Below are positions 1-64,000 of a stretch of 64,000 nucleotides of DNA, one piece after another. A program made the translations under genes and the position numbers. This stretch comes from a virus. The notes under the pieces are model-generated. The model made no database searches and was not told where the DNA came from. It was given only the letters and a program-made list of their open reading frames with translations. The stretch covers positions 81,871 through 145,870 of the IMG/VR virus record IMGVR_UViG_3300020201_000009. The stretch is one strand, 5' to 3'. The number at the start of each line of letters is the position of its first letter. The stretch's first letter is position 1.

Positions 1-1
1 A

Positions 2-91
2 GAAGAGACCGGCGATCTCAAAATGATAGCTGAGCAAAAAGGTTGGAATAAAGTACCGCTGCAAAAGAAAGACGAATCGCTACCAATATGA
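2..91 (+). CDS. 3' end of an upstream gene (partial)
   Basis: Open frame EETGDLK...SLPI ending at TGA 89-91, overlapping the next ATG (ATGA). Confidence 0.5.
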   Translation, partial: EETGDLKMIAEQKGWNKVPLQKKDESLPI

Positions 92-945
92 TCGATACAA
101 GTATATTAGAAAAACTCTGTAAAACCCCCCAAGGATGGCAAGCAAGATGTCCAGCTTGCGCGTCCGAAGGCTCGGATAAATCGGGAAACCATCTTTCGAT
201 ATTGGCTGATGGTCGTTTTAATTGTGTTAAATACAGTGGGGATAAAGATCATAACAAAACGATTTTAGCGTTAGCTTCGGGGGAGATACCCGAAGGATTT
301 TATGTTCCACCTCAACCCAAAATCGAAATGCCTCAAGAGTGGCCGATAACGATTCTAGATGGATTAATTAAAGAATATAGTTACTGGGTTAAAAGAGGGA
401 TTAGTGTTGAAACTTGTGAAAAATTCCAAGTAGGTGTTGCTAAGAAAGGCCAAATGCATGGAAGAAGCGTATTACCTATTTTTAACATCGATCATACAAG
501 AATAATTGGGTTTACCGGCAGAAAAATGGTAGAGACTTATAATGGCCCGCGTTGGAAACATTTGGGAGACAAAAAAACGTGGCTTTATACTGGGCAATTA
601 TATGTTCCAAAGAAGATGGCTAGAGTTGTCCTTGTGGAATCTCCCGTTTGTATTATGAGGTTATCCATGGAAAAAATTGATGATACATTTTGCTTATTTG
701 GCATTAAAATGACAAGCGCGATTATGTCTTATCTAATTCAATATAATCCAGACGAAATATTGATTGCTACTAACAACGAGATCGAAAACAATTCCATTGG
801 CAATTTAGCGGCAGAAGATATTAGAAATAAACTACTTAACTTCTTTTCTGCTAATAAAGTAAAAATTGCATTACCAATTGCCAAGGATTTTGGTGATCAG
901 ACAGAAGAACAGATGAAAGAATGGAAATCAAAATGGAGCATCTGA
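88..945 (+). CDS. DnaG-like primase (Zn finger + TOPRIM), divergent acidic motifs
   Basis: RCPAC..H..C Zn motif; GRSVLPI / IIGFTGR; VLVES; C-terminal KDFGD; next to polymerase genes. Confidence 0.75.
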   Translation: MIDTSILEKLCKTPQGWQARCPACASEGSDKSGNHLSILADGRFNCVKYSGDKDHNKTILALASGEIPEGFYVPPQPKIEMPQEWPITILDGLIKEYSYWVKRGISVETCEKFQVGVAKKGQMHGRSVLPIFNIDHTRIIGFTGRKMVETYNGPRWKHLGDKKTWLYTGQLYVPKKMARVVLVESPVCIMRLSMEKIDDTFCLFGIKMTSAIMSYLIQYNPDEILIATNNEIENNSIGNLAAEDIRNKLLNFFSANKVKIALPIAKDFGDQTEEQMKEWKSKWSI

Positions 946-993
946 ATGGACTTGACACTATGATCAGTTTAGATATCTTTAAACAAAATTAAA

Positions 994-1923
994 ATGGCGA
1001 TCAGAATTTCAGCCTCACGGCTCAAAAGTTTAAAACAATGCAGTTGGAAGTTTTATTGTAACGAGGTTCTAAAGCTACCAGAAACCACACACCCAAAAAC
1101 AATTGTTGGTAGTTTAGCCCATTCGATTTTAGAATGTTTGCTGAATTCACGTCATAGAAAGCATTATAACAGTATCATGTCTGGGATTCCAAGTATATAT
1201 AATTGTAATTCGATTGCTCGTTTGGTTGTATGGTGGCAGAATAAGCATAAAATTAAACCAGAACTTTTAGAAGATCTTAATTCGATGGTTATGGTTGTTT
1301 TAACTTTAACCGATTATTTCGAAGAGAAAGCTGACGAAGTATTCAAACCGGAACATGAGTTCCTTTTTACTATTTGTGAAGGGAAATATCAAATTAAAGG
1401 GTTTATTGACAGAATGGCTAGGACCGGAGATTTGATGATTATCAAAGACTATAAAACCCAAGGTAAGAGATTCGATGAGGACGAGTTAGCAAATAATTTT
1501 CAAGCGGCAATGTACCAAATGTATGTGATGAAAAAATTTGATTTAAAAGCGTCAGTTCAGTTCATCATGCTTCGTCACCCGCCAACAAATCGGACCCCAT
1601 ATAAACATATTCAAACAGTTTCGGCTAGGACAAAAGAAGAGTTAGAAGGTTTTGAATCTTATTTGGAGTATATCGGAAGTATTTTCTCTAATTTTGGTAT
1701 GGAGCACGCGACAATGAATTTTTGTGCCGATAATCCAAAAGATAAAGGTTTTTGTACCTACGTTTGTCAATTTAAGTCTGGTCTTGAATACCAATCTTTA
1801 ATTGATGCAAACGGAAAATTGGTAAAGAATGCTTTTATGGATGAAATTTTAGAGCCGGATTATCTGTCTGGAGAAAAAATTGAGATAAAAACTTATGAGG
1901 GTTGCCCCAGATTTCGGGGTTGA
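994..1923 (+). CDS. PD-(D/E)XK nuclease (RecB/Cas4-like exonuclease)
   Basis: ISASRL..C, GSLAH, GFIDR, IKDYKT, Q...Y, C-terminal Cys cluster. Confidence 0.85.
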   Translation: MAIRISASRLKSLKQCSWKFYCNEVLKLPETTHPKTIVGSLAHSILECLLNSRHRKHYNSIMSGIPSIYNCNSIARLVVWWQNKHKIKPELLEDLNSMVMVVLTLTDYFEEKADEVFKPEHEFLFTICEGKYQIKGFIDRMARTGDLMIIKDYKTQGKRFDEDELANNFQAAMYQMYVMKKFDLKASVQFIMLRHPPTNRTPYKHIQTVSARTKEELEGFESYLEYIGSIFSNFGMEHATMNFCADNPKDKGFCTYVCQFKSGLEYQSLIDANGKLVKNAFMDEILEPDYLSGEKIEIKTYEGCPRFRG

Positions 1924-1948
1924 CTTTTTTATCAGGAAATAGCAGAAT
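1920..1948 (+). promoter_or_regulatory. sigma70-like promoter, probably leaderless
   Basis: TTGACT-17-CAGAAT, 6 nt before ATG 1955. Confidence 0.5.
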
Positions 1949-1954
1949 CAAGAA

Positions 1955-2572
1955 ATGGAAAAAATCAGCTATTGCTCTCTTGAATTTATAGTTGGAGAGC
2001 ATACTTATTGGCTTCGCAGTAATTGTGCTGGAAAGACTAAAGATCCTTACTTTCTTTTTGTTAAATTACCAAAAGTTTTATTTTTGGGTAAAGAGCTGAT
2101 TGAATCCAAATTAATTTCCCCTCATACGGGGATGTATGTTTTAAGTAAACAAGGATTGACTCGTAGATATCTAATGTTTGATAGCGGTGGCCCCCCACCA
2201 GAAAACTATGTCCCCGATTTAAATTTTGACTTGGAAGAGTTTGAAACGATTAGATGGCAAGATATGTTTTGGTTTTTAAGGGAAAATGGTTATACAACTC
2301 AAGAGCTTACGTCTTTTTGGATCAGGCATATTGTACAAACAAAAGACGAAGAATCAAAGGAGCAAACCAAATATGTTATTAGCGAATTTTTGCCCTCCCA
2401 AGGTGGCCTATTGTCATTTATGTCCCTCGGTCAACACCCCGATTTTAGTATTTCTTGGGACATTTCACAAAATTTCTCATTAAAAGGTTTGTCATTAAAA
2501 GGTTTCGATACGGAATTGAAAAAATTAGAAATAGTTTCAATCTTTTATGCTAAAAATTATTGGTATGTCTGA
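1955..2572 (+). CDS. hypothetical protein
   Basis: 205-aa ORF tiling the operon. Confidence 0.7.
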   Translation: MEKISYCSLEFIVGEHTYWLRSNCAGKTKDPYFLFVKLPKVLFLGKELIESKLISPHTGMYVLSKQGLTRRYLMFDSGGPPPENYVPDLNFDLEEFETIRWQDMFWFLRENGYTTQELTSFWIRHIVQTKDEESKEQTKYVISEFLPSQGGLLSFMSLGQHPDFSISWDISQNFSLKGLSLKGFDTELKKLEIVSIFYAKNYWYV

Positions 2573-3353
2573 AGAAGTTCTTGGTGTCTTTTATGAAAAC
2601 GGTTCTGGAAAATCAATTCTTACGAATTGGTCTCTAAAAGAAGTCGAAGACGCGGGAGATGGCTGTCCCGTTTCTCTTGTTCAACTCGCCAAAGAAGAGG
2701 GACTTAAGGAAATATTGGTGATCAGTTCTAATTTTAGAACGTTTATTCCCCTATTAGAGAATATGGATAAGATTGGGGTAAAACTGACTTTTGGCTTAGA
2801 GATTTTGATGACCAAAGATGCTGATGATCATTCAGATATTTCTCGTTGGTCTAATTATAAGGTTATTGTAATAGCCAAGAATTCCAAGGGGCGATTAGAT
2901 TTGTTTAAAATTTTCTCCGCTTGGAAAACGCGGAAAGAGAATAAATATTACGATTTTCGTTTTGATGAAAAACAATTATTACCCTTACTTACTCAAAATT
3001 TACAACTGGTATATCCATTCTTTAATTCTCCAATAGCCAAAAATCTGTTAGTTCATAATTCTAATATCGTTCCAAATCCGCCACCTGATACAATTCTTTT
3101 TAGAGAAGTCGATTCGGAGCATCCGCACGAGGATATTATTAATTCAACTTTGAATCGTTATAACGGCGATAAAAGATTCAGGGAAATCCGAGTAAAAAGT
3201 ATCTATTATAAGAACAGGGAGGATTTTAAGAAACTCCTTGTATTTAAAACAATTTTAAGCGGAGACGGTAATTTTAGTGCGCCAGAAATGTCGTATTGTT
3301 GTTCAGACGCTTTTTGTTATGAGTCTTTAAAGGAAGTAAATAAAAAAGTATGA
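2547..3353 (+). CDS. stand-alone PHP-like domain of DNA Pol III alpha (probably non-catalytic; start may be 2565)
   Basis: GKSILT, LAKEEGLKE, FGLEI, IAKNSKGRLDL match the DnaE PHP pattern; metal-binding His residues not evident. Confidence 0.75.
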   Translation: MLKIIGMSEEVLGVFYENGSGKSILTNWSLKEVEDAGDGCPVSLVQLAKEEGLKEILVISSNFRTFIPLLENMDKIGVKLTFGLEILMTKDADDHSDISRWSNYKVIVIAKNSKGRLDLFKIFSAWKTRKENKYYDFRFDEKQLLPLLTQNLQLVYPFFNSPIAKNLLVHNSNIVPNPPPDTILFREVDSEHPHEDIINSTLNRYNGDKRFREIRVKSIYYKNREDFKKLLVFKTILSGDGNFSAPEMSYCCSDAFCYESLKEVNKKV

Positions 3354-3997
3354 TTGGTTCAGAATTAAGACGTTACGCTATTAACCAGAAGTATAATTGT
3401 GCGGATTTAGAAACAGAAGGCTTGAACCTTTTCTTTTCTAGACCTTGGCAAGTCACTTGGACTCTCTTCAACATTAAACAAAATCTTTCTGAGTCAACGA
3501 GATACATTTGGTGGCCAGATTTAAAAGTGTCAAAAAGGGCGGCGATTGTCACAAGATTCGATTTTAATGCTTATAAGCAAGCAGCCGAAGATCCGAAGAA
3601 AGTATTGGAGGAATTTGAAGACAAAGTACATGATTCTAATTACGATTTGGTTTCTCATAATTGGCTAGGTTACGATTGCATGATATTGAACGCTTGGAGA
3701 CGAGGAGTTGGATTAAAACCCCGAAACGATTATTATACCAAAGTTTTCGACACGTTAGCTATGGCACGAGCTTATAAAGAAAATATAACGCCCGATGTTT
3801 CTTCTTTTGAAGCTTTTCTAGCATTCCAATATAGGATGTTAAATTATAGATATCCGAAATGCCCAAAAACCAGTTTGGGTGTAATATCCAAAGATTTGGG
3901 TATCAAAGTTGATTCAGATAAATTACATGATTCTTCTGTAGATGCCAATTTAAATGTTGAAGTGTTCCGAGGGCTTATTTGGAAAATGCCAATTTAA
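3350..3997 (+). CDS. dnaQ: DEDDh 3'-5' exonuclease (DnaQ/epsilon-like)
   Basis: ExoI DLETEG, ExoII HNWLGYD, DTL, ExoIII LHDSSVD. Confidence 0.85.
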   Translation: MIGSELRRYAINQKYNCADLETEGLNLFFSRPWQVTWTLFNIKQNLSESTRYIWWPDLKVSKRAAIVTRFDFNAYKQAAEDPKKVLEEFEDKVHDSNYDLVSHNWLGYDCMILNAWRRGVGLKPRNDYYTKVFDTLAMARAYKENITPDVSSFEAFLAFQYRMLNYRYPKCPKTSLGVISKDLGIKVDSDKLHDSSVDANLNVEVFRGLIWKMPI

Positions 3998-4027
3998 CCC
4001 AAAGGAAGAACTTTGAGAAATAAAACC

Positions 4028-4056
4028 TTGACTAGATTGTCATTTTTTCTTATAAT
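4028..4056 (+). promoter_or_regulatory. sigma70 promoter, leaderless for dnaE
   Basis: TTGACT-17-TATAAT, 6 nt before ATG 4063. Confidence 0.75.
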
Positions 4057-4062
4057 CCGCGA

Positions 4063-6681
4063 ATGAGTTTCTTAAAAGAGTGCGAACCTTACGTAATCGA
4101 AAATTACGGATATGTGCGTTTGCCCGAAATCGTAATTACTTCAGCGCAAAAACAAGATCTTGGATTAGAGGATACTGCGACAAACCGAGAGTTTATCACC
4201 GCTTTAGCGCGTCGGGGATTTGGGAAGTATGGAAAGAAGATTGATAAAAAGAAATACAAGACCTATGGGGATCGGGTAAAGTATGAATTGGATTTATTGG
4301 ATGAATTAGGTTTTATCGATTATATTCTTCTCGTTTGGATGGTTATCCATAAAGCCAGAGAGCTAAACGTTTTTATTGATTACGGAAGAGGCTCCGTAGC
4401 CGGTAGTTGCGTTTGTTGGTTATTGGGTATTTCTGGCGTTGATCCAATTAAATACGGCCTTTTCTTTGAAAGATTCGTATCTCGTGCTCGTGCGGGAATC
4501 AAACTTGTTGATGGGGTTGTTTATTTAAAGGGCGATCTTTTAGCCGATATTGATGTTAATTTAGGTGATGGTAGATCGGCTATTGTGGAATGGTTGAAAA
4601 CTGTTTATCCGGGTAAGGTGGCGAATATTTTAAATCTTTCCACATTTACTACAAAGATTCTATTAAAGGATGTTTATAAGAATCTTGAAGAGGCCGATGA
4701 AAGAGAGGCTAGACGTATCGCGGATATGGTTGAAGTGAAATTTGGTATAGCCCAAACGATTGATGAAGCCTATGCCGCCAATCCAGACTTTAAGCTCTGG
4801 TGTGACGATCATAAAGAAGTAGTAGCTATCTCAAAGGGGCTTTCGGGTCTAGTCAGACAAGCATCGACCCATGCATCTGGTTATCTCGTATCTAATGTAG
4901 CCTTATATGATTTAATTCCCCTAGAGTTAACGAAAGACGGAGAATGGGTAAGCGGCTTTGATATGAGAGACGCTGCGAACTTTGTCACCAAATTAGACCT
5001 ACTTTCTCTCACGACAAATGCCGTGATCAAACGGGTACTTGAAGCAATTCCTGAGACTATCGATGAAATCAATGAAAAGCTAGAAGATGATCCCTTCATT
5101 TATAACATTTTACAAGATCGATATGCTCGTTATGGCATTTATCAAATTTCGGCGGACACTGGCTATAATGTTACAAGAAAGATTAAGCCAAAGAATGTAT
5201 TTGAGTTGTCTGACGTAAACGCTATAGCGCGTCCGGGGGCGCTCGCGTATCTAGACGGTTATGTTGAAAATAACCATCCCTGTGCGCATCCAGCTTTTGA
5301 ACCCGTGTTAAAAGAATCTCGGAACTATTGCCTTTATCAAGAACAAATGATGAAGCTTGCCGTCGTTATCGGTTTTACTTTAGACGAAGCTGAAATGTTG
5401 AGAAAAATAGTCGGTAAAAAATTAGTCGATAAAGTCAAAGAATGGAAAGAAAAGATTTATAATAAAGCTGAGCAAAATGGTTTCGAAAAAGAAATTGGAG
5501 ATATCTTATGGAAAATTTTGGAAGATTCTGCAAAATATTCGTTTAATAAATCGCATTCGCTTTCTACATCGTTTTTAACCGCGTTAACGGTTTATTTAAA
5601 GTATAAGTATCCAGTTCAATTCTTTTGGAGTTGTTTGATTTCCGCTAAAGATCTTGCGAGCGCTCACGATGAAATTACCGAGATTCAAAAAGAACTGAGA
5701 GATTTTAATATCAAACTTTTGCCGCCCGATATCAGTAAGAACTATCCGGATTTTACAATTGATGGGGCTAATATTCGTTTTGGTCTATCGTCCATCAGGG
5801 GCTTAAAAGACAAGAACTTAGATAAAGTAATCCTTCTCCGCAAGGAAAATGCGAATAAGTTGGAGTTATTTGAGGCATTACAGACAGCAAACATTCCAAT
5901 AAATGTAGCTACTGCGCTTATTCTCAGCGGTTGCTTAAATCAACTAAATATTACTCGCAGTCGTTTACTATTGGAATACGAATTTTATACACTCCTTACT
6001 GGGAAAAACGAAACTAATTTGGTCCATACAGTTGCACCCCATTATAACTTTGATGTTTTGGAAACTGTTAGTCAGATGGTCAAAAATCTTAAGGATGAAA
6101 AGGGAAAGCCCCTGATGAAAGAATCTAGACTGGAGACGATTAAAAAGAAATATTCTATATACAAAGAAAAATACCAAAGAAATTCGCAATTTGAAAAGTT
6201 AGCCTGTTACATTTATGAAAACGAATACCTCGGTTTCGCGTATTCAGAAAGTTTAAAACAGATTTATTCATCTAAAATTAATGATTTAGAGAGTACCTCA
6301 GATCTTCGTAAACTACCAGATAATAGCAAAGGAAGAGTGGCGGTTCTTATTGTTGATGAAGTAGAAAGAAGAATTTCCAAGAAGGGGTCGCCATATCTTC
6401 GGATCAATGGGAAAGATGACATGGGCTCAATTACTATAATGATGTTTATGGAGGAAAGAATCGAAGCTATGAATAAGAATAACGGTGGTCCTTTAGATGA
6501 AGGTGATATTATTGTATGTCATGTGGACAAGAAAAGCGGGGACACGTATTGGTCTAACAATATTGTAAGACAAGAAAACCCGATATTACTCAAGAAAAGC
6601 CAAGTGGAAAAAATTCAAGAAAAAGAAGAGAAGAAAAATAAAAAAGATCAATTGGAGAACGCGGTAGACGCCGCAGTTTAA
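4063..6681 (+). CDS. dnaE: DNA polymerase III alpha catalytic core (lacks PHP)
   Basis: GRGSVAGS, LFFERF, DIDV, HASG, KLDLL, YQEQ, YSFNKSH, IRFGL, C-terminal OB fold. Confidence 0.95.
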   Translation: MSFLKECEPYVIENYGYVRLPEIVITSAQKQDLGLEDTATNREFITALARRGFGKYGKKIDKKKYKTYGDRVKYELDLLDELGFIDYILLVWMVIHKARELNVFIDYGRGSVAGSCVCWLLGISGVDPIKYGLFFERFVSRARAGIKLVDGVVYLKGDLLADIDVNLGDGRSAIVEWLKTVYPGKVANILNLSTFTTKILLKDVYKNLEEADEREARRIADMVEVKFGIAQTIDEAYAANPDFKLWCDDHKEVVAISKGLSGLVRQASTHASGYLVSNVALYDLIPLELTKDGEWVSGFDMRDAANFVTKLDLLSLTTNAVIKRVLEAIPETIDEINEKLEDDPFIYNILQDRYARYGIYQISADTGYNVTRKIKPKNVFELSDVNAIARPGALAYLDGYVENNHPCAHPAFEPVLKESRNYCLYQEQMMKLAVVIGFTLDEAEMLRKIVGKKLVDKVKEWKEKIYNKAEQNGFEKEIGDILWKILEDSAKYSFNKSHSLSTSFLTALTVYLKYKYPVQFFWSCLISAKDLASAHDEITEIQKELRDFNIKLLPPDISKNYPDFTIDGANIRFGLSSIRGLKDKNLDKVILLRKENANKLELFEALQTANIPINVATALILSGCLNQLNITRSRLLLEYEFYTLLTGKNETNLVHTVAPHYNFDVLETVSQMVKNLKDEKGKPLMKESRLETIKKKYSIYKEKYQRNSQFEKLACYIYENEYLGFAYSESLKQIYSSKINDLESTSDLRKLPDNSKGRVAVLIVDEVERRISKKGSPYLRINGKDDMGSITIMMFMEERIEAMNKNNGGPLDEGDIIVCHVDKKSGDTYWSNNIVRQENPILLKKSQVEKIQEKEEKKNKKDQLENAVDAAV

Positions 6682-6684
6682 TTA

Positions 6685-7008
6685 ATGCAAGCACGAGATG
6701 AAATGAAAGAAAAAATTCATAATTATATCGAGGAAAACGGTTTGGAAATTCTTGGGCATCTGGAGGAGGATGCCAAGGAAGATATTTGCGAGCATTTGCT
6801 AATCTTCCCCTCTCAGTATGTTTTTTGGACCATACTGAATGGTAGATTTATCGGTTATATGTATAGTTTAGGTCTGGTTAATCGTCTTAGAGCGGAAGGC
6901 TTTAACGAAACAGAAATTGCTAACGAAGCGGTATATATTAAGACGGAAAGCCTAGACCGATTTCTAGAGCTACTTACACCGAATGACATTAAAAATCAAC
7001 AAAATTAA
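6685..7008 (+). CDS. hypothetical protein
   Basis: ORF tiling. Confidence 0.6.
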   Translation: MQARDEMKEKIHNYIEENGLEILGHLEEDAKEDICEHLLIFPSQYVFWTILNGRFIGYMYSLGLVNRLRAEGFNETEIANEAVYIKTESLDRFLELLTPNDIKNQQN

Positions 7009-7468
7009 AATGACACTATTACTAAAAAAAGTTACACCTCTAGATATTAAAAAGAACGGATTAGCTAGTCTGTTAACTCATAAGTTTATATCCGTTTATG
7101 CGGTTTCGGACCCAGCTATTGACGGAGATATGACTTTTGGATATTATAAGTCGGTAAACAATATCGTTTATTCGACTAACTTATTTATCACCGCTAGTCT
7201 AGCAAAGGATCTTACGGAAGGCTACAAAGTTTTAACTGACTATTTTACCCCTAAATTTATTTTTAAAAATAATGTCATTAGCCCAATTGTGTATACACAA
7301 AAAAATGAAAGTGGTTTTCAAGTAATGGTAAGATGCAAATATAACTTCCAACCAGAAGACACTGTCGAAGAAAATCTGGCATCTGTTAATTTAGATAAAA
7401 TTTATAAAAATGGCGACGTTCTTCTAGATATTCGCCCAACCTTAGCTTTCCATGTCTTAAAGTCTTAA
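6983..7468 (+). CDS. hypothetical protein
   Basis: ORF tiling. Confidence 0.6.
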   Translation: MTLKINKIKMTLLLKKVTPLDIKKNGLASLLTHKFISVYAVSDPAIDGDMTFGYYKSVNNIVYSTNLFITASLAKDLTEGYKVLTDYFTPKFIFKNNVISPIVYTQKNESGFQVMVRCKYNFQPEDTVEENLASVNLDKIYKNGDVLLDIRPTLAFHVLKS

Positions 7469-7469
7469 T

Positions 7470-8114
7470 ATGTACACTATCACCAAAGTCAATTCTAACG
7501 TTAAAAAAGAAATGGCAGTGAGTGTTAACGATAAGCCAGTCTTAGCGGTCAGTGAATATACTTCCTACAAGCAAGCAGGTAACTACTACCTTTACGGCAG
7601 AATCGAAGAAGAGACGATTAAGCCCGTTATCGAATGGATTTTCGATGAAAACTATAGAAATAAACACACCCACTTAAATCTTATTATTACATCTCAGGGG
7701 GGTGCGGTTATAGACTGCTTTGCTCTACTTGACGCCATGGAAGGCTCATATATTCCGGTAAATACATTGGGCATGGGTCAAATAGCATCCTGTGGTTTAA
7801 TTATCTTTTTAGCGGGGCAAAATAGAGTTTTAACACAAAACACCCAAGTTTTGTCCCATCAATGGTCGGGCGGGAATTACGGAAAGGGGCATGAATTGTT
7901 GGCGGGTCGAAAAATTGAAGACTGGCTGACAGATAAATTAAATAATTATTATGCAGAAAAGACGGGCCTTTCTCTGAATTTTATCAAGAAAAATCTTTTA
8001 CCAGAATCAGATGTGTATCTGACTCCAGAAGAGGCGTTAAAGTATAATATCTGTACGGAAATTCGCGGAAGAAAATGGCAACCAAAAGAACAAAAAAAAT
8101 CAAAGAGCAAGTAG
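7470..8114 (+). CDS. clpP: ClpP-family serine protease subunit
   Basis: ITSQGG, IASCG (Ser), SHQ (His), DVYLTPEEAL (Asp). Confidence 0.9.
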   Translation: MYTITKVNSNVKKEMAVSVNDKPVLAVSEYTSYKQAGNYYLYGRIEEETIKPVIEWIFDENYRNKHTHLNLIITSQGGAVIDCFALLDAMEGSYIPVNTLGMGQIASCGLIIFLAGQNRVLTQNTQVLSHQWSGGNYGKGHELLAGRKIEDWLTDKLNNYYAEKTGLSLNFIKKNLLPESDVYLTPEEALKYNICTEIRGRKWQPKEQKKSKSK

Positions 8115-8701
8115 TCGAAGAAAAGAAAATTTTGGCTATTATTGGCAGCGCTGGCAGAAATGAAGATTTTAATCACTACACTATTGAAAAATGGAATGAA
8201 TCAAAAAGAATTCTGTTGAAAGTTGTACAAGATAATAAATTTAAAACTATTATATCGGGAGGTGCGGCTCATGTTGATCATTTGTCGGTTCAAATGTTTA
8301 ATAAGGGTTTGGTAGATAAACTTTACTTAGAACTACCGTGTAATTTCGATGAAAAAAAAGTACAGTATTACGACGAACAAGATTATAACACAATGAATGT
8401 CACAAACTATCATCATGAAACATTTTCTCAAAAATTTAGAATCAATAGCTTAGCCCAAATTAAAGAGGCGATGCGTAATGGAGCGAAATGTACAATCGGA
8501 CTGGGTTTTTACGACAGAAATGTATCTATTGCTTCGAAGGCAACTGACTTAATTGCATTTACTTTTGGTAATTTGGATCAAGTTAAAGTTAAGAGTGGTA
8601 CGGCGCATACGGTATTTTCGTTTTTAAATCGGCATCCAAATGGGAAAACATGGCATGTTGATTTAAACACGATGCGTATACATGAAGGAATTAGAATTTA
8701 A
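8075..8701 (+). CDS. SLOG-superfamily (YspA/DprA-like) nucleotide-binding protein
   Basis: AIIGS.GR, ISGGA.HVD, RN..IA, LIAF, SGT.HT. Confidence 0.7.
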   Translation: MATKRTKKIKEQVVEEKKILAIIGSAGRNEDFNHYTIEKWNESKRILLKVVQDNKFKTIISGGAAHVDHLSVQMFNKGLVDKLYLELPCNFDEKKVQYYDEQDYNTMNVTNYHHETFSQKFRINSLAQIKEAMRNGAKCTIGLGFYDRNVSIASKATDLIAFTFGNLDQVKVKSGTAHTVFSFLNRHPNGKTWHVDLNTMRIHEGIRI

Positions 8702-9264
8702 TGAAAAAAACAGTATTTTTAGACTTAGACGGAGTAATCGCTAATTGGACGAAGAGGACAGTTGAAAGCACGTTTAAGTTAAACTATGAAGATGTAACAG
8801 GGTTCAGTCGCGAAAAGTTTATTCCATTCATTACTGATAGAACGGGGTTGACAAAAACAAATATTAACGCTAAAATTTACGAAAATGACTCTGTTGATTT
8901 TTGGACTGGAATCGAAAAATATTATTGGGCCGATGAATTGGTGACATTAGTAAATCGTAATAGCTATCAGTGGTTTTTCCTTACAAAGCCTATGAGGAGT
9001 CCCGAGTGTTATTTTGGAAAAGCGCAATGGATTAAGAAATACTATCCAGCATTCTTCCATAAGTTAATTATTACCCCCGGAAGTAAAGGTCTATGTGCTA
9101 GAAATTTAGACTGTATATTAATTGACGATAACCTCAAGAATATTGAGGAATGGGTCGAGGCGGGCGGCGCAAGTTTTCCTTGGTTGGAAGTTAGCAGTAA
9201 TCCATTGAAATCTTCGGATGTAGTAAAAGACCGTATCGAAAAAATTAAAATTATATTATCATGA
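8701..9264 (+). CDS. HAD 5'(3')-deoxyribonucleotidase-like phosphatase
   Basis: FLDLDGVI, FLT, K..W, ILIDD. Confidence 0.85.
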   Translation: MKKTVFLDLDGVIANWTKRTVESTFKLNYEDVTGFSREKFIPFITDRTGLTKTNINAKIYENDSVDFWTGIEKYYWADELVTLVNRNSYQWFFLTKPMRSPECYFGKAQWIKKYYPAFFHKLIITPGSKGLCARNLDCILIDDNLKNIEEWVEAGGASFPWLEVSSNPLKSSDVVKDRIEKIKIILS

Positions 9265-9521
9265 GAAGAGTTAAAATCACTAAAATCGCTACTATAAACG
9301 TAAACCCGAATGGTATTGATGATGCTTATTGGGCGATTGGGACGATTGTAGCGGAACCGACTGTGGGTAATCAATTCACGATCTATCGCGAATCAAATAT
9401 TCATAAGGTCGGTCACGGAGTTTTTAAAACCTCTCTAGTTGTCTTCGTAACGCCGACTGAAGATGGAAAAATTTTTATTAAAACAGAAAATGGTGAGTAT
9501 TCACTAGAAAACCATGCCTAG
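9261..9521 (+). CDS. hypothetical protein
   Basis: ATGA-coupled ORF. Confidence 0.6.
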   Translation: MRRVKITKIATINVNPNGIDDAYWAIGTIVAEPTVGNQFTIYRESNIHKVGHGVFKTSLVVFVTPTEDGKIFIKTENGEYSLENHA

Positions 9522-9981
9522 TAAACTTATTCTTTTATCGGGAATGCCGGCTTCGGGTAAAAGTACTTACGCCCTTAAGTTGTCCAAAGAAATTGGTTAT
9601 GTGATTGAATGTGCTGATACTTGGAGGGGAATTCTTTCTTCGACGGGTGACGAGGGAGATCAATCAAAAAACCTAGAAATCTTTTTTTCGATTTTACCAA
9701 AACAAATCAAAAAACATTTAAATAATGGAAATGGTGTCATCATTGATGTGACGGGTGTGAATAAGAGGACGAGAAAGATTTGGACTAAGTTCGCACAAGA
9801 TAGCGATACAAACATTGATTGTCATTGGTTTAGACCAAATATCGATCAATCTCTAGAATGGAATAAAAATAGAAAGAGGCAGGTTCCCGAGGATATCATT
9901 GTAAAATATGAATTGAATTATAGAGAGCCCGGTCTAGAGGAGGGTTTTAAAGAAATTGTAGAGGTTGATTTAAAGAAATAA
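9514..9981 (+). CDS. P-loop polynucleotide-kinase-like protein (AAA_33 type)
   Basis: GMPASGKST, D..R, IIDVT, RKRQVP lid. Confidence 0.85.
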   Translation: MPSKLILLSGMPASGKSTYALKLSKEIGYVIECADTWRGILSSTGDEGDQSKNLEIFFSILPKQIKKHLNNGNGVIIDVTGVNKRTRKIWTKFAQDSDTNIDCHWFRPNIDQSLEWNKNRKRQVPEDIIVKYELNYREPGLEEGFKEIVEVDLKK

Positions 9982-9983
9982 TA

Positions 9984-10832
9984 ATGCCAAGAAAATTACC
10001 ACAATTAATTACTGTAAAGTCAGACGCTGTTATTAAAATGTTTTTTGATTTTTATGTCCTAAATGAAATATGGTTTAAACTTGTAGCAAAAGATGTTATC
10101 TATGGATATAAAACCGATACAATTATTCCTTTCAGAAGAGAAAGCGTTTTAAATGAGGCGTTTTTAGAAATTTGTGAAAAATTAAAATTTTTAATGGTTA
10201 ATAGTTTGGAATGGAGCGTTCGTCGAGAATGCAGGCATTTTAACATATATGGCCCCTTGGGAACTCTAATAAGTCGTAAATCATTGAAAAAATTAATGAT
10301 AAAAGCGATTTCTCATAATGATCAAAAAGATATTAAAAAAATTAAAGAAGAAATAAATGCGAGAAAACAACATAATTCTTTTATTAAGAAAAATAAACCT
10401 TGGAGTAAATGCTCTCTAGAGGCAATTCGCGAGGCTTTCATGATGGAAGGGTGGGACTCTGAATTTGGCGGCGTTAAATGGGGAGAAGGTACAAATTATT
10501 TAATTAAGTTAAAAGAATCAAAATCAATTAAAGATGATATTTTTTATATCGATAGAATCTTCGACCTCCAACATAATAACGGATTTATTTTAAATAAGAC
10601 ATGTTTTGAGGCTTTGGAAAATTTATGTTTGATAGATCTGAATCCAAAAATTAAAACAATCCATAGTCACGTAGATGATTATTGTTTGCTAGATGCCAGA
10701 TTTGAACTATCTATAGAAATCCTATCTAGTTTTTGCTCGCCCAAAGTTAAAAAACTTTATCAATCCAATAAACATTTGTTACAAGGTAATTTTGAAAAGT
10801 ATTATATTGGAGAGAAAATTAATACTAGATGA
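9984..10832 (+). CDS. hypothetical protein (GG.KW and DLQHN.G motifs)
   Basis: 282-aa ORF inside the RNA-repair cluster. Confidence 0.7.
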   Translation: MPRKLPQLITVKSDAVIKMFFDFYVLNEIWFKLVAKDVIYGYKTDTIIPFRRESVLNEAFLEICEKLKFLMVNSLEWSVRRECRHFNIYGPLGTLISRKSLKKLMIKAISHNDQKDIKKIKEEINARKQHNSFIKKNKPWSKCSLEAIREAFMMEGWDSEFGGVKWGEGTNYLIKLKESKSIKDDIFYIDRIFDLQHNNGFILNKTCFEALENLCLIDLNPKIKTIHSHVDDYCLLDARFELSIEILSSFCSPKVKKLYQSNKHLLQGNFEKYYIGEKINTR

Positions 10833-11202
10833 AACGGGATTAAAAATAGTATTAGAAAAAGATTTTATAAAATACTATAAGTGGTTAGTGGAATCCCATA
10901 CGTATAAAACAATACAGCTTATTTGCCCTAAACACGGCGCGCATATTACAATCGTATCGAGCAAATTACATAAAGAGTTTGATAGGATAAAATTAAGTCA
11001 GTATAACAATCAGTTAGTCAGTTTTATATACAACCCAGAGGATATCAGAGTCGGCGGCAATGATTTTACCAATTATTGGTTGCCAGTTTTGTTTCCTCTT
11101 GGAGATCAGATTAAGATAGACCTAGGTATAGTCGAAAGTGACTTTCTAGGTTTTCATATTACAATAGCAAATAATAAAAATAAAGCAAGGTATAATCAAT
11201 GA
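10792..11202 (+). CDS. 2H phosphoesterase
   Basis: Two HxT motifs, GAHITI and GFHITI, about 70 aa apart. Confidence 0.75.
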   Translation: MKSIILERKLILDETGLKIVLEKDFIKYYKWLVESHTYKTIQLICPKHGAHITIVSSKLHKEFDRIKLSQYNNQLVSFIYNPEDIRVGGNDFTNYWLPVLFPLGDQIKIDLGIVESDFLGFHITIANNKNKARYNQ

Positions 11203-12566
11203 AGTTATCAGTTAAAGCAGAAAATACAAATTACGCAGCGGAAATATTCCTACTACCGAAACCATGTAAACACCCAAATGCCGATAAGCTTTCTTTAATT
11301 AATTTTAAAGGAAATGTAATCATTACCGGGATGAATTCCCGCGAGGGTGATTTATATGTTTACTTTCCTTTGGAAACCGCTATTAATAAAGAATATCTCT
11401 CATGGTCTAATTCTTTCAGTCACCCAGAATTAAATGCGAACACGAAAGTGCAGGGGTTCTTTAATGACGCTGGGAGAGTGAGGGCGGTAAAGTTGCGATC
11501 TCAACCTTCGATGGGTTATATTGTCCCACTTACCGATTTAATATTATGGTTGGATGCAAAGAAAATTAAATGTTCGGTTGAAGATTTTACGGTTGGTACA
11601 GAGTTTGATTATATTGACGAAAAGATTGTTTTGTGTGAAAAGTATGTCAATATTGAAGCTCTGCGTAAATTAGACAGTCTTACTAGAAATAATTCGAAAA
11701 AGGGAAAGGTAAAGAGAACGTCTAAGTTAGTTGACGATCAATTTAGGTTCCATATTGATACCGAACCTCTCAAGAAAAATATCCACCTTATTAAGCCCGA
11801 AGATAATATTACCGTATCGTATAAAATACACGGATCTTCAGCTGTCTACGCCCATATTCTAGTCAAACGTAAGCTGTCCACTCTTGATAAAATCGCCCGT
11901 TGGTTCGGGGTAAAAGTGGAAGAGACTAAATATGACTACGTATATTCAAGTCGCAAAGTTGTAAAAAATGAATATGAAGTGGAAGAAAAGCAAAACCTTC
12001 ATTATTACGATTCTAATATTTGGAGTCTTACTGGAAAAATTGTAAATGATTCTATCAAACCTGGAATTACCTTATATGGAGAATTGGTTGGGCAAACACC
12101 ATCTGGCAAATGGATTCAAAAGAATTACGACTACGGGACATTGCCGAATCAGCAAGAGTTTTATGTATATCGTATTTCAATTACAAATGCCAAAGGAGAT
12201 GTTTTTGAGTTCACAACAGAACAAGTCATCTCCTACTGCTCGATGCATGGTCTAAAAATGGTGCCGATTTTCTATCGCGGCAAAGCTAAAGATCTATTCC
12301 CAGAACTAAGTATAACAGAACATTGGAATCAGAATTTCTTAGATGCCTTACTAAAAAAATATACGGAGAAAGATTGTTATATGTGTACTAATAAGGTTCC
12401 AGAAGAGGGTATTGTTGTCGCAAAAGACGGCGTTACATTTACACCTTTTAAACTGAAATCTTTTCGTTTTCTTGAGGCCGAGTCGGTTCAACTGGACTCC
12501 GGGGAAATTGATATGGAGAGTGCAGAAAGCGTTGCGCCCGTAGCTGATCCAGAACCGGCAAAATAA
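11199..12566 (+). CDS. ATP-dependent RNA ligase (DRB0094/Rnl2-like)
   Basis: HPNADKL N-terminus; motifs I KIHG, III YGE, IIIa FYVY, IV EGIVV, V KLKS. Confidence 0.9.
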   Translation: MKLSVKAENTNYAAEIFLLPKPCKHPNADKLSLINFKGNVIITGMNSREGDLYVYFPLETAINKEYLSWSNSFSHPELNANTKVQGFFNDAGRVRAVKLRSQPSMGYIVPLTDLILWLDAKKIKCSVEDFTVGTEFDYIDEKIVLCEKYVNIEALRKLDSLTRNNSKKGKVKRTSKLVDDQFRFHIDTEPLKKNIHLIKPEDNITVSYKIHGSSAVYAHILVKRKLSTLDKIARWFGVKVEETKYDYVYSSRKVVKNEYEVEEKQNLHYYDSNIWSLTGKIVNDSIKPGITLYGELVGQTPSGKWIQKNYDYGTLPNQQEFYVYRISITNAKGDVFEFTTEQVISYCSMHGLKMVPIFYRGKAKDLFPELSITEHWNQNFLDALLKKYTEKDCYMCTNKVPEEGIVVAKDGVTFTPFKLKSFRFLEAESVQLDSGEIDMESAESVAPVADPEPAK

Positions 12567-12627
12567 CCATTGACGAGGGGGCGAAAAAGTCCCCTTCTAG
12601 AAGAGCACCGGAAAAAATTAAAAAAAC

Positions 12628-13179
12628 ATGAAAACATTCGCGATCATTAGTGGAATAGTATTTACAGGGTTTGTTTTATTTGCAGTCATCCTTGGAATAT
12701 GGATAATGAGTATGTATAATACCCAGTCCTCTCTCAAAAATACTTATGAGTCTAAAATTGTTGCCAATAGGGCGGTTTTTGATAATACATACAAAAAGAT
12801 TGATCAGTCGTCACAGGCGACACAAGCCCAAAAGAACGCTCTCAAAGAGATCTTTACTAGCTATGCCGAGGGCCGAGCTGGTAATGGTGGTGGAAGTCTT
12901 GCTACGTCAGTCAGGGAAGCAATTCCAGCGGTTGATGTATCGATTTACAAATCATTAATGAATGTAATTATCGGTGCTCGTGACGAATTCACAGCTAACC
13001 AAATTCATTTGGTAAGTATCGCCGAACAATATAATAAACATTTAGCGGTACAACCAAGTGGGTTTATTCTTGGCATGTTCGGTTTTACTAAAATCGACGC
13101 GAAGATTATCACTTCGACTCGGACGGAAAATGTTTATGCAACCGGTAAAGATGACGATGTACAACTACCAATAAGATAA
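12628..13179 (+). CDS. LemA-like membrane-anchored protein
   Basis: N-terminal TM then YN; coiled coil; C-terminal YN..L...P...I..MFGF. Confidence 0.6.
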   Translation: MKTFAIISGIVFTGFVLFAVILGIWIMSMYNTQSSLKNTYESKIVANRAVFDNTYKKIDQSSQATQAQKNALKEIFTSYAEGRAGNGGGSLATSVREAIPAVDVSIYKSLMNVIIGARDEFTANQIHLVSIAEQYNKHLAVQPSGFILGMFGFTKIDAKIITSTRTENVYATGKDDDVQLPIR

Positions 13180-13183
13180 TATA

Positions 13184-13414
13184 ATGAACTTAGTTATTAT
13201 ATCCCTGATTTGGATGATTCTTGGAATTCCCCTTTCCTGTTTCATGATGGCGAATTTAAACATAGAAAAACCCGTCTTCGGAATTCTTGTTGCTTATTTT
13301 GCAATCGGACCCCTAGGATGGGCTTTCGGAATTGTTAGCGTTATACTTGTATTTTTATTATTAATTTGGCTACTGATGAATAAGCGTAGCCTATGTGAAT
13401 ATTATTGCTACTAA
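13184..13414 (+). CDS. small membrane protein
   Basis: Two hydrophobic segments. Confidence 0.6.
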   Translation: MNLVIISLIWMILGIPLSCFMMANLNIEKPVFGILVAYFAIGPLGWAFGIVSVILVFLLLIWLLMNKRSLCEYYCY

Positions 13415-14607
13415 TTTTTATGATTCCCGTAAGTCTTTTTTATATATTCGCCATAATTCCCTTTTTACTAGGAGGCTATTTTTGGTATCGCGGGAAACAA
13501 GTCGTTATCGTCGAATGGTTAATCGGCTCGGCAGTCGGATTTATATTGGCTGGAATTTTTCATTTTTTCGCCATTCGCGGGCAAACTGACGATAAAGAGG
13601 TCTGGTCGGGTCAAATTACCTATGCGAAACAGTTTTCCGCGTGGACAGAATACTATGAAGAGGCGATTTATAGAACCGAATATAAGAATGTAAGGAGCTA
13701 TGTCGCAGGAACCAAAGGTCGGGACGGCCATTATGCGACGACAAGAGTAGCCTATCAAGTTTTTTCGCATTGGGCTCCAAGACAAAGAGACCATAAAGCT
13801 AAATGGGAAATGTATTCTAACATTGATACTTCTTATATCATTTCTTTAATCAAGTATCAGGATATTTCCCGTAAATTTGGTCAGACAAAGCCCATAAAGG
13901 GAGACAGAACAACGTCAGCACACGACTCAAAAATGATTGGAGGAGATCCAAACGATTATATTACGGTGAACGGCGATAGTTGGGTGGAGCCAATAACGAA
14001 AAATGTCCATTTTGCAAATCGGATGAAAGCTACGCCCTCTGTCTTTTCGTTTCCTAGCGTACCCGAAAAAATGGCAGTATTCCCCTACCCTTACTGCCCT
14101 GACGAATTCTCTTCGAATCGGTTGTTGGGTAACGCGAATACTTTTATTTCTGCACTTGCGTTTGACCAATTTAACGCGGTTGTGGGGCCGCAAAAAAAAG
14201 TAAACGTCATAATGGTAGGAATGTCCGCCAGTACGGCTTCTAGTTTTGGCAAATGGCAAGAAGCGGCATGGATCGGCGGCAAAAAGAACGATATTGTTAT
14301 AGTTTATGCGTCGGATAATGGGAAAAATATCGAGTGGGTTACGACTTTTGGTTGGACTAACTCCAAAACTGTATTGAGGATGATTGAGAGTAGTGTAATG
14401 GAAAATGGGATAAATAACAAACTTCTCCCTATTATACAACAAGATATAATTAAATATTACCAATTAAAAGACTTCACCAAAGAATTTGCACATTTGGCCA
14501 TTTCAGCAAGACCAATACATTTAATATGGTATTTGATCGTCGTATCAGTTGTTCAATTCGGGTTGTGGTACTATTTTCATAATAACGAATTCAAAAAAAC
14601 AAAATGA
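13405..14607 (+). CDS. membrane protein with a large soluble domain
   Basis: Two N-terminal and one C-terminal TM; W.GGKKND motif. Confidence 0.75.
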   Translation: MLLIFMIPVSLFYIFAIIPFLLGGYFWYRGKQVVIVEWLIGSAVGFILAGIFHFFAIRGQTDDKEVWSGQITYAKQFSAWTEYYEEAIYRTEYKNVRSYVAGTKGRDGHYATTRVAYQVFSHWAPRQRDHKAKWEMYSNIDTSYIISLIKYQDISRKFGQTKPIKGDRTTSAHDSKMIGGDPNDYITVNGDSWVEPITKNVHFANRMKATPSVFSFPSVPEKMAVFPYPYCPDEFSSNRLLGNANTFISALAFDQFNAVVGPQKKVNVIMVGMSASTASSFGKWQEAAWIGGKKNDIVIVYASDNGKNIEWVTTFGWTNSKTVLRMIESSVMENGINNKLLPIIQQDIIKYYQLKDFTKEFAHLAISARPIHLIWYLIVVSVVQFGLWYYFHNNEFKKTK

Positions 14608-15536
14608 AAACTATCTGTAAAGTGTTACATGGTTCTAGATTATATAAATTACACAATGATAAGTCCGATTGGGATATAAAGGGTATTTTTATACCCGATA
14701 TCGAAGATTGTCTTTTGTTACGTGCTCCCCAGAACATGAATCGTAAGGATGAAGACACGAATACTGAGTACCAAAACTTTGCCTTACAAACTTTTCTAGG
14801 ACATGCTGCGATGGGCCAGTCTATCGCTTTGGATATGTTACATTGTTCGCCAGAGGATTGTTTCGAAAGTAGTTTAATTTGGGAATATATCGTTCTCAAT
14901 AAATCAAAATTTTATACTAAAAAAATGCTGGGCGCTTTGGGCTTTAGCAAATCCCTCGCCATGAAATACGGATTTCGAGCAGAACGAATGGCGGTTGTCG
15001 AACTTGTCCTAAATGCTTTAAAAGAGGGTCGAGCGAAAGGTGCGTCTAGGATGTTTGACCTTTGGGATGATTTGCCAAAAGGAAAATACATTGATTACGA
15101 TATCGACGCCAGAATGAACCAAAAAGATAATCGATACATCGAAGTGGCGGGAAAAAAACTTCAAACGACAATCACTGTAGAATATGGAATCGAAATTCTC
15201 CAAAAATTATACGACGGTTATGGCTCAAGAACGCAAATGGCGAAAAATCTCGGTGGGGCGGATTTCAAAGCCATTTCTCATTCTTTCCGTATAGCTTACC
15301 AACTCAAATCGATCTATACTAATGGAACATTTTCCTATCCTCTGCCAGAAACCGAATTCATTAAAGATATTAAGTATCAGAAGCTAAATTACTTAGATGA
15401 CAATCTTGACCATAAACTTAACGATTTAATCACCGAAGTTGAAAATTTGTCTAAAGTTTCTCAATTTCCAAAATCAGTTGACCAAAATTGGTTAGACACA
15501 TTCACATTAGGTAACTATAACTATAAACTCAGCTAA
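14604..15536 (+). CDS. Pol-beta-superfamily nucleotidyltransferase (RlaP-like)
   Basis: HGSRLY...SDWDIKGIF; KAISH..R. Confidence 0.8.
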   Translation: MKTICKVLHGSRLYKLHNDKSDWDIKGIFIPDIEDCLLLRAPQNMNRKDEDTNTEYQNFALQTFLGHAAMGQSIALDMLHCSPEDCFESSLIWEYIVLNKSKFYTKKMLGALGFSKSLAMKYGFRAERMAVVELVLNALKEGRAKGASRMFDLWDDLPKGKYIDYDIDARMNQKDNRYIEVAGKKLQTTITVEYGIEILQKLYDGYGSRTQMAKNLGGADFKAISHSFRIAYQLKSIYTNGTFSYPLPETEFIKDIKYQKLNYLDDNLDHKLNDLITEVENLSKVSQFPKSVDQNWLDTFTLGNYNYKLS

Positions 15537-15537
15537 T

Positions 15538-15882
15538 TTGTCACTTAAAGCAATAACTTTGTTAGTAAAAAAGAATAAATATATGACTGAAATACTAAAA
15601 GCCAGTGTAGCATATGCGTTGACAAAGAAAGTTTTTGAAGACGAAAATATCGAAAAAGAAATTGGGGATATCGCTGTAAGAATAACCAACGCAATATCTC
15701 TTGGTTACTTAATGACTCATAGTGAACCGATTAGCGGCATTTTAAAAGCTAATAAACTTGTTCACCATTTAGATGAACTTGGCTATCATTGCGGGATGCA
15801 ACAAGGACCAACGATGATGTCTTGGTATGTACATGCTAATTGGGAAATGATGCCTTTGAATCGTAGAGAATCAATCGAATGA
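15538..15882 (+). CDS. hypothetical protein
   Basis: ORF; start probably the internal ATG. Confidence 0.55.
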   Translation: MSLKAITLLVKKNKYMTEILKASVAYALTKKVFEDENIEKEIGDIAVRITNAISLGYLMTHSEPISGILKANKLVHHLDELGYHCGMQQGPTMMSWYVHANWEMMPLNRRESIE

Positions 15883-16109
15883 AAAAAGCTACCTATATTT
15901 TAGATAAAATCGAAAATGGGATTATATATTTGATAGATCCCAATAATGGTGAAACCACGATTACGAATAACGCAGAAAAAGTTGTAGAAGAAATAAACAA
16001 ACTCTATCCATTATTTCGAGTTGTATATTTAGATACTGATAATCAATGGTGGGAGTTGTTACATGAATCGGGGGATTTTAGAGAATTTAGAGAATTCGAT
16101 AAGAAGTAA
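15879..16109 (+). CDS. hypothetical protein (TITNNAE motif)
   Basis: ATGA-coupled ORF. Confidence 0.65.
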   Translation: MKKATYILDKIENGIIYLIDPNNGETTITNNAEKVVEEINKLYPLFRVVYLDTDNQWWELLHESGDFREFREFDKK

Positions 16110-16132
16110 AAAAAAACTTTTTTGTTTTCGCC

Positions 16133-16160
16133 TTGACCTTTGTCTCATTTTTACGATAAT
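16133..16160 (+). promoter_or_regulatory. sigma70-like promoter, leaderless
   Basis: TTGACC-16-GATAAT, 6 nt before ATG 16167. Confidence 0.6.
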
Positions 16161-16166
16161 TGGGTA

Positions 16167-17072
16167 ATGCCGAAGACGTTAATTCTTACAGACGTCCACC
16201 ATAGAATTGATTTGGTGGATGAAATCGTAGCTTTAGAAAAGGCCGATAAAGTAATTTGGACTGGCGATTATCAAGACCAATTTGAAGACACCCCGGCAGA
16301 TGCAAAAAAAACCGCAATCTGGTTAAAGGGAAAATTGGAAGACCCAAGAAACGTGATGATCATCGGAAATCATGATTGGACGTATATGTACCCGGATAAT
16401 AAACATGCTTATTGTTCCGGGTTTTCCGATGAAAAATCGGAGGCGATTAGAAAAATACTAAATAAGAATGACTTTGCGAAGCTGAAATCTTTCCATGTAG
16501 AAAATAATATTTTATTTTCCCATGCCGGTATCTCTAAGAGATTTTTAGATTTCGTGGTAAAAAAGGGGGATTGGGATGAAGATAAGGAATATTCTCTAGA
16601 AAATATCGTATCTTCTTTAGAAGACTGGACAGAGAAAGCAAGATTAGTATACCCAGTTGGTGGAAGCCACCCTCTATTTATGGCGGGCTGGGATCGCGGA
16701 GGCCGACAAGATTACGGCGGCATTATTTGGGAAGATTCTAGGACCCATTTTCCAATTAAAGGGTTGAAACAGATTTTTGGTCACACTCCCGGTAAAAAAC
16801 CTTATTATATCTTGATCGGGGACCATCATGGAAACCCCATACTTGTCGGACTGGATAAGTATGATGAAGAATTAAAATCGGGAATGCATAAGGGTAGTTT
16901 GGAGACTTGGGGTCTTTGTATTGACACCCATACGAATCATTATGCGATTATTGAAGATGAAATCGTGTTGACGGTTAAGACGGTTAAACAAAAGAGGGTA
17001 TTAGACACGGCTAAAATGGAAGATAAATATATATTAGTTGGAGTAGAAAATTTTTATAAAAGATTACTATAA
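16167..17072 (+). CDS. calcineurin-like metallophosphoesterase
   Basis: DVH, GDYQD, GNHD, SHAG, GHTP. Confidence 0.9.
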   Translation: MPKTLILTDVHHRIDLVDEIVALEKADKVIWTGDYQDQFEDTPADAKKTAIWLKGKLEDPRNVMIIGNHDWTYMYPDNKHAYCSGFSDEKSEAIRKILNKNDFAKLKSFHVENNILFSHAGISKRFLDFVVKKGDWDEDKEYSLENIVSSLEDWTEKARLVYPVGGSHPLFMAGWDRGGRQDYGGIIWEDSRTHFPIKGLKQIFGHTPGKKPYYILIGDHHGNPILVGLDKYDEELKSGMHKGSLETWGLCIDTHTNHYAIIEDEIVLTVKTVKQKRVLDTAKMEDKYILVGVENFYKRLL

Positions 17073-17656
17073 TGCAGAAAATTATATTGCTGACGGGTAC
17101 TAGGCGGGTAGGAAAGGACACTTTCTGGTCCCTCGTTTGTAAATACGAAACGGATTCCCTGCGTTTTGAGAGGTTCGCTTTTGCGGATGATTTAAAAGAC
17201 GAATGCGACTCTTTATGTTATTCGTTTTTCGAAAAGCATATCCACGAACTTACACCGGAAGAAAAGGAAATTTTTCGCCCAATTCTTATTACAGTGGGAA
17301 TGACTGCAAGAAAGATTGACGAATTATTTTGGGTAAAAAAACTTGTTAAGCATTTAACAATGTTTAAAAAGTTTTTTGATGGTGCCGAGTTTGTTCCTAT
17401 AATTTCGGACGTTCGATTTATGAATGAAGCCGATTACTTTATTAATAAATATGGTAAAGAAAACGTTTGTTTAGTAGGTATTTTTAGAGAAGATAACCCA
17501 GAGCCAACGGAAGAAGAAAAGATTCACGCCCCAATGATGGAAAAATATATTGATTATAGAGTAAACTGGCCTGTGGCGACTGACAATTTAAGTAGGTTAA
17601 ATATTTACGTAGAGGATTTTTACAACTATTGGATTAAAAAATATGGAATTAAATAA
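17072..17656 (+). CDS. dNMP-kinase-like P-loop kinase
   Basis: GTRRVGKDT, FAFADDLK, ISDVRF.NE. Confidence 0.8.
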   Translation: MQKIILLTGTRRVGKDTFWSLVCKYETDSLRFERFAFADDLKDECDSLCYSFFEKHIHELTPEEKEIFRPILITVGMTARKIDELFWVKKLVKHLTMFKKFFDGAEFVPIISDVRFMNEADYFINKYGKENVCLVGIFREDNPEPTEEEKIHAPMMEKYIDYRVNWPVATDNLSRLNIYVEDFYNYWIKKYGIK

Positions 17657-18047
17657 ACTGGAAAATAATAATATCGAAGTTATTAGTATTCAAGATCTAA
17701 AAAATAGAATCGAAAAATTACAGGAAGCTTGGGATAACGCGCTGACTAAGATTTTCAGAGATAATATTTATAGATTAATTGATGAACAAGAAAATCTTAA
17801 CTCGATTCATTGGGAAAATTACGCTTTTTACTTTAACGACGGAGATCCTTGCGAGTTTCGTGCTAGAGTAGATTCGGTGATTGGGGAGGATAAAGACGGG
17901 GCGGAGGTATCTTGTAACGATAAGATTATAGAGTTTTTGTCTTTATTTCCCGATAGATGGTATGAACTAAAATTCGGTAATGATTCTCAGGTAACGATTA
18001 GCAAAGACGGTACGTTACAGATTTCAGACTATACAGATCATAATTAA
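17643..18047 (+). CDS. hypothetical protein, YFNDGD.C.F family, copy 1
   Basis: YFNDGDPCEF; paralog of the next ORF. Confidence 0.7.
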   Translation: MELNKLENNNIEVISIQDLKNRIEKLQEAWDNALTKIFRDNIYRLIDEQENLNSIHWENYAFYFNDGDPCEFRARVDSVIGEDKDGAEVSCNDKIIEFLSLFPDRWYELKFGNDSQVTISKDGTLQISDYTDHN

Positions 18048-18048
18048 A

Positions 18049-18414
18049 ATGTTGACTAAAAAAGAAATAACAAAAGCAATTAAAGATTATCGCAGTATCG
18101 GTGAATTGTTAATTGGTAATACCATTGGATATGCAATACAGGGCATCCCGAATTTAGAATCGGTCTCGATTAATTGCAATACGCCTTATTTTAATGATGG
18201 AGACGAATGTGTTTTTAGTGCAAACACCGATTATCCCGACTTCTGTGATAAAATTGGAACAAGAATTGATTTAGAAAAGGACGACGAAGAAAAAATTATT
18301 AACCTTCTTGGTTGCTTTGATGATGAATTTTATAGAGGTGTTTTCGGAGACCATGTAACTGTTATCTTCTTTAAGAATGGGAAAGTAAAAACAGAAACAT
18401 CAGGTATCGAATGA
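18049..18414 (+). CDS. hypothetical protein, YFNDGD.C.F family, copy 2
   Basis: YFNDGDECVF; FGDHVTV resembles FGNDSQV of copy 1. Confidence 0.7.
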   Translation: MLTKKEITKAIKDYRSIGELLIGNTIGYAIQGIPNLESVSINCNTPYFNDGDECVFSANTDYPDFCDKIGTRIDLEKDDEEKIINLLGCFDDEFYRGVFGDHVTVIFFKNGKVKTETSGIE

Positions 18415-19079
18415 ATGCAAAATTTCATGCAGATCTCTCTATGAGGCGTTGGAAGTTAAAAGATAGCCAAGATTTTGATTTCCTTTACAAATTACATGAT
18501 TTTATCGATTGTAGTAAAGAAGTTGAATCATCCGGATGCCATCGGCTTCTTACTCACCATCTCTGGTTTGTAAAGAGGGTAGTAATACCTATTTTCGGTC
18601 ATACTTATATTTCTACATGCGGAAAATGTATTAATATTAAGGATCTGTTGGAATCAGATCATATTATGGCCGATTTTGCAGGAAAATATTTACCAACTTT
18701 AGAAGATTATTTTTCTTTACTACCCAATAATGTTGAAGATAAAGAAAATATTATCTCTTTTAGAAAAAAATATCATATGGGTCGGATTGATTTTCCAGAA
18801 GGCTTTTTTGAGTTAGTTGATTCTCCGTGGCATCAAACTGGAATGATCAAATCTCTATATTTAACCCATAATACTTGGTTTTTAAAAGAGATCATGCCAA
18901 AAATTTTCCCTTCATTTCCAGACATACCGTTAGAAGACAATGAAGAATTAAACCCGAGTTTCTTTTTAAACAGGATGGTTTATGATAATTGGTTAAATAA
19001 TGGAAGGGCAGGGCATCCGCCTTCATATAGTAAGATATTAGAGCATAAAAATAAAGAAAAAATTAAAAACACTCGTTAA
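18411..19079 (+). CDS. His-rich protein (DUF6915-like), internally duplicated
   Basis: HA..S..RW, H.F.D.SK, HR...HH; repeat LTHHLWFVK..IPIF / LTHNTWFLK..PKIF. Confidence 0.6.
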   Translation: MNAKFHADLSMRRWKLKDSQDFDFLYKLHDFIDCSKEVESSGCHRLLTHHLWFVKRVVIPIFGHTYISTCGKCINIKDLLESDHIMADFAGKYLPTLEDYFSLLPNNVEDKENIISFRKKYHMGRIDFPEGFFELVDSPWHQTGMIKSLYLTHNTWFLKEIMPKIFPSFPDIPLEDNEELNPSFFLNRMVYDNWLNNGRAGHPPSYSKILEHKNKEKIKNTR

Positions 19080-19312
19080 TGAAAACCTACGAAGCTAGCG
19101 CTATATTAGAGTTTGAAACACTATCCGAACTATCTAGAGATGATTTATTTTTATTAAGCAGATCACTTGAAACAGTTCTGAATGGAAATATAAAAAAGTT
19201 CTTGAATTCGGGAAATTTTAAAACGTCTACCCTGCATCCTTTTGAACTTGACTTTTTCGTTAAAACTCACGATACTAAGGACGATAATTTAGACCAAAAA
19301 GATTCGATATGA
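19079..19312 (+). CDS. hypothetical protein
   Basis: Coupled ORF. Confidence 0.55.
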   Translation: MKTYEASAILEFETLSELSRDDLFLLSRSLETVLNGNIKKFLNSGNFKTSTLHPFELDFFVKTHDTKDDNLDQKDSI

Positions 19313-19809
19313 TTAAACACGTTACTGGAAACTTATTAGATTTTACAAATTGGAATGTGATCGCACATTGTTGCAACGCCCAAAACCAAATGGGCAGTGG
19401 CATTGCTAAGGCGATCAGGGATGAATATCCAGTTGCTTGGGAAGTTTATTCTGAAGCTTACCGACTAAATGGTAACAAATTAGAACTTGGATCTATTACG
19501 GCGGCTGTTACAGCGGGCGGGAAAAGAATTATCAATATCGTAGGTCAAGAATTCTACGGTACAAAGAAAGAAAGCCTAAGGTATGTCGATTATGAAGCAA
19601 TCTATATGGGTTTAGAAGAAACTCGGTATATTTTGGAAAATGCCTTACCGCCATGCGATAAAGGTATAAAATACACTCTTGGACTGCCATATAAGATGGC
19701 ATCGGACCGCGCTGGTGGCAACTGGAAAATTATACTAACTATGATTGAAGTATTGTTTAAAGATTCTCCAATCAACGTTTATATTGTAAGTTTACCAAAT
19801 GACAAATAA
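19309..19809 (+). CDS. Macro domain protein (ADP-ribose binding/hydrolase)
   Basis: TGNLL, IAHCCN..MGSGIAKAI, GG.W. Confidence 0.9.
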   Translation: MIKHVTGNLLDFTNWNVIAHCCNAQNQMGSGIAKAIRDEYPVAWEVYSEAYRLNGNKLELGSITAAVTAGGKRIINIVGQEFYGTKKESLRYVDYEAIYMGLEETRYILENALPPCDKGIKYTLGLPYKMASDRAGGNWKIILTMIEVLFKDSPINVYIVSLPNDK

Positions 19810-20023
19810 AATTTTTAAACAAAAAGATATCTATATCTTGGAGGCGATTAAGTTTCGCGCTCAAAAGAAATTGGCGGAAATTCAAGAATTGTCGGATTTC
19901 GCAGGAGAAATTTTGGGAGTTAAAGGAGACAGCGATTGGCTCTGTGATTATATATATGATCTAGAAACAACGACACAAGATTTATTAAATGGATTAAAGA
20001 TTAGATTAGAGAACAAAGAATAA
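19799..20023 (+). CDS. hypothetical protein
   Basis: ORF tiling. Confidence 0.55.
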   Translation: MTNKIFKQKDIYILEAIKFRAQKKLAEIQELSDFAGEILGVKGDSDWLCDYIYDLETTTQDLLNGLKIRLENKE

Positions 20024-20027
20024 TAAT

Positions 20028-21530
20028 ATGCTACAAATACTGCCAGTAATTCAAAATGACTTTTATAAGCAAGGTCATTTTAAAATGTACCCAGAAGGTA
20101 CAACAAAAATCTATAGCAACCTGACTCCACGGAAAAGCCGTATTCCCGGTATAAATCATGCCGTACTTTTTGGAACACAATATTTTATTAAAGAATATCT
20201 AATTAAACAATGGAATGATAATTTTTTTACCAAAAAATGGGAAGATATATCACTAGAGTATACAACGATCATTAACTCTACTCTTGGCCCCGATGCAATT
20301 TCGATTAATCACGTTCACGAGTTACACAAGCTTGGCTATCTCCCACTTTCGATTAAGAGTTTACCGGAAGGTTCGAAAGTCCCTATTCGTTGCGCGTGCT
20401 TGACCATTACGAATACGGTAGATCATGCTTATTGGCTTGTTAATTTCTTGGAAACCATCCTTTCAACTGTCACTTGGTCGCCTTCGACTGTAGCAACTAT
20501 TGCTCAGGAATTGAAGAGAGTTTTAATGAAGTACGCAAAAGAAACTGGAAACGAGGCATTTGTACAATGGCAGGGGCATGATTTCTCCATGCGCGGGATG
20601 TCTAGTTTGGAGTCAGCCTGTGTCAATGGCGGCGCTCATTTAACTTCTTTCACGGGCACGGATACTATTCCAGCCATCCAGTGGTTAAAAGAGTATTATT
20701 GCGCCGATTATACAAAGATGCTGGTGGGTGCCAGTGTGCCAGCTACAGAGCACTCTATTATGTGCATGGGTAGCCAAGAAGGTGAGTTATCGACCTTTAA
20801 ACGTTTACTCGATTTATTTCCAAGAGGAATTCTATCTGTTGTATCCGATACATGGTCGCTGATGAAAGTTGTTCTAGAAATCCTGCCAGCACTAAAAGAG
20901 CAAATATTAGCTCGTGAGGGGACTCTTACTATTCGCCCTGATTCATTTTGGACAGATCCAGTAGATTGCCTATGCGGGTTTGATGGTTATCACCCCCAAA
21001 TGGCGAATATGGGAGCGGCTGAGATTGAAGTTGTACGTAAAGGTCTTATTGAATCTCTTTGGGATTTATTCGGCGGCACGGTCAATATTAAGGGCTATAA
21101 AGAGTTAGACCCTCACATCTTTGCTATCTATGGAGATTCTATCACAATTGATCGCGCAACGAAAATTTCAGAGAGGCTTAAAGAAAAGGGGTTTGCTTCC
21201 ACAAACTGTTGTTACGGTGTGGGTTCCTTTAGCTACCAATTTAACACAAGGGATGTACTTGGATTTGCTGTTAAAGCGACATATGGAGTAGTTAATGGAG
21301 AGGCCCGCAATATCTTTAAAGATCCAATTACAGATGATGGAATGAAGAAGTCAGCAAAGGGTCTTTTAAGAGTCGATAAAATTAACGGAGAATATGTAAT
21401 GAGAGATTGCGTTAGTATTGAAGAAGAAAAGGGTGGCGAACTATTAGAAGTATTTCGTGATAGTAAACTTTTAATTGAAACCACGCTGACAGAAGTTCGC
21501 CATCGTATTAATGAAGGTATCGACATTTAA
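20028..21530 (+). CDS. nadV: nicotinamide phosphoribosyltransferase-family protein (NadV; likely NARP1 Namat)
   Basis: DFYK.GH, HDFSMRG, PATEHS, SVVSDTW, IRPDS, YGDSIT, KDPITDDG.KKSAKG. Confidence 0.93.
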   Translation: MLQILPVIQNDFYKQGHFKMYPEGTTKIYSNLTPRKSRIPGINHAVLFGTQYFIKEYLIKQWNDNFFTKKWEDISLEYTTIINSTLGPDAISINHVHELHKLGYLPLSIKSLPEGSKVPIRCACLTITNTVDHAYWLVNFLETILSTVTWSPSTVATIAQELKRVLMKYAKETGNEAFVQWQGHDFSMRGMSSLESACVNGGAHLTSFTGTDTIPAIQWLKEYYCADYTKMLVGASVPATEHSIMCMGSQEGELSTFKRLLDLFPRGILSVVSDTWSLMKVVLEILPALKEQILAREGTLTIRPDSFWTDPVDCLCGFDGYHPQMANMGAAEIEVVRKGLIESLWDLFGGTVNIKGYKELDPHIFAIYGDSITIDRATKISERLKEKGFASTNCCYGVGSFSYQFNTRDVLGFAVKATYGVVNGEARNIFKDPITDDGMKKSAKGLLRVDKINGEYVMRDCVSIEEEKGGELLEVFRDSKLLIETTLTEVRHRINEGIDI

Positions 21531-21545
21531 TATAAAAACATAAAA

Positions 21546-22442
21546 ATGAGTTCTAAAAATAACATTAGAGTCTTTTCAAGTAATGACACCGGAGTAACTG
21601 AACTGGATATCCAATTCTGGGACTTTCCGGGAGGTGAGGTAGGAGTAAGACTAGATCCAGACAACGAAAAATTTGCTTTGAACGCATTAGATATCATGGT
21701 TTCTGCTAGAATTAGAGATCCCAAAGATATTATTCGTTTAATTATGGTCAATGATGCTTTAAACCGCTTCATTGGTACTATTAAGACCAAATATTTATTT
21801 CTACCTTACTTTCCGTATTCTCGTCAAGACAGGGTAGATTCGTTAAATTCTTGTGGTGAAGCGTTAAGCGTATCAGTAATGGCGGGGATTATTAATAATC
21901 TTCATTTTAATAAAGTTTTTGTTGCCGATTGCCATTCAGATGTAACGAGGGCTTTAGTTAAAAATATGAATGAACTGCCCCAGTGGGCATTAATCGCTAA
22001 TTGGGCCGAATTTAAAACGGTACTTAAAGATGCTCAATTAGTAAGCTGCGATGCGGGTGCTAATAAGAAAATTTCCGATTTGGCAAAGCGCTTGGGGAAA
22101 GATAGTTTTATCCGCGCCGATAAGAAACGTGATATCGCTACGGGGGAAATTTTAGAAACGGTTGTGTTTGCAGACAATTTAAATTCACAAGTTGTTGCTA
22201 TCGTTGACGATATCTGCGACGGTGGAAAAACTTTCCTTGAATTAGCAAAAGTATTAAAAGCGAAAAACGCCGGTAAAATTATTTTATTTGTTACTCATGG
22301 AATTTTTTCTAAGGGAACCAGTGCTCTTTTTGATGGTGGTATTGATGAAATTTGGACCACTAATAGTTTTCGTTCGGATATTAGTGATCCACGAGTTCAA
22401 GTCTTAAACTTAGATAAAGTTGTTCTCCAACTAGATGTCTAA
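21546..22442 (+). CDS. prs: PRPP-synthetase-family protein (likely NARP1 Adps)
   Basis: FPGGE, LPYFPYSRQDR, D.HS, DAGA, IVDDICDGGKTF, VTHG. Confidence 0.92.
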   Translation: MSSKNNIRVFSSNDTGVTELDIQFWDFPGGEVGVRLDPDNEKFALNALDIMVSARIRDPKDIIRLIMVNDALNRFIGTIKTKYLFLPYFPYSRQDRVDSLNSCGEALSVSVMAGIINNLHFNKVFVADCHSDVTRALVKNMNELPQWALIANWAEFKTVLKDAQLVSCDAGANKKISDLAKRLGKDSFIRADKKRDIATGEILETVVFADNLNSQVVAIVDDICDGGKTFLELAKVLKAKNAGKIILFVTHGIFSKGTSALFDGGIDEIWTTNSFRSDISDPRVQVLNLDKVVLQLDV

Positions 22443-22623
22443 AAAAAATAGTACAACAATCAGAGAGAAGTATAAATTGGCAATGATTCAATCTCTATTT
22501 GCCAGTAAAAATCTATCAGCAGAAATAACGCCCGAAGGAGCTATGCTAATTGCGACGTTTATAAATTTAACCGTTGAATATTTAGCTAAATATGACGAGT
22601 TAGTTATTAAAAAAGATTTATAG
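22435..22623 (+). CDS. hypothetical protein
   Basis: Small overlapping ORF. Confidence 0.5.
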   Translation: MSKKNSTTIREKYKLAMIQSLFASKNLSAEITPEGAMLIATFINLTVEYLAKYDELVIKKDL

Positions 22624-22666
22624 GGTTAAGATATTTAAAAAAGACTTAAAATCTTTTATATTTAAC

Positions 22667-23179
22667 ATGCGTACTACAGAAACACACGTATATTTTTATT
22701 CCGAAATTGAATTATATTCAAATTTCCATCGTTGCGAATTCACTGACCCAAATATCGGTCGAGTTTTTCAAAGTACCGAACAAGCCTTTATGTTCTATAA
22801 GGCTGATTTTTTTAGAGATTCAGCTATAGCAGCCACTTTATTAAACACACAAGAACCTAGTCAAGCGAAGGTTTTCGGTAGGCAAATCAGAAATTATAAC
22901 GATAGCTCTTGGGATATCATGCGTTATGCCTATATGGTATATGTCAATTACCTAAAGTTCTCCCAAAACCCCGCATTTAAAAAACAATTACTGGAAACTG
23001 GAGAACGAGTCTTGGCAGAAGCGTCACCATCGGATCTTATCTGGGGAATTGGGCTGTTGCAAGCAGACGATAATATTCTAGATGAATCAATGTGGAAGGG
23101 TCATAATTTGTTGGGCAAATCGTTAATGGAAGTGAGAGACAAAATCCGTAAAGAAGACAAGGCGTCAGTGAAATTATAA
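22667..23179 (+). CDS. NADAR (YbiA-like) N-glycosidase
   Basis: SNF, EQ.FM..KA, K..GR, KF.QN, EASP.D.IWGIG, G.NLLG..LM.VR. Confidence 0.93.
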   Translation: MRTTETHVYFYSEIELYSNFHRCEFTDPNIGRVFQSTEQAFMFYKADFFRDSAIAATLLNTQEPSQAKVFGRQIRNYNDSSWDIMRYAYMVYVNYLKFSQNPAFKKQLLETGERVLAEASPSDLIWGIGLLQADDNILDESMWKGHNLLGKSLMEVRDKIRKEDKASVKL

Positions 23180-23501
23180 AAAAAAAAAAAAATCCAATAA
23201 ACTGGTCAGTGAAAAATACCCCATCGTCGAGAATTACAAAAACACAATTGTTTTTCAGGTATACCGTGGAGAATTAGAATCGAGCGCGTTAGAAATTAAA
23301 ATTGCAACCCCCGATGTCGGCGAATTTATAGACGACTCCCTAAAAATAATTCTCTACTCCAACACCCGTATCATTAACAAGTTAATGATAAATTTAAGAA
23401 TGATAACAAAGTATTGTAAAATTGGAGATCGCTTTCCGGTAATACCAGTTTTATACTATTACAATTCGCTCGGAGTAAAATACCCAATTATTTATGGCTA
23501 A
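23172..23501 (+). pseudogene. ~105-codon open frame lacking a start codon behind an A15 tract
   Basis: KKKKKSNKLVSEK...YPIIYG* fills the gap between genes; no upstream in-frame ATG. Confidence 0.55.
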
Positions 23502-23868
23502 AAAAATAGAAACCGCAGAAATTATAGAGCATAAATTCTGGATGACTTACACTTTAGAAGTGACATTTATATGTAATGAATCTGATAATTACGAATACAT
23601 AGAAGTGGCCGTACACGATTCGTTTAATCTTTTTAGTTTAATCGAAGAAATTGAATCTTGTTATAATAATCAAAATCTGACGGAACTTTCATTGGAGGAG
23701 CGTGCCGAAAGTAACCCACTTTTAGCAAAATACTTTAGTGACGTACAGCCGGTTGATTCCTTGGGATTATACTATACCCCCATTGGTTATAAAATTTTTT
23801 ACTACGACGACAGACGTAGGAAGTATAAAACAAAAATCACCGAAGTCAAACCGTCAGAAATTTTTTAA
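23494..23868 (+). CDS. hypothetical protein
   Basis: ORF tiling. Confidence 0.6.
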   Translation: MAKKIETAEIIEHKFWMTYTLEVTFICNESDNYEYIEVAVHDSFNLFSLIEEIESCYNNQNLTELSLEERAESNPLLAKYFSDVQPVDSLGLYYTPIGYKIFYYDDRRRKYKTKITEVKPSEIF

Positions 23869-23876
23869 AAATTCAT

Positions 23877-24083
23877 ATGGGTCAACAAACACTAAAAAAA
23901 CTAAGAAAAGCTTTCACTAATAAACAAGGCGTAGTTTCGCCGCGTTTTAAAGAGATCAAGAAAAAGTTCGATGATCTCCCCGCGCCAGAAAGAGGAGAGT
24001 TTTTAAAAAAAACAATTGACCTCGTACGCAGTTTCGAGGATAATATGTCTAAGGTTACGGAATTAAAAACGGGAAAGAATTAA
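23877..24083 (+). CDS. hypothetical basic protein
   Basis: ORF tiling. Confidence 0.55.
   Translation: MGQQTLKKLRKAFTNKQGVVSPRFKEIKKKFDDLPAPERGEFLKKTIDLVRSFEDNMSKVTELKTGKN
24016..24044 (+). promoter_or_regulatory. sigma70-like promoter
   Basis: TTGACC-17-GATAAT. Confidence 0.5.
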
Positions 24084-24101
24084 AACAACAGTATATATAA
24101 A

Positions 24102-24542
24102 ATGATTAATATCGAAGAAGACCTACAAGAAATTTTAACTCAAGCAGGCTTGAACGCCGAGCAGCGTAGTAAAGTTCTTAAAATCGCCAAAGAAGTAGAA
24201 AACGCCAAGAAAGAAGATAAGGATGACGAAAAAACACCAAAGGGTAAGAATAAGTTTACCATTTTTATTCGTGGTGATGCAGAGTTGGCTAAGAAAGTTG
24301 CGACCGGATGGATTACGAAAAGCCCTCTGGATCAAGATGACAACGAGGCAATTGAACGATTACAGCGGGCTGCTAAGAGCCAAAATGAAGTGGCGAAACG
24401 GAAGAAGAATCCAATTAAGACTTGGGCAGATTTGTTCAAAACTTTGAAGTCAAAGTCAACAAAGACTTTCGATACCAATGTTGCTGTATCGACAAAAGAT
24501 CCCGTTAGGGTAGTCGTGATTGAACAGGAAAACGCACTATAA
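24102..24542 (+). CDS. hypothetical protein
   Basis: 146-aa ORF. Confidence 0.7.
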   Translation: MINIEEDLQEILTQAGLNAEQRSKVLKIAKEVENAKKEDKDDEKTPKGKNKFTIFIRGDAELAKKVATGWITKSPLDQDDNEAIERLQRAAKSQNEVAKRKKNPIKTWADLFKTLKSKSTKTFDTNVAVSTKDPVRVVVIEQENAL

Positions 24543-24811
24543 TGGAGTATTTACATAATATACTGAAGATAGTAACCGAAAAGCTGATCTATTGGATAGC
24601 TATCTCCGTTCCAGTTTATTTTTTATGGGAATATTTGCTTGACTTAGGAGTTAAGCTACCCAGTATAGGGTATGTAGGGTGTTTATCTGTTATAATGATC
24701 GCCCAAATGATTTTTAGAACAAACACACCAGTCATAAATGTATATATAGAACACCCCGAAGAGTTAACGGATCAAAGAGGAGAAAACGATGATGCATCTA
24801 AACCTAAGTGA
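24542..24811 (+). CDS. small membrane protein
   Basis: Two TM segments. Confidence 0.6.
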   Translation: MEYLHNILKIVTEKLIYWIAISVPVYFLWEYLLDLGVKLPSIGYVGCLSVIMIAQMIFRTNTPVINVYIEHPEELTDQRGENDDASKPK

Positions 24812-25025
24812 TAAAGAAGAGTTATATATGATGTTGAGAGCTATGGGCTGTTCCTTCTCAACAAATCAATCGAAGAATAGAAAATATCTAGTTGTCGGTT
24901 GGTCTCCTGATAAGGATAATTTGGAAGCCGTTAAGATGAAGGTCAAATACTATTTTGGTTCTTCATATGTTACAAACCAAACAGCAGAACGTGTGATATT
25001 TAGAATTAACCCGGAAACATATTAA
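24789..25025 (+). CDS. hypothetical protein
   Basis: ORF tiling. Confidence 0.55.
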   Translation: MMHLNLSDKEELYMMLRAMGCSFSTNQSKNRKYLVVGWSPDKDNLEAVKMKVKYYFGSSYVTNQTAERVIFRINPETY

Positions 25026-25026
25026 A

Positions 25027-25437
25027 ATGGCTATTAAAAAAAATAAAAAGTTTAAGCTTACGCGTCTTCAAAGACTTTGGTTGGAAACATTAGAAAGCGG
25101 TAAATATAAGAAAGCTAAGGGTGTACTCGCTAGAATTAATTCAAAAAACGAAGTCGTTTCTTGTTGTTGTTTAGGAGTTCTTTGCGAAACAGCTTTGAAA
25201 ATGGGAGTGATTGGCGAAAAAGATATTGTTTCGTTTTCCAATCGAACTAGAGTTTATAAGGGCGATTCATTCTATCTTCCAAGTATAGTGGCTGAAAAGG
25301 CAAAAATGCATCAGGAGGGTCATGTGCGCGGTCACGATGCGATAAATTCCCTCGTTGATTTGAATGATTCGGGCTGGTCGCATCCCAAAATCGCTAAGTT
25401 TATTAGAAAAAATCCAGAGAAGGTATTTTATGCTTAA
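25027..25437 (+). CDS. hypothetical protein (CCLGVLCE...LND family)
   Basis: Paralog of 60808-61380. Confidence 0.7.
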   Translation: MAIKKNKKFKLTRLQRLWLETLESGKYKKAKGVLARINSKNEVVSCCCLGVLCETALKMGVIGEKDIVSFSNRTRVYKGDSFYLPSIVAEKAKMHQEGHVRGHDAINSLVDLNDSGWSHPKIAKFIRKNPEKVFYA

Positions 25438-26107
25438 ACCTCTTAAATTCAAAGGTTCGGAACACAACTATTTTTTTGTATCGGATCTTCACTATGGACA
25501 CAATCGGGATTTTATTTATGAAAAGAGAAACTATAAAAGCGTAGAAGATCACGATAGCGGAATTATTCATCAATGGAATGCCAATGTTTCCCATGAGGCA
25601 ACCGTTTTCCATTTGGGAGACTTTATTTTTGGCGATGGAGATGGTAAGAAATTTTGGGAACTTTGTAGGAGGTTAAGTTTCGATCACCTTTATCTAATAC
25701 TTGGAAATCATACTTCCGGCCATAGACAAGCTTATTTGAAGACTTTGCAAGCTCAATTTCCAGATGCTTACGATAGTGAGTTAAACTATGAAGTCTACCC
25801 TTTGACGACAAAATTGGGACAGAAATCAATCACCTTCCTTCCGACTTATGTAGAAGCTTTTATTAATTCAACCCCTCTCGTATTGTGCCATTATCCAATT
25901 ATGAGTTTTCTTGGAGACGGTAAAGATTATATTCACCTTTGCGGGCACAGCCATTCGAACAACCCAATGACTAATAAAGATACTGGAATTGGTTATAGGT
26001 TAGATGTCGGCATAGAATCATTTGGAAGACCCATTTCTCTGTTAGAGGTTAAAAAACATTTAAACGGTCGAGAAATTCACTCGTATGATCATCACGGAAA
26101 GACATAA
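25430..26107 (+). CDS. calcineurin-like metallophosphoesterase
   Basis: SDLHYGH, HLGDF, GNH, LCHYP, GHSH, DVG. Confidence 0.9.
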   Translation: MLKPLKFKGSEHNYFFVSDLHYGHNRDFIYEKRNYKSVEDHDSGIIHQWNANVSHEATVFHLGDFIFGDGDGKKFWELCRRLSFDHLYLILGNHTSGHRQAYLKTLQAQFPDAYDSELNYEVYPLTTKLGQKSITFLPTYVEAFINSTPLVLCHYPIMSFLGDGKDYIHLCGHSHSNNPMTNKDTGIGYRLDVGIESFGRPISLLEVKKHLNGREIHSYDHHGKT

Positions 26108-26119
26108 ATAAAGACATAA

Positions 26120-26398
26120 ATGGAAAAAAAGTTATTAAAAGATAAATATCTATACACAAAGGAAGCTTTACAATATATTGACAATATTACAGAAAAATTT
26201 CTCAATGTTTATAAAAGATTACCAGAAGTGGATCTCTTCTACGGAGAAGAAACTATTCATTTGGGTAAAACGACAAAAATTACAAAAATTAACCGGTATA
26301 TAGTCGCTTATTTCGATGAAAAGAAAGGCCGAGGCGCTTCAGATTTAAAATTAATCCAAAATTTAGATAACATTATCGTAGAAGACGTTAGAAAATAA
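26120..26398 (+). CDS. hypothetical protein
   Basis: ORF tiling. Confidence 0.55.
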   Translation: MEKKLLKDKYLYTKEALQYIDNITEKFLNVYKRLPEVDLFYGEETIHLGKTTKITKINRYIVAYFDEKKGRGASDLKLIQNLDNIIVEDVRK

Positions 26399-26404
26399 CC
26401 AAAT

Positions 26405-26653
26405 ATGAATAAATTCAATCCAAATCAAAAACCAAAGCCTGATCGGTACGTAGTTCACATGCTGCCAGAAAGACAGGATACCGAAGATATTGATCTATAT
26501 GGTAATATTATTAGTTATAGCACAGAATTGGATAATCAACCCGGTATGACTTCCGCTTACAGTCAGGCTGTTCATACCGCCTCTCGCTATGCTGGAGAAA
26601 TTGTTGCCATCTATAAAGACGAAAAATGGCATTCGGTGAAAACTTATAGATAA
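26405..26653 (+). CDS. hypothetical protein
   Basis: ORF tiling. Confidence 0.6.
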   Translation: MNKFNPNQKPKPDRYVVHMLPERQDTEDIDLYGNIISYSTELDNQPGMTSAYSQAVHTASRYAGEIVAIYKDEKWHSVKTYR

Positions 26654-26670
26654 TTAGTGTATTATCCGGT

Positions 26671-26949
26671 GTGTCAGAAACACAACCTCACGACGATCAA
26701 GATAAGATTAAGCAGAAAACGCTAATTCTTCAGACGGTAGGATTTTTTGCTAAACGTAAGCGATTAAAGCTGATTAAATTGAGTATTATACGCCAATACC
26801 TTCAGCAAGTTCTCCTGTCCGAGGAATTGACACTGGCAGAGATCGCCGAATGTGATATTAGAATGCAGCGAGAGATCTATTCTAATATCGATCTATTGAG
26901 AGAAGATTTGAACATACCCGATAGTAGCGAAGAAGATACAAAATTTTAA
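26671..26949 (+). CDS. hypothetical protein
   Basis: GTG-start ORF. Confidence 0.55.
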   Translation: MSETQPHDDQDKIKQKTLILQTVGFFAKRKRLKLIKLSIIRQYLQQVLLSEELTLAEIAECDIRMQREIYSNIDLLREDLNIPDSSEEDTKF

Positions 26950-27191
26950 TGACTAATTTTCTAGGAGGCGAATCCGAAAATCCCCTTATTTGTACGATAG
27001 ACGTTAGCGCCTATTGTTTAACCAAACAACAAATTGAGGTTTTATCAACAGAATTTTATGGAAAACTTGATGAAAAAGACTCGGATGAAAATATCTTAAC
27101 GATTGTGTTTAGCAAGGGAGACGAGCAAAATCGTATCATATTTGAGACCACTCTTAAGGGTGGGTTCTCGAAGGTAAAGAACAAAAAATAA
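26949..27191 (+). CDS. hypothetical protein
   Basis: Coupled ORF. Confidence 0.55.
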   Translation: MTNFLGGESENPLICTIDVSAYCLTKQQIEVLSTEFYGKLDEKDSDENILTIVFSKGDEQNRIIFETTLKGGFSKVKNKK

Positions 27192-27211
27192 AATAAATAA
27201 ACGTATATACT

Positions 27212-27586
27212 ATGTCTAAACGTAAAATAGTTGAGAAAGGTCTCAACAAATTTGTTAGTAGTCAGCTACCGACCGTGGAAATCCTAAGAAAATTGGGAGC
27301 TAAAGTCCGTGTCGTTCATAATCGTCGGGTTTCTTATGTAGAGAATTTGGATGGCTACAATTTAAATGTAGCGGGTATTCTTCCTTTATACCATATTCGA
27401 AATATGAAACTTCAACATGCGTTGGTTTCTACTGGAGGAAATACCTCGATTGAAATTGATTTCCCAAATGGGGAAATTGTAAAAGGTGTTGCCGAGTGCT
27501 CAAATAAAGATAATTTTAATCGCACTCGCGGCATTAAAGTGGCAATTGCTCACGCATTGTTCGCCGATTACCAGATTGAATCTTAG
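27212..27586 (+). CDS. hypothetical phage protein (CS..DNF....G motif)
   Basis: AECSNKDNFNRTRG. Confidence 0.65.
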   Translation: MSKRKIVEKGLNKFVSSQLPTVEILRKLGAKVRVVHNRRVSYVENLDGYNLNVAGILPLYHIRNMKLQHALVSTGGNTSIEIDFPNGEIVKGVAECSNKDNFNRTRGIKVAIAHALFADYQIES

Positions 27587-27992
27587 AGTATTCAAAGAGG
27601 CTCTAGAAACAACTAGGGCAATGCAGGGGTTTAGGAGAAATGGAAAATCATTCCATACTTCCTTTGCCATCCTCAAAAATCGTATTGTTTGTGTGGGTTG
27701 GAATTGCTACAACAGCCCGCACAACCAGTATCGTTTTGGTGTTTATAAGAAAGAACATTTACCCGGAAAATATACACCCTGTAGGCATTCCGAGTGTCAT
27801 TTACACGAAAAGTTAGACAAACTCTCTTGGAAAGACTATGAAATCTTAAACATAAGAATGAATCAGAATGGCGAGCCAAGATTGGCGATGCCGTGTGAAA
27901 ATTGCTTGGATAAAGTAATCGTTCCTATGCGTCCAAAGAGAATGTATTTTACAGACAATGACAACAGTTACCAAAATTTAATATTAGAATGA
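27576..27992 (+). CDS. zinc-dependent cytidine/dCMP-deaminase-fold protein (start uncertain)
   Basis: G.N, HSE, PCENC. Confidence 0.8.
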   Translation: MNLRVFKEALETTRAMQGFRRNGKSFHTSFAILKNRIVCVGWNCYNSPHNQYRFGVYKKEHLPGKYTPCRHSECHLHEKLDKLSWKDYEILNIRMNQNGEPRLAMPCENCLDKVIVPMRPKRMYFTDNDNSYQNLILE

Positions 27993-28489
27993 TTTTTTTA
28001 CCTCTCGCACAAGAAACAGGACGTTTTTTATACGCTTCTAATGGCGGCGGCGCTAACGAAAGTATTATTATAGGTTTTCAAGGTCCAGATAGTTTTCTCA
28101 ATAGAATGAGAAATTTATTATTGAATTACCAATTTTCAGAACGGGTTCAAGAAATGAATATTGTTGGAGATGTATGGGTTCTTTACGGTAGTATAGTCAA
28201 ATTAAAAAAATTCCTACATCGGTATTTTATTTCAGAGTTACAAATTACTTGTAAAGAAGAAATAGATTGGAAAGTTACTGAATATAATAAAGATACGGAT
28301 GAAGAATATATAGAGATCACACACAACGAAGAAAAGTTACAAGCTCTAGCCAAAACGCGATCAGAAGAGTTTATTACAAATATTTTCCAAAACGATTCTA
28401 CACTATTGCGTAAATATTATAGTAAAGATACTAGCGAGCACCAAAATCTTCAATCGTGTAATTCTGATTTTAGAAACTTAGACGAATGA
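27989..28489 (+). CDS. hypothetical protein
   Basis: Coupled ORF. Confidence 0.6.
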   Translation: MIFLPLAQETGRFLYASNGGGANESIIIGFQGPDSFLNRMRNLLLNYQFSERVQEMNIVGDVWVLYGSIVKLKKFLHRYFISELQITCKEEIDWKVTEYNKDTDEEYIEITHNEEKLQALAKTRSEEFITNIFQNDSTLLRKYYSKDTSEHQNLQSCNSDFRNLDE

Positions 28490-28728
28490 TACAAAAATGG
28501 AATTATCCACCGACTAAGCCAGTCAGAGAAGGTTATATCAGGCATCAATACTTTCTTATTTTTGACAAGAAAAGTTATAATGCATACAATTATCAAGAAA
28601 AAGCATTCATGATTAATATAGCTTTTAATGGGTACACAGAATTTGCTGAAATATTTCATCAAATAGATGAACAGGTACTCGGGATAAGAGCTTGGGTCGA
28701 TTTAAAAGACGCAGATGAAAAAAAATAA
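28486..28728 (+). CDS. hypothetical protein
   Basis: Coupled ORF. Confidence 0.55.
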   Translation: MIQKWNYPPTKPVREGYIRHQYFLIFDKKSYNAYNYQEKAFMINIAFNGYTEFAEIFHQIDEQVLGIRAWVDLKDADEKK

Positions 28729-28861
28729 AAAGATAAACCCAACGGTAAAATTATTTAAATCAATACGCAAGGAAATGCCCCCACCGAAGCGTATTGAAAT
28801 TGATAAAAAAACTAAACAGAAGAATAAAAAGAAACCAAAATGGAATTGGGACATAGGTTAA
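28715..28861 (+). CDS. 48-aa Lys-rich peptide
   Basis: MKKNKKINPTVKLFKSIRKEMPPPKRIEIDKK...WNWDIG, translated by hand. Confidence 0.5.
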   Translation: MKKNKKINPTVKLFKSIRKEMPPPKRIEIDKKTKQKNKKKPKWNWDIG

Positions 28862-28985
28862 TTATAAAAACTTAGCAATTCTATTCGGCTATAGTGTTAT
28901 TGTAAATAAATAATTAGTAATTTAATCAATATCCACCCAACAAAGACTAATAATCTTTGCTGGATATATTAAACCAAAAAAACAA

Positions 28986-29924
28986 ATGAGATTTGGACTG
29001 GAGTTAACCTTTATCCCCATTAAGGGAAAACCTTATCGTTCGAGATGTGCCGCGGAAAAAGTGGCAAATACATTTAATAAACTTTTTCCCAAAGTTATTA
29101 AAGATTTTTACAAAATTAAAGCTAAACCCGATATTCTTAGCCTCCAAAAAATAGAATATTGCGTAGAGGTCGAATGTCAGGTGGAAATAAGTTATATTTC
29201 AGATATTGATAAATATGGTGGAGTGTTTAATATTATTTTTGCAGCGTCCAAGGCTTTGAATCTAACATCTAGAATCATTAAAGAAAATCCCAATGAAGTC
29301 CTATACTATCCTACGGGAGGAGGACATCTTCACGTTGGTTTAGAAGAAATTTGTGGCTCTTCGACATCAACACTCAAAATATTAAAATTAGAAACAGCGC
29401 TATTAGATATTTTTCTTAAAAATCCCTTCATTTACTCAATGTTTCAAGAACCTTTTGATGATAAAAATTGTTTTCCATTTGATTATCATCGTTTCGCCGA
29501 TATCGTTGATAAAAATGACGAAGGATTTACAGAAAGTTTAAAAAAAGAATTTTTTAACTATAACTATATTTTTCAACCCCGTTATACTACAAATAAAAAA
29601 ACATCCTATCCAACTTTTGAGTTTAGATTATTTAGCTCTCAGAATAATGCAGAAGAATTAAAATCTGACATTGTGTTTCTCTGTTCTCTAATTAGATACG
29701 CGCGGTTATCGGATAAACCTTCCTTATCTTATCAAGATTATTTAGCTGATATAAAAAGACTATGGGCGTACAAGAAAAAGTTAAAAGAAATCAAATTTGC
29801 AAAAAGAGAGGTTCGAAAGTTTTTCGAGCGAATCAATTGCCCGTGGTGCAACGAATACGAGAAAAAATTTGAACGCAACTATGTGGTGCGCAAGGAATTT
29901 GGGAATTTGGATCTTGTGTCTTAA
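28986..29924 (+). CDS. putative amidoligase (COOH-NH2 ligase fold)
   Basis: FGLEL, E, GGGHLHVG, TFEFR. Confidence 0.75.
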   Translation: MRFGLELTFIPIKGKPYRSRCAAEKVANTFNKLFPKVIKDFYKIKAKPDILSLQKIEYCVEVECQVEISYISDIDKYGGVFNIIFAASKALNLTSRIIKENPNEVLYYPTGGGHLHVGLEEICGSSTSTLKILKLETALLDIFLKNPFIYSMFQEPFDDKNCFPFDYHRFADIVDKNDEGFTESLKKEFFNYNYIFQPRYTTNKKTSYPTFEFRLFSSQNNAEELKSDIVFLCSLIRYARLSDKPSLSYQDYLADIKRLWAYKKKLKEIKFAKREVRKFFERINCPWCNEYEKKFERNYVVRKEFGNLDLVS

Positions 29925-30037
29925 AAAGTGAAAAAAAACTTGCTTCCTGTCTCAGATTAGGGATGATCTTGGGAGCGAGATAAGGGACCGCCCGAGGCTC
30001 CGAAAAGAAACTTAAAAAAATCAAAAAAAATAATATA

Positions 30038-30148
30038 ATGCCAACAAAGAAAAAGTCTGTTGCGTCGAAGTCCGCCCCTAAGAAGGCCCCAGTAAAAACG
30101 GTTGTTAAAAAGATCGTTAAAGCCGCTGCGCCCGCCGCAGATCAGTAA
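30038..30148 (+). CDS. 36-aa Lys/Ala/Pro-rich histone-H1-like peptide
   Basis: MPTKKKSVASKSAPKKAPVKTVVKKIVKAAAPAADQ, translated by hand. Confidence 0.6.
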   Translation: MPTKKKSVASKSAPKKAPVKTVVKKIVKAAAPAADQ

Positions 30149-30174
30149 TAGTAAAAAAAAAGATCAAAATATAC

Positions 30175-30317
30175 GCCTTAGTACGAAATGCATATCTTGG
30201 CGGGTCCGTTAAAAGACCGTGTCCCATGATGTACTGAAACTTTTTGTGAAAAATGCTATTGTAAAAGATAGTTGTCTATTGTAACAAAAATTATGGGTTA
30301 TAAATCCCATCAAGGCA
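30175..30317 (+). ncRNA. structured tRNA-like RNA (unclassified)
   Basis: GCCTT/AAGGC closing stem, T-arm-like ATGGG-ttataaat-CCCAT, two internal stem-loops. Confidence 0.45.
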
Positions 30318-30397
30318 AAAATTGATATAGTACGAATATTTGAACTGAGCTAGTAGTAACCGACGCTATTATTTCCTCATTCCTCTTTTATTTTTAT

Positions 30398-30474
30398 GCG
30401 CGCATAGCTCAATTGGATAGAGCGACAGATTTCTACTCTGTAGGTTGAAGATTCGATTTCTTCTGCGCGTACCA
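30398..30474 (+). tRNA. tRNA-Arg(TCT)
   Basis: Cloverleaf; ACAGA-tt TCT ac-TCTGT; encoded CCA. Confidence 0.95.
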
Positions 30475-30524
30475 CTTTAAAATTTCAAGATGTGCGATTG
30501 GAAAATTAAATTAGAAAATGTTCA

Positions 30525-30734
30525 ATGTGGCAAAACAAGGGATTCACCATGATAGGGCTAATTGGAGTTTGGGCTGTTGTCGGATTATTATTTTTTTTCA
30601 CTTGCGGAGACCGGGTTTTTTTTAAAAACATGGGAGAGGTGAAATTCCTGTCTCTGGCTTTCTTGTTTGGCCCTTTTGTTTTTTTAGCATTTGTCTTCAT
30701 GACAATTGTTGATTGGCTGTTCAGAAAAATCTAA
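30525..30734 (+). CDS. small membrane protein
   Basis: Two hydrophobic segments. Confidence 0.55.
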   Translation: MWQNKGFTMIGLIGVWAVVGLLFFFTCGDRVFFKNMGEVKFLSLAFLFGPFVFLAFVFMTIVDWLFRKI

Positions 30735-30784
30735 TTTTAGATCCATATTTAAAATTTCTAGTGTAAAATCTATATTGTACTTTT

Positions 30785-30868
30785 GGCCCTATGGGGGAAT
30801 GTATACCCAATACTCTTAAAAAGTATCGCCCGTAAGGGATTGTCGGGTCGAACCGACTAGGGCTACCA
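30785..30868 (+). tRNA. tRNA-Leu(TAA)
   Basis: ATACT-ct TAA aa-AGTAT; long variable arm; CCA; 6-nt T-loop GTCGAA. Confidence 0.9.
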
Positions 30869-30888
30869 AACTATTATTCCCGCTTCAA

Positions 30889-31251
30889 ATGAAAAAAATC
30901 ACTCTCGCACTAATCCTTACGGATGTTCGCAAGGATAAATTGCTGCACAACGCGGGCGTACTCGAATCGTTTAAACGGTTGATTGAACCAGTCGAATATT
31001 TGCACGGCAATCTAAGAGAAGATCAAACGGTCAATAAGGTAATTTGTAATCTTAAAAAAGTTATAATGTCTGACGGAAAATATGAAATCCAAGCAATATT
31101 TACCCCCCATCAAAACGAAGGGGCTTGGTGTAATCGCGAAACAATTCTTGTTAGTACGGGTTCGGTGTGGGGGAAATTTGCAAATTATTTAGAGAGTTTG
31201 GGGTACAAAGGGCAACTTCCAAAACGATACACCAACGAAGTTTTAGTGTAA
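30889..31251 (+). CDS. hypothetical protein
   Basis: 120-aa ORF. Confidence 0.65.
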   Translation: MKKITLALILTDVRKDKLLHNAGVLESFKRLIEPVEYLHGNLREDQTVNKVICNLKKVIMSDGKYEIQAIFTPHQNEGAWCNRETILVSTGSVWGKFANYLESLGYKGQLPKRYTNEVLV

Positions 31252-31302
31252 ATAGATCTTTTGCGGAATATCGAGATTTGACAGGTATTAAACATATTTT
31301 CC

Positions 31303-31404
31303 CGCTCTGAACATTCTTTCTAGAATAATGTTAAAGTAATCGTCTATAACGCCTAAAAACGTTTTATAGGATTCCGTGTTTGTAAAACAACACCAGAGCG
31401 ACCA
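31303..31404 (+). ncRNA. tRNA-shaped RNA with CCA end (non-canonical)
   Basis: Perfect 7-bp CGCTCTG/CAGAGCG + A-CCA; T-like arm GTGTT/AACAC; extended anticodon-like stem. Confidence 0.6.
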
Positions 31405-31536
31405 CTTTCCTTTTCTATATTATATAAACACATATTGGTTACTATCTAAAAATAGTAATTCAGTCTTGCTGAGGGTTGTAGACCACCTCAATAAAAACGG
31501 TACATTAATTTTTAGGTTTAACAATTCAAATTCAAA

Positions 31537-32292
31537 ATGAAACTACACGAATCGCTAGCTGTCAACACAAGTATCGAAACACAAGCCGGTAAGGTAAGAT
31601 CCGAATTGGCTAATTCTTTCCAAAGCAAGGGACACCTCTTTACAGAGAAACTTGTTACATTCTTTCCCAATGCAGAGGGGCAACCGCCGATTATTGAATC
31701 CCAGAGTAAAATTCAGACCACGGTTCGAAATGAACTTGCTCTGATTACACCATTCCTTGTCAAGGCTATTGACTCTGCTTATCAGATTGCAGAGGCCAAT
31801 ACAGAGGCAAGGGCGGATATTATCTTAGAGGGGGAAACAACACCGATCCTTACCGGTATTCCCGCTACCTCTCTGCTCGAACTTGAGAAGAGACTTGCAG
31901 AAGTCGCAACATTGATTAATGCAATTTCTACAATCGACCCAGCGAAGGCTTTTGTAGCTGATAATGATAAAACGGCTGGATACTATAAAGCGGCCATTGT
32001 CAACAAGCCTCGTACCAAGAAAGAGAAAGTTGTACTTATTCGCTACGCGGCAACCGTTGAACATCCAGCGCAAACAGAGCTGATTGATAAAGATGTCGAA
32101 ATTGGCCGGACACAAGAACAAGAATGGTCCGGACTTATTTTGCCAGTTGAAAAGTCCCAATTGTTGGAGCGCGTCGAAATTATGCAGAGAGCAGTAAAGG
32201 CCGCTCGTTCCCGCGCCAATGAACAATTGGTTGATAGAGAAAAGAAGATTGGTAATACAATCATTGGTTACATCTTCCAAGTTAAAAAGTAA
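31537..32292 (+). CDS. uncharacterised helical protein of a widespread bacterial/phage family (recalled as DUF7873-like)
   Basis: KL....AV, AN..ARAD, P.T.LL.LEK.L, AT.EHPAQ, WSG, AVKAAR..AN. Confidence 0.8.
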   Translation: MKLHESLAVNTSIETQAGKVRSELANSFQSKGHLFTEKLVTFFPNAEGQPPIIESQSKIQTTVRNELALITPFLVKAIDSAYQIAEANTEARADIILEGETTPILTGIPATSLLELEKRLAEVATLINAISTIDPAKAFVADNDKTAGYYKAAIVNKPRTKKEKVVLIRYAATVEHPAQTELIDKDVEIGRTQEQEWSGLILPVEKSQLLERVEIMQRAVKAARSRANEQLVDREKKIGNTIIGYIFQVKK

Positions 32293-32295
32293 AAA

Positions 32296-32612
32296 TTTGG
32301 GTGTCTCGGCTTCACGCCGAGATTCTCAGGCTTAGGGTTATTGTTAGGTTTACTCATATAAAAGTTTAAGTTATTAACCCAAAAGTTCAAAACACATATA
32401 GAAGTTACCAGTAGACATATTAATATTTAAACCGAAAACAAAGATTCAATTTCTTTCGAAGGCGCCATTTTTGTATTTGTCAGTCAATGCTTTCGTCGTA
32501 TAGCGGTATTACGTCGGGATCAAGTTAAAAATTAATACGGGTTTGCTGATGAAGAGTTAAAAAAACGCTCTATATAATATCGGGGCTAGTCGCGTGCTAG
32601 CGGTCTAGCCCC
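32296..32612 (+). ncRNA. large structured RNA containing a circularly permuted tRNA domain (YrlA/Y-RNA-like)
   Basis: T-arm, acceptor 3' strand and GCCA precede the acceptor 5' strand and D-arm; long closing stem; 6-nt periodic repeats; 3' hairpin. Confidence 0.75.
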
Positions 32613-32626
32613 ACTTATTTTCAGTC

Positions 32627-32929
32627 ATGGAATATGAGGATTCAATAAAGTTAGATCATTTAGAGGCCAAATTAAAAATTGGCGCTTATTATTGCGCTTA
32701 TCAAAATAGAGCACTTCTTTTTATGGCCTATGTTGTAAGATTCACAGATAACATAATTGTCTTTAGAGAAGTATCCGTATTCGAAGGTCGTATTATTTGT
32801 GTGGACCGAAAGGTTTTCTTTAGTCTTGAATATTGTCCACGATTTGTCGGATACGGTATCAAAAATAAGTTGTTATCGTTTTTTAGCGTTTTTCGTGGTG
32901 ATCCGTTTCCCGTTTATAGTTTAACTTAA
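32627..32929 (+). CDS. hypothetical protein
   Basis: 100-aa ORF. Confidence 0.5.
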   Translation: MEYEDSIKLDHLEAKLKIGAYYCAYQNRALLFMAYVVRFTDNIIVFREVSVFEGRIICVDRKVFFSLEYCPRFVGYGIKNKLLSFFSVFRGDPFPVYSLT

Positions 32930-33062
32930 ATAGATCTTTATATATGGGTAAAACTAAACGTAAAGATGCTCATATCGAATCTGGCAGAAAGCCTTACGGT
33001 AAAATGCATCAGATTACAATTAAAGTTTCAAAATTGTTTTTCAGAATTTCTGAAAAAACCCA

Positions 33063-33110
33063 TTGCATTCCTCACCATTTTAGCTTATTATTCCTCTTAG
33101 TTCTTTGATA
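33063..33110 (+). promoter_or_regulatory. sigma70 promoter plus boxA-like element for the tRNA-Glu/Gln unit
   Basis: TTGCAT-17-TATTAT then GTTCTTTGATA. Confidence 0.55.
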
Positions 33111-33146
33111 GTTTAAATTAGTTTAAGTCTTATTTGTCAGTAATAT

Positions 33147-33221
33147 GGCCATGTCATCTAGTGGTTAAGATACACGGTTTTCATCCGTGGTACGAGAATT
33201 CGATTTTCTCCATGGCTACCA
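33147..33221 (+). tRNA. tRNA-Glu(TTC)
   Basis: CACGG-tt TTC at-CCGTG; CCA. Confidence 0.95.
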
Positions 33222-33283
33222 ATTTTTTCTAGATAACAAAATCTGATTATCATATAAATAAAAAATGTACTAATCGACGAAAA

Positions 33284-33312
33284 GAAAGCCCCGTGCTTTA
33301 GCTAGGGGATGA
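33284..33312 (+). mobile_element. orphan IS200/IS605-type end hairpin
   Basis: GAAAGCCCCGTGCTTTAGCTAGGGGATGA; no tnpA/tnpB in the window. Confidence 0.55.
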
Positions 33313-33348
33313 TCAAGGATTAAACAAATTAAAAATTAGAGTTTTTGT

Positions 33349-33422
33349 TGGAGCGTGGTGTAACGGTAGCACAGGAGACTTTGAATCTCTTAGAGAAATT
33401 TCGATTATTTCCGCTCCTGCCA
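33349..33422 (+). tRNA. tRNA-Gln(TTG)
   Basis: GGAGA-ct TTG aa-TCTCT; unpaired 1:72; G73; CCA. Confidence 0.95.
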
Positions 33423-33605
33423 ATTTTTTCTGTTATAATTGGTTATTTTGATAAGTTTCCAAAGTGGAAAAAAGACCACCCAATCGACGGTAAAGTCATC
33501 CTTTTGTAACAGTAAATCTTTTGCAGTTAAAGCCGGAATTTCTTTTCGAAAAGAAAGGAAAAAAGGGGTTGACCCGCAGGGGTATGGGGGATTCCCTTAT
33601 GGGGT

Positions 33606-33827
33606 ATGACGCAAACGCCCGAGTTTTTTTCGGATGGATATATAAATCAAGCGGGTTCGGTTTTGATAGAATTTTCGAGGGATAGGGGTCATTCCCCCTT
33701 AGTCTATTGGAGGATTTTCTCGTTCGACTATACTACTCAATATTTTGAGCCCCAATCGGCACAGTATATAACCGAAGATGCTTATTTGAGTCTACGTGAT
33801 AGTCTTATCATGCAAGGCTTTTATTAA
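33606..33827 (+). CDS. hypothetical protein
   Basis: ORF after a TTGACC-containing region. Confidence 0.55.
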   Translation: MTQTPEFFSDGYINQAGSVLIEFSRDRGHSPLVYWRIFSFDYTTQYFEPQSAQYITEDAYLSLRDSLIMQGFY

Positions 33828-34153
33828 CAATAAAACATGAGTGAACTTTTTAGGGAAAAATTTTGTAAACTATTCTGGGAGGCTGTAAATAGCGGGTTTA
33901 GCTGTAATGACGCCAGAGATTATGCCTCCCTAGAATTGACCGGAAAACTTTATCACAAAACAACTAATGAGATCTAATAAAATTTTTATAGCAATCAAGG
34001 GTATCCTTGCCTTTTGTATTATTTATATTTCCATTGCCTTTGTCGTTTTTCAATTTAGAAATCCAAAAGCAAATGATACGACATTTTTTACACACTTTTC
34101 GGATGTGGTCAAATATAACAAGTTAGAGAAATTCAACTAAAAAAACTATTCTT

Positions 34154-34669
34154 ATGAGCGACAAAAAAATAATCGGATTTGGTGATTTGGGAAGAGACAA
34201 GGTAACGGGCGTACAGGGTGTTGTAGTATCCTTTACCAGATATCTTTATAATTGTGACAGAGTTGGGCTTCAACCAATTCCAAAGACGAACAGCGAAAAG
34301 CCAGTGGAAGAATTAACGTTTGACACTTATCAAGTTGATGTTGTCAAGAAGGGTAAGGTCAAATTTGGAAACGTTAATAACGAAATAATGGTTGCGGGGC
34401 TTGGGGATCTTGTTAAGGATAATGTTACGCTGAGAACTGGAATCGTACTTGGCATTTGCCGTCAAGCATACGGCTCTCCCATCTTACTTGTTCAGCCGCA
34501 ACAGTTGGATAAGGATGGTAGGGTGCGCGGTATCTTGTATTTTAACCACGCTCAAGTTACCGTGGTACAAAGCAAAAAGATTGTAGTCGAAAATATGCCA
34601 GAGAAACCGGTTGTTGATGGTAAAAAGACCACCGGCGGGCCAATGCCGACTGTTAAACGGCCTTACTAG
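34154..34669 (+). CDS. hypothetical protein with tandem SH3/KOW-like repeats
   Basis: GDLGRDKVTG..G / GDLVKDNVT...G, each followed by QP. Confidence 0.7.
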   Translation: MSDKKIIGFGDLGRDKVTGVQGVVVSFTRYLYNCDRVGLQPIPKTNSEKPVEELTFDTYQVDVVKKGKVKFGNVNNEIMVAGLGDLVKDNVTLRTGIVLGICRQAYGSPILLVQPQQLDKDGRVRGILYFNHAQVTVVQSKKIVVENMPEKPVVDGKKTTGGPMPTVKRPY

Positions 34670-34710
34670 GCTATAATAAATTTTGTAATAGAAATATTAC
34701 GTAAGTTCTT

Positions 34711-34785
34711 GGGGTCGTAGCTCAACGGTAGAGCAGTTCCCTTTTAAGGAATTGGTTGTGGTTTCAAATACCACCGACCCCACCA
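34711..34785 (+). tRNA. tRNA-Lys(TTT)
   Basis: GTTCC-ct TTT aa-GGAAT; CCA. Confidence 0.95.
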
Positions 34786-34789
34786 TTTT

Positions 34790-34885
34790 ACACTATAACA
34801 TTCTGTTTTGGATTTAAACATCTGTTTGTTGTGAGTGGATGTCTAGGTCATAATCCAATCGTCCTTATATAAGACGAGTAGTGTA
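34790..34885 (+). ncRNA. tRNA-shaped RNA with the same architecture as 31303-31404
   Basis: ACACTAT/GTAGTGT stem, AACATTC hairpin, long stem, T-like arm TCGTC/GACGA; no encoded CCA. Confidence 0.45.
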
Positions 34886-35056
34886 TTACTTTACTAAATA
34901 AAATAAACCCAAACAAAATGGGCGATAACCATATAACACCTGAAGAGATGGGGGTAATTCTAATACCAAATTCAGACATTTCAAAGAAAGTGGTAAAAGA
35001 AATGGAGAAATTGTCCGAGGTTATTGATCAATTGCCACCCAATTCAAAAGTAAAAA

Positions 35057-35494
35057 ATGAAAATTAAAAATCTAATCTTTGGATTACTCCTTACTTGCGC
35101 CGCTTCTTATGGCCAAACCAAATATCCAATTAGTCTTATTTGGAATGGTAATAATCCAGCAGGGAGCGTTGAATATTTTATTGAACAAAAAAGCGGATCT
35201 AGTGAATGGGCGGAAACGCCTAATGCTAAAACCCAACTGGAAACTTTTACACTTCAACTTGTTCCGGGTGGATACATTTTTCGGGTTAAAGCTAGGCGAA
35301 CTGTAGAGGGAAACGTATTAACCTCAGCGCCATCAAATGAATTGGTACACCTTCATGGGAAACCTCTTGATCCATCGACATTGAAGATCACTATGAATTT
35401 GATTATTAGAGAAGACGGTTCTATTTATAATAGTAAATTTAATCGTCCGATTAATTTTGCGAAACTTCGGCGCGAAAATAAGGGAACGAGTTAA
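35057..35494 (+). CDS. signal peptide + fibronectin type III domain protein
   Basis: Signal peptide; L.W, Y, L.PG.Y.FRV.A, S.PSNE. Confidence 0.7.
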   Translation: MKIKNLIFGLLLTCAASYGQTKYPISLIWNGNNPAGSVEYFIEQKSGSSEWAETPNAKTQLETFTLQLVPGGYIFRVKARRTVEGNVLTSAPSNELVHLHGKPLDPSTLKITMNLIIREDGSIYNSKFNRPINFAKLRRENKGTS

Positions 35495-35840
35495 TGCCTA
35501 TAATCAATTACCTATGAAAGATTTCGAAGGAGAATACAAAAAGAAAATATTGGAACATAAAAACTTCCCTAGGACTCCTCGCGGGCCGGATGGTAAGTTT
35601 TTTATTCCCAATGACGAACTATTTGTAGTCGGCGCATATCTTCAAACGGCCTATCTCAAAGGTTTCTTTACCAATAATGAAGGTAAGCAAATGTATTACT
35701 TTTTTTACATCGACAAAGAAAGAAATTTGGCTAGACCCAGCGAAAACAATTTAATAATTGGGACCAAGTTTGTACAGGAAATTGAAAAATCCAATTTGTC
35801 AATTAAACATGAACTTATTGAAACCAGTTGTTTATCATAA
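35457..35840 (+). CDS. hypothetical protein
   Basis: ORF tiling. Confidence 0.55.
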   Translation: MRNFGAKIRERVNAYNQLPMKDFEGEYKKKILEHKNFPRTPRGPDGKFFIPNDELFVVGAYLQTAYLKGFFTNNEGKQMYYFFYIDKERNLARPSENNLIIGTKFVQEIEKSNLSIKHELIETSCLS

Positions 35841-35988
35841 TTCTATTAGGAATCCAGTAAAATATTCTTTGTGGTCCGATAGCGGAGTTTATTATCCCGG
35901 CGTGACGGTGGTTTTGTCCGTTATTCTCGCTAAGATTATTGTTTCTATTCCTCAATTTATGATTTATTTTTGGGGTTTATAAATTTAT

Positions 35989-36067
35989 GGTCCTGTAGTT
36001 AAATGTAGCTAATAACGGGCTCTTTATAAGGGCTTATTGACAGAGGCTCCGCTGTCCGGGACTACCA
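35989..36067 (+). tRNA. tRNA-Ile(TAT) with aberrant D and T loops
   Basis: GGTCCTG/CGGGACT; GGCTC-tt TAT aa-GGGCT; T-loop AGGCTCCG; CCA. Confidence 0.8.
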
Positions 36068-36105
36068 CTTTCTCTCTATTTTCGCAATACAATAACAAAA
36101 AAAAT

Positions 36106-36279
36106 ATGACCCTTTACACTCTGCTGTTGTTAAACATTATCTCCGTAATCTTAATTGGTAAATTGTTGCTACGTCAAAAAGGCGGAGTAACAAAAAAAAT
36201 AGAGGCGCTTTCAATTGTTTATATTTTGTGGACGACCGTTTTCACCGTTTTCTATTTAGTAGCCAACCACAATGCATAG
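36106..36279 (+). CDS. small membrane protein
   Basis: Two TM segments; ATG downstream of the tRNA. Confidence 0.5.
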   Translation: MTLYTLLLLNIISVILIGKLLLRQKGGVTKKIEALSIVYILWTTVFTVFYLVANHNA

Positions 36280-36366
36280 TAGATATCGCAAACTCATTTC
36301 CGTTGGAATTGTTTACATTTTAGCATTTATTATTTGCATAGCTCTATCTGTATTCGTTAAAGTTTT

Positions 36367-36678
36367 ATGAAATTAATCCTGTTAGTCTATAACTACCATG
36401 GCTTCGTGAAAGGGGCTGGTGAGATATGTTACGCAATCGAGGCGAAAAGTGTGGAACTTTCTTTATTTGAATTGGAAATGTTAGTGGAGAAACATTTGGA
36501 AGTTTTAGATCATCAATCGAAAGTTCATCATTTATTTATGGGGACTTGGATTGATATTACTTTATTTTACCATTTTGATAGAGATGTAAGTAGAAAATAT
36601 GTATATTTAAAACCCATTATTCTTACATTGGAACAATACTGGCTTCGGATCAGAATTGTTAGGGATCCGGATCTATAA
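36367..36678 (+). CDS. hypothetical protein
   Basis: ORF. Confidence 0.55.
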   Translation: MKLILLVYNYHGFVKGAGEICYAIEAKSVELSLFELEMLVEKHLEVLDHQSKVHHLFMGTWIDITLFYHFDRDVSRKYVYLKPIILTLEQYWLRIRIVRDPDL

Positions 36679-36958
36679 ACCTTTTCCTATGAAATACGAT
36701 AAATGCTATACATTAGAGACTATTATTGAAATCTCTCGAATTATAAATGAGAAGATTAACGACCTTCCCATAGGCTCAAAAATTGACCGCACCAAGTTGG
36801 GCTTGGAAGTTAGTAAAATATTTCAAGAAAAAATTTTTCCTGTTGATACAGATAATGTATTAACACTGCTTGGTTTAATCATTCGCATGAGGAATGATCT
36901 TACGGTATCCAAGGGTAAAATGGGAGGCACTTTTAAGATCGACCCTGATTTTTCATAA
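36656..36958 (+). CDS. hypothetical protein
   Basis: ORF. Confidence 0.55.
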   Translation: MLGIRIYKPFPMKYDKCYTLETIIEISRIINEKINDLPIGSKIDRTKLGLEVSKIFQEKIFPVDTDNVLTLLGLIIRMRNDLTVSKGKMGGTFKIDPDFS

Positions 36959-37298
36959 ACCTGCCACGAACCAACCACGGAATTAAAATGAAGATTGCGA
37001 AAAGAGTTTTTATTTGGGATTGTATAGCGGTTGTCAGCTTACCCATTCTTATTCTTATTTTTTCGATACCCGAATTGAGAGAAACAGAATCTAGAAATTA
37101 TCTAATAACCGCTCTACTGATATTATCAATTTTTCCATTGTATTTCGATGGATCGAATCCCCGATAAAGCAAATAAATAGCGTAACAAAATTGTAACAAA
37201 AGGCTGGGGGGAATTGACCCTTGACTCATGAGGGATTCCCCTAGAGTCTCTTCCTCAGTTCAGAGCTAACAGCTTTGGCGCAAAAAAAACAAAAAAAA

Positions 37299-38228
37299 AT
37301 GGATTTGCAACCAACTTTAGATATTAAATCCGTACTGGAAACAGTCGGAACAAAATTAACTGATGAAAAAACTCTAACAGATGCTTTAATTAGTATCAAT
37401 GCTAATTTTACACCCCAAAGGGTAGATAACTATTATCTCTTTGGAGACCAAGCCTATAAGTCAGGAAAATGCGAAATAATTCGTAGTGATAACGGTAAAA
37501 GCCTCGGAACGATGGGGGAGAAATATAACATGGTTTCTAATCAAGAGGCTTTCTCGGTCTTAGCCGATATTGTCAAATATGGGCACGCTGTTTATGACCG
37601 GGGTGGAGAAGTGAAAGATAAATATTTCCTTAGTGTGAAACTTCCAATTTGTATAGCTCCGAAATGTAGGCCAAATGATTTGATTGAAATGCATTTTACG
37701 GGATTCAATTCATTCAATGGTGATATGGGGTTGTTATTTACCCTAAACGCCACTAGAAAATTTGGTAATACAATGTTTCACGCATTATTGAGTAATTTAT
37801 CAAAAGTTCGACACTCTGCTAAAGCCAAATCGAAACTAGATGAGAGTAAAGCCCATTTGGACTTTATTAGTAAAGAAACAAACGTTCTCCAAGCAAAACT
37901 GGATCTTCTCTGTGATATTCCTTGTAAAGAACAGGACGTAAGAGATATTTCCTCTTATATTTTGAAAGTCAAAGACGGCAACGAGGCCACGACAAGAGGA
38001 CTACGCAAAATTGATAAAATAGTAGAGTTGTTCTACGACAAATCAATTGGAAATTTAGGCGAGACTAGATATGATGCTTTTGTGGCTTTCAATGGTATGA
38101 TTGACCATTTTTCCACGAATAAGGAAACAACTGGAGGAACGAGGGACGAAAACAGATTTGAATCATCTTTAACGGGAGAAAATTCCAAACTCAAACTTGC
38201 CGCGCTAGAGGTTTTGCTACCAAATTAA
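37299..38228 (+). CDS. DUF932-like phage/plasmid protein
   Basis: LG.....Y..V.N.EAF, NSF.G, RHS, T.YDAF. Confidence 0.75.
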   Translation: MDLQPTLDIKSVLETVGTKLTDEKTLTDALISINANFTPQRVDNYYLFGDQAYKSGKCEIIRSDNGKSLGTMGEKYNMVSNQEAFSVLADIVKYGHAVYDRGGEVKDKYFLSVKLPICIAPKCRPNDLIEMHFTGFNSFNGDMGLLFTLNATRKFGNTMFHALLSNLSKVRHSAKAKSKLDESKAHLDFISKETNVLQAKLDLLCDIPCKEQDVRDISSYILKVKDGNEATTRGLRKIDKIVELFYDKSIGNLGETRYDAFVAFNGMIDHFSTNKETTGGTRDENRFESSLTGENSKLKLAALEVLLPN

Positions 38229-38342
38229 AAAAAACGCTTTCAAGAAAATTTTTCCCCCTCTATCTTTTTGACTAAAATCCTAAAAAAAATAGAGTAAGTT
38301 ATCGTAAAACTAGAACACACGTTTTACAGTCACATAATTACA

Positions 38343-38906
38343 ATGAATAACAATAAGCACAATCAATCTTTCGAAAGCGAACCTTTCAATCTGCAAGAAC
38401 TTCTCCAAGAAGTTTCATCGACTGATCTGCATAGTCAAATTACCGACCATGAATCTATCACGGAAAATAACCGTGGTATGTATATCTTAGCGAGGATTGA
38501 GACACTAAAACTACAAAAAGAATTAATCAACAGACAATTGGTAAATTCGGAGGTCGCTTTAAAAATCCATAAGGCGATGGAAGAAGATCGGCAACTGGTG
38601 AAACTAGAGAACATTGCCGAAAACATGGGTCTAACATTTGGGGAGTTTGTAGATGCGGCTATTCGGTATAGAGACACTCAAACGTCTAACCCGAAGAAAG
38701 AGGAATACAGATCGAATAGAGGCCGTTTTAAAACTCAATATCCAGAAGAGATTAAAAACGCGGCTATGCAGTCGATGTTAAAGGGGATTCCTCTTTTACA
38801 AATCGAAAAAGATCTGAACGTGTGTTATAACACGTTGAGTCAATGGAAAGGAAAGATTGGTTTGTCACGAAGAAGGGAAGGAAGTCAACAACTTCAAATC
38901 GCATAA
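38343..38906 (+). CDS. coiled-coil + C-terminal HTH DNA-binding protein
   Basis: YPEEIK..A....G.....I...LNV...TL..WK..IGL. Confidence 0.75.
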   Translation: MNNNKHNQSFESEPFNLQELLQEVSSTDLHSQITDHESITENNRGMYILARIETLKLQKELINRQLVNSEVALKIHKAMEEDRQLVKLENIAENMGLTFGEFVDAAIRYRDTQTSNPKKEEYRSNRGRFKTQYPEEIKNAAMQSMLKGIPLLQIEKDLNVCYNTLSQWKGKIGLSRRREGSQQLQIA

Positions 38907-39048
38907 TTAGGAATAAACAAAAAACTAATTGTTAATGGATTATCTAATGGCGGGAATATATATATTTTGTTTCGTGGTTGTAGGATATAGAGTATTTAGG
39001 TCTATTCATCCATTTTAACCACCCATTAAAAAAAACTCCTGTTAGTTG

Positions 39049-39092
39049 AAAAACCCGAACGGCAAATTAATTGCTTTTCGGGTTTTCTTTTT
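39049..39092 (+). terminator. hairpin + T tract
   Basis: AAAACCCGAA...TTCGGGTTTT followed by CTTTTT. Confidence 0.5.
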
Positions 39093-39853
39093 TGGATTTT
39101 ACGCTTTTTTTACAATTCCATTCTTGTTTTCCCGGTTCCTATGGTCTTATGAATGAGGAAAGGGAAAAAATGAAAAACGCTAAACAACTGCAATTTACTC
39201 GGTGTCCGTTGAGTGAGGCACATCTAGAGGAGGCTTTTCGAGCAAAAAGCCGAAGGGTGATTGAAGCGATGGAGTCTCTACAAATCGAAGTTCATAATTT
39301 ACCAGAGCTTGCAAATTATATTGTAAATAAAAATCAATATTCAGTGTTTTGGACCATTCAGCGTATAAGAGGAATTGGTAATAGTTGGATATTAAATTTC
39401 GTTAAAGCTTTTGCACTTCAGGTAAGCTATAATAGATATGTAATCAGATACAAAATCACAAAATCAAAATTGATAGATCTTAAAACTAACATTATGAAAA
39501 CAGAAGAAATTAAACAGCTTATCTCGGCGCATTTTAAGATGCCAGCAAATATTAAATTCTACTGGAATGCGGCTAATAATGATTTATATAATGGACCCCG
39601 AGGAGTGCGAGACGATGATTCTTTTCCATGGAGGGGTTTTGTACATGCCACAAAGATTGTTAAAGATTGGTGTGATGAAACTTTAAACGATATTTGGTTG
39701 GGCACCGATTCTGGTGATATTGTAAATAGAGAACCGGAGCCGGAAATGGTAGAGGGAGAAGTTGTAGAGCCCTATTGGCCTTCAATTAGCCATTACGATA
39801 CAATTAAAATTAAGAAATTGATTTTCGGAAGCGAACTTTACCCTTACGTATAA
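39071..39853 (+). CDS. hypothetical protein (true start likely downstream)
   Basis: Long ORF; 5' part overlaps the terminator/promoter region. Confidence 0.55.
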   Translation: MLFGFSFLDFTLFLQFHSCFPGSYGLMNEEREKMKNAKQLQFTRCPLSEAHLEEAFRAKSRRVIEAMESLQIEVHNLPELANYIVNKNQYSVFWTIQRIRGIGNSWILNFVKAFALQVSYNRYVIRYKITKSKLIDLKTNIMKTEEIKQLISAHFKMPANIKFYWNAANNDLYNGPRGVRDDDSFPWRGFVHATKIVKDWCDETLNDIWLGTDSGDIVNREPEPEMVEGEVVEPYWPSISHYDTIKIKKLIFGSELYPYV

Positions 39854-39893
39854 TTGATTTAGGAAAATAAAAACATAAATAATAAATATAAAA

Positions 39894-40160
39894 ATGAGTC
39901 CCGAACAAATGGAAATACAGGAAACGGTCTTTACAATCGGCATTCTCGACGAAATGGAAAGGCTCGGAAATAACATAGATCTTTGTACAGCATTCTTAAA
40001 CGGAATCGCTTTTGCTACCGAAAATGGGAAAGGTGGCCCGGAAGTTTTAGATGCGATTCACAAGGCTCAAAATTGTATTGGAACAACTCTTTCGCTTATT
40101 AAAATCCCGGCAAAGATAATCCAAAATCCAGAAAAAATCGTAATAACGGATCCAAACTAA
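39894..40160 (+). CDS. hypothetical protein
   Basis: ORF. Confidence 0.6.
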   Translation: MSPEQMEIQETVFTIGILDEMERLGNNIDLCTAFLNGIAFATENGKGGPEVLDAIHKAQNCIGTTLSLIKIPAKIIQNPEKIVITDPN

Positions 40161-40212
40161 TAATTGTATAAATAATAGTAAAAAAACAACGACAATAACG
40201 GCAAAAAATCAT

Positions 40213-40902
40213 ATGAATACTATCACTGATAAAGAAATTACCACAGCAAAACCATTGACGGATCGCGAAAATGATATTATTAAAACAATGACTGAGGTTG
40301 CTGAGCAGCTCGACGGTAAATGGAAATTTATCTGGGAAAAAAGTGAAGATCACACACACGGCGATTTGGTATTGAACGACGAAACTGTAGAAGACCGTCT
40401 TCGTTTGAAAATCACAGTTCGTTTTAATAAGATTTATAACGAAAGGGAAGATCAGGTTTCACTTTCTTATTGTCTTCCTAAATATAAACATAATAATTCC
40501 GGCCAGATTACGTTCGATAAACGCCCCAGTATTTCCCTGTGTTATACAAAGGGTATTGGAAAAGTGAAAAATGATATTCAGAATCGTTTGTTGGCCGATT
40601 GTATCGAAATACATGCTAAAAATGTGGAAACAATAAATCGGACAGATAAGATGATTGACGGAAAGATTGAATTGGTGAATCGTCTTGCCAAATATTACAA
40701 TCTGGAAAATCATTTGCTAGTTTATATGCTAGAGAGAATTACGAGCGGTTCTTCATTCTATTTTGAAGATTCTAAAGTAGATGTTGAAATCCGATATGAC
40801 GGCAAAATATGTGCTAAATTCGACTGTGACGAAGAATTGTTGAAACTTCTCACTGATACCTCAGCCAATTATCATGCTAATAAAAAATCAACTGGAGAAT
40901 AA
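40213..40902 (+). CDS. hypothetical protein
   Basis: 229-aa ORF. Confidence 0.7.
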   Translation: MNTITDKEITTAKPLTDRENDIIKTMTEVAEQLDGKWKFIWEKSEDHTHGDLVLNDETVEDRLRLKITVRFNKIYNEREDQVSLSYCLPKYKHNNSGQITFDKRPSISLCYTKGIGKVKNDIQNRLLADCIEIHAKNVETINRTDKMIDGKIELVNRLAKYYNLENHLLVYMLERITSGSSFYFEDSKVDVEIRYDGKICAKFDCDEELLKLLTDTSANYHANKKSTGE

Positions 40903-41413
40903 TTTAATGACTAATCGACAAGTTCTCCAATTTTTTATTAGCAATGATCCAGAATTTATTAAAGCCGTCAAAAAACTTGTTAAAGAACGAGATAAGTTAA
41001 GATCCGTTCGCCCTCTAGAAAGAAAGATTATGGTTATTACTGAATTTTACAATCGAGAATTTGTATATCCAATTCCAATTGTAAAAAAAGACAAAGAACC
41101 GGAAAAAAAAACTTGCCCTTCGGATCTTGCCCTGATTAGCTAGGGGGGACGCGAGAAATTCCGCTTTTAGCAAACCAATTGCGAGGGCGAAAGCCGAGTT
41201 ATTACATTTTTTTGCATTATCTAATAATCAACAAATAATAATAATAATAATAATAATATGTTTAAATATATTACTCTAAAACAAATATGTGTAGCTTGTC
41301 TAGTTGGAACTAGTCTTGCTATTACAGTTATGCTTATTATTAATTGGTTTATTAAAAATAATCCCATTTATTCGTAAAATCAAATAGTATTAATTAAATA
41401 ATCAGTTAAATTT

Positions 41414-41836
41414 ATGTCTATAAATAATATTAAACACTATCCAAGCGTGCCAGAACGTGAGGAACGAGAGTTCGCAACACAAAGCGATATTACTAATATC
41501 CTCTTTTCATTAGACTACACGGAACAAGAGATTTCAACTCGGGATTTTGAATTATTGGATACCCTTATTGATAAGGTGCAAATTTTGAGTATGAATAATA
41601 TGCATCCAACAGAAATGACAATTCGTGGGTTATGCCGCGCAGATAGGTTTCGAGAATACTACGGAGAAGATATTAATTTTCTCATGTTGGATATTGCTAA
41701 TTCAATTAATCTACGGTTGAGTAACACCATTACCACCCATATTTTCAGCCGTTTAATGATGGGTTGCAAATTTGGTTTGATGGAGATTCACCGCCAACAG
41801 GAAGAATTTAACACGGCGAACCATGCCAACGAATAA
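41414..41836 (+). CDS. hypothetical protein
   Basis: ORF. Confidence 0.65.
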   Translation: MSINNIKHYPSVPEREEREFATQSDITNILFSLDYTEQEISTRDFELLDTLIDKVQILSMNNMHPTEMTIRGLCRADRFREYYGEDINFLMLDIANSINLRLSNTITTHIFSRLMMGCKFGLMEIHRQQEEFNTANHANE

Positions 41837-42389
41837 ATATCCGGGTGGTACGATTGTTATGTACCAAGGTAAAAAATGGAAAGTAACTCGTGCTAGTAGA
41901 TCTTCGGGTCTCTTGTTCATTGTTTGCCAAGAGAACGATTATTCGATTGCCAATGTTCGGATTGGAGACAAATTACTAGTAATGCCTTACGAATTAGATA
42001 AAACCACAAAAGATGAAAAATCAGAAATCAAAACAACAGTTTAAGACTTTGCTTGAAGCTGGATATACATATTTCTTTGGTCTTGGAAATAGAACCCATA
42101 TTCTTCTTTCTCCAAAGACCCACAAATCTCAAGTATGGAAGGCTGGAAAACAAGTAAGCGGCCAATGTTTGAGATACAAAAATTGTGTAATTCACTACGT
42201 TGGAGAGTATAACCCAATTGTTTCCGGTAAAAAACTAAAAAATAAGAACGTGGAAAATGTAATTAGGGCCACGGTTTCTATTTAACATCTTCAATTTCTT
42301 CTATAGTTCAACGTATTACCCCTTACGGAAAGTCTTTTTCAATTTAGACTGTGGACTATAGAAGATTCTTTATTTTATTAAATCTTAAT

Positions 42390-42605
42390 ATGAAAAAAAT
42401 TACATCGTCAGAGTACATGGAATATAGTGAGAATAATATGGGCTATTGCAATGTGTGTAGAGAATGGACACACGATTGCGCTGAGCCGGATGCTAGAAAT
42501 TATCTTTGCGGAGAATGCAAAACCGACAGTGTGTTTGGTGGAGAGGAAGCCGTAATGATGGGTTTAATTATTGTTGTTGAAAATGAGGAATCTTTAGATG
42601 AATAA
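42390..42605 (+). CDS. small zinc-ribbon protein
   Basis: C..C...EPDA..Y.C..C. Confidence 0.7.
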   Translation: MKKITSSEYMEYSENNMGYCNVCREWTHDCAEPDARNYLCGECKTDSVFGGEEAVMMGLIIVVENEESLDE

Positions 42606-42939
42606 AATAACCACTCTAAACAGTTTAAGCGGGGATTTAATCATTATAAACCAATTAAATGATTTAGTCATACCACTAATTCACCTCAATGGAAGCGGAG
42701 GGGAAAATCTCACTAATGAACTTTCGGAAGTTTATAATGCCCTCCACGAGGCTCTCCGTTTAATGGAAAATTTAACTGTACATCCACGAGACTTTTATCC
42801 ATTATATGATAGTGCTAATTTAATACAAAAGGCGCAAGGTCAGAAAAACCGACGCATTTTGGTGTTGAAACATTTAATTGCCGAAATTGGTGTTCTACAG
42901 TTTAGTATAAAACAGAGGAGTATCGTACCACTCACTTGA
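42598..42939 (+). CDS. hypothetical protein (IHLNG motif)
   Basis: ORF. Confidence 0.6.
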   Translation: MNKITTLNSLSGDLIIINQLNDLVIPLIHLNGSGGENLTNELSEVYNALHEALRLMENLTVHPRDFYPLYDSANLIQKAQGQKNRRILVLKHLIAEIGVLQFSIKQRSIVPLT

Positions 42940-43323
42940 AGATTTATCCGATCTCCCTTGTCAGAAAGACAATTAGCCGAAGTTGCAAAAAAAGGGTTAG
43001 CGGAAAAATATACCAACTTCAATAAACATCAAATAATTAATAAATATAAATGCGACTCAATGCCTCCGAATTAGTTGCCAGATTTATTATTTTTGCCAAG
43101 GATAAACCTCAATTGGTGAAACCTTCTGACCGAACGACAATTCCCGTTGCCGCACAAAAATGGGAAAAAGAAACAAGGTGCGATCCATCTCAATTGGATT
43201 TATACTTTAAAAGATTGCCTTCTGGTAAGTTTGAGCATGAATTTATAACTCGATTTTACCATGATTTAATTGATAGCTTGTCTTAAAAAAAATAAAAAAA
43301 GTTTCAAATATAAAGGTAATAAT

Positions 43324-44151
43324 ATGCAAAGCCCAAATTTAGTAGCAGTCTCTGAAAAAATTAAAGAGGCCGTTTCCTGTATTGATAAAAAAGGGGCGGA
43401 AATTCTTATTAAAGATAGTCCACTTCTTTGTTATAAAATGGCGAAGATTTATGATGAGAAACCCATTTCCGCGTTTCATTACCCGTTTACTAAATTTAGA
43501 TTTTCTATCTCTTCCGGAGATATGACTGTCAACGGATTCTTCAAAGGATTAACGGGAGAAAATGGCGTTTTAATATTTTCACTCAACAGTAGGGAATTTG
43601 AAAAGGGCGATGTTGTAAACGATTTAATTATAGCTTTAGAATGTAGAGACCCGATAGGATCGGTGGTTTACTTTGTCAAAGTGAATGGTAAACATATTTC
43701 CGTTACCGATTACATTGGTAAAAGTGTCGCTAAAAAACTACTTTGGCACGCATGGAAGTCTTTTGAAGTTTGTGTCATGGACTACATGGCACCCTCCAAT
43801 CATATTGTATCTATTAGGCCGGAGAAACAAGGTAAATCGGTTGAATGGACGAAGAGTAGGGAACATTATACAATCATACATCGTTCCCATTCCGCAAATA
43901 ATAAAAAAATCCCTATGGGATCGACTGTTGAACAAAACAGTGGGAGAACGATTACTAGAATTGCCCACTCTCGCCGAGCACATCTTCGCATTTTGCGTAG
44001 TCCGAAGTTTAAACGTGATGCAAATGGTGATTTTAAGAAATTGACTATCCAAGAATCTTGGGTAGGTCCGAAAGAATGGAGGGACGGCAGCGGGCAAATC
44101 TATAAAATTGTAGATAAAGATCTTAGCTGCCCGATTTCCAAAGTGAAATAG
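43324..44151 (+). CDS. hypothetical protein (H.RR.H.R...W.G motif)
   Basis: AHSRRAHLR, ESWVG. Confidence 0.7.
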   Translation: MQSPNLVAVSEKIKEAVSCIDKKGAEILIKDSPLLCYKMAKIYDEKPISAFHYPFTKFRFSISSGDMTVNGFFKGLTGENGVLIFSLNSREFEKGDVVNDLIIALECRDPIGSVVYFVKVNGKHISVTDYIGKSVAKKLLWHAWKSFEVCVMDYMAPSNHIVSIRPEKQGKSVEWTKSREHYTIIHRSHSANNKKIPMGSTVEQNSGRTITRIAHSRRAHLRILRSPKFKRDANGDFKKLTIQESWVGPKEWRDGSGQIYKIVDKDLSCPISKVK

Positions 44152-44196
44152 GATTTTTATTAAAATAAATCGAGAAACCAAATAATAACAAATAAT

Positions 44197-44697
44197 ATGC
44201 ACGATATACAAAATAATAAAAAATGTAAAGTAAGCGTTTTAGTTTACCAAAGACCAAATTTGAGGGACGCTGGCCTTGAATATGAACGGTTTATGGGAAG
44301 GGATGTTCTAGATAATCTTTTTAATAACGCTATTCCAAAAGAATTGACTGATGTAAAAAAACTATTTCTTAGTTTCCCCGAACAATGGTTGAATATTGTT
44401 GAGCAACGCTCACTATTTGCAAGGCTTGCCAAATATTGCCCGAATCTTGAAGACTTGAGTATAAAAACTCATTCGGTTTATATTATTCAGTGTACGGCAA
44501 GGGATAATATGAGGATTGTTGTGCCGATTGGTCGATTTGAAAAAATACTACCTCAAGAGTCGGTAGAGGGACTTTTGTCGTTTGAACAAGTTGGTAGTAT
44601 CTTTGGCACAGGATTAAATATTGCGGGAGGAACTATAGATTATACAAATACGAGTAAGGATAATTCTCAATTCTTTTCTGACGAATCGAATAAGTAA
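44197..44697 (+). CDS. degenerate ABC-ATPase C-terminal-half-like protein
   Basis: PE..L....Q and THS..II motifs; no Walker A. Confidence 0.5.
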   Translation: MHDIQNNKKCKVSVLVYQRPNLRDAGLEYERFMGRDVLDNLFNNAIPKELTDVKKLFLSFPEQWLNIVEQRSLFARLAKYCPNLEDLSIKTHSVYIIQCTARDNMRIVVPIGRFEKILPQESVEGLLSFEQVGSIFGTGLNIAGGTIDYTNTSKDNSQFFSDESNK

Positions 44698-44790
44698 TAA
44701 ATATATATATATATCAAGTTTTTACTAAAATTAAAAATACAAAAAAAATAAATATATGAAAGTTTCTCAATTCTTCTCTGACGAATCGAA
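44664..44790 (+). repeat. 27-bp direct repeat, 100 bp apart
   Basis: TTCTCAATTCTT(T/C)TCTGACGAATCGAA at 44664 and 44764. Confidence 0.9.
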
Positions 44791-45049
44791 ATGGACAAAA
44801 AAAATTGCATTTAGAGATGTTAACGGGGGTTCAATGTCGCATGATTGCTATCTTTTGGGCGAACCATCTAGGAGAGATATAAAGTCTTGTTGTATTATTG
44901 GTTCTGTTTTCTATTGCTATCCCGAAAATATAGATGAGAGAGCCCGCATTTTTGCCAAATTAAATTATCTCATTGGTGATATTGGTAAATGGAATGATAG
45001 TATAACTTTCAAACAATTAATGGAAATAGTTGAACTACTCGATATTTAG
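44756..45049 (+). CDS. DUF6197-like paralog
   Basis: SDESKWT, CCIIG, WND, LDI*. Confidence 0.7.
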   Translation: MKVSQFFSDESKWTKKIAFRDVNGGSMSHDCYLLGEPSRRDIKSCCIIGSVFYCYPENIDERARIFAKLNYLIGDIGKWNDSITFKQLMEIVELLDI

Positions 45050-45096
45050 TAGAAAATCCTGAAATAATAAACATTGACAAATAAATAAAGTTTTAT

Positions 45097-45294
45097 ATGT
45101 ATACAGACAAATCCCGCAATTGCCTATGTGGATCAGATTTAATTCCCAATTGGGAGTATGATGGTAATGGTATTCCACTCTGTAAAGTTTGTGATGAATG
45201 TAGAGACGAACAAATGAGTAAATACCGGGTGGAAATCGTATCCGCTCCCTATGACCAATCTCAGGTAGACGAACAAATTGACGAGGACTTGTAA
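45097..45294 (+). CDS. small zinc-finger protein
   Basis: CLCGS...C.VC..C. Confidence 0.65.
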   Translation: MYTDKSRNCLCGSDLIPNWEYDGNGIPLCKVCDECRDEQMSKYRVEIVSAPYDQSQVDEQIDEDL

Positions 45295-45334
45295 AAATTA
45301 TTAATATTATCAAAAGATAGAATAAAATACTAAA

Positions 45335-45748
45335 ATGAATATTATAAATACAACTACAATTAAACAAGTTAACGAAAACGAGCAAATTTCCTCCGCTATG
45401 TTTCTTTACATGGAGGCTCGCCAAGCTTTGGATAGGCTTATATGCCAACCGCATGTCTCACCCGATGAATATCAAAATGCATTTAATAAAGTTGCTATTT
45501 CTAGATCCTCATATGCTACTAAATATCTTCTACATAAAAAACCATTGGCTTGGGGCATAGTGTCAACGATCCACATTTCTACCAAATACAAGGCTAAAGT
45601 GGTAGTAGAAATACCATATAGCACATCCAGTATTTCAGTAGTTATTTTAGATATAAATGGGGCCGATTCGCCTGAGGAGGCTATTGATAATTTAGTGAAG
45701 AAGGCAAATATACCATATCCTTTAAATTGTCTAAATAGGAGTATTTAG
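45335..45748 (+). CDS. hypothetical protein
   Basis: ORF. Confidence 0.6.
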   Translation: MNIINTTTIKQVNENEQISSAMFLYMEARQALDRLICQPHVSPDEYQNAFNKVAISRSSYATKYLLHKKPLAWGIVSTIHISTKYKAKVVVEIPYSTSSISVVILDINGADSPEEAIDNLVKKANIPYPLNCLNRSI

Positions 45749-46272
45749 GTTTACGGAAAATTTGGATACATTGGTAAAAAACGCGAAAAAATAAAGGTCA
45801 AAGGGCAAAAAAAAATCTTGAATGAGGCATCCCGGCATGCTCTTATAGAAGCGTGAAAAATGAGCGCACCGGAAAACAACCGGAGAAAGATCCATGCCGG
45901 ACTCCTTCGTTTCGGCCCGAAAACGGTTTTTCGCATTTCATTTGCCTTAACCGGCATTGTAAGATCTTAGTTGGTTATATAAACAATAAAATAGTAAGGT
46001 AATATATGTTATTCAACACTGATCCGAAATTATATGGTTCACCAATTATTATAAACCGCTATGGAATGGTTTATTTTCAAGATGGTCTGAATGATTGCGT
46101 AGGAAGGTTTGCAAATTGTGACATTGCGTTGGGGAGTTTTGCGAACTCCGGATGGAATGTCACCAAAACCGAAGCTGGCTTGGTTTATATGGAAAAAAAC
46201 CGCCCAAGACTTTAACTACTAAATTTGCCAGTTTAAAATCGCTAGTAAAAAATAAAACAGGATACATAAAAT

Positions 46273-47457
46273 ATGTCACACCAAATGTTAAATGTGGATG
46301 CACAGATGAGTAAAATGATGGAATGGCACCGTCTAACGACGGTTCTTCCCGTTCTTACAAGAGAGAATTGTATAACCTATGACATGGACGTTCTACCAAT
46401 GTATTCCCTATCGAAGGATATGGATACAATTTACGATGAGCCGGATGTAGTACGCATCCGTGCTAGTGATAACGGCATGGCGATTGGTAAGCCATTCAAC
46501 CCTAAAACATATTCATTCTTTTCACATAGTCAAGTATTTGACTTTGTTACAGGAATATTCGACAAGGTTGGATTGACAGCTAACATCGCTTCATCAGGGA
46601 CTTTCAAGAATCGTTCTCGGTATTACGTCTCCGCAGAGATGCCTGAGATGAAGGATTTGATGAATAATAAACATCCTGAGCAGTTGTTTCTAACTGCGAT
46701 TGACGGATGTGTTAAAGACGCGGAATTGAACGTCGGGCTTTCTATTGTTAAGCCTGTATGCGCGAATACCGTTAACATGGTGATTCAGGAAGTGTTATTG
46801 GCGGGTATAAAGGCTGGGCACACGGATATGAGCGATGTTAAACGCGCTCAACAATTCTGCCGAATTCGTCATAGTAAGAAATTCTTTGACAATCTTGAAC
46901 ATGCGAAGGATTTGATTGAAATGGTGTTTATGTCTTATAATGTCTATGGTGAACAAATAAAAGCTCTCGGTAAGATTCCGGTTCGTAAAGAAGAGGTCGA
47001 AGCAATTGTGACAGCGTTTCTTTTTCCATTGGCAACTAGCATTTCCATGTTGGAAGATTGCGAATTGATTAGTAAGAAATCTCTAAATCTTATTGGTGAT
47101 ATTACCAATTTGTTTGTCAATGGTGCGGGCAACGATGGCCTCACCACTTTGGATATGTATAATGGATTTACTGAAAAGTTCTCCAAGCGTCCAGAGTTGC
47201 TAGATACCGATGTAAATCGTGTTCAGCGTTTTGTATCGTCTTCACAGGACGGCGCATATAACCGTAAGAAGGCTGACTTCTTCAATTTGTTGAACGACCA
47301 AGAAAGTTTGGAAAAGGCTTGTGAAGATGGATTTACCATTCTCAAGGCTCAACCATTCCTTCAAGAATTGAAGACGAAGAATCGCAATTCTGGTAATGAT
47401 GAGGGTCGCGATTTTGAAAAAGAAGTCGAAAACGCGGAATTGCAAGACGTTCAGTAA
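46273..47457 (+). CDS. DUF932-like phage/plasmid protein
   Basis: WH.L, S.GT, DG, VCANT, IRHS, T..D.YN.FTE. Confidence 0.75.
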   Translation: MSHQMLNVDAQMSKMMEWHRLTTVLPVLTRENCITYDMDVLPMYSLSKDMDTIYDEPDVVRIRASDNGMAIGKPFNPKTYSFFSHSQVFDFVTGIFDKVGLTANIASSGTFKNRSRYYVSAEMPEMKDLMNNKHPEQLFLTAIDGCVKDAELNVGLSIVKPVCANTVNMVIQEVLLAGIKAGHTDMSDVKRAQQFCRIRHSKKFFDNLEHAKDLIEMVFMSYNVYGEQIKALGKIPVRKEEVEAIVTAFLFPLATSISMLEDCELISKKSLNLIGDITNLFVNGAGNDGLTTLDMYNGFTEKFSKRPELLDTDVNRVQRFVSSSQDGAYNRKKADFFNLLNDQESLEKACEDGFTILKAQPFLQELKTKNRNSGNDEGRDFEKEVENAELQDVQ

Positions 47458-47465
47458 AACATTTA

Positions 47466-47539
47466 AACCCTAGAATTAACACCTCTAGGGTTGCCATAGA
47501 AACTTTATTAAATCTTAAATAGAGTTTCTAGTCAACCCT
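47466..47539 (+). terminator. overlapping tandem hairpins
   Basis: AACCCTAGA/TCTAGGGTT and TAGAAACTTT/AGAGTTTCTA. Confidence 0.45.
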
Positions 47540-47595
47540 CGATTAAACTAAATAGTAAGCAATAAAAATTAAATTCAGCTTTCCAACTCTTCAAA

Positions 47596-48015
47596 ATGAT
47601 TATCATCGGTCTCGATTCTCCAATAAACGTTAAATTCCAAAACAATGCCATTTCGATACGTGGCCTATGTTTTACTACGAGTCCTGTTGGACTAGATTAT
47701 ATCTGCCCGGGCAAAACGCATTCATCGAAAGACTTTACTCTTACCATCGACGATATACGCCAAATGATGAATCGCGTTTATCCAAAGAGCGGAGATAATG
47801 GGTCTCCTCAAGAAAGGATGTCTTTGATGGCATACTTATATGATGAAATTTTGCCTCTATCAATAGCTCATGCCTACCCTTTGTTTAATAAAAAAATTAT
47901 TCAAGAAATTATGAGTGAGTCATATGAGAAAGGCCATTCTAGCGGTGGATTCTCTTCCTTTGAATATGCCGTCGAATATAGCGACTTTGCCAATCGTATC
48001 CTTTTAGCTAAGTAG
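47596..48015 (+). CDS. hypothetical protein
   Basis: ORF; YE.GHS.G motif. Confidence 0.6.
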   Translation: MIIIGLDSPINVKFQNNAISIRGLCFTTSPVGLDYICPGKTHSSKDFTLTIDDIRQMMNRVYPKSGDNGSPQERMSLMAYLYDEILPLSIAHAYPLFNKKIIQEIMSESYEKGHSSGGFSSFEYAVEYSDFANRILLAK

Positions 48016-48024
48016 ACCAATATC

Positions 48025-48456
48025 ATGAGTTGCTATTTTAACCTCACGGAAGAACAAAAGACCATTGCTAGATCATTTCTCAATTCTTTTGAAGACAGGC
48101 CGGATAGTAAAGACCATCAGAGGTATCTAAAAGTGATGCCTAAGATTAAAATTAAAAAAATAGAAATCTCTGGCTTAAATAGAGTCTATATAAATGATGC
48201 TGGTTTTGAATATACGGTTACCAATAAATTTAATAATCAAAATTTGCCCTTGGGAACGGCATTAGTGCCAACGTATGATTCTGGTGATAATTACCGTTTG
48301 GTCAATGGCGGTATGGTAATAATAGCAGAAATTTGGAACCGCTGGGAATTGATCCATTCAGATAGAAAGACTTTGCATGACTTCCAAAAAGAAAGGATGG
48401 ATGAATTCTTAAAATCTATTGACTATACTGGAGACTTGTTAAATAAACCAGTTTGA
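48025..48456 (+). CDS. hypothetical protein
   Basis: ORF. Confidence 0.6.
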   Translation: MSCYFNLTEEQKTIARSFLNSFEDRPDSKDHQRYLKVMPKIKIKKIEISGLNRVYINDAGFEYTVTNKFNNQNLPLGTALVPTYDSGDNYRLVNGGMVIIAEIWNRWELIHSDRKTLHDFQKERMDEFLKSIDYTGDLLNKPV

Positions 48457-48497
48457 AATTAGAATACAAAGATCAAAAATAATAAACTAATACTAGA

Positions 48498-49118
48498 ATG
48501 CCAACGAAAAATAAAAATTCTCTTATTAACGATACGCAACGTTTTATCTCCGCTCAAAGTCGGTTCGGACATAGTATTCCTATTTATGATGATGGTTTCG
48601 GTCTACTTTATATCTTTCGCAATTCTATGGGCGTTGTGGGAATTGTCAGGGCAATGTCTTGGGAAGACGCTTATGCCATTTGTGAAGATGAATTTCAAAG
48701 TGAAGCTGATATGACAATTGAAGAAATTCGTAAAGAATACAACTTCAAAATCAAACACATTAAGATTATTAAAACGATTGATGGTGTAGTACGTCCCGCT
48801 GTAAACTCTGACTATCCACTGACATATAAACTCTCTCCCGATTGTCGCCCACTATGGAAATTTGTTAAATGGGAGACCGTACAGACCCCATGTGAAGATG
48901 AAAATGGCTGGGTTGATAATGAATTGTTTCAAGAGGGATATGGAATCCGGCCTAACGGACCGAATAAGAATGATAGGCATAAACATGGTATCTATGATAA
49001 AGATTTAAATGGGGAATGCTTAGATGTTTTTACCGAAGAAATGGCAAAGGAATTGGAAATTATATTGGTAATTAAGAATGAAGACGAAGAAGATACAGGG
49101 GTCGAATCGAAGAAATAA
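48498..49118 (+). CDS. hypothetical protein
   Basis: ORF. Confidence 0.7.
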   Translation: MPTKNKNSLINDTQRFISAQSRFGHSIPIYDDGFGLLYIFRNSMGVVGIVRAMSWEDAYAICEDEFQSEADMTIEEIRKEYNFKIKHIKIIKTIDGVVRPAVNSDYPLTYKLSPDCRPLWKFVKWETVQTPCEDENGWVDNELFQEGYGIRPNGPNKNDRHKHGIYDKDLNGECLDVFTEEMAKELEIILVIKNEDEEDTGVESKK

Positions 49119-49144
49119 TACTAAAAACCTTAACAAATAATCCT

Positions 49145-49729
49145 ATGAAAATTATTGAAACAAAAGTTTATAACTACGATGAGCTTTCTGAAAAAGCTAA
49201 ACAAAAAGCCAGAGATTGGTTTACTACAAATTTGGAGTTTAGCCCAAAATATATAATTGACATATATACCAAAAAATTGGAGGCTCTCGGTTTCTACGAT
49301 ATTACTATTCATTATTCGGGCTTTTATAGTCAAGGTGACGGAGCTATGTTCCAAGGTAATTGGAATAAAGAGCTTTTTAACCTAAAAGAATCCACGGAGC
49401 TTTTCCTTGGTGAAGAGGTTTGTTATATAAAACTGTTTGCTGATTTAGTAAAAATCGAAACCGTGGAGAATGTTGAAATTCACCACTTTGGGCATTATTA
49501 CCATTATAACAGTAAAAGCATTCAATACAATTTTAGTGAAAAATCATCGGATTCCTCTATCGAAGATGCTTTCGAGAAAGACTTTAACGAAGTCTATGTA
49601 GATCTCTGCAAAGATCTCTATCAAGCTTTAGAAAAACATTACGAAGACGAAACAAGCGAATGCTCTGTTGAAGCAAATACTAGGGAGAGCGAATACACAT
49701 TTACTGAAAATGGTACGCGTTTTGGTTAA
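49145..49729 (+). CDS. conserved phage early protein (DELS..AK..AR / SGF.SQGDGA family)
   Basis: Recognisable motifs; function unknown. Confidence 0.7.
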   Translation: MKIIETKVYNYDELSEKAKQKARDWFTTNLEFSPKYIIDIYTKKLEALGFYDITIHYSGFYSQGDGAMFQGNWNKELFNLKESTELFLGEEVCYIKLFADLVKIETVENVEIHHFGHYYHYNSKSIQYNFSEKSSDSSIEDAFEKDFNEVYVDLCKDLYQALEKHYEDETSECSVEANTRESEYTFTENGTRFG

Positions 49730-49844
49730 TATTATCCCCTCGTATATCTCGGTAAATCTTGAAAATATATCAAATGCGTCGGCTCGTAGGGTAGCTCGTT
49801 TGTTAGGATTTAAAATTCAATATTCAAAATAGGAAAATATTAAA

Positions 49845-50183
49845 ATGTCATCAGACCTAGACCTCTATTGTCAGAACCTCCGTATGAATCTAGAACATAA
49901 GATCGAAAGATTGGATTCTATACTCAATCATCGTTGTATCGGTAGCCGATATAAAAATATTAAAAAATATAGAAACGAATTGGTTATTAAACTCTATAAT
50001 ATGGTCAATTCGCATAACCTTTATGATAATAGATTAGGCGAAGCTATGGAAGATCCTACTGGACAAGATGAAGATGCGTTCTATAATCAGCATGGGATAG
50101 AACATTCTGGTGGTTGGCAAAATTGCGGCGGTGGCTATATGAACGACGGTAATGGTGGATACAGAGAGAATTTTGGGTATTAA
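49845..50183 (+). CDS. hypothetical protein
   Basis: ORF. Confidence 0.55.
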   Translation: MSSDLDLYCQNLRMNLEHKIERLDSILNHRCIGSRYKNIKKYRNELVIKLYNMVNSHNLYDNRLGEAMEDPTGQDEDAFYNQHGIEHSGGWQNCGGGYMNDGNGGYRENFGY

Positions 50184-50226
50184 ATAAAATATAGATTACA
50201 AAATAAAATTAAACAAGTATTAAATC

Positions 50227-51339
50227 ATGAATAAGAAATACATGTCACACCCTAGCGTTGTAAGACTTATGTCTTTTATGGGATATAGTTTGGTTGCATC
50301 GAATTTTTTAAGGGCGTTAAAGAAAAAGAGGGAAAGCAAACCTCCCTACTCTCTTACTAAAATGTCCCCCCCATACGAAAATAGGGTAAACCCTTTGAGG
50401 GATAGGCTTGTAAACGAGTATAATAATAAGGGCTCTTTGACAGAGGCAGATAGAAATATGCGTAGGGTAAAGAAAGATAAAGCCTACGCTAGAATGCTCA
50501 ATAAAAAATTAAAACCTGTAGTATCAAAATCTTTTAAGACTGCTTTTAAATATATTAATAATTATAATCATCGTAAATATATTCATAAAGTATTATTCTT
50601 GGCCAAGTATAAAAAAACACTACCATCTTGTCTATATCCATCAAATGTACATACAATTCCAATTAGTAGGGGCACTGCGGAAGCATTAAATATAAAATTA
50701 GTAAAGCGTGGATCGGATTGGTGTGCAAAGCCTAGCTTTGAAACTATGCATTTGCATGAACCCGGATTCACCACATGGAAAAATTATAAAGCTGTATCAT
50801 ATACGAGGGCTAAGAATATTAACTATGTCAAATCTCTCGGTCTGATCGTCGATGATAAAACTCTCATTATCGATATAAACGATAACTTTAAAACCATTGT
50901 CGCGCCCGATGGATATTCATGGGGAATCGACAGTAACGGCATTAAAATTGTAAATGGAAAAGATGATTATCATATTGACGCCTCTGATGTATTACGAAAT
51001 GATGCCTTAGATTTTATCTTAAGCGTATTCAATAGAAATAAGCAAACTAGAATTGAGACTGAAATTGCGGAAAGGGCTCAAGGTCTTATTCGCGATGGTG
51101 TTTACGTATGTTTTAATGATTCCCTACGTGCTGGTAACTGCTTTCGTGGCACTCTGTCTTTTATAGAGAATAACAATTTGGATTCGAGAAAGCATTATAG
51201 TATCCAAGAGCTTATTAATAAGCTCGGCGTGAGAGAACCACGCCTAAAGCTTGCCTTAACAGCATCACAAATCCGGCATAAAAGGGAGATGGAAATAGGT
51301 TATAGTCTTTTAGAAGATCATCGTTTCCAAGAATCCTAA
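50227..51339 (+). CDS. hypothetical protein (DS..AGNC..G motif)
   Basis: 370-aa ORF. Confidence 0.7.
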   Translation: MNKKYMSHPSVVRLMSFMGYSLVASNFLRALKKKRESKPPYSLTKMSPPYENRVNPLRDRLVNEYNNKGSLTEADRNMRRVKKDKAYARMLNKKLKPVVSKSFKTAFKYINNYNHRKYIHKVLFLAKYKKTLPSCLYPSNVHTIPISRGTAEALNIKLVKRGSDWCAKPSFETMHLHEPGFTTWKNYKAVSYTRAKNINYVKSLGLIVDDKTLIIDINDNFKTIVAPDGYSWGIDSNGIKIVNGKDDYHIDASDVLRNDALDFILSVFNRNKQTRIETEIAERAQGLIRDGVYVCFNDSLRAGNCFRGTLSFIENNNLDSRKHYSIQELINKLGVREPRLKLALTASQIRHKREMEIGYSLLEDHRFQES

Positions 51340-51381
51340 TTGAAGATTAGAATTAAAAAAATAAATAAATATCATAAAATT

Positions 51382-51684
51382 ATGAAAAATACAAAATTGG
51401 AAAATATAGATAGGGTTTGGAAGTTAATCGAAAACTCCAGCAGATGGACTCAAGAGGTATTTGCTAAAGATACAAATGGGATTCCGTGTGGAGCACTCCA
51501 TCCATCCGCTGTATGTTTTTGTGCAGTAGGGGCTTTAATGAAAATATATTTTGAACGGCCTAATGACATTTATGGTGAAAAACTAACGATTCTCCAAAAC
51601 TCTGTTGGAAGCTTAGCGTGTATTTGGAATGATAGATCCACACACGCTCAAGTATTAAATAAATTTAGAGAATTAGACATTTAA
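51382..51684 (+). CDS. DUF6197-like paralog
   Basis: WTQ..FA.D..G, CFCAVGAL, WND, LDI*. Confidence 0.7.
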   Translation: MKNTKLENIDRVWKLIENSSRWTQEVFAKDTNGIPCGALHPSAVCFCAVGALMKIYFERPNDIYGEKLTILQNSVGSLACIWNDRSTHAQVLNKFRELDI

Positions 51685-51960
51685 ATAGAAAACAAAAATC
51701 TAAAAATAAAATAATAATACCATAAAAAATTCTACCACATATAAAATAAATTTAAATACTCGTCTATTTCGCCATTATTATTAAATTGGAATCATGAAAA
51801 ACGGCGCTATTATAGTTTTCAATAAAGATGGCCAAAAAATGATTAATTTCCTTCTTGTATAATGTTTGGTGTTATTCTTGGCTCACTATTAAAGATTCAA
51901 AAACAAGCTCCTTAGATTTAAATTGTAAAATTAAAATAGAAAATTAAATAATATAATACT

Positions 51961-52785
51961 ATGAAACTTCATCATCGCGCCAATTTAAAATTCTTTTGTG
52001 ACGATGCTAACGGGGAATACGGTGTCGCACCAAAACGTTCAATTGGTAATGATGTATCTTTTAATGCATTATGGTCTGGCCATATGATTTTTCACGATGT
52101 ATTTGAACACTATTGCGAATTTCAACACCCTTGGTTTATGGGTAATAATGCTATGAATGTTGGTGGTGAAATGTTTGCTATGGGACATTTCCTCTATTAC
52201 TATAATGTAATGGGTGTTAGAAATAGAATTGAAAGTTCTGTATACAGAGGTACCGAAATAACAATTAGAGGCAGTTACGGAGAGGTGCAAGAAGCTATAT
52301 GTAGTGGTCATTATTCTTATGGAGACACTTTAAAGTGTGGAGTCCCTCTACAAAAAAATACGGAGTGTTACGATTTAGAAAGCACTATTAGTGACTATAT
52401 TTATCGAGTTGGAAAAATGGTGGGGTATCCGTCGGATAGTGAAGAGAGAAAATTTGCTATTGCGTACAAAAAAAGTGTAACAGAAAGCAAAATTACCCGA
52501 CTTCATAGGGCTGGCTATTACGCAGCGAGAAAGTTGGTGCCATGGAACGATGAAAATAGTAATACGCTATCTGAATTTATTGAATTTTGGAATCACTTTA
52601 CTAAAAACAATAAAGCCGAAGAGTTATATAATAATGGTATGCTATATTTAGATTTCAATATCTATTTAGACGAAGGCACGGATTTCATATCTTGGAAGTG
52701 TTTCGCTGTTACCTCTGATGGGGATAAAATAAAGGTTACTAAAGACTTATATCTTATTGACGAAATTAATAAAAAAAAATGTTGA
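51961..52785 (+). CDS. hypothetical protein (HD..EH...E..A.G motif)
   Basis: 274-aa ORF. Confidence 0.7.
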   Translation: MKLHHRANLKFFCDDANGEYGVAPKRSIGNDVSFNALWSGHMIFHDVFEHYCEFQHPWFMGNNAMNVGGEMFAMGHFLYYYNVMGVRNRIESSVYRGTEITIRGSYGEVQEAICSGHYSYGDTLKCGVPLQKNTECYDLESTISDYIYRVGKMVGYPSDSEERKFAIAYKKSVTESKITRLHRAGYYAARKLVPWNDENSNTLSEFIEFWNHFTKNNKAEELYNNGMLYLDFNIYLDEGTDFISWKCFAVTSDGDKIKVTKDLYLIDEINKKKC

Positions 52786-53285
52786 ACGAAATAAATAAAC
52801 CACATAAACTAAACTATCAAATTGAGGACGATACAGTTCTCTATTATAGAACAAAGGAATATTCCAAAATTTTCTCTATAACTTGGAAAAAGCTACAGAG
52901 TAAAAATATTGACACTATTCAAAATGAAGAGTTGTTGAAAGAATGCAAATACTTTCTATCAAACCTCGGTTTCTATCATTGGGACAAATATGAATACTAT
53001 ACATATGACAGGCCCGTCTACAATGCTCTAAAATCTATTGGGGCCAAAGTGGAACAGAAAAGTTTTGATAGTAGTGATTTGGTAGTTCCCCACTCTATTG
53101 GGGTTGACCAAATATTAAAACGCTACCCGTTGTCGCGTAAACAATCCCACGTATTTATTGATAATATTGATAAACAAAAATGGATATGTATTCCATTTCA
53201 ATATCAACCCTTCTGGGATATAAAATTAGCAAACTATAACGGTAGAACTTTACCAAATACATCAAATGCCAAAATTAAAAATTGA
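52779..53285 (+). CDS. hypothetical protein
   Basis: ORF. Confidence 0.6.
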   Translation: MLNEINKPHKLNYQIEDDTVLYYRTKEYSKIFSITWKKLQSKNIDTIQNEELLKECKYFLSNLGFYHWDKYEYYTYDRPVYNALKSIGAKVEQKSFDSSDLVVPHSIGVDQILKRYPLSRKQSHVFIDNIDKQKWICIPFQYQPFWDIKLANYNGRTLPNTSNAKIKN

Positions 53286-53631
53286 TTATAAAGCTATCGT
53301 CACTCGTGGTTATTGTTTAGATGAAGAGTATGAAGCACTCGTTGACAATGGACAAGGTAGGCTTATCAAAGTCCTGTTAACGGATAAAAGTGGAAGAACT
53401 GAAAGTATTTGGGGGGTCGAAATATTAAAAGATGATAATCATTTCATCTTAGCAAATGATCCTCTTGCGTTTATAAATGGGCCACGTCCAGCCGCTGCTT
53501 TGATTGGCTATAAAGAAGGATTCAAATGTGATATTGATAAGACATTGGATCTATTTAAGAGATGCGCGAAAGAGTCTATCGAATACTATAAGGCTTCAAT
53601 GGATAAACTCCCGAAATTGGTAAAGAACTAG
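53266..53631 (+). CDS. hypothetical protein
   Basis: E.IW...LANDP motif. Confidence 0.6.
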   Translation: MPKLKIDYKAIVTRGYCLDEEYEALVDNGQGRLIKVLLTDKSGRTESIWGVEILKDDNHFILANDPLAFINGPRPAAALIGYKEGFKCDIDKTLDLFKRCAKESIEYYKASMDKLPKLVKN

Positions 53632-53673
53632 ATAGGCGTAAATATTAACAACAGAAACTAGGATAATTTAAAC

Positions 53674-53967
53674 ATGGAAATTCAATATTTTAAAGACTTC
53701 CCTTCGGTAATGACTTACTATCGCCCCTACCATGATAGAGATAGTTTGGTTGTTGTATCTAAGGAGAAGATTAAACAGGGTTTCGCTGTCATTGGTGAAC
53801 CTCCCAAAGTTAGAAAGTGTGAATGGTTTCTAAATAAAGTCGGTCAATATTATATACAAGAAAAGAAACCAGAGCGGTCTAGGTATAGTAAAAGAGACAC
53901 TAGGCCGGATATTAGATTACGTAAGATTGAAGAAGGTTTGTTACCAATCGGTGTCATACATAGTTAG
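53674..53967 (+). CDS. hypothetical protein
   Basis: ORF. Confidence 0.55.
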   Translation: MEIQYFKDFPSVMTYYRPYHDRDSLVVVSKEKIKQGFAVIGEPPKVRKCEWFLNKVGQYYIQEKKPERSRYSKRDTRPDIRLRKIEEGLLPIGVIHS

Positions 53968-54017
53968 TAATTATTAATTGGTAATTAATTTTTTACTATC
54001 ATTACATTTAGTTTATT

Positions 54018-54070
54018 AAAGGCGGAAAACGTTTTCTCTATAAAAAGAGAGGGTTTTTTCCGCCTTTCTT
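54018..54070 (+). terminator. long hairpin terminator
   Basis: AAAGGCGGAAAA...TTTTCCGCCTTT. Confidence 0.6.
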
Positions 54071-54269
54071 CCGTTCTATCCGCTTGCACGTGGCCCTTGC
54101 TCTCTTAAGATGCTGAGGAATGAAATGCTTTCTCCCACCGCAAAGGTTCCATCGATTCGCCCGATTCCCTTCCGGTTGTTTCGGCAATCCCGGAACCGCT
54201 TGCGCCTTTTCCGTTTTCCGCCGAAATAGTTGAACAATTTGTTAGTAAACAATAAACTAAACAATAGTT

Positions 54270-54692
54270 ATGAGCGATTTCATCTTATCACTAGAAGAGG
54301 CTTCGTATTTAGCAATGGAGACTGGACTTATTCCTTATGGTACTAAATTCTACCTAACACCGCAAGAATTATCAGAATGTTCTAAAGAAGACATTAATAA
54401 CACTCAAACGGAGGTCGCATTGGCGAATGGCCAAACTGCTAGGAGTGTTAGTAGTTACTTTATCATCCCTCTCCCAACCGTCCCGTTGTTGACAAACGCC
54501 TTGGTCAAGAACAAGGCTGTAGTAAATACAAAATTGCTTTGGGAAAGCAAATGTACTTCGAGACATTCCGGTTGCCGTTATAACACATATGGCATCTTTA
54601 CATTTGCGCATTTTGTGCAAACCGATGGTAAAAAAGTTATCATTGGTGAATTTGATTCCAAAAAGAACATTGGTAAAATGTTCAATGCCTAA
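54270..54692 (+). CDS. hypothetical protein
   Basis: ORF with repeated leader. Confidence 0.6.
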   Translation: MSDFILSLEEASYLAMETGLIPYGTKFYLTPQELSECSKEDINNTQTEVALANGQTARSVSSYFIIPLPTVPLLTNALVKNKAVVNTKLLWESKCTSRHSGCRYNTYGIFTFAHFVQTDGKKVIIGEFDSKKNIGKMFNA

Positions 54693-54727
54693 GATTTCGA
54701 TTAGTAAACAATAAACCAAAAATAGTT

Positions 54728-55003
54728 ATGAAAATGTTCACGGCGTTTAATGATAGCAATGTTAGCAAGTCAACCGACTTTCCAAGCATAGATCTTAATG
54801 ATTATGAAAAGGAATTAATAGACAGCCCTCTATGGTGGCATATCCAAGGTTTGTCACAAACGGCGTCTGGATATGGAACAAAGTTAGTAAATCGTTACAA
54901 GATTAATTTCAACAACAAAAACTACAGGCTCTATACTACTGGATTTAGCAACTCGGGAAAAACGTACTTTACTGTACACGGTCGGCAAATTTTCATTAGG
55001 TAA
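54728..55003 (+). CDS. conserved phage protein (T.SGYG.K / SNSG motif)
   Basis: Motifs. Confidence 0.65.
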   Translation: MKMFTAFNDSNVSKSTDFPSIDLNDYEKELIDSPLWWHIQGLSQTASGYGTKLVNRYKINFNNKNYRLYTTGFSNSGKTYFTVHGRQIFIR

Positions 55004-55023
55004 CCAATAAACCAATATATCAT

Positions 55024-55257
55024 ATGAACAATCCAAATTCACTATTCCAAAGAAAAGTAGTTTCTACTTCACGCGCCACTGTAAAGCCCGGAATGATAGG
55101 GACTATTGTATCGGTAGATAGTATTACTGTTTACCTTGGCAAAGAGTGTATTAAAACCGAAATGGCAATTTTCCAAATTGCTTGGGATATTGCTGGTAAG
55201 CGGCCTTATATCACTGATAACAATCAGGTTGGGCGTGACTTTGTTATCAGTAAGTAA
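55024..55257 (+). CDS. hypothetical protein
   Basis: ORF. Confidence 0.55.
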   Translation: MNNPNSLFQRKVVSTSRATVKPGMIGTIVSVDSITVYLGKECIKTEMAIFQIAWDIAGKRPYITDNNQVGRDFVISK

Positions 55258-55296
55258 TTCAGACACTTAGTCTAAAACAATAAAACAATCATTAAC

Positions 55297-55734
55297 ATGA
55301 TCGAATCGAACATATATTCTGTTATCGCCAGTAAATTCAACGCATACAACAATTGTATTCGTTCTAAAAACGATTCATGGCTTAACCGCCATGAATACTT
55401 TATAGAAGACTTGGTAAAGGCTGTCTTCCCGCATGGCAGTGGGTTTGACAATGGTACAAAATTCAATTGGGAAAAATCGAAAGAGGATAAATTGGTATTC
55501 GACACCGCGTTTCACCATATGGACGAACATGGTAGTTATGACGGATGGACATACCATCAGGTTGTAGTAGAACCTTCTCTTGCATTTGGTTACAAGATCA
55601 GGGTGGATGGTCGTAATAAGAATGATATTAAGGAATATATCACCGAAAACTTTAATGAGTTCTACAACTGGAAGGAAGTAGTTGTTAAACTCTATGATGC
55701 TCAAAAGAAAGAGATTGATGAAGATAAAATCTAA
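55297..55734 (+). CDS. conserved phage protein (PHGSG.D / FHHM...G.YDGWT)
   Basis: Motifs. Confidence 0.7.
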   Translation: MIESNIYSVIASKFNAYNNCIRSKNDSWLNRHEYFIEDLVKAVFPHGSGFDNGTKFNWEKSKEDKLVFDTAFHHMDEHGSYDGWTYHQVVVEPSLAFGYKIRVDGRNKNDIKEYITENFNEFYNWKEVVVKLYDAQKKEIDEDKI

Positions 55735-55855
55735 GGTCGAAGTGGTCTCCAACTAAGATCAAATATGGTAATCCTCTCCTTAAGTGGAGAGGGTTAACTT
55801 ATATCCTTATAAATTCCTTATGAGGATATATTTAACATTGAACCAATATAGTGTC

Positions 55856-56137
55856 ATGAAAATGAAGATCACGTTAGCTCGCGCCGTAGGACTCTTACAA
55901 TCGGCAAGTTTTATTGTCGTGGACAACTCGTCTCTAGTACATCCTACTTTCGCTTGTTTAGAGAGTGCTGTAAAGGAAGGCGAAAGCTTTATGGAGGTGA
56001 TGGTATGCGACACACTCATATCATTCTACGCTCATCTACAATATGATCCAATCGAAGTGGTTGATAGTCAAATCATATTTATGGGTAATGATGGATTACC
56101 ATATGATTTTAAGATCCTGTCCCTCGTAAAGCTCTAA
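55856..56137 (+). CDS. hypothetical protein
   Basis: ORF; internal ATG start chosen. Confidence 0.5.
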   Translation: MKMKITLARAVGLLQSASFIVVDNSSLVHPTFACLESAVKEGESFMEVMVCDTLISFYAHLQYDPIEVVDSQIIFMGNDGLPYDFKILSLVKL

Positions 56138-56203
56138 GTCGTAACCTCATGAAAAATAAATCCACAACTACCACCATCGTTTCAATTTTAGCTAGATATT
56201 AAC

Positions 56204-56416
56204 ATGAACCATATCATTTCACTTACCAAAATCAACTCCAGCATGAAAGATCGCATTTCTGCTACCGATATGGCGATCAGTGCCGCCATTGTATTTATGA
56301 ATAGTCCTAAATTCACGGGAATTGAGACTGTTAGTGGAGAACGTAAGGATTGGATCTCTACTAGCGACACGATTCATATCCTCCAAAGCCTACGGGCATT
56401 GTTACATAACGAATAA
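56204..56416 (+). CDS. hypothetical protein
   Basis: ORF. Confidence 0.55.
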   Translation: MNHIISLTKINSSMKDRISATDMAISAAIVFMNSPKFTGIETVSGERKDWISTSDTIHILQSLRALLHNE

Positions 56417-56485
56417 AATATAACCCGTTGAGAATAAGTCAATAGTAAATTAAATTCAACAATAAACCAAACTGAAAGATTTAAT

Positions 56486-58024
56486 ATGTCACTCGTAAAT
56501 TTCAATAGTAAAAAAGTTATCGTCCCGTCTGAATATCAAATAGCCGTGTATGAACACACGTCCAACGGCAGGGGGTCAGCATATATTGACGCTGTGGCCG
56601 GTAGTGGTAAAACTACAACCATCGAACATTGCGCGACATTGATTTCTCCTAGTGAGGAAACAGTGTTTCTAGCGTTTAATAAGAGAATTGTAGAAGAGCT
56701 ACAAAAGCGTTTACCAAGCCATATACACGCGGCAACGTTTCATAGCGTATGTTTCAAGGCTCTTCGGAAGAAAAGCCATACTATCAATATGAATGCCGAT
56801 AAGGTAAAGATTCTCGCATTGAAGAATCTCAAGGCCACCCATGGTAAATATATTACTACGGCCTGTATGTTGGTGTCCAAAGCAAAGGTAACCGGCCTTG
56901 GTATATTTGAACCAATTAGCAATGACGGGTTCGTTGCTATTGCAGAGCATTTCAATATTGAATTGCCCGATGAAGAGGATAAACTGTCAAAGTGCTTAGA
57001 GGCGGCGACCATGCTGATGAATGATAACATTTCGGCTGGTGAACAGTCTACACCGTTTATTGACTTCGATGATATGTTGTACATGATTTTGTATTATGAT
57101 GTAAGAATGCCGCAATTTGACAACATCGTCATTGACGAATCTCAGGATACAAACAAGATTCAAAGGTTTATATTAAAGAAAATGCTAAAGCCCGGTGGTA
57201 GGTTAATTGCCGTTGGTGATGAAAAGCAAGCCATATATGGTTTTCGTGGATCGGATTCCGAAGCCATTAAGGCTATTAAGGAAGAGTTCGCTTGTAAGGA
57301 GTTTCCTCTTTACTATTGCTATCGTTGCTCCAAGGCAGTGGTGAAATTTGCGCAAAAGATTGTTCCATATATTAAAGCGCCGGACACCGCAATCGAAGGG
57401 CAAGTTATCGAGGCAGGAATTATTGATAAACAACAATTTCTCTCTACAGACGTCATACTTTGCCGTAATACAAAACCTTTGATTGATTTCGCATTCTACC
57501 TTATTGGTAAGGGTATTGGCTGTAAGGTTTTGGGTAAGGATATCGGTGATGATTTGATTCACTTGGTAGAGAAAATGAATTGTTATAATTGCGTCACTCT
57601 CCAAGAGAAATTGGAAAATTATGGACAAAGAGAGATGAAGAAATTCCTTACGAAATATAAGGAAGAAAAGGCCGAGGCTATTAAAGATAAGATTGATTGT
57701 ATCTTTGCCATTATAAAGTCTCTACCGCTAGATCAGCAGTCAATTTCATTATTGAAAATGAAGATTGCTAGTATGTTTTCCAATGATACATCTGGATTAC
57801 TAACGCTAGCAACGTCACATCGCTCCAAGGGTCTGGAGTGGCAACGTGTATTCGTATATCGTCCCGAGCTTATGCCGTCTAAATACGCCAAGCGCGAATG
57901 GCAATTACAACAGGAAGCGAATCTTCAATATGTAACCTATACGCGGGCCAAAGAGATATTGGTAATTCTAGATGGTGAAGTACCGGAGCGCGCAGATGGT
58001 TTCCAATATAACCCACATGCTTAA
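56486..58024 (+). CDS. UvrD/Rep-like SF1 helicase
   Basis: AVAGSGKTT, DESQD, VGD..QAIYGFRG, YRCS, CRN, H.SKGLE, YV..TRAK. Confidence 0.95.
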   Translation: MSLVNFNSKKVIVPSEYQIAVYEHTSNGRGSAYIDAVAGSGKTTTIEHCATLISPSEETVFLAFNKRIVEELQKRLPSHIHAATFHSVCFKALRKKSHTINMNADKVKILALKNLKATHGKYITTACMLVSKAKVTGLGIFEPISNDGFVAIAEHFNIELPDEEDKLSKCLEAATMLMNDNISAGEQSTPFIDFDDMLYMILYYDVRMPQFDNIVIDESQDTNKIQRFILKKMLKPGGRLIAVGDEKQAIYGFRGSDSEAIKAIKEEFACKEFPLYYCYRCSKAVVKFAQKIVPYIKAPDTAIEGQVIEAGIIDKQQFLSTDVILCRNTKPLIDFAFYLIGKGIGCKVLGKDIGDDLIHLVEKMNCYNCVTLQEKLENYGQREMKKFLTKYKEEKAEAIKDKIDCIFAIIKSLPLDQQSISLLKMKIASMFSNDTSGLLTLATSHRSKGLEWQRVFVYRPELMPSKYAKREWQLQQEANLQYVTYTRAKEILVILDGEVPERADGFQYNPHA

Positions 58025-58086
58025 TTGTAGTAAGATTTACAAATCAAACTAATAAACAAAAAAATCATTTTAATAATTATAAAATT

Positions 58087-58554
58087 ATGAATACCAACTA
58101 TATTGCAGACACCGCATCTTTAATGGATGGCCAAAGTAAACATCGTAAACGCATGTTGGCTTTAGATGTATGTGTGAAAATTCGCCACGTATTGAATAAT
58201 AAAGAGGAGCATCCTTCCAAAATTAAAGAGATCCTTAGAAATCTATTCACTACACCGGAGACAGTTGTGATCGGTCCTCGCGATCTTTTAGAACTGGACG
58301 ACTTAATAGACAATGAATTAGAAAAAGTTATTAGAAAAGTTACGGATTCTTTTAAGTTTCACCATGAAATTGGAGATGTATATAATGCCGTTGAACAATA
58401 TATAGATGACCGTATTAGTAAACACATGTCTCTCAAAATTATTAGTAGTTCAATTGAAAATATGTCGAAGATCATTATAGACGAAGAATTTCGCATTAAT
58501 GATCATTTGCGTCAAATGATTCTTGCTCGCATTACCAGCAAAGCTTCACACTGA
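58087..58554 (+). CDS. hypothetical protein
   Basis: ORF. Confidence 0.6.
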   Translation: MNTNYIADTASLMDGQSKHRKRMLALDVCVKIRHVLNNKEEHPSKIKEILRNLFTTPETVVIGPRDLLELDDLIDNELEKVIRKVTDSFKFHHEIGDVYNAVEQYIDDRISKHMSLKIISSSIENMSKIIIDEEFRINDHLRQMILARITSKASH

Positions 58555-58798
58555 TCAAAAAAAACAGTAAAATTATAACATGATTTCAGAAGCCGATTCC
58601 GTGAGAAACGACGAAGCATACCGACTATATAAAAATATTGGTGAAATGTCTATTGAAGAGGTTCAAGCAATGTATATTAAAGAAGGGAAAACTTTTATAT
58701 CGTTTATTTGTTTAAAGGTATTACATCGAGAGATGGGTTCTACTTCATTTAATAAGTTTGTCTACGAAAACGAAAAAAATATTTAATTAAATATTCTA

Positions 58799-59374
58799 AT
58801 GACCACTACAATCAATCGTCAAAACATCATTGATACCAACAACGCAAGGTTTAACGCTGTCGATAATGCCGGTAAACGTGTATTGATTTGCACTGACGCC
58901 TTAGAGAGACTTAGAAATAGTCAATACATGGCTGATACTGGCAACTGGATAAAGATTGATAAAATTGACCCACAATGTTTTTCACAAGATTCTTTACGAG
59001 ATATTGTTGTAGATAACAAGATTACATGCGAAGTTTGCGCAGCCGGATCTATTTTGTTATCTATGGTAGTGTTTAAAAACCATTATAAGCCTCTGGATAT
59101 CTCCATAGGAGACCTTGGTAATTATCATCTCCTTCATACGGGAACATCTAAAGATGAAATGGATTTTTTTGGGTTGTTTACTAAGATTCAGGTTGAAATG
59201 ATAGATGCCGCTTACGAATTAGGCGAAGGTTTTTTTAAAATAAGTCGATCTCAATTGAGTAAATATACATTTCGTCAATGTGTGGCTTTTGGGTTTAATT
59301 ACCAAAAACCGGCGACTAGACTAGAGGCCATTCTTATTAATATGATTAGTAATGGTGGAATTTTCCAACCTTAA
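58799..59374 (+). CDS. hypothetical protein (C.VCA.G motif)
   Basis: ORF. Confidence 0.7.
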   Translation: MTTTINRQNIIDTNNARFNAVDNAGKRVLICTDALERLRNSQYMADTGNWIKIDKIDPQCFSQDSLRDIVVDNKITCEVCAAGSILLSMVVFKNHYKPLDISIGDLGNYHLLHTGTSKDEMDFFGLFTKIQVEMIDAAYELGEGFFKISRSQLSKYTFRQCVAFGFNYQKPATRLEAILINMISNGGIFQP

Positions 59375-59584
59375 TAAATACAAATATGCCTACAACGTTA
59401 TTGAGAGTTAAAAAATTGACTAAAACAAAAGCCCCCATATATTGGACGAAAGTTTCTTTAGATGACGTAGCATACAAAAACAATAACTATACAACTAAAA
59501 GCGGTCGTCAAATATATTGGTCTAACGGAGATTCTCGTTCCGCTCAATTATTTCTAAAGAATCACCTTAATAAACACTAATAAA

Positions 59585-59983
59585 ATGGCTATTCCACATC
59601 CAACGATTAAAATTACTAGTGTAATGGGTAGGCTACCAATTGATTTTAATAATGCCTTATTGTTTCTTGGGAAAGAGGCTATTGAAAAAGGTAAATTGTC
59701 GATCTATTCTGGCCCAAACCTGAGATATTATACTAGTAAAGAACAGGTAATAGGATTAGTAATTGAAAAATGGGGGTCCATCTATCAACTATATGGTAAT
59801 AGAACCTTAAATTGCCATAACAAACATGAGATAAGGGAAAAGAGAGGTGGCGTCACTGTTAAAACAGGCCGCGTTTGTCGCGTTATTAAAGATGAAATTG
59901 AATTTGCGCTACCGGATGGAAAAATTGTACAAGCTGAATATTTACTTGTTAGAGAAGATTATACAAACCCAATTGTAAAATGA
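59585..59983 (+). CDS. hypothetical protein
   Basis: ORF. Confidence 0.6.
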   Translation: MAIPHPTIKITSVMGRLPIDFNNALLFLGKEAIEKGKLSIYSGPNLRYYTSKEQVIGLVIEKWGSIYQLYGNRTLNCHNKHEIREKRGGVTVKTGRVCRVIKDEIEFALPDGKIVQAEYLLVREDYTNPIVK

Positions 59984-60261
59984 ATATGCAAAAATTGTTT
60001 AGTGATGAATCAAAATGGACGCGCTTTTGTATGGCTAGAGATAATACTGGAGAACCAGTAAGCTCAATAGACCCACAGGCTGTTAGTTGGTGTTTAACAG
60101 GAGCACTCCATAAATGCTATGGAGAGAGCTATTTATACAGTAAACATCACGAGAGCATAAAAGAATACATTAAGATGCCACTGAACGGTATAACATTATA
60201 TAACGACAGAATTGCTACATTTAAAGATATTCAAAATTTGGTAGAGAACCTAGATATTTAA
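59980..60261 (+). CDS. DUF6197-like paralog
   Basis: FSDESKWT, WCLTGAL, YND, LDI*. Confidence 0.7.
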   Translation: MNMQKLFSDESKWTRFCMARDNTGEPVSSIDPQAVSWCLTGALHKCYGESYLYSKHHESIKEYIKMPLNGITLYNDRIATFKDIQNLVENLDI

Positions 60262-60287
60262 ACCATTAATAATTAACAAAATACAAA

Positions 60288-60590
60288 ATGAAAATAAAAG
60301 AATTGTTTAGTGATGAATCAAAATGGATACAGGGATATTCCGCATTGGATGTTAAAGGTCGTCCAGTTAGTAGACTAGATAGATCGGCTTGTAAATATTG
60401 CCTAAGCGCGGCAGCTTGGATTTGTTATACAAATCATTGTGAGTTACTGAATGTTTATCAAAAAATAGAAAATTATCTAAAAAACATTGGGTATACTGGT
60501 TTAACACACAATTCAATTGTAGTTTTTAATGACAATTCAAAGACTACTTTTAATGATATTCAGTTATTGGTCAATACCTTAGATATTTGA
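60288..60590 (+). CDS. DUF6197-like paralog
   Basis: FSDESKWI, YCLSAA, FND, LDI*. Confidence 0.7.
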   Translation: MKIKELFSDESKWIQGYSALDVKGRPVSRLDRSACKYCLSAAAWICYTNHCELLNVYQKIENYLKNIGYTGLTHNSIVVFNDNSKTTFNDIQLLVNTLDI

Positions 60591-60642
60591 CAAGGTAAAT
60601 AGCAAATTAAAATACAAAAACGAAAAACCAATTAGTAAAAAT

Positions 60643-60711
60643 AAAATTGTAAATCTAAAAACGAAAATTGTAAATCTAAAAAATAAAATTGTAAATCTAA
60701 AAAATAAAATT
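60643..60711 (+). repeat. 21-bp tandem repeat, about 3.3 copies
   Basis: AAAATTGTAAATCTAAAAA(CG/AT). Confidence 0.85.
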
Positions 60712-60807
60712 AATAATAAAAATGTGGCTGGCGGCGGGAAACATTTAAATAATAACAAATCTAACTGCCTATCAACATTTTACTACAGATCAAATCCAAT
60801 AAAACAT

Positions 60808-61380
60808 ATGAATGCAACAAATACAATTAGCGAATTAGACATAGAGAAGATGAGTGTCAATGAACGGGAAGACCTTGGTCGCAAGTTAATAAATGAAACT
60901 ATAAAGGCTTTAGCTTCAAATACATATAATAAAGCTCGGTACGCTTTGAAAATTTTTTACCACAATTCCGAAAAATGTTCCCATTGTGTAATGGGAGTGA
61001 TATGTGAAGAGGCTGGGAAGTTAGGGATAAACATGAATATAACTGTCGATGTTTGGGTCCTTGCGGGTTATGATAAAGTGTCATTTGATGGAGATAGTGG
61101 AGATTTACCAAAAATCCTAAGAAATTTACTATGTACAGATAAACTTATCTCTGCATCCGAACCTTCACAAACGGGGTATAGAGCGAAGACTACACTTTCT
61201 AGTATCAACGATGAGTCTGATTATTCGTTTGGGGATATTGCTTTATTGTTGAATGATTGGAAACACATATTCTTTCCATCTCTATTTGTCTATGATAAGG
61301 AGATTGTATCAAGGTTTGAATGGAGACTAGGCGCTCGCCGTTTCTGTAGAGACGGGACTGTATTATGGGGTGTGTATTGA
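60808..61380 (+). CDS. hypothetical protein (C.MGVICE...ND family)
   Basis: Paralog of 25027-25437. Confidence 0.65.
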   Translation: MNATNTISELDIEKMSVNEREDLGRKLINETIKALASNTYNKARYALKIFYHNSEKCSHCVMGVICEEAGKLGINMNITVDVWVLAGYDKVSFDGDSGDLPKILRNLLCTDKLISASEPSQTGYRAKTTLSSINDESDYSFGDIALLLNDWKHIFFPSLFVYDKEIVSRFEWRLGARRFCRDGTVLWGVY

Positions 61381-61598
61381 AGATAGTTTGTAGTTTTAAT
61401 AAAAAAACCTTTGAAACTGGGAAACTTTTTAGATGGTTTCTACTACCTACAGCCCAACAAACAAAGACCTCTAATTAATGGAAATAAGGGGTAATTTAAT
61501 ATGGTTTGTTAATTTCTAATTTAAAATTGTGAATAACTATTCTCACTAACTATTAAAATGTAATATTTTAAACTGTTAAAAAATAGACCTAACTCATT

Positions 61599-61629
61599 AA
61601 CCATTAGCTTTTTAGCTAGTGGTTTTTTT
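61599..61629 (+). terminator. intrinsic terminator
   Basis: AACCATTAGC/GCTAGTGGTT + T run. Confidence 0.6.
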
Positions 61630-62150
61630 ATGTTTATATGGTATGTTATAAACAAACCATTGTTTTTAGCAAGTTTTTAAAAATAATGGTGGGATGAAGA
61701 GAGGTAATGATAGGGGGTAAATAAGAGGAGATATGTTGATGATCAATGATTTATGTAAATATAGAGGTTTTGGTGGGTGGGTTTATCGTGTGCGACCCCT
61801 AAAATGGTAAAAGCACCACTTTTTGGTAATTGTGAACAACTTGTTAATAACTATAATGACCACTTCACATCTCTCTATATTTACTACTAATTACTATCAA
61901 CCACCAAAAACACAAAACATTGCTAAATAACAACTTACATGGGTAATTAACAGTTTCCCCACGTTTAAAAACGCCGCTAAATAATGCCCACATTATTGTA
62001 TCCACCTAAATAATACAGGTATCCACGAATGAGCCAAATAACTTGTATCGGACCTAGTGAAAAGTAACACATTTACCTCTGAAGAGTGGTAAACATTGTT
62101 TGTATCCATTATTATTATCAACAAAATGTATTCATATTATCATTACTAAA

Positions 62151-62250
62151 TGATTATTCATGATTTTCTCATGAAAATGCAATGGATTTGCGTTTTCGTG
62201 ATGGTGATTATTCATGATTTTCTCATGAAACGACACCAATTTGCGTTTTC
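62151..62250. repeat. two ~54-bp direct repeats with an internal palindrome
   Basis: TGATTATTCATGATTTTCTCATGAAA at 62151 and 62205, each followed by ATTTGCGTTTTC. Confidence 0.85.
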
Positions 62251-62663
62251 ATAAATGGGCGGATTCCGGCAAACCCGTGGTTTATACGCTCTCGCAAAAC
62301 CCTGGCCCTTGCTATCGGTTTGCTTTTCGTTCCCGTTTGCCTCGCAAGGCGAATCGGTTTTTGTCGGAAAAGGTTTACCTAGTGGTTGCGCGGTTTGAGC
62401 GGTTGTGAACGAGAAGGTGGGATGAAATTTTAGCGATAGCAACGGGAAAAACTGAAAACTGTATTCACTAAAAAAAAATCGTCGAAAAAGAGAAATATAG
62501 ATCGACAAGTTGAATATGCCTCTTCATAGTGTCGTTTGTTAGGAGGGGCAGTTTCCCACCTAATGATCTTTGACAGTCTTTCGTTGCGGGTTTCAAATTT
62601 TCCCCCGAGGCTTTAAACAGCTTCGGGAAACGTTAGATAATGCTAGTGTAAAACAATAAAGTC

Positions 62664-63218
62664 ATGAATCAAATCGCTAATATCAAATCCGCAACGAAAA
62701 CGCCAGTAACGGCAACGAAAACGCCAGAAAATCCGGCAGCGCCAGTAACTCCGCCAGCGGCAGAAATTCCGCCAGCGCCAGTAACTCCGCCGAAGAGCGC
62801 AAGCGAGATGCTTGCTAGTCTTCTGCTGCAAGCCGAAGAGTTGAAGAAAGATATCGAAGCTGAGAAGGTCCAAGCCGAAAAGGTTCAGGTCGAAGCGTGG
62901 AAGAGCATCGACGAGAAGCTCGAAGCGCTTCCCACCGCTTTCGGATTCACGTCTGAGACGAAACTAAGTGATTTCGTCGAACAACTCCTTCGGTTCAAAA
63001 ACCGAGGCACTGCGCGACCGAACTCGGTAGTCATTGGAAAATCCAACTCGCCCGAGGCGGGACGGAATCCGGATATGGTTGCAGCCAAGGCGAAAGCCTT
63101 GGAATTGTTGCGAGAAAACCGGCTTTCCGCATCGCAGATCGCGAACGAGTGCCAGATTTCAATCGGGACAATCGCAAACATCAAGGCCGCGAATGGATTG
63201 GTTCGCGGGCGTACGTAA
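62664..63218 (+). CDS. Pro/Ala-rich + coiled-coil + HTH DNA-binding protein (Opitutae-type)
   Basis: L..LP..FGF, SASQIA....IS..TI.NIK...GLV. Confidence 0.8.
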   Translation: MNQIANIKSATKTPVTATKTPENPAAPVTPPAAEIPPAPVTPPKSASEMLASLLLQAEELKKDIEAEKVQAEKVQVEAWKSIDEKLEALPTAFGFTSETKLSDFVEQLLRFKNRGTARPNSVVIGKSNSPEAGRNPDMVAAKAKALELLRENRLSASQIANECQISIGTIANIKAANGLVRGRT

Positions 63219-63227
63219 GGATTCGAA

Positions 63228-63259
63228 AAACCCTAGGCTCAAAAGGCTTAGGGTTTTTT
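63228..63259 (+). terminator. intrinsic terminator, copy 1 of the inverted pair
   Basis: AAACCCTAGGCTCAAAAGGCTTAGGGTTTTTT. Confidence 0.8.
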
Positions 63260-63261
63260 CG

Positions 63262-63443
63262 CGTCTCGGTCTCGCCTCGGTCGGTCTCGGTCTCGCCTCG
63301 GTCGGTCTCGGTCTCGGTCTCGCCCTGGGTCTCGCCCTGGGTCTCGTCTTGAGACTCGGTCTCGTTTAGGTCTCGGTCTTACCCAGGTCGATCTAGGGCC
63401 GGTCTCGTCTAGGGCCGGTCTAGTCTCGTCTAGGGTCGATATC
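63262..63443 (+). repeat. GGTCTC array
   Basis: 11 co-oriented GGTCTC plus variants; TCTAGGG sub-repeats. Confidence 0.9.
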
Positions 63444-63453
63444 AAAGAGCGTA

Positions 63454-63485
63454 AAAAAACCCTAAGCCTTTTGAGCCTAGGGTTT
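63454..63485 (-). terminator. intrinsic terminator, exact reverse complement of copy 1
   Basis: AAAAAACCCTAAGCCTTTTGAGCCTAGGGTTT. Confidence 0.8.
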
Positions 63486-63506
63486 GGGAGCGGATCCGGA
63501 AGCGGA

Positions 63507-63977
63507 TCAGAGTTTCGGGTCAAATTTGACCAAACCCGCTTTCATGTCGTACTTGAGCGAGTGGATTCCGTCCTGTGTCCATCCCGCTGCGGTCGAAATC
63601 GTTCTCGTCGCGATCCGGTCCGCCGAGCGCGGACCAACCAACGCGATCAACGCGTCGTAGGCAGCATCTGCCTTTGCCGAAGATTCGGCGGTGGTTGCCG
63701 TCGGAGCCCAAAGGTGATTTATGTAGGCCGCTAGGGCGAGAGAGACCGCCGTCGCGAACCCGGGTGTCCCCGTGGGAAGTAGCACGCCGAAGTCTCGTGC
63801 GAGCGATTGAATGTGCGCCATCGCAGGGTCCCCCAGCGTCTCGTACGCTCGGGCAATTGCGAGCCCATGGGCCATACTGGCGATGTTCTCTATCTCTAGG
63901 AACTGCGCGACTGAAAGATTCAGTCCCACGTTGAACTGCGCGTTATTTGCGCAGTTTAAGGGAAGTGTAGTATTCAT
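63507..63977 (-). CDS. hypothetical protein; the only convincing minus-strand gene
   Basis: 156-aa Ala-rich ORF followed by its own terminator. Confidence 0.7.
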   Translation of the reverse strand: MNTTLPLNCANNAQFNVGLNLSVAQFLEIENIASMAHGLAIARAYETLGDPAMAHIQSLARDFGVLLPTGTPGFATAVSLALAAYINHLWAPTATTAESSAKADAAYDALIALVGPRSADRIATRTISTAAGWTQDGIHSLKYDMKAGLVKFDPKL

Positions 63978-64000
63978 ATAGAGGCGGGTTAGGTTAGAGT

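Follow-up and report, generated by a model that had tools for sequence, protein, structure and literature searches.

Six tRNA genes with non-standard T-arms in the genome of an uncultured phage

Gene set and anatomy of the T-arms

The genome under study (G000) is that of an uncultured phage and is 146 kb long. Positions given here are those of the window, the whole stretch of 64,000 nucleotides that was analysed. Six tRNA genes were found, none of which has a fully standard T-arm, together with a tRNA-like RNA and, as context, a set of RNA repair genes.

9514..12566, + strand: RNA heal-and-seal module (kinase, 2H phosphoesterase and RNA ligase)
30398..30474, + strand: tRNA-Arg(UCU), CCA encoded; called by ARAGORN; Rfam RF00005 69 bits, with alignment; minimum free energy (MFE) fold a cloverleaf
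30785..30868, + strand: tRNA-Leu(UAA), type II, A73-CCA; called by ARAGORN only at -ps90; descriptor match
32440..32467, + strand: circularly permuted tRNA-like RNA (T-arm, 3' acceptor strand, GCCA), from a whole-genome T-arm motif scan and reading of the sequence
33147..33221, + strand: tRNA-Glu(UUC), CCA encoded; called by ARAGORN; Rfam 58 bits
33349..33422, + strand: tRNA-Gln(UUG), U1.U72, G73, CCA; called by ARAGORN; Rfam 54.2 bits
34711..34785, + strand: tRNA-Lys(UUU), A73-CCA; called by ARAGORN; Rfam 72.9 bits; MFE fold a cloverleaf, z = -3.5
35989..36067, + strand: tRNA-Ile(UAU), non-canonical, A73-CCA; called only in ARAGORN -mt mode; descriptor match

An earlier note on this DNA had described six tRNAs. 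All six are genuine and had been correctly placed and read, but standard tools call only four of them. These four (Arg, Glu, Gln and Lys) pass the Rfam RF00005 gathering threshold (29 bits) over model positions 1-71, and the alignment shows canonical anticodon loops. All four have the D-loop G18G19 and a 7-nt T-loop of the form U54-U55-C56-R57-A58. Counting the tRNA mimic, five T-arms thus carry a canonical UUCRAnU loop, and only the pair closing it is changed. The closer is A53:U61 in Arg (GAAGA/UUCGAUU/UCUUC, 30447-30463, closer at 30451/30459), in Glu (GAGAA/UUCGAUU/UUCUC, 33194-33210) and in the permuted RNA (AAAGA/UUCAAUU/UCUUU from 32440, then CGAAGGC-G-CCA). It is U53:A61 in Gln (GAAAU/UUCGAUU/AUUUC, 33395-33411) and in Lys (GUGGU/UUCAAAU/ACCAC, 34758-34774). 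The Infernal/Rfam alignment, ARAGORN and the motif scan all agree with the earlier note on these pairs. G:C pairs make up 74% of acceptor-stem pairs in G000 versus 40% of T-stem pairs, the background mean for T-stems being 70%. The Gln acceptor stem has six pairs plus U1.U72 in place of the usual 7 bp.

Leu and Ile depart from the standard elsewhere. Reading of the sequences and folding both gave the T-loops reported for them, of 6 nt in Leu (GUCGAA) and 8 nt in Ile (AGGCUCCG). The T-arms, GUCGG/GUCGAA/CCGAC and GACAG/AGGCUCCG/CUGUC (loop A54...U58), both retain the G53:C61 closer, and both D-loops (AAUGUAUA in Leu, AAUGUAGC in Ile) are without GG. The MFE fold of Leu is a type-II cloverleaf whose variable arm is long (z = -2.4); Ile has a fold z-score of -1.3, and 3-4 nt between its D and anticodon arms versus the usual 1. 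Neither had an Rfam match even at E<=10. ARAGORN calls Leu only at a relaxed threshold (-ps90) and Ile only in mitochondrial mode.

A search was made with a loop-agnostic descriptor (7 acceptor pairs followed by NCCA, a 5-bp T-stem with any 6-8 nt loop, a D-stem, a 5-bp anticodon stem, and U33/R37 of the 7-nt anticodon loop). On both strands of the 146 kb its matches were Arg, Leu, Glu, Lys and Ile, with nothing outside the tRNA cluster, against a chance rate of 0.01 matches per genome (100 Markov-1 simulations); Gln was missed solely for its U1.U72. The homologue of Leu is the tRNA-Leu(UAA) of a related phage (G004), with a near-identical variable arm, relative to which the G000 D-loop is 3 nt and the T-loop 1 nt shorter. 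That of Ile is a tRNA-Ile(UAU) of another (G003), with a common acceptor stem (GGUCCUG/CGGGAC) and an 8-nt T-loop that also begins with A. The homologues in related phages exceed default calling thresholds. Given the specificity of the descriptor and these clear homologues, Leu and Ile are genuine. That default tools overlook two of the six genes is a warning that the numbers of tRNAs counted in phages are too low.

Codon match and distribution of the variant

The anticodons of the phage tRNAs correspond to the codons AGA, GAA, CAA, AAA, UUA and AUA. In G000, AGA accounts for 37% of Arg codons, GAA for 75% of Glu, CAA for 76% of Gln and AAA for 69% of Lys; for Leu the commonest codon is UUA (34%). 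Judged from their identity elements, encoded CCA and this codon match, the tRNAs appear chargeable.

Among 168 phage tRNAs from a set not selected via the variant, 159 have G53:C61 and five have A:U or U:A (~3%, a lower bound, since ARAGORN is biased toward canonical T-arms). At a 3% rate, four such closers out of four would arise by chance with p ~8e-7. Tabulation of pair 53:61 in related phage and bacterial tRNAs, a check that the earlier note had proposed for related phages and the host, gave G:C in 32/33 tRNAs of G004, whose G+C content (37-39%) is the same as that of G000, and in 37/37 tRNAs of three Bacteroidota genomes used as a control. In a Pseudoalteromonas phage region of 29% G+C, 12/13 tRNAs have it. 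Base composition alone is therefore insufficient as an explanation; the closer shift extends across the genome and does not depend on G+C content.

The variant recurs in G031, the nearest relative that was detected (53% identity in DNA polymerase, ~49 ORFs in common). Its Arg-CCG tRNA shares with G000 Arg an identical 23-nt segment of variable loop and T-arm, and a second of its tRNAs also has A53:U61. On two metagenome contigs the Arg T-arm module lies in Thr-GGU and Ile-UAU tRNAs. In an exact-match search of the genomes of 185,579 species, the Arg T-arm 21-mer had no match and the Lys T-arm 21-mer matched no bacterial tRNA, its sole matches lying in a protein-coding gene of 4 genomes; diverged host copies would escape a search that demands exact matches.

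Inheritance of the T-arm from a peculiarity of host tRNAs found no support, the Arg and Lys T-arms being absent, as exact matches, from the bacterial tRNAs searched. The earlier note had held that host tRNAs with the same deviations, or phage tRNAs that are uncharged pseudogenes, would refute its reading. Neither was seen, in the bacterial tRNAs searched and tabulated or in the features of the phage sequences.

Possible causes of the shift

The best explanation, which we favour tentatively and with somewhat less than even confidence, is that these are six working elongator tRNAs whose variant T-arm is specific to the lineage. The need for a G:C closer, usual elsewhere, would have been lifted in this phage-host system, and A/T mutation pressure would then have moved the pair. 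The tRNAs would add decoding capacity for the preferred A-ending codons. A Watson-Crick closer, be it A:U or U:A, should still permit U54:A58 stacking and formation of the T-loop. Lost with G53:C61 would be the hydrogen bond from C61-N4 to phosphate-60 and some G:C stacking energy, the predicted consequence being a softer elbow. It would be read poorly by enzymes for which G53:C61 is a positive determinant, among them the TrmFO-type m5U54 methyltransferase (for the structural role of C61 and for G53:C61 as a TrmFO determinant, see PMC7912444, PMC6418473). Selection would still maintain the pairing, and for the Arg lineage it would maintain the precise sequence as well. If position 53:61 were unconstrained, five non-G:C closers would be expected with p ~0.13, given the A/U-rich T-stems, so that positive selection is not required. 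However, a lifted constraint is silent on why G004, related and equal in G+C, keeps G:C. A U:A closer takes two transversions by way of a mismatch, which is slow by drift, and the exact recurrence of the Arg T-arm in phages that have diverged widely suggests positive maintenance, or a favoured module that spread horizontally, rather than relaxation.

It is possible, if doubtful, that the T-arms were altered to escape recognition by some trans-acting factor which binds the standard T-arm or elbow. Candidates would be an immune nuclease of the host that targets tRNAs, the toxin of a competitor, a host enzyme that modifies T-arms, or a phage nuclease that spares the phage's own tRNAs. All seven NCCA-followed T-arms in the genome deviate in some feature, and the extent of the shift and its independence of G+C fit such escape, as do the strict conservation of the variant Arg T-arm in the divergent G031 and other wholesale elbow rewirings in relatives. 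The anticodons of the six tRNAs (U34, A-ending split boxes) form the classic set of ribotoxin targets. The heal-and-seal module is what would be expected under RNA-cutting defence: it consists of a P-loop kinase (9514-9981; Pfam AAA_33, 3e-17), a 2H phosphoesterase (10792-11202; 2H-SAK PF22547, 29 bits for a cut-off of 27) and an RNA ligase (11199-12566; RNA_ligase PF09414, 38 bits; PHROG 968 RNA ligase). Immunity that touches the T-arm exists, in the tRNA-directed Cas12a3 (PMC12851939), and CdiA-CT E479, an inter-bacterial toxin, cleaves within the T-loop (PMC9086364). Yet Cas12a3 makes backbone contacts only, T-arm swaps had only minor effects in P2-OLD resistance (PMC12445682), and the published route of phage tRNA evasion is through the anticodon loop (PMC10264068), whereas the anticodon loops here are canonical. 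No candidate T-arm reader was found in the phage. A general phage nuclease against canonical T-arms is disfavoured, since six tRNAs cannot replace the host pool. A lost constraint would account equally well for the heterogeneity of the changes (A:U, U:A, short loop, long loop), at the p value given above. No direct evidence supports escape from a T-arm-reading nuclease, one of the causes put forward in the earlier note, nor does any speak decisively against it.

A more specific and unlikely version holds that the lineage of G000 and G031 dropped the canonical T-arm, in every tRNA and in the tRNA mimic, because a T-arm or elbow closed by G53:C61 is the docking site of an undescribed host immune nuclease or of a phage factor directed against host tRNAs. 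The elbows of the A18:G55, A54:U58 and G54:G58 classes in related phages would then be alternative solutions to one pressure. If so, the arms race between phage and host would have a second surface in the tRNA elbow, in addition to the anticodon loop.

Selection of A/U-rich T-stems, closer included, for EF-Tu affinity, RNase P/Z processing, ribosome transit or a cold habitat seems improbable. It would account for the low G:C share of the entire T-stem next to G/C-rich acceptor stems, and work from the Uhlenbeck laboratory reportedly shows that EF-Tu reads T-stem pairs 49:65-51:63. Those sensitive pairs are not 53:61, however; the four amino acids differ in their EF-Tu needs, yet their tRNAs all shift alike, and Leu and Ile retain G/C-rich T-stems.

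It is just as hard to regard some or all of the genes as relics, or as tRNA-shaped RNAs with a non-decoding role. Such decay would suit Leu and Ile, missed by standard tools and without G18G19, Ile also having an abnormal connector between D and anticodon arms and a weak fold score; a non-decoding tRNA mimic does lie within the same cluster. The earlier note's view that the changes are compensatory rather than decay was nevertheless upheld: every stem is paired, Rfam gives 54-73 bits to four of the tRNAs, CCA is encoded in 6/6, the anticodons fit the favoured codons, and the relatives' homologues score above default thresholds. Identity elements are also present, Gln retaining G73, G2:C71, G3:C70 and G10, and Ile C4:G69, U12:A23, C29:G41 and A73 (read from the sequence), which we take to be the E. 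coli IleRS identity set.

Avoidance of integrases, also raised in the earlier note, is not supported by any direct evidence, as any sequence divergence would suffice and a change at 53:61 is not predicted.

Comparison with known phage tRNAs

G53:C61 is treated as invariant, and a full natural set of apparently working tRNAs with departures from the T-arm design offers ready variants for testing the need for it. The G000 genes resemble those of large lytic phages (RF00005; T4- and T5-like clusters) in their cloverleaf, encoded CCA, scattering among small ORFs and A/T-rich codon match; the closest cultured matches were phage tRNA-Arg(UCU) genes (76-85% identity). They differ in that large lytic phages keep G53:C61 even in A/U-rich T-stems, as in Vibrio phage eugene (GAAAG/CUUUC) and a Mosigvirus (GAAGG/CCUUC), whereas the canonical-loop tRNAs of G000 all have A:U or U:A.

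Single variants with a canonical T-loop do occur in cultured phages, which makes the question experimentally approachable. The tRNA-Glu(UUC) of Pseudoalteromonas phage vB_Psh_XG4 (PP712099.1), a phage with no detectable relative of the G000 DNA polymerase, has U53:A61 in a T-arm that equals that of G000 Glu save for the flipped pair. The tRNA-His of the T5-like Salmonella phage Spc35 (HQ406778.1) has A53:U61. Unlike in G000, these are isolated cases, 1/13 and 1/22 tRNAs in the respective regions.

Defence-evading phage tRNAs (van den Berg et al. 2023, PMC10264068; P2-OLD, PMC12445682) are likewise copies of ribotoxin-targeted tRNAs, and G000 also carries RNA repair genes; their documented changes lie in the anticodon loop or arm, whereas G000 deviates in the T-arm. 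Finally, uncultured phages of the same broad group by DNA polymerase have rewired elbows of the A18:G55, A54:U58 and G54:G58 classes. Taken with these, the G000 set raises the question of whether phages and hosts contend over the elbow as they do over the anticodon loop. In these relatives too, a supposedly universal elbow feature has been abandoned across the tRNA set of a genome, but there the loop nucleotides are changed and G53:C61 is kept, whereas in five T-arms of G000 the opposite is seen.

T-arms of the six tRNA genes

The window covers bases 81871-145870 of the IMG/VR record of the phage, which is 145,870 bp long and 92% complete. G+C content is ~37%, and the + strand carries nearly all genes. 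Among the products encoded in the window are a family-B-type DNA polymerase, a helicase, a NAMPT and an RNA ligase. By ARAGORN, and likewise by Rfam, four tRNAs were found, and T-arms were taken from Infernal alignments and ARAGORN structures. The Arg, Glu, Gln and Lys tRNAs have canonical T-loops and G18G19 in their D-loops. Their T-stems are closed as follows.

T-arms (stem/loop/stem) and T-stem closing pairs of the four called tRNAs
tRNA-Arg(UCU), window 30398-30474: GAAGA/UUCGAUU/UCUUC, 53:61 is A:U
tRNA-Glu(UUC): GAGAA/UUCGAUU/UUCUC, 53:61 is A:U
tRNA-Gln(UUG): GAAAU/UUCGAUU/AUUUC, 53:61 is U:A
tRNA-Lys(UUU): GUGGU/UUCAAAU/ACCAC, 53:61 is U:A

The whole genome was scanned for a UUCRANN loop with five closing pairs, followed by seven nt, a discriminator and CCA. 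Only one extra match was obtained, the permuted tRNA-like RNA, a tRNA mimic within the cluster (T-arm from 32440, AAAGA/UUCAAUU/UCUUU), and it is closed by A:U.

tRNA-Leu(UAA) and tRNA-Ile(UAU) were not called by default tools. ARAGORN calls the first only at a 90% threshold, and the second only in mitochondrial mode, which makes ~30 false calls in this genome. A loop-agnostic descriptor was therefore used. It demanded an acceptor stem of seven pairs followed by NCCA, a D-stem, a T-stem of five pairs around a loop of 6–8 nt, and an anticodon stem of five pairs, U33 and R37 being in place. On both strands of the whole genome its only matches were Arg, Leu, Glu, Lys and Ile, versus 0.01 matches per genome in 100 simulated genomes of equal dinucleotide content, a margin that is large even though the loop ranges were set after the candidates had been seen. 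Leu and Ile retain G53:C61, with T-loops of 6 nt (GUCGAA) and 8 nt (AGGCUCCG), respectively. The Leu gene aligns with tRNA-Leu(UAA) of the related phage G004, the variable arms being nearly identical (CGCCCGUAAGGGAUU versus CGCCCGCGAGGGAUU); its D-loop is 3 nt shorter, with one G of the GG gone, and its T-loop 1 nt shorter. The Ile gene and tRNA-Ile(UAU) of another relative, G003, which passes the default ARAGORN threshold, have in common the acceptor stem GGUCCUG/CGGGAC and an 8-nt T-loop starting with A. C4:G69, U12:A23, C29:G41 and A73, which we take to be the identity set of E. coli IleRS, are retained in the Ile gene. Scanning for the exact pattern of the Leu T-arm gave zero matches, and the single match to the Ile pattern, in a contig of 63% G+C, was a chance one and not a tRNA. 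Taken together, Infernal, ARAGORN, the descriptor and the T-arm scan bear out the claim of the earlier note that none of the six genes has a canonical T-arm, and its description of the permuted RNA.

All six tRNAs encode CCA and have U34, reading A-ending codons of split boxes. The codons they read are those preferred by the phage, the share within each amino acid being 37% for AGA (Arg), 75% for GAA (Glu), 76% for CAA (Gln), 69% for AAA (Lys) and 34% for UUA (Leu). AUA makes up 17% of Ile codons. The six genes are best read, from their sequences, as working phage tRNAs built on a variant T-arm.

Several neighbouring features were recorded. Between tRNA-Leu and the permuted RNA lies a 251-aa protein (31537-32292) that matches Pfam DUF7873 over its full length (4.8e-57) and has no PHROG match and, by pattern search, no close IMG/VR relative; none was found in IMG/VR either for a 317-aa protein at 37275-38228. 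Sigma-70 promoter and terminator sites in the tRNA cluster were no more numerous than in shuffled sequence. An RNA heal-and-seal block at 9514-12566 consists of a P-loop kinase (AAA_33), a 2H phosphoesterase (PF22547) and an RNA ligase (PF09414), the stop of the second overlapping the start of the third. Two further features lie near it (14604-15536, 16140-17072): an RlaP-like nucleotidyltransferase match, weak at 18 bits and under cut-off, and a calcineurin-like phosphoesterase.

Rarity and spread of the variant closing pairs

Closing pairs and elbows were tabulated in ~200 phage tRNAs, drawn from records whose DNA polymerase is 37–49% identical to that of the phage under study, from cultured phages matched by tRNAs (a T5-like Proteus phage, a Mosigvirus, Vibrio phage eugene and a Stenotrophomonas phage), and from the T5-like Salmonella phage Spc35 and the Pseudoalteromonas phage XG4. 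Among tRNAs not chosen via a variant T-arm, G53:C61 was present in 159/168 and A:U or U:A in 5/168; in a cellular control of three Bacteroidota genomes all 37 pairs were G:C. At a base rate of 3%, a lower bound because ARAGORN favours canonical arms, four variant closers of four have p ~8e-7. The G025 phage hits of Rfam that ARAGORN missed were likewise closed by G:C. This tabulation, proposed in the earlier note, confirms the deviation at 53:61 as statistically robust. Literature searches turned up no description of phage tRNAs in which the 53:61 pair is altered. A G1.U72 wobble, present in 4/6 of the tRNAs, was rejected as a trait specific to this phage, since 30/134 background phage tRNAs have it too, a proportion far above our expectation for cellular tRNAs.

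Single variants were seen in two cultured phages, in tRNA-Glu(UUC) of vB_Psh_XG4 (PP712099.1, locus L140:5994-6068; U53:A61) and in tRNA-His of Spc35 (HQ406778.1, locus L139:9572-9648, - strand; A53:U61). These phages are usable experimental stand-ins in which the variant can be tested.

A 21-nt string spanning the variable loop and T-arm of tRNA-Arg has one exact match in IMG/VR, in G031. This complete 191-kb phage is the closest relative found (DNA polymerase 53% identical); ~49/147 ORFs are common to both, at 27–53% identity and mostly in the same order. The carrier there is a tRNA-Arg(CCG) with entirely different acceptor and anticodon stems, so that the D-arm, variable loop and T-arm alone are in common (23 identical bases). 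Of the other G031 tRNAs, Gly has A53:U61 and Met G:C. The string also occurs in tRNA-Thr(GGU) and tRNA-Ile(UAU) on two tRNA-packed metagenome contigs, one of which carries two further U:A closers. In tRNA-Glu, the T-arm differs from its XG4 counterpart solely by a flipped 53:61 pair. From these matches, the variant closers pass between marine phage tRNAs by inheritance or exchange, with pairing kept.

The core formed by D-arm, variable loop and T-arm (AGGUUGAAGAUUCGAUUUCUUC) is found on four contigs under four identities, with unrelated acceptor and anticodon stems: Arg-UCU (window 30398-30474), Arg-CCG (L118:364-439, in G031), Thr-GGU (L133:2204-2279, - strand) and Ile-UAU (L134:7864-7938). 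This suggests identity switching on the core, or its recombination. The last gene is labelled Tyr(ata) by ARAGORN; a standard 7-nt loop, UUUAUAA, gives the anticodon UAU (Ile), and in its acceptor stem, GGUCCUA/UAGGACU, it is similar to the Ile-UAU tRNAs of the phage under study and of G003.

The Arg string was absent from bacterial genomes of 185,579 species. The Lys T-arm 21-mer occurred in four genomes (Arenibacter, Aurantibacter, Paludibacter and a Clostridia MAG). These matches were rejected as host tRNAs, since they belong to a conserved protein-coding motif with no ARAGORN tRNA. Matching the tRNAs against three Bacteroidota genomes was uninformative as to the host. XG4 was discarded as a cultured relative or host clue, its DNA polymerase giving no match.

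Possible causes: relaxed constraint, selection and base composition

A modest lead goes to relaxed constraint, in which the G:C requirement at 53:61 would simply have been lifted, closers drifting to the make-up of the T-stem. About two thirds of the other T-stem pairs are not G:C, and five non-G:C closers would then have p ~0.13; positive selection is therefore not needed.

Selection against the canonical T-arm, the evasion proposed in the earlier note, is the other possible reading, though an unsupported one. It fits the facts that no T-arm followed by NCCA in the genome is canonical in all features, that the Arg T-arm is strictly conserved, that U:A closers require two transversions, and that the kinase, 2H phosphoesterase and RNA ligase genes lie in one block. 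Enzymes that contact this arm are known: Cas12a3 cuts CCA tails via contact with the T-arm backbone (PMC12851939), and CdiA-CT E479 cleaves the T-loop (PMC9086364). Neither is known as a reader of the 53:61 bases. In the cases of phage tRNA evasion on record, the anticodon arm is the part involved (PMC10264068, PMC12445682).

Base composition as sole cause is ruled out, since G004, of equal G+C (37–39%), has G:C closers in 32/33 tRNAs and the XG4 region, at 29% G+C, in 12/13. In the closest tRNA-Arg(UCU) genes of cultured phages, G:C closes T-stems that are rich in A/U. In the phage under study, G:C pairs make up 74% of acceptor stems versus 40% of T-stems, the lowest of the sample.

The 53:61 pair and the elbow in known tRNAs

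A review explains the strict conservation of G53:C61 by two contacts: the pair stacks under U54:A58, and C61 N4 forms a hydrogen bond with phosphate 60 (PMC7912444). The pair is a positive determinant for TrmFO (PMC6418473), and 53:61 swaps are not tolerated in yeast SUP4, where it also lies within the internal promoter (PMC4117946). From these roles, an A:U or U:A closer would still allow the T-loop to form, with a weaker elbow and probable loss of recognition by some T-arm enzymes.

Other elbow variants were observed in the relatives. In G003, G025 and G027/G028 (loci L115, L112 and L114/L113), most tRNAs have U54-G55-C56 with AG replacing GG in the D-loop, that is U55 to G55 and G18 to A18 (T-loop UGCRANU, D-loop AAUAGUA). 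Among 206 phage tRNAs, GG was absent in 46/47 with G55 and present in 146/159 with U55. Two more T-loop classes recur, AGCGUUA (A54...U58) and GGCAGAA (G54...G58). The UAU-anticodon tRNAs of G004, G025 and G027 (L111:9158-9247, - strand; L112:3664-3756; L114:6338-6429, - strand) are 90–93 nt long, with a long paired variable arm, a type-II architecture unusual for tRNA-Ile. Between tRNA-Gly and tRNA-Met of G031, a tRNA-like stretch uncalled by any tool (L118:545-640; G031:C1 about 11000-11110) ends with a canonical T-arm, GUGGG/UUCGAGU/CCCAC, then ACCA; the stretch could be a further mimic or a tRNA interrupted by an insertion.

Given the G55/A18, AGCGUUA and GGCAGAA classes, this phage group is unusually free with the tRNA elbow. 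All rewired classes of the relatives retain G53:C61, and it is this pair, constant in the others, that varies in the phage under study and in G031.

Follow-up and report, generated by a model that had tools for sequence, protein, structure and literature searches.

An Element of tRNA Shape That Is Not a tRNA in the tRNA Gene Cluster of an Uncultured Phage

Introduction

The tRNA gene cluster of phage T4 contains, on the tRNA strand and abutting a tRNA gene, two RNAs that are not tRNAs, RNAC (species 1) and RNAD (species 2), whose function is unknown (PMC3014915, PMC9697503). In T4, rnaD begins 1 nt after tRNA-Arg and rnaC 6 nt after rnaD. RNAC, a 139-nt RNA whose fold was compared here by eye, has paired ends, a canonical GGTTCGAATCC T arm beside its 3′ strand and long extra helices in between. 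Other described RNAs resemble tRNAs in part: minihelices and similar tRNA-like substrates of RNase P are experimental models or viral 3′ ends, and the YrlA or Y RNA-like mimics are circularly permuted. Bacterial RNase P and the CCA-dependent enzymes need an acceptor/T-arm helix with a 3′ RCCA.

Here, we analyzed a 64,000-nt stretch (the window) of the record of an uncultured 146-kb phage, in whose tRNA gene cluster the original prediction had recognized two tRNA-shaped RNAs and had assigned both to a family of phage mimics or decoys of tRNAs.

Results

Element 1 Is a Genuine tRNA-Shaped Element

The first RNA and the tRNA genes of the cluster to which it is compared are the following:

31303..31404, + strand: element 1, tRNA-shaped RNA gene of 102 nt (sequence, fold and pattern scan)
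30785..30868, + strand: non-canonical tRNA-Leu(UAA) (pattern scan; ARAGORN -ps80)
34711..34785, + strand: tRNA-Lys(UUU) (ARAGORN; Rfam 72.9 bits)
35989..36067, + strand: non-canonical tRNA-Ile(UAU) (pattern scan; ARAGORN in mitochondrial mode, anticodon tat)

Element 1 sits in a 285-nt intergenic gap of the cluster, between the non-canonical tRNA-Leu and tRNA-Glu. Its sequence has a perfect 7-bp acceptor stem (CGCTCTG/CAGAGCG, 31303-31309/31394-31400), the 5′ strand of which is directly followed on its 3′ side by AACATTCT, giving A8 and A9. There follow a D-like arm with a 4-bp stem and an 11-nt loop (31312-31315/31327-31330; CATT/AATG, alternatively AACATT/AATGTT) and, in the anticodon-arm position, a doubly bulged arm of 12 bp (31338-31373), composed of 4 bp, a 2-nt bulge and 8 bp split by a 2-nt bulge on the opposite strand, and closed by the 8-nt loop CCTAAAAA. 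A 5-bp T-like arm (GTGTT/AACAC, 31376-31380/31389-31393) with the 8-nt loop TGTAAAAC abuts the acceptor 3′ strand, and the gene ends with a discriminator A and an encoded CCA (31401-31404). The CTTT trailer is that of the neighboring tRNAs, and the combination of an ACCA-CTTT trailer with a T-rich leader is common to element 1, tRNA-Arg and the non-canonical tRNA-Ile.

To evaluate this arrangement, we scanned for a 7-bp closure with an abutting 5-bp hairpin and NCCA, and compared the result with shuffles, which give an expectation of 3.55 occurrences for each strand of the genome. The + strand gave nine distinct matches, six of them within 30.4-36.1 kb, and the chance expectation for this 5.7-kb cluster is about 0.14. 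All six + strand matches with acceptor, T arm and ACCA fall in the same interval, three of them beyond the tRNAs called by the detectors. Element 1 is a genuine element and not a product of chance.

In the structure drawn by hand, 28 of 28 pairs are Watson-Crick with no G-U, in a genome of 36% GC (-16.5 kcal/mol). The minimum free energy (MFE) fold reaches -22 kcal/mol with a z-score of -2.83, equalled by 2 of 200 shuffles, and has a low ensemble frequency (0.003); the closure is still present when the RNA is folded in a 286-nt context. The z-score does not discriminate by itself, since the true tRNAs of this phage span -0.89 to -3.50.

Element 1 Differs From tRNAs and From Other Known RNAs

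Compared with a canonical tRNA (RF00005), element 1 has the 7-bp acceptor stacked on a 5-bp T stem, the discriminator A and the encoded CCA, the D stem described above and the leader and trailer style of the phage's own tRNAs. It differs in having A8 instead of U8, a T loop of 8 nt and a 7-nt spacer separating the D arm from the central arm, and in lacking G18G19 and the 5-bp anticodon stem with its 7-nt U33 loop. Neither element 1 nor the second RNA, element 2, matched RF00005 at E ≤ 10 with lax filters (the 29-bit threshold was not reached), and ARAGORN found neither of them with relaxed thresholds, with introns allowed or in mitochondrial mode. With A8, a bulged 12-bp arm replacing the anticodon arm, and neither GG nor T-psi-C to form the elbow, element 1 is not a tRNA.

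Searched against Rfam, element 1 fell in no family even at E ≤ 10. This includes tmRNA and YrlA (RF02553); pair 3-70 of element 1 is C-G and not the G3-U70 of tmRNA, and its acceptor has the ordinary 5′/3′ topology, unlike the permuted YrlA-type mimics. Like minihelix substrates, element 1 keeps intact the module that RNase P and the CCA-dependent enzymes would recognize, here as an internal gene of a tRNA operon. The placement corresponds to that of the T4 RNAs, both elements being on the tRNA strand of a tRNA cluster and adjoining tRNA genes. A sequence relationship between the T4 RNAs and element 1 is not evident and, unlike RNAC, element 1 has a T-like loop that is not of the T-psi-C type, arranges its arms around a cloverleaf-like four-way junction and encodes its ACCA.

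Two Non-Canonical tRNAs Belong to the Same Cluster

The standard detectors missed tRNA-Leu(UAA) and tRNA-Ile(UAU) because of their odd T loops. The former, overlooked at default settings, is a class II tRNA with a long variable arm, a 6-nt T loop and ACCA, and its MFE fold is a clean cloverleaf (z -2.07); the latter has the anticodon loop TTTATAA, an 8-nt T loop (AGGCTCCG), a D loop without GG, and ACCA followed by CTTT. Both are likely decoding tRNAs of the phage, a result that is relevant to the counting of phage tRNAs. The six tRNAs of the phage (Arg UCU, Leu UAA, Glu UUC, Gln UUG, Lys UUU and Ile UAU) are all U34 readers of A-ending codons.

Element 2 Is Not Supported as a Second Member of a Family

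The second RNA of the original prediction, and the motif that makes up its 3′ strand, are as follows:

34790..34885, + strand: element 2, candidate only (sequence; the MFE fold keeps the closure)
34879..34888, + strand: TAGTGTATTA, copy of TAGTGTAWWA that forms the 3′ strand of element 2, 32 nt upstream of the ATG at 34918

tRNA-Lys ends at 34785 and element 2 begins 4 nt later, as had been predicted. Its closing stem (ACACTAT/GTAGTGT, 34790-34796/34878-34884) has six Watson-Crick pairs and one G-T, and AACATTCT follows the 7-nt 5′ strand directly (34797-34804). There follow a long hairpin at about 34808-34858 (about 17 bp, 5-nt loop) and a T-like arm (TCGTC/GACGA, hairpin 34859-34877) with the 9-nt loop CTTATATAA. 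The acceptor-like stems, the 8-mer directly after them, the long arms, the 5-bp T-like arms with 8-9-nt loops and the A-CCA end of element 1 were all confirmed in the sequence. The hairpin predicted for the D position stood in element 1; in element 2 it is reduced to AACA/TGTT around a 3-nt loop, and the MFE fold lacks it. Like element 1, element 2 has A8 and no GG at the D position.

The family reading supposes that a single-stranded AACAUUCU is conserved beside covarying stems and that the CCA of element 2 is added after RNase Z cleavage; on balance, we consider it unlikely. Its best argument is the occurrence of AACATTCT at an identical offset in both elements, when 0.0086 sharers are expected among 228 pattern matches, an estimate made post hoc (p about 0.01); the only other 8-mers shared at that position come from the true pair tRNA-Arg/tRNA-Lys and from one chance pair. 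Within the window, these are also the only two sites at which the 8-mer is non-coding. Both elements occupy intergenic gaps of the tRNA cluster and lie on its coding strand, and their trailers are similar (ACCACTTTCC vs. ATTACTTTAC) and fit A-YYA-CTTT. However, a search of the window without filters, using the covariance model of element 1, failed to recover element 2: the model scored 133 bits on element 1 itself, whereas the element 2 region reached 10.4 bits (E 2.7) and was aligned in a different register. Neither is the alignment of the two elements significant, since the local one consists of the 8-mer alone, a result that 648 of 1000 shuffles also reached, and p is 0.07 for the global one. 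The arms of the two RNAs differ in number and length, and element 2 alone has no encoded CCA, which all six tRNAs and element 1 possess; the ATTA that follows its closing stem belongs to the TAGTGTAWWA consensus.

The shape of element 2 occurs at chance frequency. The fold has a z-score of -1.09 (-0.66 with flanks), a measure that does not discriminate given the range of the true tRNAs, and the CCA-less version of the pattern has 238 matches in the genome, a chance rate of about 0.8 per kb per strand. A reading of element 2 on the minus strand (z -3.28) was discarded, as there are no genes there and the better z-score is due to base composition. In line with the original caveat that the 3′ strand overlaps a possible promoter, this strand coincides with a motif recurrently found upstream of genes. 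Element 2 is thus indistinguishable from a chance shape combined with a promoter-like motif. Most likely it is a structure formed by read-through, or a leader, in the interval from tRNA-Lys to the gene at 34918.

AACATTCT at the same offset is the sole non-trivial link between the two elements. Judged from the sequence, the shared 8-mer and similar trailer could make element 2 a true diverged paralogue, against its downgrading here; one family of two members is not supported. Of the prediction of a mimic family, the mimic fits element 1, with its 7+5-bp helix, ACCA and absence of anticodon loop and canonical elbow, and the family is not supported.

The TAGTGTAWWA Motif and the DUF7873 Gene

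The following features surround element 1:

31244..31253, + strand: TAGTGTAAAT, copy of TAGTGTAWWA, 59 nt upstream of element 1
31537..32292, + strand: DUF7873 protein gene (Pfam PF25283, E 4.8e-57), 133 nt downstream of element 1
32396-32621: structured RNA, 104 nt downstream of the DUF7873 gene (fold z -2.58)

Genome-wide, the + strand has 14 copies of TAGTGTAWWA, 5 of which precede by 11-35 nt the start codon (ATG) of an ORF of 40 aa or more (background 5.8%), and TAGTGTA is also found 26 nt before the non-canonical tRNA-Leu. It is possible that TAGTGTAAAT is the promoter element of a unit formed by element 1, DUF7873 and the structured RNA, if the motif acts as a promoter. A scan for sigma-70-type promoters gave nothing above shuffles, and k-mer enrichment in intergenic regions gave no dominant promoter motif. 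The occurrence of one 13-mer, TAAATAGATCTTT, behind two stop codons was within chance for the window size.

DUF7873 has 269 homologues, and its gene is frequently found inside phage tRNA clusters. Element 1 is not conserved beside it, the upstream gap being 30-90 nt in most relatives, and AACATTC has no fixed position near DUF7873 genes.

Search for Relatives of Element 1

Neither element had a recognizable relative among the 151 related loci and 42 complete virus records searched. The element-1 model found no homologue in 71 viral DUF7873 loci (one 20-bit match, on the wrong strand), in 80 metagenome DUF7873 loci or in the 42 records; the loci searched left out the 36.7-kb contig that encodes P0002, a DUF7873 homologue with 80% identity. 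A 16-bit metagenome match, in locus L220, was rejected, having AACATTCTT and a hairpin but neither closure nor CCA. As no homologue was found, there is no covariation support for the pairing. In the search for close relatives, an exact 20-mer of element 1 had no match, and exact-peptide scans with DUF7873 and the 171-aa neighbor gave no close relative in viral contigs or metagenomes. The best DNA polymerase relative of the phage is 49% identical, and GenBank phages share only the tRNAs with it, their DUF7873 being about 30% identical. Twelve DNA sequencing runs from microbial mats and freshwater contain the stretch or part of it, none being recorded as RNA; the four examined were identical in their fragments and thus offered no variation for testing the pairing.

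Inside the genome, the best non-self matches of the element-1 model were tRNA-Lys, tRNA-Glu and the non-canonical tRNA-Leu, through acceptor, T arm and ACCA. The closest relative of its T arm and 3′ half is tRNA-Lys, weakly so (17 bits, E 0.057), and when ACCA is left out the local alignment falls short of significance (p about 0.085). Paralogy with tRNA-Lys or with the non-canonical tRNA-Ile and tRNA-Leu was judged suggestive at best (global z ≤ 3, local not significant).

Discussion

We propose that element 1 is probably, with considerable reserve, a non-decoding tRNA-shaped RNA matured by the tRNA-end enzymes, by analogy with RNAC and RNAD of T4. Element 1 would be co-transcribed with the tRNA cluster on the + strand and may head, at the 5′ side, a unit comprising element 1, DUF7873, the structured RNA and a terminator. 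Its 12-bp coaxial acceptor/T helix with the 3′ ACCA would make it a substrate of the host RNase P, cut before C31303, and tRNA 3′-end trimming would halt at the encoded CCA; processing would free a stable RNA, about 102 nt in length, and would also separate the flanking mRNAs from one another. A counterpoint is the cleavage context, as C at +1 and C at -1 do not form the one preferred in substrates of bacterial RNase P. The RNA could not decode, because a closed, doubly bulged 12-bp helix replaces the anticodon arm and the D/T elbow is non-canonical, and it would act as a mimic, whatever its role, as RNAC and RNAD may do.

A quite unlikely alternative is that element 1 is a decaying, functionless duplicate of a Lys- or Ile-like tRNA, element 2 having decayed further. 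The weak likeness of its 3′ half to tRNA-Lys would be explained, as would the failure to find orthologues in the loci and virus records searched and the gradient of oddness that leads from four canonical tRNAs through Leu and Ile to element 1 and then element 2. Decay, however, should break pairs, and element 1 keeps every one of its 28 as Watson-Crick, together with intact ACCA and trailer; moreover, the tRNA-Lys likeness loses significance without ACCA.

It seems improbable that element 1 is a processed, CCA-ended, anticodon-masked mimic that serves in an arms race over tRNAs by titrating a host defense enzyme that targets tRNAs or a tRNA-binding sensor, or that its AAAAA loop pairs with the UUUU anticodon loop of tRNA-Lys, element 2 being a second, CCA-less copy. 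The all-U34 tRNA set and the presence of a kinase-plus-RNA-ligase repair pair are a context that fits this reading.

We regard as decidedly improbable that the shared features work as DNA, with operator-like palindromes, a TAGTGTA promoter element and incidental tRNA shapes. Palindromes do occur (AACATT-N11-AATGTT in element 1; AACA-N3-TGTT and AAACA-N2-TGTTT in element 2), and TAGTGTA is enriched ahead of start codons and precedes tRNA-Leu and element 1. This reading leaves unexplained why the acceptor, T arm, ACCA and trailer of element 1 match the neighboring tRNAs; no regulator was identified, and the sigma-70-type scan did not exceed shuffles. Finally, it is barely credible that element 1 is a pre-tRNA in which a 21-nt insert, folded in a bulge-helix-bulge-like manner, hides the anticodon loop and is to be excised, the ends being sealed by the phage RNA ligase: the long arm does alternate 4 bp, 2-nt bulge, 4 bp, opposite 2-nt bulge, 4 bp and loop, deletion of 21 nt gives a 7-nt loop with U33, UAU and A37, and the phage genome encodes both a P-loop kinase (9514-9981) and the ligase (11199-12566), but the bulges are of 2 nt and not of the archaeal 3 nt, the splicing-endonuclease domain PF01974 is absent from the phage record, the deletion leaves the D and anticodon stems 7 nt apart instead of 1 with a variable loop of 2 nt, and an intact tRNA-Ile(UAU) is already present at 35989.

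Non-decoding tRNA look-alikes in phage tRNA clusters have been known since RNAC and RNAD of T4, and independent, well-formed examples reveal which parts of the tRNA are retained. Element 1 has retained the acceptor/T helix together with CCA and trailer, but neither anticodon loop nor elbow, which suggests that the tRNA-end enzymes, and not the ribosome, are its likely partners.

The tRNA cluster and its genomic setting

The phage sequence, which is present in DNA runs from microbial mats and identical in the runs containing it, derives from an IMG/VR record of 145,870 nt with a completeness of 92% (CheckV), the window being record bases 81871-145870. Its GC content is about 36%, the plus strand carries nearly all genes, and a family-B-type DNA polymerase, a helicase and a NAMPT are encoded in the window. 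A 21-nt tandem repeat (unit AAAAATAAAATTGTAAATCTA, 3.6 copies) occupies 60637-60711, just 5′ of the gene starting at 60724, and GTAAATCT is the 8-mer with the strongest intergenic enrichment in the genome. At the contig end (62001-64000) GC rises from about 35% to 50% and a minus-strand ORF is found at 63507-63998; this jump could stem from foreign DNA, from a junction with the host or from a chimeric assembly.

ARAGORN and Rfam identified four tRNAs between 30.4 and 34.8 kb, Arg(UCU), Glu(UUC), Gln(UUG) and Lys(UUU), in all of which the T-loop-closing pair is A-U or U-A where G53-C61 is near-universal. Two non-canonical genes of the same cluster are likely to be decoding tRNAs as well:

30785-30868, plus strand: tRNA-Leu(UAA), class II, 6-nt T loop, encoded ACCA
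35989-36067, plus strand: tRNA-Ile(UAU), cloverleaf, anticodon loop TTTATAA, 8-nt T loop AGGCTCCG, D loop without GG, encoded ACCA

The tRNA-Leu, whose minimum-energy fold is a clean cloverleaf, was missed by default ARAGORN and Rfam and called by ARAGORN at a relaxed threshold; the tRNA-Ile was called by neither default ARAGORN nor Rfam. All six tRNAs of 30398-36067 carry U34 and read A-ending codons (Arg UCU, Leu UAA, Glu UUC, Gln UUG, Lys UUU, Ile UAU).

Element 1 is a tRNA mimic outside the tRNA family

A structure of 28 base pairs, 28/28 of them Watson-Crick, can be drawn for element 1:

31303-31404, plus strand: element 1, tRNA-shaped RNA gene
5′ side: 7-bp acceptor stem; A8 and A9; 4-bp D-like stem with 11-nt loop; 7-nt linker
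Central arm: 12 bp, two 2-nt bulges on opposite strands, cap CCTAAAAA; 2 nt after
3′ side: 5-bp T-like stem with loop TGTAAAAC; acceptor 3′ strand; A, CCA

The pattern sought across the whole genome was a closure of 7 bp that spans 60-140 nt, with a 5-bp hairpin abutting its 3′ strand and followed by NCCA. Shuffled genomes gave 3.55 hits per strand and the real plus strand 9 distinct hits, six of which fall within 30.4-36.1 kb, versus about 0.14 expected there. These six, namely tRNA-Arg, tRNA-Glu, tRNA-Lys, tRNA-Leu, tRNA-Ile and element 1, all end in ACCA and a T-rich trailer, and the trailer ACCACTTT is common to tRNA-Arg, element 1 and tRNA-Ile. Because of this excess in the cluster, and of the ACCA and trailer held in common with tRNAs, element 1 is not a chance structure. 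Its folding z-score is -2.83, the true tRNAs of the cluster ranging from -0.89 to -3.50.

Element 1 found no match in Rfam, tRNA model included, at E≤10 with lax filters, and was not called by ARAGORN when thresholds were relaxed, introns were permitted or the mitochondrial mode was used. Since it also lacks U8, the D-loop GG, a 7-nt anticodon loop and a 7-nt TψC loop, it lies outside the tRNA family, with the tRNA ends kept. That it is a pseudogene is unlikely, because all of its pairs are intact. An intron-like precursor is nearly excluded: the long arm does resemble a bulge-helix-bulge, and a UAU loop would become exposed if 21 nt were deleted, but each bulge measures 2 nt, the junction would still be non-canonical, and a splicing endonuclease is absent from the phage. 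The analysis confirms element 1 as a tRNA mimic that is well formed and restricted to its lineage.

Element 2 and the proposed family

34790-34885, plus strand: element 2, candidate second member

The original prediction described two such RNAs as a family of tRNA mimics or decoys, and the literal features that it listed for both were all found in the sequence. Element 2 is closed by 7 bp, one of them a G-T pair. As in element 1, AACATTCT comes next; a single long hairpin follows, and a second hairpin, of 5 bp and with a 9-nt loop, abuts the closure. The hairpin in the D position has 4 bp only, with a 3-nt loop, and is missing from the minimum-energy fold. On the 5′ side tRNA-Lys ends 4 nt away; on the 3′ side stands ATTA, not CCA. 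Without the CCA requirement the pattern gave 238 genome hits, about 0.8 per kb per strand, and element 2's shape therefore occurs at background frequency. Its folding z-score (-1.09; -0.66 with flanks) is weak yet inside the tRNA range, so folding alone is not decisive.

The two-member family was not upheld by direct comparison, and the decoy role drew no support from the tests available. R1, the covariance model made from element 1, scores 133 bits on itself, 17 bits on its next best match, tRNA-Lys (via acceptor, T arm and ACCA), and 10.4 bits (E 2.7) on element 2's region, in a shifted register. Local alignment of the two elements recovered the 8-mer alone, equalled by 648/1000 shuffles, and global alignment gave p = 0.07. 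The position of the 8-mer is the one non-trivial link, and a suggestive one. Among 228 generic pattern hits, three 8-mers directly 3′ of the 5′ strand are common to two hits: TAGCTCAA in the true pair tRNA-Arg/tRNA-Lys, AACATTCT in elements 1 and 2, and a third in a chance pair within coding DNA; the hits expected to share element 1's 8-mer number 0.0086, a post hoc figure for these 228.

The caveat that the 3′ strand of element 2, TAGTGTATTA, overlaps a possible promoter motif proved well founded. TAGTGTA has 14 plus-strand copies in the genome, 5/14 of them situated 11-35 nt ahead of an ATG that opens an ORF of 40 aa or more (background 5.8%), and the consensus across sites is TAGTGTAWWA, with these copies in the window:

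TAGTGTAWWA, window positions: 26655, 30759, 31244, 34879, 62644

The copy in element 2 lies 32 nt 5′ of the ATG at 34918; further TAGTGTA copies precede tRNA-Leu by 26 nt and element 1 by 59 nt. We consider TAGTGTAWWA, which is unlike the sigma-70 and Bacteroidota consensus sequences, a candidate promoter element of the phage. A gene-upstream, promoter-like motif thus accounts for what looks like an acceptor 3′ strand with discriminator in element 2. The mimic interpretation stands for element 1, on its tRNA ends, the pattern-scan excess and its 28/28 pairs, and is unproven for element 2, with its background shape and no CCA; element 2 is unlikely to be a discrete RNA akin to element 1.

Relatives and the DUF7873 neighbourhood

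31537-32292, plus strand: DUF7873 gene, starting 133 nt 3′ of element 1

The search for relatives with R1 returned no match in 71 viral loci, 80 metagenome loci and 42 complete or partial related virus records. The phage stands isolated. Its DNA polymerase has its closest IMG/VR match at 49% identity. An 80%-identical relative exists; among the loci covered, the closest DUF7873 shows 61% identity, and no element lies upstream of it.

Phage tRNA clusters often contain DUF7873 genes, in some cases immediately preceded by an ordinary tRNA. Most relatives leave just 30-90 nt between the DUF7873 gene and the gene before it, and element 1 is therefore no conserved part of a DUF7873 module. Downstream, gaps of 300-700 nt are common in other phages. 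Here the gap is 334 nt (32293-32626) and contains a predicted structured RNA (226 nt, z -2.58). Part of it is a back-to-front tRNA-like module in which a tRNA 3′ half (canonical TTCAATT T arm, CGAAGGC-G-CCA) stands ahead of the 5′ half, and the structured stretch has a GC-rich, terminator-like hairpin and T run at its end. In another phage (L020/L029, 4831-4945) a 113-nt multi-branched structure (-42.7 kcal/mol, 7-8 bp closing stem, abutting hairpin, no CCA) ends 8 nt before the DUF7873 gene, a single case. Among other DUF7873-bearing phages, there are tRNA-Ile(UAU) genes of 92-93 nt whose variable arm is long (L015 2201-2292, L021 2949-3041), and one phage carries a tRNA with anticodon UUA, of ochre suppressor type (L020 6580-6652).

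Possible role of element 1

The acceptor/T helix with 3′ ACCA is, as minihelix substrates show, the module needed by bacterial RNase P and CCA-recognising enzymes. Element 1 retains this 12-bp coaxial helix and the 3′ ACCA, and lacks all that the ribosome and most synthetases read. On these grounds it would be cut from the cluster transcript in the manner of a tRNA and would accumulate as an RNA of about 102 nt that does not decode, its excision also parting the mRNAs on either side. Its closest known counterparts are RNAC and RNAD of T4, encoded directly 3′ of tRNA-Arg among the T4 tRNA genes. The two ends of RNAC are paired and it possesses a T arm; neither RNA has a known function (PMC3014915, PMC9697503).

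The window also encodes:

9514-9981: P-loop kinase (AAA_33), adjoining the RNA ligase
11199-12566: RNA ligase
16140-17072: calcineurin-like phosphoesterase

Within 9514-12566 the kinase, an unassigned 282-aa ORF and the ligase follow in succession and may form an RNA repair set like T4 Pnkp/Rnl. A putative role of element 1 as decoy or sponge in tRNA-centred defence would be compatible with this kinase-ligase pair and with the all-U34 tRNA set.

What the first reader, a model, noticed from the sequence alone, without database searches (positions are those of the whole stretch)
31537..32612. Candidate new RNP system: uncharacterised 251-aa protein plus a ~320-nt RNA with a circularly permuted tRNA (Y-RNA-like, no Ro60 in view)
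Seen: directly after the stop codon, tRNA parts occur in permuted order. CCGA (32432), T-arm AAAGA-TTCAATT-TCTTT (32440-56), acceptor 3' strand CGAAGGC, G, CCA (to 32467), a 21-nt linker, acceptor 5' strand GCTTTCG (32489), U8, D-arm GTA-TAGCGGTAT-TAC, then TCGG (32514). The anticodon arm is replaced by a long closing stem (CAGTAGAC/GTTTGCTG, TATTAAT/ATTAATA). A 5' domain (TTTGGGT/ACCCAAA, TCTCGGC hairpin) and a 3' GGGGCTAG/CTAGCCCC hairpin flank it. Known: T-arm, acceptor, D-arm order on a closing stem is the architecture of bacterial YrlA Y RNAs, which partner Ro60/Rsr, and of two-piece tmRNA precursors. No TROVE gene is in the window. Inference: the adjacent helical protein is the RNA's partner; the retained CCA suggests RNase P/3' processing into a two-piece, chargeable, anticodon-less tRNA mimic, possibly a decoy for tRNA-targeting defences.
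Basis: partly seen in the sequence, partly recalled or inferred. Interest (0 to 1): 0.92.

Follow-up and report, generated by a model that had tools for sequence, protein, structure and literature searches.

The report
Phage tRNA-mimic RNA beside DUF7873 gene
A phage gene of unknown function (DUF7873) is followed by a folded RNA of about 330 bases whose tip is a transfer RNA with its halves in swapped order and no anticodon; the same gene-RNA pair followed every relative of the gene I tested, so it is probably an undescribed RNA-protein unit related to bacterial Y RNAs.

Summary
Every permuted tRNA part is present, including a 7-bp acceptor stem, G-CCA, the T-loop UUCAAUU and a D-loop with GG.

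The protein is Pfam DUF7873. A covariance model built here finds the same permuted tRNA-like module just downstream, on the same strand, in 90 of 90 DUF7873 loci: the window, 6 cultured phages, 80 IMG/VR contigs and 3 MAG contigs. No other neighbouring gene is conserved. All helices covary. CCA follows the acceptor strand in 71 of 87 distinct RNAs, and U precedes the 5' strand in 57 of 87.

The RNA starts at the stop codon. It also carries 6-nt-periodic repeats, a conserved bulge and a terminal hairpin with a conserved loop.

It is YrlA-like but not an ordinary YrlA. The window has no Rfam match, no Ro60-binding motif, and no TROVE, Band-7 or RtcB gene in the 92%-complete genome. Ro60 is not irrelevant, though. 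Six of 30 long DUF7873-bearing phage contigs carry TROVE, and one has Ro60, DUF7873 and the RNA in a row.

This scan has found the same pair before on other DNA. I found no paper describing it.

The parts
31537..32292 (+). DUF7873 protein gene (251 aa). There is no Shine-Dalgarno sequence; the start codon is preceded by UAGGUU UAACAA UUCAAA UUCAAA.
   Evidence: Pfam PF25283, 193.9 bits against a cut-off of 27. It is a single copy in the genome. The family has 2,565 clusters at 50% identity. The AF2 model has pLDDT 84.8 and no convincing fold match.
32296..32383 (+). 5' domain closed by helix P1 (UUUGGGU 32296-302 with ACCCAAA 32377-83). It holds a GC hairpin at 32304-22.
   Evidence: RNAalifold on 13 clade RNAs recovers P1 (UUUCGG/CCGAAG). 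The motif begins at or within a few bases of the stop codon in 10 of the 12 clade RNAs aligned.
32328..32372 (+). 6-nt-periodic repeats: AGGCUU AGGGUU AUUGUU AGGUUU ACUCAU, then AAGUU at 32362 and again at 32368.
   Evidence: ARGNU occurs 61 times against 6.2 expected over 13 clade RNAs. The spacing is 6 or 12 nt in 34 of 48 cases.
32409..32431 (+). 5' strand of the long closing helix (CAGUAGAC, UAUUAAU) plus unpaired AAA.
   Evidence: Duplex energy between the flanks is better than shuffles (z < -2) in 62 of 90 loci. For the window it is -17.7 kcal/mol, z = -3.2.
32432..32517 (+). Circularly permuted tRNA-like module, in this order: anticodon-like stem strand CCGA, variable AAAC, T-arm, acceptor 3' strand, G-CCA (to 32467), 21-nt linker, acceptor 5' strand (from 32489), U8, D-arm, UCGG.
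   Evidence: Pair counts are 95.7% paired, with compensatory changes in 20 of 20 pairs. The covariance-model hit is 76.4 bits.
32518..32526 (+). Conserved bulge GAUCAAGUU (family consensus A-U-Y-A-R-R-N-U) opposite AAA. It is a further copy of the repeat motif.
   Evidence: Column counts over 56 RNAs: A 37, U 47, Y 52, A 46, R 48, R 43.
32527..32581 (+). 3' strand of the closing helix (AUUAAUA 32531-37, GUUUGCUG 32541-48), with a small A-loop hairpin at 32553-71 (AGAG-UUAAAAAAACG-CUCU).
   Evidence: An A-loop hairpin of the form AGAGCUAAAAAGCUCU recurs at the same place in clade relatives.
32582..32621 (+). Terminal GC-rich hairpin (GGGGCUAG UCGC GUGCUA GCGG U CUAGCCCC) followed by a U-rich tract. 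It is the likely terminator and has a conserved apical loop.
   Evidence: The loop pattern GWGNWA / GGWW recurs in the clade and in the phages Pam2, NiceHouse, RHph_TM21B and Ziko.
30398..30474 (+). tRNA-Arg(TCT), the upstream member of the tRNA array that holds the cassette. tRNA-Glu 33147-33221, tRNA-Gln 33349-33422 and tRNA-Lys 34711-34785 lie downstream.
   Evidence: ARAGORN and Rfam. 44 of 89 related loci have tRNA genes in their flanks.

Best explanation
The region 31537-32621 is one cassette: the DUF7873 gene, then as its 3' extension a structured RNA of about 330 nt that belongs to the YrlA class of tRNA mimics.

Shown:
- The RNA fold is conserved and covaries.
- The RNA follows DUF7873 in every locus tested.
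- Nothing else in the neighbourhood is conserved.
- This genome has no Ro60, Band-7 or RtcB gene.

Inferred:
1. Gene and RNA are co-transcribed, because the first conserved helix begins at the stop codon and a terminator-like hairpin ends the unit.
2. The tip folds into a tRNA-like L shape.
3. Host RNase P cuts before G32489 and exonucleases trim back to CCA32467. This would give a nicked two-piece RNA held together by the acceptor stem and the closing helix, as shown for M. smegmatis YrlA.
4. DUF7873 binds the conserved parts that are not tRNA-like: the hexamer repeats, the AUYARRNU bulge and the terminal loop. The 6-nt period suggests an oligomer.
5. The particle presents a tRNA look-alike to tRNA-handling enzymes. 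It would act in the same RNA surveillance or repair field as Ro60 with its Y RNA, probably protecting or servicing tRNAs during infection.

The confidence figure is for the claim that protein and RNA form a functional unit of this kind. The particular biochemical role is far less certain.
For: - Pfam DUF7873.
- Permuted modules were seen by eye in Rhizobium and Gordonia phages. My strict pattern scan found them in 78 of 86 loci, against 5 (upstream) and 2 (reverse strand) in controls. The covariance model found them in 90 of 90.
- The anticodon-like stem was not required by my scan. It is 78-85% paired, with 14-24 double changes per pair. RNAalifold finds the same helices independently.
- CCA is present in 71 of 87 RNAs and U(-1) in 57 of 87.
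- No other gene neighbour is conserved; the best candidate is in 8 of 89 loci.
- The RNA starts at the stop codon.
- The hexamer repeats are about ten-fold enriched.
- The genome has no TROVE, Band_7 or RtcB gene.
- Only 1 of 13 near-complete DUF7873 phage genomes has TROVE.
- There is a precedent for RNase P cutting and CCA addition on a YrlA (PMC4201824).
- Ro60, DUF7873 and the RNA are contiguous in L017.
Against: - There are no data on transcription, RNA ends, binding or phenotype for this genome.
- The DUF7873 model matches no known RNA-binding fold.
- Conserved H, D and E residues could mean it is an enzyme rather than a scaffold.
- Synteny alone also fits a purely cis-acting 3' UTR.
- The host's Ro60 cannot be excluded, because the host is unknown.
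- An earlier check within this scan priced the 'Ro60-independent unit' reading at only 22/100.
Confidence: 0.5

Rival explanations
1. The RNA is simply a divergent YrlA-type Y RNA that works with Ro60, supplied by the host or by the phage. DUF7873 would be an accessory factor, for example the unknown factor proposed to bind the tRNA-like effector domain of YrlA, or merely a neighbour.
For: - Rfam YrlA gives sub-threshold matches of 36-38 bits both to DUF7873-linked RNAs and to the RNAs upstream of a phage TROVE gene.
- My model also hits TROVE-linked RNAs (L008, L092, L093).
- TROVE is present in 6 of 30 long DUF7873 contigs and in the Rhizobium phage lineage, against 91 of 50,697 phage records overall.
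- L017 has TROVE, DUF7873 and the RNA in a row, with no other Y-RNA candidate.
- The gene starts without a Shine-Dalgarno sequence. That would fit a Bacteroidota-like host, and B. thetaiotaomicron has TROVE (control). This host clue is an inference.
Against: - The window RNA has no YrlA match even at E <= 10.
- The window has no GNCGAAN0-1G motif, and in relatives the motif occurs only at about chance level.
- 12 of 13 near-complete carrier genomes lack TROVE.
- The RNA tracks DUF7873 in 90 of 90 loci, not TROVE.
- Phages that carry both have a separate, lower-scoring RNA next to TROVE.
Confidence: 0.2
2. The RNA is a cis-acting 3' UTR of the DUF7873 mRNA. A tRNA-like end made by RNase P and CCA trimming would stabilise or regulate the message, and there would be no trans-acting particle.
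For: - The conserved structure starts at the stop codon and is always on the same strand, downstream.
- No promoter-like site lies between gene and RNA.
- tRNA-like 3' ends cut by RNase P are known for other transcripts (10.1101/312249).
Against: - A 330-nt multi-domain RNA with hexamer repeats, a conserved bulge and a conserved terminal loop is much more than an end-protecting element needs.
- Some lineages carry two or three modules, or an extra normal-order tRNA-like domain.
- After an RNase P cut, the 3' piece would be separated from the message.
Confidence: 0.15
3. The RNA is a translation-active molecule: either a two-piece tmRNA, or a permuted tRNA gene that is processed into a real, chargeable tRNA.
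For: - A free NCCA end is possible, and the acceptor stem, T-arm and D-arm are complete.
- The bulge reads A-U-Y-A-R-R, like an anticodon loop with a YAR triplet.
- The window contains an open frame, GCU GAU GAA ... UAA.
Against: - ARAGORN and Rfam find no tmRNA.
- The short frame is not conserved in relatives.
- The D-arm is full length, unlike that of tmRNA.
- No anticodon hairpin can be closed.
- The discriminator and acceptor stem vary freely.
- No ligase or endonuclease is conserved nearby.
- Some carriers have a separate tmRNA gene.
Confidence: 0.04

Closest known systems
YrlA (Y RNA-like A, Rfam RF02553), the Ro60/Rsr-bound tRNA mimic of bacteria and some phages, especially the M. smegmatis form (Chen et al. 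2014, PMC4201824; Wang et al. 2018, 10.1101/312249)
   Same: - The same permuted order on a closing stem that replaces the anticodon arm: T-arm, acceptor stem, D-arm.
- The tRNA tertiary core is kept.
- The 7-bp acceptor stem matches M. smegmatis YrlA, which RNase P cuts and which gains CCA.
- Relatives give sub-threshold Rfam YrlA matches.
- Phage Ro60 genes also lie in tRNA arrays.
   Different: - The partner gene is DUF7873, not Ro60.
- There is no Ro60-binding motif.
- CCA is encoded rather than added, and is kept in 82% of the RNAs.
- It has a 5' domain of hexamer repeats, a conserved AUYARRNU bulge and a conserved terminal loop.
- The window scores nothing against RF02553.
[quoted passage not shown] I know it only from how 10.1101/312249 cites it; the paper itself was not held.
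   Same: A tRNA-like RNA paired with a protein other than Ro60, proposed to be interchangeable with YrlA in RNA repair loci.
   Different: - That RNA resembles a normal tRNA and is linked to Band-7 and RtcB.
- This genome has neither gene.
- Only Rhodococcus phage NiceHouse has a band-7-like gene close by.
Two-piece (circularly permuted) tmRNA
   Same: The gene order is the same: T-arm and CCA-bearing acceptor strand first, then the 5' acceptor strand. RNase P processing yields two base-paired pieces.
   Different: There is no tag reading frame and no pseudoknots, the D-arm is full length, no SmpB link was seen, and ARAGORN and Rfam detect nothing.

Membership tests
YrlA / bacterial Y RNA (Rfam RF02553) | tRNA-like domain with T-arm, acceptor-like stem and D-arm in permuted order on a closing stem | tested here: met
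YrlA / bacterial Y RNA (Rfam RF02553) | Reaches the family's gathering score (69 bits) | tested here: not met
   The window has no match at E <= 10. Relatives L001 and L005 score 36-38 bits.
YrlA / bacterial Y RNA (Rfam RF02553) | Ro60-binding helix with the conserved GNCGAAN0-1G motif (PMC4201824) | tested here: not met
   Absent from 32293-32626. Present in 29 of 86 relatives at scattered places, which is about chance.
YrlA / bacterial Y RNA (Rfam RF02553) | Encoded beside, or in the same genome as, a Ro60/TROVE gene | tested here: not met
   There is no TROVE gene in the 92%-complete genome. Among relatives it is present in 6 of 30 long contigs and in 1 of 13 near-complete ones.
YrlA / bacterial Y RNA (Rfam RF02553) | Physically bound by Ro60 | not testable with these tools
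   This needs a pull-down. The host, and therefore the host's Ro60, is unknown.
DUF7873 (Pfam PF25283) | Full-length match above the curated cut-off | tested here: met
   193.9 bits against 27, covering residues 2-248. Search of the genome gives 193.1 bits.
Two-piece tmRNA | Tag reading frame with a resume codon, and detection by ARAGORN or the Rfam tmRNA models | tested here: not met
   The short frame in the window is not conserved in the clade alignment.
Permuted tRNA gene (Cyanidioschyzon type) | The two halves reconstitute a complete anticodon arm and a consistent amino-acid identity | tested here: not met
   There is only a 4-bp stem with a 9-nt bulge opposite AAA. The discriminator and acceptor stem vary freely.
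Band-7-associated tRNA system | Adjacent Band-7 protein and RtcB ligase | tested here: not met
   There is no Band_7 or RtcB gene in the genome.

The most novel reading that the evidence does not exclude
DUF7873 and its RNA form a particle that does not need Ro60. RNase P cuts the RNA into a two-piece, CCA-ended, anticodon-less tRNA mimic, and an oligomer of the protein reads the 6-nt repeats. During infection the particle engages tRNA-recognising host machinery, such as tRNA-targeting defence enzymes or repair and processing enzymes. That would make it a new class of phage and bacterial RNP parallel to Ro60 with its Y RNA.
Probability: 0.2. Interest if true: 0.85.

Novelty: new variant of a known kind. 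Interest (0 to 1): 0.7.

Why it matters
Ro60 is the only known partner of tRNA-like Y RNAs, and how those RNAs use their tRNA domain is still unclear. Here a related RNA travels with a different protein family that nobody has studied. That family has about 2,500 sequence clusters and occurs in many phages, often inside their tRNA gene arrays, and also in bacterial chromosomes.

If the pair is a working particle, it would be a second, widespread way of using tRNA mimicry. It would also give a small two-part system, present in phages that are already in culture, for asking what such mimics do during infection.

The partial link to Ro60 found here, including one locus with Ro60, DUF7873 and the RNA in a row, suggests the two systems act in the same pathway.

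Tried and rejected
- **tmRNA.** Rejected: ARAGORN and Rfam find nothing, and the short frame is not conserved.
- **Permuted gene for a real tRNA.** Rejected: no closable anticodon arm and no conserved identity.
- **Ordinary YrlA with Ro60 elsewhere in the genome.** Rejected for this genome.
- **Close relatives from a single-protein query.** Searches of viral and metagenome contigs found none. The alignment query worked in viral contigs but gave only 3 loci in genome contigs.
- **Function of DUF7873.** Nothing convincing from Foldseek against PDB (best E = 0.02), VIA-align wide (best Z = 8.0 at rmsd 8.7; the rest are helical hairpins), the ESM Atlas, or a profile search against PDB sequences. 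PHROGs gave no match.
- **Neighbour clustering.** No third component was found.
- **Literature.** 'DUF7873' occurs in 0 papers. Searches for permuted tRNA with phage, and for Y RNA with phage, found no description of the pair. Burroughs and Aravind 2016 and the 2020 Ro60 review were not held.
Full report
**1. Observation**

- The stop codon is at 32290-92.
- The tRNA parts run in permuted order: CCGA 32432-35, T-arm 32440-56, acceptor 3' strand 32457-63, G-CCA to 32467, a 21-nt linker, acceptor 5' strand 32489-95, U8, D-arm 32498-512 and UCGG 32514-17.
- The closing-stem pairs, the 5' helix UUUGGGU/ACCCAAA, the GC hairpin and the 3' GGGGCUAG/CUAGCCCC hairpin are all real.

The 334-nt stretch folds better than all 100 shuffles (z = -3.6). 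ARAGORN and Rfam see only four ordinary tRNAs around it: Arg, Glu, Gln and Lys. Even at E <= 10 the stretch matches no YrlA or tmRNA model.

**2. Genome and protein**

The window is the last 64 kb of a 145,870-bp IMG/VR virus record estimated to be 92% complete. The record has no TROVE (Ro60), Band-7 or RtcB gene. It has one copy of the protein gene and one copy of the RNA.

The 251-aa protein is a full-length member of Pfam DUF7873 (193.9 bits).
- **Size of the family.** It has 2,565 clusters at 50% identity with E <= 0.001, all about 245-270 aa among the best 150.
- **Structure.** The AlphaFold model (pLDDT 84.8) has four long helices and a long beta-hairpin. It matches no solved fold convincingly and has no relative of known structure by sequence profile. 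The ESM Atlas gave no named neighbour.
- **Conserved residues.** Across the family, down to about 30% identity, these include K2 L3 H4 E5, D79, N88, D94, P109-A-T111, E117, D142, K162, T173, H176-P-A-Q179, K206, R212, R224 and N228. They could mark an active site or an RNA-binding surface. I cannot tell which.

**3. Is the RNA tied to the protein?**

Yes.
- **Cultured phages.** DUF7873 occurs in 75 GenBank phage records from very different hosts. In all six I opened (Rhizobium RHph_TM21B, Gordonia Ziko, Rhodococcus NiceHouse, Pseudanabaena Pam2, Klebsiella KpLz-2_45, Vibrio D505) the gene is followed by an unannotated gap, or by tiny ORF calls, holding one to three permuted tRNA-like modules.
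- **Pattern scan.** In 80 IMG/VR loci plus these six, my strict pattern-and-pairing scan found a module within 1.3 kb downstream, on the same strand, in 78 of 86. The controls gave 5 upstream and 2 on the reverse strand.
- **Covariance model.** A model built from 56 modules (A2, R1) found a hit of 43-106 bits directly after the gene in all 90 loci. That includes the eight the strict scan had missed and three MAG contigs.
- **Cellular copies.** Two of the MAG loci lie among cellular genes (NamZ, a short-chain dehydrogenase), so the pair is not confined to phages.
- **No third component.** Clustering all flanking ORFs showed no other conserved neighbour. The best non-artefact cluster is in 8 of 89 loci.
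- **tRNA arrays.** About half of the loci have tRNA genes in their flanks (44 of 89), and two have a tmRNA gene.

**4. Structure support**

On A2, 95.7% of cells form standard pairs, against 63% in shuffles and 36-46% when partners are slid by 1-3 columns. All 20 pairs show compensatory changes.

The T-arm, acceptor stem and D-arm were required by my scan, so those counts are partly circular. The 4-bp anticodon-like stem was not required. It is 78-85% paired, with 14-24 double changes per pair.

RNAalifold on 13 full-length RNAs of the window's clade, aligned by MAFFT alone, recovered the same four helices plus the outer helix P1.

The invariant columns are the tRNA tertiary core (U8, A14, G18 G19, U54 U55 C56, A58) and CCA. 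The module should therefore fold into a tRNA-like L shape.

**5. Anatomy beyond the tRNA module (window clade)**

- **Start.** In most of the clade RNAs aligned, the conserved AAUUUCGGGUG (UUUGGGU in the window) begins at or within a few bases of the stop codon. No promoter-like site lies between gene and RNA. Co-transcription with the gene is therefore the simplest reading.
- **5' domain.** P1 encloses a variable GC hairpin and a run of 6-nt-periodic repeats, ARGNUY. In the window these are AGGCUU AGGGUU AUUGUU AGGUUU. The motif occurs 61 times against 6.2 expected over 13 RNAs, and its spacing is 6 or 12 nt in 34 of 48 cases.
- **Closing helix.** A long irregular helix carries the tRNA-like module.
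- **Bulge.** Directly 3' of the module a bulge keeps the consensus A-U-Y-A-R-R-N-U (GAUCAAGUU in the window). It is another copy of the repeat motif.
- **3' side.** The 3' strand holds a small A-loop hairpin. The unit ends in a GC-rich hairpin plus a U tract. The apical loop of that hairpin (GUGCUA here; GWGNWA or GGWW elsewhere) is conserved even in distant phages.
- **Variants.** Some clade members insert a further tRNA-like domain in normal order before the terminal hairpin. Other lineages have two or three permuted modules, and the first of these looks like tRNA-Leu.

**6. Processing**

The acceptor stem is 7 bp. CCA follows the discriminator in 71 of 87 distinct RNAs, where chance is 1 in 64. 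U precedes the 5' strand in 57 of 87. Linkers range from 3 to 147 nt with no conserved sequence.

These are the features of an RNase P substrate with an encoded CCA end. M. smegmatis YrlA, the one YrlA with a 7-bp stem, is cut by RNase P and carries CCA in vivo (PMC4201824; 10.1101/312249). A nicked two-piece form is therefore plausible, but it is inferred.

Nothing supports charging. The discriminator is mostly a pyrimidine and varies (T33, C28, G17, A9). The acceptor sequences vary freely. The window has U3-G70, not G3-U70.

**7. Relation to Ro60**

The RNA is YrlA-like but fails the membership tests for YrlA.
- The window has no Rfam match, and relatives reach only 36-38 of the 69 bits needed.
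- The Ro60-binding motif is absent from the window and occurs at about chance level in relatives.
- This genome has no TROVE gene.

Ro60 is not unrelated, however.
- Rhizobium phage RHph_TM21B has a TROVE gene 5 kb downstream, with its own permuted modules.
- Of 30 long DUF7873-bearing IMG/VR records, 6 have TROVE, though only 1 of the 13 that are at least 90% complete.
- In four of those six the TROVE gene lies within about 7 kb of DUF7873.
- In L017 the order is TROVE (822-2405), DUF7873 (2483-3250), RNA, with no other candidate Y RNA.
- In GenBank phages TROVE is rare, 91 of 50,697 records by tblastn. Ten of those are Rhizobium records, and the ones listed are DUF7873-bearing phages.
- Two TROVE-bearing phages I checked (RsoM2USA, Atuin) lack DUF7873.
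- Phage Ro60 genes also sit in tRNA arrays, which may explain part of the proximity.

I read this as two related RNA-protein modules that act in the same field, not as one depending on the other. Lineages are not independent in these counts, and the host's Ro60 is unknown.

**8. Mechanism**

My best-supported explanation (confidence 0.5) is a self-contained protein-RNA unit. The steps are set out under Best explanation, with each marked as shown or inferred.

The rivals are:
- a divergent Y RNA that serves Ro60 (0.2);
- a purely cis-acting 3' UTR (0.15);
- a translation-active tmRNA or true tRNA (0.04).

**9. Novelty**

- 'DUF7873' appears in no paper of the held library.
- Searches on YrlA, permuted tRNA and phage Y RNA found no description of this pair.
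- The nearest ideas in print are Ro60-YrlA and the predicted Band-7-associated tRNA of Burroughs and Aravind 2016. I know the latter only through 10.1101/312249.
- This scan has flagged the same DUF7873-RNA pair many times on other DNA. Those notes include the hexamer repeats and, in other genomes, reported transcription. I found the repeats independently before reading them.
- An earlier in-scan check priced the 'Ro60-independent unit' reading at 22/100.

- the 90-of-90 result with a covariance model;
- the CCA and U(-1) counts;
- the conserved bulge and terminal loop;
- the multi-lineage link to TROVE, including one locus with all three components in a row.

**10. Limits**

The closest relative (80% identity) could not be fetched, and no expression or RNA-end data could be obtained.

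Noticed in passing
window 11199-12566 (+): A 455-aa ORF matches the RNA_ligase family (PF09414, E = 1.9e-9) and weakly the PHA02142 OB-fold. The phage may therefore have RNA repair capacity about 20 kb upstream of the tRNA-mimic cassette.
   Followed up: no
window 31509-31536 (+): The DUF7873 gene has no Shine-Dalgarno sequence. Its start codon is preceded by hexamer-like units UAGGUU UAACAA UUCAAA UUCAAA that resemble the RNA's repeats. Most relatives have an ordinary GGAG site, and a few (for example L041) have clear hexamer runs there. Feedback control by the protein is possible but unproven.
   Followed up: partly
L017 822-3583: A TROVE (Ro60) ORF, the DUF7873 gene and the tRNA-mimic RNA lie head to tail on one strand. 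There is no other Y-RNA-like hit in the locus.
   Followed up: partly
L024, L028, L033, L035, L015, L016, L043, L044, L030 (about 60-140 nt after the permuted module): These clade members carry an extra tRNA-like domain in normal order (D-arm, anticodon arm, T-arm, imperfect acceptor stem, no CCA) between the permuted module and the terminal hairpin.
   Followed up: no
L002 4720-5188 (Gordonia phage Ziko genes 125, 126) and L006 3778-4020 (Vibrio phage D505 CDS 0061, 0060): Small annotated 'hypothetical protein' genes lie over the structured RNA, and Ziko gene 126 and D505 CDS 0060 overlap covariance-model hits. They are probably spurious CDS calls.
   Followed up: partly
L003 4368-5240 (Rhodococcus phage NiceHouse): A band-7-like membrane protein gene lies one tRNA gene downstream of the DUF7873 RNA. 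This recalls the Band-7-associated tRNA idea of Burroughs and Aravind.
   Followed up: no
L068 and L069 1658-2025: ARAGORN calls a tmRNA gene (tag DKSYALAA*) about 0.5 kb upstream of the DUF7873 gene in these phage contigs.
   Followed up: no
window 4063-6681, 20028-21530, 37275-38228, 56486-58024: Other recognisable genes in the window: a DnaE-like DNA polymerase III alpha subunit, a nicotinate/nicotinamide phosphoribosyltransferase, a DUF932 protein and a UvrD-type helicase. No close cultured relative of the phage was found with the polymerase.
   Followed up: partly
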